Origin: a virus
Lineage: Duplodnaviria > Heunggongvirae > Uroviricota > Caudoviricetes
DNA: 11,298 nt
Virus record (IMG/VR): IMGVR_UViG_2740892431_000017
Reading direction: 5' to 3' (one strand)
How positions within the stretch are numbered: the first letter of the stretch is position 1; every line of letters begins with the position of its first letter. This document shows positions 1-11,298 of this stretch, piece by piece. The position numbers were made by a program, and so were the translations under genes. The notes under the pieces are model-generated. The model was given only the letters and a program-made list of their open reading frames with translations, did not search any database and was not told the DNA's origin.

Positions 1-67
1 GGAAATTGTTGTCGCCATTGTTCGATTAACGCGTATTTTTCAGCGACTCCTGTGCAAAATACGCTGT

Positions 68-1288
68 TGTAGATTCAATCTGTCAATGCAACACCCCTTT
101 CAATTATCTCTTTCGGTGTTTTGAACTTCAGTGTCTTTCTCGGTCTGTTGTTTAGCTGAGCAGCAACCAGATCTAGTTCATGTTGAGTATATTGGGCAAG
201 ACATGTCTTTTTAGGAAAGTACTGCCGAATTAGCCCATTTGTGTTCTCATTTGTTCCCCGCTGCCAAGGACTCTGAGGATCGCAGAAGTAAACTTTAACG
301 CCGGTGCTGACAGTAAATTCTAGATGTCTGGCCAGTTCCATTCCTCTGTCCCATGTCAGTGATTTTCTGAGTTCTGACGGTAAACTCAGGAATTTGTCGG
401 TAAGAGCCTGATTTACTGAGACAGAATCTTTGCCCCTGAGTCTAAGGATGATCGTATAACGTGATTTTCGGTCTACAAGTGTGGCTATATGAGAGTTTTT
501 TGTACCTGAGACTAAATCGCCCTCCCAATGCCCCAGAGAGCGTCTGTTATCGATATTTCGGGAACGTTCGTGAATTGGTGTTCCGTTCACTATGTTAATC
601 GTACCTCTTTCGCCTTTGCGGGTATGACGCCTGCCATGGCGAAGGCTATGCGACCGTCGCAGATGCTGTATATTCAGGTGGTGTAGCGCTTCACGGCTAC
701 GAAAGTACAGCGTTTTATAAATTGTCTCAGGTGATATTCGCAGCGTTTTTTGACGTGGTTTTGTTCGCCTTAACCATCCTGATATTTGCTCTGGAGACCA
801 TTGCATCTCCAGCTTTTCCAGAACAAGCTTTCGCAATGGTAAATTTTGATCCAGTAAGCACGGTTTTGGCCTTTTCGCCATTCTGTTGGCTCGGTTATTA
901 GCATCAACAGCTTTGTAATAGCGTCTGCCCCGATTACGCTGAACTTCACGTGAGATCGTCGAAGGACTGCGATTCAGCGTAGTAGCTATCGCACGAATGC
1001 TCATTTTGGCTGACAAACCAGCTCGTATCTCCTCGCGCTCAGACAGTGTCAGGTGAGCTACAGCCCGCTTACGCTCATGGGGTTTTATGCCGCCAGTATC
1101 CCTTAACATAGTGAAGATCGTTGCGGGTTTTGAACCCAGGATATTCGCTATTTCACTGAAGCCTGTTCCGTTCTTCCATAGTTCAAAAACAGAGGCTTTT
1201 TCCTCTGCTGTAAATGTTCGTCTCATTCAAAAAACCTCCGCAACCCCATGTTTTCACATAACTGTTGCGTTGACCAATTGAATCTACA
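68..1288 (-). mobile_element. IS30 insertion sequence, complete (1221 bp) with 26-bp imperfect terminal inverted repeats and 2-bp target duplication
   Basis: Termini 68-93 tgtagattcaatctgtcaatgcaaca and 1263-1288 (reverse complement tgtagattcaattggtcaacgcaaca) match in 23 of 26 positions. Flanking GT at 66-67 and 1289-1290 is consistent with a 2-bp target site duplication. Single 383-aa transposase ORF inside. Confidence 0.92.
75..1226 (-). CDS. insI: IS30 family transposase (383 aa)
   Basis: 383-aa [34 protein letters not shown]... with N-terminal helix-turn-helix region and C-terminal DDE-type core; ATG at 1226-1224. Length and position within a 1221-bp element match IS30. Confidence 0.93.
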
Positions 1289-2997
<1,709 letters not shown>

Positions 2998-3076
2998 GAT
3001 GAGTATCCTTTCAAGGGTTCTGTGTGGGTACAAACATTATCGAACCGGGAAATACCCGCAGTTGTACCCGCATCAG

Positions 3077-3116
3077 TAAGTTGATGTAGATTGAATCAGG
3101 TTGACTTAGGTTGAGT
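3077..3116. promoter_or_regulatory. Four tandem 10-bp-phased repeats (consensus nARGTTGAnn) between attP core and int start; candidate integrase arm-type binding sites or int promoter control
   Basis: Tandem 10-bp units: 3077-3086 taagttgatg, 3087-3096 tagattgaat, 3097-3106 caggttgact, 3107-3116 taggttgagt. One helical turn spacing; location in attP arm next to int 5-prime end. Confidence 0.35.
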
Positions 3117-3158
3117 GAAAAAGCGAGGAAAGCCTTGCGGATACTGGATTTTAGGCAC

Positions 3159-3182
3159 AAAAAAAGACGTCCGTTGACGTCT
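3159..3182 (-). terminator. Rho-independent terminator (minus strand) just downstream of the tRNA 3-prime-end mimic
   Basis: Stem AGACGTC (3165-3171), loop CGTT, stem GACGTCT (3176-3182), followed on the minus strand by a 7-nt U-tract (3159-3165). Confidence 0.5.
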
Positions 3183-3195
3183 ATTGATGTTCCGA

Positions 3196-3217
3196 TGGTG
3201 CGAAGGACGGACTCAAA
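3196..3217 (-). other. attP core candidate: tRNA-Leu 3-prime-end-like sequence (T-loop, acceptor arm, CCA) without the rest of a tRNA gene
   Basis: Minus strand reads TTTGAGTCCGTCCTTCGCACCA, resembling the T-loop/acceptor/CCA end of a tRNA (recalled leuX end GGTTCGAGTCCGGCCTTCGGCACCA). Sequence upstream on the minus strand is AT-rich and not tRNA-like, so this is a phage-borne core, not a tRNA gene. Confidence 0.5.
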
Positions 3218-3399
3218 CATCAAAATAAGTCAATGATAAAAAACAAATAATAAAACACAACAATGAAATATGCCCCCTTTTGTGCCCCCACTGTTTTTCT
3301 GACCAATCTATTTTCAGCCCATCAACAAATCGGAAAGTTAAATAATTTTTAATCAGTAAGTTTGGATCCGTAGTTCGGATCCAAACCAGTGCATCTTTT

Positions 3400-3720
3400 A
3401 TCCACATAAAAAATTTTTTTTCGGAAGAACTGTTCACACTGTTCACCTTTCTTTTTTCTCCTTTTATTTCATAGTGATAGGTGGTGAATAATGGGTGAAG
3501 GGTGAACATTCGATTCTTCACCTCCGGCATTCTGCCGGTGTGACTTGTGCAGGGGATTAATTTCCCGTGCTGAAATCACACCGGAAGAAAAAAGTTTTTT
3601 TTGATTTGATTGTTCACACTGTTCACCTTTCGTTTTTCTCTTTTAATTTCAGTGTGATAACGGGTGAATATACGGTGAAGGGTGAACAGTGGATTGTTCA
3701 CCTTCGGGGGATTCAGGGAT
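3400..3720. repeat. crr-like cis-replication region: two ~120-bp imperfect direct repeats, each carrying TGTTCACC / GGTGAACA iterons (alpha-protein binding octamers)
   Basis: Repeat unit 1 about 3411-3530 and unit 2 about 3591-3712, roughly 85 percent identical. Iterons include tgttcacc at 3440-3447 and 3620-3627, ggtgaaca at 3500-3507 and 3680-3687, tgttcacc at 3695-3702. Lies immediately downstream of alpha, as crr does in P4. Confidence 0.75.
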
Positions 3721-3745
3721 AAAAAAAGACCGGCAGATGCCGGTC
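3721..3745 (-). terminator. Rho-independent terminator of the leftward (alpha) operon
   Basis: Directly after the alpha stop (3762-3764): stem GACCGGC (3728-3734), loop AGAT, stem GCCGGTC (3739-3745), then 7 U on the minus strand (3721-3727). Confidence 0.7.
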
Positions 3746-3761
3746 AGATGAGTCATGATGG

Positions 3762-6095
3762 TCAGGTTGTTGCAGGGTCGTCACATTTTGGCAGCCAGTC
3801 GCCGTAGCTTTCCTCTTTCAGCGTCAGGTTGGTCTGTATCCCCTGTTTGGTATGGCGCTTCTCGTAATTCAGTCCGTATTCCTTCAGCATCACCGGCAGC
3901 CCCAGCCCGAACATTTTCAGACTGAGTACATTCCGGTAGCCGTTTGCCTCCATGTAGGCCAGATAGGCGTGATAGAGGTATTTACGGTAATTACGCGGGA
4001 TGATACTGGCGTTCCCCATATACATGCCGCTGGTCTGCGGCAGGGTTTCCAGATAGCCGATAAAATCAAACGTCGGGTCGGCATCCCGTTTGATGTTCAG
4101 TGCCTCGTCTGAGTTCTGCTGGGACTGAAGCAGTGACCGGGCGAGCATCGGGTCGCTGAACTTCTGCATCAGGTGACGCACGATGACCGCCAGCTCGCGG
4201 GTGATTTTGTCCTTAAGCTGCGGGTCGCGCTCCTGCGGGGCTATCTGTTCCGGGAAGTGAATAATCACCCGCCGGCGTGACACGCCGCCGCTGCGGTCGG
4301 TGAAGCGCATCGGGTTATTGTTCACGGCCAGAATCACCGCCGGGATGTGCGTGGAGTACGCATCCCGGTATTTCGGGTCAACGGACACTGCATCGCCGCC
4401 GGTGATGGCCTTGAGTCCGGCTCCGTCGCCGCTCCATTTTTCCTGGTCCGGCAGGCGTATCAGTGAGAAGCCAGTTAACGCGGCACGTTCACGCGGGGAT
4501 TCCAGCGTCTCGATGGTGGCCGACGTGGCGTTATCCTCACCGGCCAGCAGGGTGGCGATTTCGGCCATGATACTTTTGCCGCTGCCGCCGGGACCGGTCA
4601 CCTCCAGAAAGAGCTGCCAGTCGTAGCGGTTTGCCAGCACCATAAACAGTGCGGCCAGAATCACGTCGCGTTTTTCCGCACGGCCACCGGCGGCACGGTC
4701 AAGCCAGCGCCAGAACGCGGGGGCGTGGGTCTCCAGCGTTTCACCGTCCACCGGCGGGGTGAAATCCACATCGCACAGGGTGCGCATCCAGTGTGACGGA
4801 CTGTGCGGATGGAACGTGCCGTTCTGCGTGTCGAGCACGCCGTTACGAAAGCCAATCAGGCGGCGGGAGGGGGCTTCCTGCTGCGGAATAATCAGTTTCA
4901 GGGTGTCCACCACGGAGGCCACCTTCCCGGAGGAGAACGGCGCGCGCAGACGCTGAAACAGCCCGGCCACATCCCGGGCAAAGTCCTGTGGCGGCAGCAC
5001 CTTCCAGACACCATTTTCATAGCGGGACAGAAGCTGGCCGTTGGCATCGACCGCGAGCGCCTCGCCGTAATGCTCATAGATACGCATGGCCTTTTCGCTG
5101 GTACTCATGGCGGAAAACTCTGCTTCGCTCATGGTGTCGAACGGGCTTTCAGCCGGTGGCCGGATGGCATCGTAAATGGCCTTACGGGTGGCCTCCCCGC
5201 CGTACTGCGTGAAGGCATCATTCCAGTCACCGAAGACCGGCGGCAGGGCAACAACGCCCTCACACGCATCTGCGGCTGCGGCGGCTTTTTTCTGGCCGTC
5301 ACCGCTGAGGTCACGGTCTGCGGCAAGGACAATCTGACAGGCCGGATGCTTCTGCCGGGCAAGGCTGGCCAGAGAAAGGAGGTTCACGGAAGAAAGCGCC
5401 ACCATCACCGTTTCACCGGTCAGGTGATGCACGGTAAGTGCGGTCGCGTATCCCTCCGCTATCCACAGACGTTTTCCGGCCTGATTCTGTCCTTCAAGGG
5501 TGTGACAGGTGCCCCTGACCTGTCCGCCTTTCAGGGTGCGCTTACGGCCGTCAGCACTGATTAACTGAAGGTTAACCAGTTCGCCGCTGTCGTCATACAG
5601 TGGCACCACAAGGTCACCGGCGCGCCAGCTCACGCCACCGGCTCTGTGTGTGCCGGTCAGCATCCGGCATTCCCGGCCGGGAAAGCCCTTGCGGGTCAGG
5701 TAGGCGTTACCGGTTCCGGGACGGGTTTTTGCCATCAGGGTTTGTGCCAGTGCGGCGGCGTTCTTCCGGGCAGCGTCTGTTTCAGCAACGGCGGCGGCCG
5801 TCACTGCCGGGTCAGCCGGGGGCAGGCTGCCGGTCACGGCAGCCACCTTTGCGGCCGCGTCGGACGGAGAGACACCAAACACCTTTCCAACCAGTTTCAG
5901 GCCGTCACCGGCACCACACTGATTGCAGTACCAGGTGCCGCGCCCCTCCCTGTCATCAAAACGGAAGCGGTCACTCCCGCCACAGACCGGACAGGGCTGA
6001 TGACGGTTTTTCAGCACCTGAATCCCCAGCGCCGGGAGAATACGCGGCCAGTGGCCGAGCGCATGGCTGACGGTGGCGGTTACGTTCATTTTCAT
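3762..6095 (-). CDS. alpha: P4 alpha protein: bifunctional primase-helicase with C-terminal origin-binding domain (777 aa)
   Basis: 777-aa ORF with AAGGAG Shine-Dalgarno. N-terminal zinc-ribbon CPVCGGSDRFRF...YCNQCG and primase-type acidic motifs (LAADRDLSGDG), Walker A VTGPGGSGKS in the central helicase region. Length matches P4 alpha and cognate iterons are present at crr and ori. Confidence 0.93.
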   Translation of the reverse strand: MKMNVTATVSHALGHWPRILPALGIQVLKNRHQPCPVCGGSDRFRFDDREGRGTWYCNQCGAGDGLKLVGKVFGVSPSDAAAKVAAVTGSLPPADPAVTAAAVAETDAARKNAAALAQTLMAKTRPGTGNAYLTRKGFPGRECRMLTGTHRAGGVSWRAGDLVVPLYDDSGELVNLQLISADGRKRTLKGGQVRGTCHTLEGQNQAGKRLWIAEGYATALTVHHLTGETVMVALSSVNLLSLASLARQKHPACQIVLAADRDLSGDGQKKAAAAADACEGVVALPPVFGDWNDAFTQYGGEATRKAIYDAIRPPAESPFDTMSEAEFSAMSTSEKAMRIYEHYGEALAVDANGQLLSRYENGVWKVLPPQDFARDVAGLFQRLRAPFSSGKVASVVDTLKLIIPQQEAPSRRLIGFRNGVLDTQNGTFHPHSPSHWMRTLCDVDFTPPVDGETLETHAPAFWRWLDRAAGGRAEKRDVILAALFMVLANRYDWQLFLEVTGPGGSGKSIMAEIATLLAGEDNATSATIETLESPRERAALTGFSLIRLPDQEKWSGDGAGLKAITGGDAVSVDPKYRDAYSTHIPAVILAVNNNPMRFTDRSGGVSRRRVIIHFPEQIAPQERDPQLKDKITRELAVIVRHLMQKFSDPMLARSLLQSQQNSDEALNIKRDADPTFDFIGYLETLPQTSGMYMGNASIIPRNYRKYLYHAYLAYMEANGYRNVLSLKMFGLGLPVMLKEYGLNYEKRHTKQGIQTNLTLKEESYGDWLPKCDDPATT

Positions 6096-6109
6096 GGTGT
6101 TGTTCTCCT

Positions 6110-6430
6110 TCAGTGCAGTACCGGCGCTTTTATGTGACGGGCACAGAGTTCATCCATCACAACCAGCCCGAGAAAGGACAGCGACGGCGCGGCCTTCAGG
6201 GGGCCGGATTCCATTAAATCTTCCAGCAGGGCACAGGCTATCTGACGCCCTTTTTCCTCACCGTGCTGGCGCAGATAAAAGCCTTCCAGCTCAGCGGCGA
6301 TGGCCGCCTCCAGTGACTCAAGGGTGAGATGCGGGTAGCGGTGCTGACGTTCGCACACGGTCAGCCAGGCACAGGCGACAGCGCGACGGTAAAGGGCAGC
6401 ACGTAAGACGGGCGGTAAGGGTGTTTTCAT
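6110..6430 (-). CDS. cnr: Copy-number regulator Cnr-like protein (106 aa)
   Basis: 106-aa ORF directly upstream of alpha (stop 6110-6112, 14 nt before alpha ATG), with GGGAGGA Shine-Dalgarno before ATG 6430-6428. Assignment is by position and size. Confidence 0.7.
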
Positions 6431-6565
6431 TTGTTTTCCTCCCTGTGACAGATGACTGCATTCCGTGCCGGTTGCATTAACTGATAAGGCATATCTGCGT
6501 CTCCTGAAGACGTGCGTATCCCTGCGCGAATACGCACATTTAATTTTTCGGGTGTCGTTTTTTAA

Positions 6566-7021
6566 TTACAGATAATTGCGGTAACTGTTATCCGGGGTGA
6601 TTTCCGGGTCAGGCTCCGTGCGGGGAATTTCCCGCCATTCCCGCGCCACCGGTGCCGCCCGGCTGACCGGAACAGGGGCCTGCGGGTAAATATCCAGATA
6701 TTTCTCCCGCCATTTCTGTAATTCCGGGTCTCCGGCCATTTCTTTCAGTACCGCATGCCGGTTTACGGGGCTGCGTTTAAACAGGTCAGGACGGTCACAG
6801 GTAAATTCCCGCAGAAAACGCCCCAGCGGGATGTCTGTGGTGCGCCCGTCAGCGAGGATACGCACAAGGATACTGAATTTACGGCGGTACGGGTTCCAGA
6901 CAATGTCCGGGCAGCGGTACGGCATTTCCCACGGAATACCGTCTTCCAGAATGCCGACCACGGCCACATCGGGAAAACCGGCAGAACGGTAAATCTCACC
7001 GGGCTGGGGAAAATCAAACAT
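6566..7021 (-). CDS. P4 orf151-like protein (151 aa), function unknown
   Basis: 151-aa [22 protein letters not shown]... with GGGGAGA Shine-Dalgarno; its ATG (7021-7019) overlaps the epsilon stop. Size and position match orf151 of the P4 left operon. Confidence 0.75.
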   Translation of the reverse strand: MFDFPQPGEIYRSAGFPDVAVVGILEDGIPWEMPYRCPDIVWNPYRRKFSILVRILADGRTTDIPLGRFLREFTCDRPDLFKRSPVNRHAVLKEMAGDPELQKWREKYLDIYPQAPVPVSRAAPVAREWREIPRTEPDPEITPDNSYRNYL

Positions 7022-7301
7022 GCGTCTTGTCTCCCCGGTCTTTCTGCTGGGCGAGAAAATCGCGGCACAGGCCTTTGGCTTTCAGCTCATTCAGCACAAA
7101 ATCAATATCTTCATTCAGGTAGCTGAAAATATGCGGAATGTAGAGCTGATGCAGGCCGGAGAGTTCACGGTGAATCAAATCACCCCCAACAAACTGGGAT
7201 ACGGCGCTGGCGCGGTTGAGCTTATGGTAAGCCTCAATGCTGAGGTGTTCACGGGCGTCATGACGCGCTGAGACGGTCTGAGGGGCTTTTTTATTACGCA
7301 C
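7014..7301 (-). CDS. epsilon: Epsilon (helper P2 derepression / anti-repressor) protein, ~95 aa, probable GTG start
   Basis: The only open frame between kil and orf151. GTG at 7301-7299 is preceded by GGAGGTG with 6-nt spacing and overlaps the kil stop (GTGCGTAA); product [28 protein letters not shown]...KDRGDKTHV. The 147-aa track ORF extends upstream into kil in another frame and is likely not the true N-terminus. Confidence 0.6.
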
Positions 7302-7491
7302 GGGACACCTCCACCACCGGCAGACGGGCAGCAAGGGAGAGCACATAGTCACGGACAAGGGAACGGCGGGCACTGCGTTCATCACCGGCGACGGTGCGAA
7401 GCATGCAGATACGGGGATGACGGTCTGCGCGACGGACAGCCGCAAACACAAAGACAAATTCAGGGTGTGAAGGGGTAAGGGTTGTAGCCAT
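7294..7491 (-). CDS. kil: Kil-like small protein (65 aa), terminal part of the eta frame
   Basis: ATG 7491-7489 preceded by GGAGG at 9-nt spacing; product [65 protein letters not shown] (65 aa). Matches recalled P4 kil: 65 codons, first translated gene downstream of PLE, nested in eta. Confidence 0.6.
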
Positions 7492-7893
7492 GATGGCAGC
7501 CTCCGTTAGATAGCAGGTTACGCTATCGCCGGAGTTTCCACGCTCGATGGCGATAGCCCAGACGGGGGTGGAAATACCGGCTCTAACGGATACCGGCCAG
7601 CCCGGAGGCTGCCCCGCCTGAGCTACCATTGACTCTGCGGCATAATGAGCGGACGCGGGCAGGATGCACGGAGTTCCATCTGCTCGACTGACCACACACC
7701 ACACCATAATCTGGCGCTCTGTGGCGTTGATTGCGACACAAAAAAAGACGCATGGCGCGTCATATGTCGCCGTTAGATTGCTCGGGTTTCCACGCCCGGC
7801 TGCCGATTTTGCGACAGCGGAAAAACTATATCCGCAAATGCCGGAAAAAGGCAAGCCAGAAAAAGGGACTTTTTGCAGAACAGGCATCATCAT
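7294..7893 (-). CDS. eta: Eta-like nested ORF (197-199 aa from three consecutive ATG codons), overlapping PLE, cI and kil
   Basis: Continuous frame from ATG ATG ATG (7893-7885, overlapping the vis stop) to TAA 7294-7296. Matches the recalled P4 eta description (three candidate starts, 197-199 aa, begins upstream of PLE, ends as kil). Whether a stable protein is made cannot be judged from sequence. Confidence 0.45.
7550..7640 (-). ncRNA. cI: Candidate CI immunity RNA region (contains seqB); exact ends not determinable from sequence
   Basis: seqB complementarity element plus nearby GC-rich stem potential. P4 immunity is mediated by a short processed RNA carrying seqB; boundaries here are approximate. 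Confidence 0.35.
7740..7761 (-). terminator. Candidate intrinsic terminator or attenuator just downstream of seqA
   Basis: Stem GACGC (7747-7751), loop ATGGC, stem GCGTC (7757-7761), followed on the minus strand by 7 U (7746-7740). Short stem, so weak. Confidence 0.35.
7825..7854 (-). promoter_or_regulatory. Candidate sigma70 early promoter (PLE-like) for the kil-epsilon-alpha operon
   Basis: Minus strand TTGCCT (7854-7849), 18-bp spacer, TATAGT (7830-7825); lies between the vis stop and seqA. Confidence 0.4.
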
Positions 7894-8156
7894 GCGTCGT
7901 ACCCCCGTTTGCGTCCGGCAATGCGGCCGGCCATCCATGCGGTGACTTCAGAGTGCAGCCAGGCCACATTTTTACCGCCAAGACTCACCTGCGGCGGAAA
8001 TTCCCCCTTACGGATGAGTTCGTAGATGGTCGAGCGTGACAGGCCGCACAGGTGCATCACTTCCGGAAGACGTAAAAAACGCTCCTGTGTGATGTCCGGC
8101 AGCGGCATCAGTGGCGTCACAGGGGCGGGAGACGGGGAAGAAAAAACAGCTTGCAT
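7890..8156 (-). CDS. vis: Vis: AlpA/excisionase-family DNA-binding regulator of late promoters and recombination directionality factor (88 aa)
   Basis: 88-aa ORF with GAGGT Shine-Dalgarno. Helix-turn-helix [44 protein letters not shown] is characteristic of the AlpA/Xis family; first gene after the leftward late promoter; size matches P4 orf88/vis. Confidence 0.85.
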
Positions 8157-8258
8157 CGGGCTACCTCGTTAATGTCCATACAGCACCGGATAAGTCCGTC
8201 CGGCTTCGGGTAGCGCTTTATTTTGTGAATATTTTCGGCAGACGCAACAGGGGGGATT

Positions 8259-8276
8259 TGTTCCGGCAGCCTTACA
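8259..8276 (-). promoter_or_regulatory. Candidate Ogr/Delta-responsive late promoter element (PLL-like): TGT-N12-ACA dyad upstream of vis
   Basis: tgt(8259-8261), 12 nt, aca(8274-8276); centre about 110 bp upstream of the vis ATG. P2/P4 late promoters carry this dyad centred near -55. Confidence 0.4.
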
Positions 8277-8439
8277 ATGGCTGTGCATTTTTTGTACATC
8301 AGCGCCAGATAGCTTTAAAACGCTCTGGAAGGAGCTGGAAAAAATTATAGTGAAATACAAATTGTTTTTTCTTATTTATTTCAGTGAATTAATAAAAATA
8401 AAAAGTAATAAACAGCACAAAAAGCCCATCAACGGGTGA

Positions 8440-8550
8440 ACAGTGGTGAACAGACGGTGAACAGTCATTACTGCGATTGTTCACCCTTTAACTTACTGTA
8501 TTACTTATCTTTTTTCTTATTGTGAACAGAGATGAACAGTAAAATATAAA
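8440..8550. repeat. ori-like iteron cluster (GGTGAACAG direct repeats plus inverted TGTTCACC), about 4.8 kb from crr
   Basis: gggtgaacag 8444-8453, tggtgaacag 8454-8463, cggtgaacag 8465-8474, inverted tgttcacc 8488-8495, degenerate tgtgaacag 8530-8538 and gatgaacag 8540-8548. Same octamer as crr; the spacing matches the recalled ~4.5 kb ori-crr separation in P4. Confidence 0.7.
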
Positions 8551-8618
8551 AAAAACAAACAGTAAGCCGGTTTTTCCTGCGACCTTTTCCTGGCTTGCCG
8601 GTCTGAGGATGAGTCTCC

Positions 8619-8636
8619 TGTGTCAGGGCTGGCACA
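8619..8636 (+). promoter_or_regulatory. Candidate Delta/Ogr-activated late promoter element (Psid-like): TGT-N12-ACA dyad upstream of sid
   Basis: tgt(8619-8621)-gtcagggctggc-aca(8634-8636); centre about 80 bp upstream of the sid ATG, compatible with an activator site at -55 plus a short leader. Confidence 0.5.
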
Positions 8637-8708
8637 TCTGCAATGCGTCGTGTTGTTGTCCGGTGTACGTCACAATTTTCTTAACCTGAAGTGACGAGGA
8701 ACCGGAAA

Positions 8709-9443
8709 ATGTCTGACAACACCATCCCTGAATATCTGCAACCCGCGCTGGCACAACTGGAAAAGGCCAGAGCCGCCCATCTTGAGAACGCCCGCCTGAT
8801 GGATGAGACCGTCACGGCCATTGAACGGGCAGAGCAGGAAAAAAATGCGCTGGCGCAGGCCGACGGAAACGACGCTGACGACTGGCGCACGGCCTTTCGT
8901 GCAGCCGGTGGTGTCCTGAGCGATGAGCTGAAACAGCGCCACATTGAGCGCGTGGCACGCCGGGAGCTGGTACAGGAATATGACAATCTGGCCGTGGTGC
9001 TGAATTTTGAACGCGAACGCCTGAAAGGGGCGTGTGACAGCACGGCCACCGCCTACCGGAAGGCACATCATCACCTTCTGAGTCTGTATGCAGAGCATGA
9101 GCTGGAACACGCCCTGAATGAAACCTGTGAGGCGCTTGTCCGGGCAATGCATCTGAGCATCCTGGTACAGGAAAATCCGCTCGCCAACACCACCGGCCAT
9201 CAGGGCTACATCGCACCGGAAAAGGCTGTCATGCAGCAGGTGAAATCATCGCTGGAACAGAAAATAAAACAGATGCAAATCAGCCTCAGCGGTGAGCCGG
9301 TTCTCCGGCTGACCGGACTGTCAGCGGCAACACTCCCGCACATGGATTATGAGGTGGCAGGCACACCGGCACAGCGCAAGGTGTGGCAGGACAAAATAGA
9401 CCAGCAGGGAGCAGAGCTTAAGGCCAGAGGACTGCTGTCATGA
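8709..9443 (+). CDS. sid: Sid: external scaffold / capsid size-determination protein (244 aa)
   Basis: ATG at 8709 with GAGGAA Shine-Dalgarno (the track ORF starts 18 nt earlier). 244 aa, coiled-coil-rich; first gene of the sid-delta-psu operon; stop overlaps the delta start (ATGA at 9440-9443). Confidence 0.9.
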   Translation: MSDNTIPEYLQPALAQLEKARAAHLENARLMDETVTAIERAEQEKNALAQADGNDADDWRTAFRAAGGVLSDELKQRHIERVARRELVQEYDNLAVVLNFERERLKGACDSTATAYRKAHHHLLSLYAEHELEHALNETCEALVRAMHLSILVQENPLANTTGHQGYIAPEKAVMQQVKSSLEQKIKQMQISLSGEPVLRLTGLSAATLPHMDYEVAGTPAQRKVWQDKIDQQGAELKARGLLS

Positions 9444-9940
9444 TTTACTGCCCGTCGTGTGGACATGTTGCTCACACCCGTCGCGCACATTTCATGGACG
9501 ATGGCACCAAGATAATGATTGCACAGTGCCGGAATATTTATTGCTCTGCGACATTTGAAGCGAGTGAAAGCTTTTTCTCTGACTGTAAAGATTCAGGAAT
9601 GGAATACATTTCAGGCAAACAGAGATACCGCGATTCACTGACTTCTGCCTCCGGCAGTATGAAACGCCCGAAAAGAATGCTTGTTACCGGATATTGTTGT
9701 CGGAGATGTAAAGGCCTTGCACTGTCAAGAACATCGCGGCGTCTGTCTCAGGAAGTCACCGAACGTTTTTATGTGTGCACGGAGCCGGGCTGTGGTCTGG
9801 TGTTTAAAACGCTTCAGACCATCAACCGCTTCATTGTCCGCCCGGTCACGCCGGACGAACTGGCAGAAAGCCTGCATGAAAAACAGGAACTGCCGCCAGT
9901 ACGGTTAAAAACACAATCATATTCGCTGCGTCTGGAATGA
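9440..9940 (+). CDS. delta: Delta: late-gene transcriptional activator, tandem Ogr-like zinc-finger protein (166 aa)
   Basis: Two Ogr-type Cys4 motifs (CPSCGHVAH...CRNIYCSATFEA and CCRRCKGLAL...CTEPGCGLVFKT); 166 aa, as for P4 Delta. Confidence 0.9.
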   Translation: MIYCPSCGHVAHTRRAHFMDDGTKIMIAQCRNIYCSATFEASESFFSDCKDSGMEYISGKQRYRDSLTSASGSMKRPKRMLVTGYCCRRCKGLALSRTSRRLSQEVTERFYVCTEPGCGLVFKTLQTINRFIVRPVTPDELAESLHEKQELPPVRLKTQSYSLRLE

Positions 9941-10013
9941 GGGCTGCCGGTTAACCCCGGCCGTCGCCGCACACCGTATTTTTATTCTTCAGCATGATGA
10001 GAAAGAGATAACG

Positions 10014-10586
10014 ATGGAAAGCACAGCCTTACAGCAGGCCTTTGACACCTGTCAGAATAACAAAGCAGCATGGCTGCAACGCAAAAATGAGCTGGCTGCG
10101 GCCGAACAGGAATATCTGCGGCTTCTGTCAGGAGAAGGCAGAAACGTCAGTCGCCTGGACGAATTACGCAATATTATCGAAGTCAGAAAATGGCAGGTGA
10201 ATCAGGCTGCCGGTCGTTATATTCGTTCGCATGAAGCCGTTCAGCACATCAGCATCCGCGACCGGCTGAATGATTTTATGCAGCAGCACGGCACAGCACT
10301 GGCGGCCGCACTGGCACCGGAGCTGATGGGCTACAGTGAGCTGACGGCCATTGCCCGAAACTGTGCCATACAGCGTGCCACAGATGCCCTGCGTGAAGCC
10401 CTTCTGTCCTGGCTTGCGAAGGGGGAAAAAATTAATTATTCCGCACAGGATAGCGACATTTTAACGACCATCGGATTCAGGCCTGACGCGGCTTCGGTGG
10501 ATGACAGCCGTGAAAAATTCACCCCTGCGCAGAACATGATTTTTTCGCGTAAAAGTGCGCAACTGGTATCACATCAGTCTGTGTAA
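10014..10586 (+). CDS. psu: Psu: polarity suppression protein (Rho antagonist and capsid decoration), 190 aa
   Basis: 190-aa ORF after delta, followed by a hairpin and the cos site; size and operon position match P4 psu. Confidence 0.9.
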   Translation: MESTALQQAFDTCQNNKAAWLQRKNELAAAEQEYLRLLSGEGRNVSRLDELRNIIEVRKWQVNQAAGRYIRSHEAVQHISIRDRLNDFMQQHGTALAAALAPELMGYSELTAIARNCAIQRATDALREALLSWLAKGEKINYSAQDSDILTTIGFRPDAASVDDSREKFTPAQNMIFSRKSAQLVSHQSV

Positions 10587-10621
10587 AACTCCCCGAAAAT
10601 CCGCCCGTTTTTACTGAAAAA

Positions 10622-10660
10622 AGCCATGCATCGATAAGGTGCATGGCTTTGCATGCGTTT
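10622..10660 (+). terminator. Candidate terminator hairpin downstream of psu
   Basis: Stem AGCCATGCA (10622-10630), 9-nt loop, stem TGCATGGCT (10640-10648), followed by ttgcatgcgttttcc; the U-tract is weak. Confidence 0.4.
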
Positions 10661-10750
10661 TCCTGCCTCATTTTCTGCAAACCGCGCCATTCCCGGCGCG
10701 GCCTGAGCGTGTCAGTGCAACTGCATTAAAACCGCCCCGCAAAGCGGGCG

Positions 10751-10769
10751 GGCGAGGCGGGGAAAGCAC
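10751..10769. other. cos site: 19-nt P2/P4-type cohesive-end sequence
   Basis: GGCGAGGCGGGGAAAGCAC at 10751-10769 matches the recalled P2/P4 19-nt cohesive end. GC-rich imperfect palindromes on its left side (10682-10703, 10732-10751) are possible terminase-binding flank. Confidence 0.75.
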
Positions 10770-10879
10770 TGCGCGCAGACCTTGTTACATACTTAATAAA
10801 GTTCACAAATACTTAATACCATCACGCTCATGTGCAAAACTGTTTATTAAAATGAATACTGCCCTATACATCTAAAGTG

Positions 10880-10917
10880 TCGTTACCATAATAAAAGAAG
10901 ATTATAAAAAGCCGCCA
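10880..10917 (-). terminator. Rho-independent terminator for the minus-strand cargo gene
   Basis: Stem AAGCCGC (10898-10904), loop CATAAT, stem GCGGCTT (10911-10917); the minus strand continues with a U-rich tail (10897-10880), 35 nt after the cargo gene stop at 10952. Confidence 0.5.
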
Positions 10918-10951
10918 TAATGCGGCTTAAATCATACTCATTCCCAACAAG

Positions 10952-11298
10952 TTATTTGACATTCGATGCAGAAACCTTATTAGGCCTAGCATCAATCAAG
11001 ACTAAATCCTTACCTTCTTTAATCCCAAGTTCTTTGAAAGTCTTAAACAATCCAGACAATTCTCGATCAGTAAAATACAAAATAACCTTTATTGATTTTT
11101 TTGTTTCATTTGCCGCCTCATACACTTTAACCTGATTTGCCAGATTCTGTTTAAGCTTGGAGTTACTAGCCAGTTTGAATTCAACCAATGTTTTATCTTT
11201 CGAACCTCTCGATATTTTGTAGTCAACGGGACCACGACCATTATTTACTTCACTATTGACATCAGAAATACTAGGGAAGGTGCGAACAAGTTCCTGAT
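10952..11298 (-). CDS. Partial CDS (C-terminal ~115 aa; 5-prime end beyond window): low-GC accessory gene with PD-(D/E)xK-like nuclease motif, in the psu-cos-int accessory position
   Basis: Frame is open from the window edge to the stop at 10952-10954: QELVRTFPSISDVNSEVNNGRGPVDYKISRGSKDKTLVEFKLASNSKLKQNLANQVKVYEAANETKKSIKVILYFTDRELSGLFKTFKELGIKEGKDLVLIDARPNKVSASNVK. GPVD...LVEFK resembles a D-x(n)-E-x-K nuclease core. Roughly 35 percent GC against roughly 55 percent for the P4 core genes. The track ORF 10952-11188 starts at an internal TTG. Confidence 0.6.
   Translation of the reverse strand, partial: QELVRTFPSISDVNSEVNNGRGPVDYKISRGSKDKTLVEFKLASNSKLKQNLANQVKVYEAANETKKSIKVILYFTDRELSGLFKTFKELGIKEGKDLVLIDARPNKVSASNVK

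Follow-up and report, generated by a model that had tools for sequence, protein, structure and literature searches.

A natural inverted repeat conserved in the int-distal arm of P4-type attachment sites is probably a protein-binding element

The perfect inverted repeat that encloses two GGATCC motifs beside the attachment core of a P4-like element is a natural, conserved sequence. It is probably a double-stranded protein-binding site that forms the outer element of the P4-type attachment site on its int-distal arm. The analysis covered a window of 11,298 nucleotides, which is the whole stretch of viral DNA under study, together with wild-type P4 and a broad set of natural relatives. With the repeat included, the P4 attachment site appears ~95 bp longer than annotated, the added element being a conserved dyad-symmetric site. 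The P4 site is a long-used model and the prototype for the P4-family integrases carrying many genomic islands. A search of the full-text literature found no accessible description of the palindrome, and an early mention in the classical P4 att papers is possible.

The letters of an inverted repeat reported in an earlier note at 3361–3385 were found in the window, and the true extent of the repeat proved to be greater. The left arm, GTTTGGATCCG, and the right arm, CGGATCCAAAC, are each 11 nt long, 100% complementary and separated by the spacer TAGTT (Table 1). The two GGATCC motifs stand 7 bp apart, as had been described, and are the only two in the window, both inside the palindrome; the count itself is unremarkable (2 observed versus 2.4 expected). 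When the window was shuffled 300 times with dinucleotides preserved, a perfect 11-bp inverted repeat with a spacer of 3–8 nt arose in only 6 shuffles. Its conservation in relatives shows that the palindrome is no chance product. Separately, an exact 11-nt direct repeat, ATCAGTAAGTT, was observed at 3072–3082, in the int-proximal arm of an older island, and at 3352–3362, directly beside the palindrome (~0.08 expected by chance in the 800-bp region).

Table 1 Features of the attachment region in the window.
Feature	Position	Strand	Remarks
attR core GAGTCCGTCCTTCGCACCA	3196..3214	-	Copy of the leuX 3' end; P4 homology starts here
IHF-like match TATCATTGACTTA	3226..3238	-	1 mismatch; between arm pair and core
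Int arm-type repeat pair (GGGGGCACAAAAGGGGGCA)	3268..3291	-	Corresponds to P4 4151-4174
Weak IHF-like match CATCAACAAATCG	3320..3332	+	In the linker; 2 mismatches to WATCAANNNNTTR; putative in this window
Inverted repeat	3360..3386	.	Arms 3360-3370 and 3376-3386, spacer 3371-3375 (5 bp)
GGATCC (BamHI/Dam GATC), left half-site	3364..3369	.	
GGATCC (BamHI/Dam GATC), right half-site	3377..3382	.	
crr	3408..3707	+	Two 120-bp repeats with alpha-binding TGTTCAC repeats; neighbour, not part of the element

The window contains a natural P4-like prophage integrated at leuX beside an older, decayed island. Positions 3195–10750 correspond to P4 (X51522) 4077–11624 at 97.5% identity. This homology begins exactly at the attP core, and in E. 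coli genomes without the element the left flank directly adjoins tRNA-Leu (leuX), which together identify the element as an integrated natural prophage. An integrase pseudogene and IS30 and IS3/IS600 fragments lie to the left of 3195, and a search for tRNA genes found none in the window. The palindrome had been placed in an attP arm; it does lie in an attachment-site arm, the int-distal one, but since the element is integrated, this copy belongs to an attR junction. It lies outside the arm-type repeats annotated for P4 attP. The attR core of the window is one G shorter than the tRNA and P4 core and carries one G>T change.

Several further observations concern the two ends of the window. The left flank (1–3194) is a decayed leuX-associated island that contains a tyrosine integrase pseudogene with an internal stop (~2083–3223), an intact IS30 transposase (75–1226) and IS3/IS600/IS911 fragments. 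With the P4-like element inserted between leuX and the older island, the two stand in tandem. Over 10750–11298, homology to laboratory P4 stops at the cos end of the P4 record, and these last 550 bp are unlike the gop/beta region of P4; natural P4-like satellites carry variable cargo there, so a difference was to be expected.

Conservation of the palindrome was assessed in two sets of relatives. The first comprised 80 loci drawn from 185,579 species genomes and picked by their alpha primase; palindrome variants were present in 12 of them. The second was blind to the palindrome and combined all IMG/VR stretches matching the Int arm-type pair and the leuX core with loci from genomes, yielding 48 distinct arms. 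The inverted repeat, in the form CCGGTTWGGWTCC-GNNNNNC-GGWWCCWAACCGG, was retained in ~43 of these 48 P4-type arms, which come from many enterobacterial genera. The 4 or 5 arms without it (L058, L091, L092 and L114, with L111 degenerate) indicate that the repeat is dispensable in some lineages.

Across 26 variants the common architecture is 13-7-13, a symmetry longer than that in the window, with the alignment consensus C[C/T]GGTT[A/T/C]GG[A/T]TCC - GNNNNNC - GGA[T/A]CC[T/A]AACCG[A/G]. The five central bases vary freely. The core of the half-site is most often GGATCC, with GGAACC, GGTTCC and GGAGCC also seen; GGATCC/GATC occurs in both halves of 10 of the 26 variants, in one half of 12 and in neither half of 4. 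In an alignment of 24 lineages, information content was high at both half-sites, at the arm pair and at the core, whereas the spacer and the ~68-bp linker, the latter with indels of many lengths, scored low.

These comparisons refuted the proposal that the palindrome might be a scar left by a BamHI linker or by cloning in an engineered derivative of P4. Two BamHI sites within a short perfect palindrome, and nothing else, had spoken for it. Wild-type P4, with which the earlier note had suggested a comparison, carries identical 11-bp arms at X51522 4243–4269 and differs only by one spacer base (TAGCT for TAGTT). The 186-bp segment that runs from the core to the palindrome was found in 258 of 5426 complete E. 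coli genomes, in one copy each and always on the chromosome, and the window itself is a chromosomal prophage flanked by the remnant of a leuX island. The early GenBank entries X05947 and X05623 terminate at window positions 3369 and 3377, which are the two BamHI sites; natural sites therefore served as subcloning boundaries, and the entries merely end there. The question of engineering is thereby settled, and the sequence is natural.

The palindrome tracks the attachment-site type and not alpha or crr. Among the alpha-selected loci, the repeat was present in 10 of the 11 in which the scan found the P4-type arm pair and the leuX core. It was also present in L055, where a degraded arm and core copy had been missed by the scan, and in the deletion derivative L041. 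Alpha-bearing loci with other att types in the 80-locus set yielded no such repeat. The centre of the palindrome is ~85 bp from the Int arm-type pair (83–86 bp in most lineages) and ~160 bp from the core, and the distance from arm pair to core is constant at 57 bp. The palindrome thus shows two of the properties expected of an accessory element of a tyrosine-integrase attachment site, a fixed position relative to the arm-type sites and core and inheritance with the int/att type. Outlying centre-to-arm distances of 73, 74, 95, 95, 97 and 106 bp differ from 85 by about whole helical turns, and 81 and 89 were also recorded. This gives only a hint of helical phasing, and the argument is weak because 81 and 89, two of the eight outliers, are out of phase and several outliers are mutually related.

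The proximity of the replication region raises the alternative that the palindrome is a boundary or accessory site of crr, bound for example by SeqA at its two GATC sites or by a factor that acts together with DnaA. The crr repeats lie 38–60 bp upstream of the palindrome in 17 of the 24 lineages, measured to the last alpha-binding repeat, a perfect DnaA box is 12 bp away in P4 and in the window, and the sole GATC sites in the P4 backbone, spaced by 13 bp, are those of the palindrome. We nevertheless consider this alternative unlikely. Most loci that bear alpha and crr with other att types have no palindrome, whereas in 7 of the 24 lineages the palindrome stands with no crr repeats inside 400 bp. 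Only the minority of variants counted above carry GATC in both halves, and the DnaA box is restricted to the P4 lineage. This box, TTATCCACA at 3398–3406 between the palindrome and crr, has no second copy in the window, where 0.06 would be expected; laboratory P4 has it and more distant relatives lack it. P4 replication is not known to need DnaA.

A possible counterpart of the palindrome in P4-like elements with another att type was rejected. The motif CATTGGTATAC-N6-GTATACCAATG is found ~72 bp from the core TTCAGACTCCGCCAGC in a second att family (L004, L007, L009, L021, L023, L028, L031, L039, L043, L046, L053, L057, L062, L069 and L119) and is a direct repeat (TTGGTAYAC / TTAGGTAYAC). It seems palindromic because GTATAC is self-complementary, and the GTACAC variants repeat directly. 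It is probably the arm-type pair of the second family and not the equivalent of the palindrome. Loci L013 and L032 have related arm repeats and a different core.

The palindrome could also be a functionless relic, for example an inverted duplication of tRNA- or core-like sequence that is carried along with the att module. The likeness of the half-site to the leuX T arm and the left end of the core, described below, would suit such an origin, as would the P4-type arms that have no palindrome. Against this, both half-sites are preserved from genus to genus, in contrast to the spacer and the neighbouring 68-bp linker, in which divergence is almost complete and indels occur, the position relative to the arm pair is kept, and the GATC sites of the palindrome persist in backbones otherwise purged of GATC. 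A relic is accordingly judged improbable.

A further alternative is that the repeat acts in single-stranded form, as a hairpin or cruciform, either as an intrinsic terminator insulating the att/int region or as a structured RNA. The folded stem is stable at -18.9 and -21.3 kcal/mol, with z = -5.4 and -5.2 on the two strands relative to shuffled sequences. However, terminator and promoter scans of 3000–3800 returned nothing at 3360–3386, and a T-run after the stem is absent on both strands in the window and in relatives. An Rfam scan gave only sub-threshold chance matches elsewhere. Nor is pairing kept beyond the conservation of the half-sites themselves. When the full stem is treated as a structure, 85.7% of cells are paired versus 83.4% with shuffled partners; 13 of the 26 sequences have an A.A mismatch at the central pair 10-24, and pair 7-27 is A-U in 13, U-A in 7 and broken in 6. 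A covariation count over the 26 sequences did not support base pairing by compensatory change. The pattern indicates two independently conserved half-sites with W positions and not selection for pairing, and the hairpin alternative is regarded as very unlikely.

Coding sequence was likewise rejected as an explanation. PGAP annotates a 74-aa hypothetical protein (WP_032145180.1) on the minus strand at 3213–3530, over the att arm, the palindrome and the edge of crr; the same PGAP stretch occurs in L125 at 3617–3841, and some records label it "integrase". For this call and for the 51-aa URF of X05947, the frame on that strand is open in 4 of 24 lineages, and the linker carries indels of many lengths. 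The 74-aa protein is probably a spurious gene call because the frame is not conserved in relatives.

The earlier idea of a natural protein-binding site in the att arm fits this evidence in outline, but neither of the two kinds of site that had been named as candidates fits. The palindrome is unrelated to the Int arm-type repeat GGGGGCA and departs from the IHF consensus WATCAANNNNTTR, to which similar sequences are found only beside it, in the linker. The match in the linker of the window is weak, and relatives have a better one at the equivalent place. With a threshold of at most one mismatch to the consensus, an IHF-like match lies between palindrome and arm pair in 14 of 24 lineages (4.3 ± 1.8 in shuffles), and 9 of these 14 share one position, at 33 bp from the arm pair. 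The interval from arm pair to core holds such a match in 10 of 24 lineages (4.6 ± 1.8 in shuffles). This distribution fits a folded nucleoprotein arm that may form at the att site.

In the mechanism that we propose for the conserved protein-binding repeat, each half-site would bind one subunit of a dimer across a sequence-free centre of 5–7 bp. Bending of the AT-rich ~68-bp linker, in which IHF-like sites are frequent, would place the bound protein next to the Int arm-type pair (~85 bp away) and the core (~160 bp away). The palindrome would in this way help to assemble or regulate the integration/excision complex through which the element enters or leaves the host chromosome. The two BamHI sites would be a by-product of the preferred half-site GGATCC.

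The closest parallel is with the accessory sites of lambda attP (IHF H1/H2/H', Xis X1/X2 and Fis F), which lie in the arms of a heterobivalent tyrosine-integrase site. As in lambda, the P4 palindrome is a short conserved element that keeps its distance from the core and the Int arm-type sites and travels with the int/att module, and AT-rich, IHF-like, bendable DNA separates it from the arm sites and core. Unlike the lambda sites, it is a symmetric 13-7-13 sequence and not of the IHF, Xis or Fis type, and at ~160 bp from the core it stands farther out than any of them.

P4 attP in X51522 contains the same arm and the same element. The annotated site consists of a 20-bp core at 4078–4097 and six 12-bp arm repeats; the core and arm repeats were reportedly described by Pierson and Kahn in 1987. 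The palindrome, 69 bp beyond the outermost annotated arm repeat (4174), is outside the annotated attP. The Vis boxes, which Cali et al. reportedly located in 2004, are said to be on the opposite, int-proximal side of the core. Knowledge of the ligand would refine the model of integration and excision for P4-like satellites and leuX islands, and would help to set minimal attP fragments for integration vectors.

Among possible ligands, we tentatively place the core-binding/catalytic part of Int first, since the half-site is similar to both the leuX T arm and the core's left end. In tRNA-Leu(CAA), a matrix built from 52 half-sites scored highest on the T arm, CCGGTTCGAGTCC, with 10.6 bits (p = 3.8e-5 per position) against -2.4 bits for the runner-up; this likeness was noticed post hoc, and T arms from other tRNAs whose stem is CCGG would fit the half-site about equally well. 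Among the variants, the L024 half-site CCGGTTCGAATCC is nearly identical to the T arm. In lineages with the spacer GGGTTTC, the left half and spacer agree with the core sequence GAGTCCGGCCTTCG at 10 of 14 positions in our reading of the alignment.

The likely position of strand exchange also bears on this candidate. In the junctions compared, among L008–L126, the attR cores are almost always CCTTCGCACCA, one G fewer than the tRNA, attL and attB, whereas attL and empty attB carry CCTTCGGCACCA. Laboratory P4 and three loci have GG, and the window copy, GAGTCCGTCC, has the additional G>T change. The two core forms imply that this G is missing from the natural attP and that the strands are exchanged on its right, near CACCA, at the CACCA end of the core. 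The T-arm-like segment is 8–14 bp from this putative cleavage point, and the sequences directly flanking that point have no resemblance to the half-site. The case for Int is weakened because the T-arm-like segment is not adjacent to the cleavage site so placed.

One natural deletion, a further point in favour of Int, joins the palindrome to the core. In L041 (Klebsiella sp. WOUb02, 6696–6725), the palindrome centre is fused to the core, with GGGTTTCG directly followed by CACCA and the junction falling within a shared TTCG. The fusion connects the left half and spacer, GTTAGGATCCGGGTTTCG, to the right end of the attR core, CACCAatcaag. The deletion takes out the arm pair together with the right half-site and the core's left part, and should lock the prophage in. 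As a separate observation, an 8-bp unit, CTTCGCAC, is repeated in tandem 2 to 4 times at the attR core of the P4-lineage prophages L102, L106 and L110, and could reflect slippage or aberrant recombination at the crossover region.

The 13-7-13 architecture of the 26 variants has the layout of tyrosine-recombinase core-type sites, with inverted half-sites around a centre of 6–8 bp. As in loxP (13-8-13), FRT (13-8-13) and dif (11-6-11), half-sites of 11–13 bp are inverted around a variable centre of 5–7 bp, and the P4 half-site resembles sequence of the target tRNA and core. Unlike in loxP, FRT and dif, the sole hint of exchange at the P4 palindrome is the L041 deletion junction, and the P4 crossover is apparently at the CACCA end of the core, where the adjacent sequences are unlike the half-site.

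The GATC sites of the palindrome stand out against a depleted background. The window contains 15 GATC sites versus 39.5 expected, and the P4-homologous 7556 bp (3195–10750) contains only 2, at 3365 and 3378 and both in the palindrome, versus 24.6 expected; the same region of laboratory P4 has 3. In 49 related loci (among L008–L127), the 7 kb upstream of the palindrome contain 247 GATC sites versus 946 expected, and the lineages most depleted of GATC keep two in the palindrome. No comparable depletion was found in the left flank of the window or in the gop-beta-cII-int part of laboratory P4. Either GGATCC is the preferred half-site and has been shielded from a general purge, or Dam methylation matters at the palindrome.

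Since GATC is missing from the palindrome of some relatives, a conserved role for Dam or SeqA was set aside. Dam-sensitive protein sites are found in other mobile elements, at the inner ends of IS10/Tn10 and IS50/Tn5. As at these ends, GATC lies within the putative binding region of a recombination protein of a mobile element; unlike at these ends, the GATC of the P4 palindrome is not conserved in all relatives.

A more speculative combination, to which we assign a low probability, is that the palindrome is a symmetric mimic of the tRNA target, bound by Int or a partner of Int in a Dam-methylation-sensitive manner, and that the L041 deletion is a footprint of Int. If so, integration and excision would be set by the state of the DNA: unmethylated when newly injected or rapidly replicated, hemimethylated when just replicated, and fully methylated in the resting prophage. 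The GATC pattern offers a testable link of Dam methylation to satellite recombination.

Searches for the motif elsewhere returned few matches. No second paired site came to light when the half-site matrix was run over P4, the window and five complete relatives, so nothing indicates that Vis or another P4 promoter regulator uses the same motif. A blastn search with the consensus palindrome against the 5426 E. coli genomes added just 11 genomes, with single copies, so a host regulon is not indicated. Single half-site-like sequences were observed at window 3829–3841 in the 3' coding end of alpha (TTGGTCTGTATCC) and at P4 3832–3844 in the 5' coding end of int (GTGGTTTGTATCT). Both recur in relatives as weak single matches, and their conservation may reflect coding constraint.

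Follow-up and report, generated by a model that had tools for sequence, protein, structure and literature searches.

P4-like satellites are an established reservoir of defence systems: in published screens, most of the previously untested cargo taken from them was protective (PMC9122126; PMC13586616). This cargo is carried in the psu-cos-int hotspot, where P4 itself harbours gop, beta and cII and where other satellites carry STAND proteins with TIR, SIR2 or nuclease effectors (Rousset et al. 2022, PMC9122126). These STANDs, as well as the Avs and bNACHT STANDs, combine a constant module with TIR, SIR2, protease or nuclease effectors. The opposite arrangement is seen in Shedu (SduA, DUF4263), where the nuclease is constant and the N-terminal domains are variable. 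PDC-M36, in turn, is a candidate system of PADLOC that is defined by lying embedded in loci of BREX, DISARM or type I R-M systems (10.1101/2024.01.29.577857). It forms a three-gene cassette, FAM_01399>>FAM_00303>>FAM_00303 (supplementary file 8 of the same study).

The locus described here lies in the same satellite hotspot, at the right-hand end of a stretch of viral DNA of 11,298 nucleotides that was analysed as a whole (the window). Directly behind cos, the window contains the 3' part of a single cargo gene, whose intact version encodes a protein of two domains: an N-terminal module of about 360 residues (DUF8370) and a C-terminal domain of about 120 residues (DUF8371). Taken as a whole, the explanation that we favour, at a probability of roughly 65%, is that of a stand-alone sensor-nuclease defence gene, the local copy of which was inactivated by an ISKpn26-type insertion sequence.

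With gop-beta-cII this gene has the psu-cos-int hotspot of a P4-type satellite in common (PMC9122126), but there is no sequence similarity and one gene stands against three. The likeness to the STANDs extends further, as it comprises both the hotspot (PMC9122126) and the coupling of a constant module to TIR, SIR2, protease or nuclease effectors. The DUF8370 module is much smaller, however, and has neither an NTPase match nor a solved structural relative. In comparison to Shedu the roles are exchanged, with a constant N-terminal module and a variable effector, and no DUF4263 or Shedu profile match was obtained in Pfam or PADLOC. PDC-M36A of PADLOC, finally, is homologous to the N-terminal module (residues 5-329, E 4e-21, 73 bits). 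This match spans only positions 5-324 of the 457 in the model, and every family member tested matches PDC-M36A equally weakly, over the N-terminal 200-270 residues. An R-M-embedded context is also found for DUF8370 homologues, but the three-gene cassette of PDC-M36 differs from the single DUF8370 gene, for which neighbour clustering of 82 loci revealed no conserved partner gene. The family is consequently regarded as a sister of PDC-M36A and not as a member of PDC-M36.

Positions 1-11274 of the window are 99.9% identical to Escherichia coli AF3 (NZ_OZ547117.1) and MSB1_4I and correspond to a P4-like satellite. By transfer of the AF3 annotation, the window contains an IS30 element, integrase remnants, the alpha primase-helicase gene, regulatory genes, sid, delta and psu. 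The features on which the following sections rely are:

10014-10586: psu (AF3 annotation)
10751-10769, plus strand: P2/P4 cos cohesive-end sequence, an exact match to GGCGAGGCGGGGAAAGCAC and the last conserved satellite feature before the cargo
10777-10951, no strand assigned: start of the low-GC variable cargo segment and 3' untranslated region of the cargo gene, delimited by the end of the backbone and the GC content
10909-10928, minus strand: hairpin of the cargo gene resembling an intrinsic terminator (consensus scan; 7-bp stem and 6-nt loop, followed by a U-run)
10952-11274, minus strand: 3' fragment of the DUF8370/DUF8371-family gene, with a DNA sequence 100% identical to that of the AF3 gene's 3' end
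11271-11274, plus strand: CTAG at the IS junction, the probable IS5-family target site
11275-11298, plus strand: first 24 nt, at the left end, of an ISKpn26-type (IS5-family) element that interrupts the gene

The 19-mer GGCGAGGCGGGGAAAGCAC is the cohesive end of P2 and P4. Around this sequence the homology to known satellites ends: the linear record of reference P4 matches the window up to 10750, where that record itself ends (megablast), the matches to P2 cos regions reach 10776, and the backbone common to other E. coli P4-like elements extends only to 10776-10779. The GC content drops from 0.562 in the satellite backbone (3762-10776) to 0.337 in 10777-11274, and none of 1028 other 498-nt windows had a GC content as low.

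At the opposite end of the window, an IS30 transposase gene (75-1226, minus strand) is found to the left of the alpha primase gene, together with a second tyrosine integrase in fragments (2083-3033 and 3213-3530, minus strand). In AF3, the corresponding parts of the region 75-3530 are labelled as an IS30-like element and as an integrase pseudogene with an internal stop. The IS30 element and the integrase fragments suggest that a neighbouring element, now decayed, lies in tandem with the satellite.

The cargo gene is read on the minus strand toward cos and ends with a TAA stop codon at 10952-10954. When compared to the intact 487-codon gene of AF3 (record L001, 12173-13636; NZ_OZ547117.1 4230282-4231745), the fragment comprises the stop codon, codons 382-487 (106 codons) and 2 nt of codon 381. 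The DUF8371 region is thus only partly inside the window: the fragment holds most of the PD-(D/E)xK-fold domain (strands beta1-beta4), without the helix alpha1 that carries E368. The hairpin (10928-10909) starts 23 nt after the stop codon and is followed by UUUUUAUAAU. Its predicted RNA fold has an energy of -16.6 kcal/mol (z = -2.88), with 2 of 200 shuffled sequences folding equally well.

The last 24 nucleotides of the window do not belong to this gene. Positions 11275-11298 read GGAAGGTGCGAACAAGTTCCTGAT, and the same 24-mer starts both annotated ISKpn26 copies of E. coli PSJ-22 (record L002; 24 of 24 nt identical to each), which are located at 8011 and 14582, each beginning 68 nt before the transposase start. 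The 24-mer is found once in the window, versus 0 occurrences expected by chance. IS5-family elements prefer YTAR targets; in the window CTAG directly precedes the IS, and both PSJ-22 copies are preceded by TAG. Aligned pairwise with AF3, the window matches it perfectly through ...ACTAG (11274), beyond which the identity collapses, and all 17 complete E. coli genomes that contain the gene diverge from the window exactly at 11274/11275, a cut that falls inside codon 381. The insertion is absent from each of these 17 genomes, which all have one uninterrupted ORF of 1464 nt. No match to the exact gene-IS junction was obtained in metagenome contigs, nor was any match to the predicted chimeric IS-gene ORFs in the protein collection. 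Only the left IS end is contained in the window, while the transposase and the right end lie beyond 11298. Judged from these sequence comparisons, the local gene copy has very probably been disrupted by an ISKpn26-type element. As the sensor module and helix alpha1 are separated by the IS from the catalytic strands, the local copy is almost certainly non-functional and most likely a pseudogene.

A preliminary description of the window had proposed a sharp composition drop directly after psu and cos, a hotspot boundary at about 10770, and a minus-strand gene read toward cos with a terminator of its own. All of these are borne out by the data above. It had also assumed that this gene runs in from the right edge as a continuous ORF, with the informative part just past 11298. 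This does not hold: the left end of the IS cuts the gene at 11274/11275, and about 1.2 kb of IS would come first (the PSJ-22 ISKpn26 has a length of 1196 bp). Since 11275-11298 is IS sequence, the residues QELVRTFP that had been assigned to the protein are IS-encoded, with the last one being a hybrid.

When PSJ-22 (L002, 8001-8034) is aligned with window positions 11265-11298, the same 10 nt (GAAATACTAG) are seen to precede the IS in both, even though the strain and the flanking genes are unrelated. This common sequence may be due to chance, or it may reflect a target preference wider than the TAG-ending site. The reference ISKpn26 copy of PSJ-22 is also adjoined by a DUF4268 gene (L002, 3423-4598), which has hsdS on one side and hsdR on the other within a type I R-M operon, and constitutes a further case of a gene embedded within R-M.

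The intact AF3 protein has 487 residues (WP_001572310.1) and is annotated in RefSeq as a "DUF8370 family protein". Among 5426 complete E. coli genomes, 17 contain the intact gene, which in them lies between cos and the integrase gene of P4, next to tRNA-Leu. In line with the cargo status that the preliminary description had given it, the gene is horizontally acquired cargo in the psu-cos-int hotspot of a P4-like satellite, and Table S1 of Rousset et al. 2022 (PMC9122126, supplementary file 2) contains exactly this protein as a 'hypothetical' entry among the cargo of the P4 hotspot. Within the portions of the nine supplementary files of that study that were consulted, WP_001572310 is mentioned in the hotspot catalogue alone (PMC9122126). 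A literature search retrieved no paper that names or experimentally tests the family.

In the precomputed Pfam assignments, PF28130 (DUF8371) and PF28123 (DUF8370) are present on P0001 and on almost all of the 120 homologues listed. The order of the two domains, with DUF8370 N-terminal and DUF8371 C-terminal, follows from truncated and fused relatives. Sequence and profile searches of the intact protein against Pfam 2025, NCBIfam and PDB chains gave no match to a characterised family; hits to Rad60-SLD, DUF349 and CobL were discarded as noise (E 0.03 to 0.55). Two PHROGs families of unknown function were matched, and tblastn against 50,697 phage records, including P4 (NC_001609), returned nothing. 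With this empty search and with P4 homology that stops at cos, identity with Gop, Beta or CII can be ruled out. The earlier question of whether the gene is gop-like or a different, possibly undescribed one is thereby answered in part: it is a different gene, yet it had already been catalogued as hypothetical cargo. An end-to-end alignment with Gop or another well-characterised protein, which would have spoken against the original proposal, was not found in Pfam, NCBIfam, the PDB or the phage records.

In Table S1 of Rousset et al. 2022, the gene is paired with a small 'hypothetical' protein, WP_071837912. This small protein has 10 entries in the file and at least once stands beside a different large protein, WP_078331634 (PMC9122126). 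The current RefSeq annotation of AF3 contains no such gene. Candidates for it in the window (around 10600-11135) are a 78-aa ORF at 10639-10875 (plus strand), which overlaps cos, and an antisense 71-aa ORF at 10920-11135 (plus strand). Both ORFs look spurious.

Several truncated E. coli alleles were also encountered. P0019 consists of residues 1-364 followed by R, P0027 of residues 135-487, P0272 (WP_252357647.1, 4 contigs) of residues 1-299 and P0271 (WP_263035249.1, 28 contigs) of residues 94-487, while many further 'partial' database entries stop where a contig breaks off within the gene. The truncated alleles, taken with the IS found here, suggest recurrent inactivation. This contrasts with the reported rarity of defence pseudogenes in P4 (PMC13586616).

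The C-terminal domain displays the core alpha-beta-beta-beta-alpha-beta fold of the PD-(D/E)xK superfamily, with the catalytic D on beta2 and the (D/E)xK on beta3, both conserved in the family. It contains a complete E...D...ExK active site: when 54 homologues (60-90% identity) were aligned, E368, D398 (in PVD), E412 and K414 did not vary. In the window, D398 is encoded by 11222-11224, E412 by 11180-11182 and K414 by 11174-11176. The closest structural neighbours of this domain are the type II restriction enzymes BstYI, BamHI, OkrAI and BglII. From these it differs in sequence (6-12% identity to the DUF8371 domain), and the DUF8370 protein has no cognate methyltransferase and carries the extra 360-residue N-terminal module. 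When the full-length model was compared to the PDB with Foldseek, nothing was obtained at E <= 0.001; the best local matches, all weak, were to PD-(D/E)xK nucleases such as SfsA, EndoMS/NucS and Cdn1. At the profile level, PDDEXK_9 matches 5 of the 54 members (best E 1e-4) and DpnII-MboI 3 of the 54, and the query itself is matched by neither. The D...ExK arrangement noticed at the outset (GPVDY...VEFK) is therefore present and invariant, and its resemblance to PD-(D/E)xK nucleases is supported by the structure comparison of the domain, with weak support from profiles. The domain of the intact protein is quite probably competent for catalysis. In the wider family, the D/E/K triad is intact in 47 of 96 representatives with a near-complete N-terminal module.

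For the N-terminal 356 residues a confident structure model was obtained, to which no solved structure is related. The invariant residues of this module are mostly acidic or histidine (D10, D32, D38, H52, E84, H131, E133, D145 and D149). No NTPase profile matched the module and no Walker-type motif was seen among its invariant residues; likewise, its core showed no similarity to known modified-base readers. The family comprises 2217 representatives (clusters at 50% identity) at E <= 1e-3 and 297 at E <= 1e-30. Full-length homologues (43-89% identity) are found in Proteobacteria, Bacteroidota, Clostridia, Chloroflexota, Rubrobacter, Acidobacteriota, Verrucomicrobia, Nitrospirota, Chlorobium and Gracilibacteria, and the module is conserved over more than 10 phyla (43-63% identity).

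The longer members of the family retain the module with its invariant D32, D38, H52, E84, H131, D145 and D149, and carry other effector domains after it:

TIR (8 members): P0143, P0154, P0163, P0166, P0167, P0197, P0215, P0219
caspase (2 members): P0149 and P0155, the latter also with EAD7
CHAT (2 members): P0129, P0182
SIR2 (1 member): P0132

An intact D/E/K triad is missing in 15 of the 16 long proteins, compared to 22 of the 67 proteins of standard length (Fisher p = 8.6e-6), and in the alignment the beta1-beta2 region of the long proteins is deleted or degenerate. As a degenerate nuclease-like domain is kept in several fusion proteins, this domain may also have a structural or DNA-binding role. 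Such a design, in which one constant module can be paired with a TIR, SIR2, protease or nuclease domain, is that of prokaryotic immune proteins, and it is taken as an argument that the E. coli version has the nuclease as its effector.

The homologues occur in a variety of mobile settings. In Vibrio parahaemolyticus, the gene is a single-gene integron cassette between attC-like repeats; in Methylomagnum, it belongs to the accessory genes of a prophage and is surrounded by packaging and replication genes; and in the Enterobacterales Mangrovibacter, Buttiauxella and Dryocola, it again occupies a P4 hotspot and adjoins a P4-type integrase. A TIR-carrying variant is located on what is probably a conjugative element. 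The E. coli gene itself lies in a defence hotspot (P4 psu-int), and defence-related neighbours are found in a minority of the 82 loci. In 11 loci HsdR is encoded no more than 4 kb away (immediately upstream and on the same strand in 3), and the next most common neighbours are OLD/GajA-like ATPase-TOPRIM proteins (7), methyltransferases (5), HsdS (4), integrases (4) and YgjP (3).

The P4-like elements of Mangrovibacter, Buttiauxella and Dryocola each contain another cargo ORF, about 287 aa long and without a Pfam match (L007 7477-8340, L024 3198-4067 and L043 7469-8341, all minus strand). It is convergent with the DUF8370 gene, lies on its psu side at a distance of 8-16 nt, and is absent from the E. 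coli version. In locus L088 (1-6200 and 7001-9091), the TIR-carrying P0215 is encoded downstream of a cluster with a MotA/ExbB-like protein and several large unannotated proteins, possibly Zorya-like, as well as a trypsin-like protease. The contig also contains T4SS coupling-protein and ParA genes, so that a conjugative element is likely.

Overall, we propose that the intact protein would act as a stand-alone immune protein against phages or other mobile elements. The N-terminal module would serve as sensor or regulator and would hold the nuclease inactive until an infection-associated cue appears. This cue would be a conserved ligand, e.g. a nucleic-acid structure or a small molecule; because the conservation of the module is very high, such a ligand is suggested rather than a fast-evolving phage protein. 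The activated nuclease would then cut what is presumably DNA, either that of the phage or that of the cell, the latter resulting in abortive infection. In relatives, TIR, SIR2, caspase or CHAT effectors are coupled to the same N-terminal module instead. The parts of this proposal are not equally firm. An immune function of the DUF8370 family is probable, whereas the odds that a sensor activates the nuclease in this manner are about even, and the N-terminal invariants, mostly acidic residues and histidines, would also fit an enzyme active site and may even point to an enzymatic step instead of passive sensing. Further observations count against the explanation. An identity of 43-63% over more than 10 phyla is unusually high for an immune sensor, and the gene is carried by no more than 17 of the 5426 complete E. 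coli genomes. The several truncated alleles indicate that the gene is dispensable, although a defence gene that carries a cost would be expected to behave likewise.

The similarity of the C-terminal domain to type II restriction enzymes also allows for another explanation. The protein could be a solitary Type IV or otherwise methylase-less restriction endonuclease, in which the module reads modified or foreign DNA and the BamHI/BstYI-like domain cleaves it, with no abortive infection involved. The lack of a conserved methyltransferase partner and the frequent vicinity of type I R-M genes would agree with this. However, the N-terminal core does not resemble known modified-base readers, and TIR, SIR2, caspase or CHAT domains take the place of the nuclease in relatives; these domains do not restrict DNA and are typical effectors of cell suicide or signalling. 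This explanation is considered unlikely, although it is the most probable of the alternatives. Considerably less probable is a selfish toxin or addiction nuclease that stabilises or spreads its mobile elements (satellite, integron cassette or prophage) instead of defending the host. The gene is found almost exclusively in mobile or variable contexts and the recurrent truncated alleles in E. coli suggest a cost, but no small antitoxin-like neighbour is conserved in the 82 loci and the Vibrio cassette consists of a single gene. In addition, both the effector repertoire (TIR, SIR2, caspase and CHAT) and the R-M and OLD-like genes associated with the family are in keeping with immune proteins.

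The position of the gene, immediately beside cos and transcribed toward it, might finally point to a function in the life cycle of P4-like elements, such as interfering with the helper phage or processing DNA close to cos. Such a function is very improbable: full-length homologues (43-63% identity) exist in Bacteroidota, Clostridia, Chloroflexota, Rubrobacter, Verrucomicrobia and Gracilibacteria without any P4 backbone, and most P4-like satellites carry other cargo at the same position (PMC9122126), as was also seen in our E. coli comparison. The sensor-nuclease defence protein thus remains the preferred reading.

The protein was already known as hypothetical cargo and as two Pfam DUFs, and both cargo of the P4 hotspot and defence by a single PD-(D/E)xK protein are of a known kind. 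New are the fold assignment, the N-terminal module without a solved structural relative, its coupling to five effectors, and the IS disruption in this genome. Given this knock-out by the IS, the source strain should not be assumed to possess the function of the gene. Cargo that was previously catalogued only as "hypothetical" now has an architecture that can be tested, namely a compact conserved module joined to a restriction-fold nuclease. Whether DUF8370 is, more generally, a hitherto unrecognised NTPase-free immune sensor module, combined with at least five effectors (PD-(D/E)xK, TIR, SIR2, caspase and CHAT) and spread horizontally over more than 10 phyla, is a proposition for which we see an even chance. 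If it is true, DUF8370 would define a new single-chain defence family, with the P4-satellite gene as its representative in E. coli, and the extreme conservation would imply the sensing of a universal, non-protein infection cue. A DUF8370 protein that defends its host would then represent a new type of sensor, working without an NTPase switch, and its strongly conserved pocket residues would make the search for the ligand tractable.
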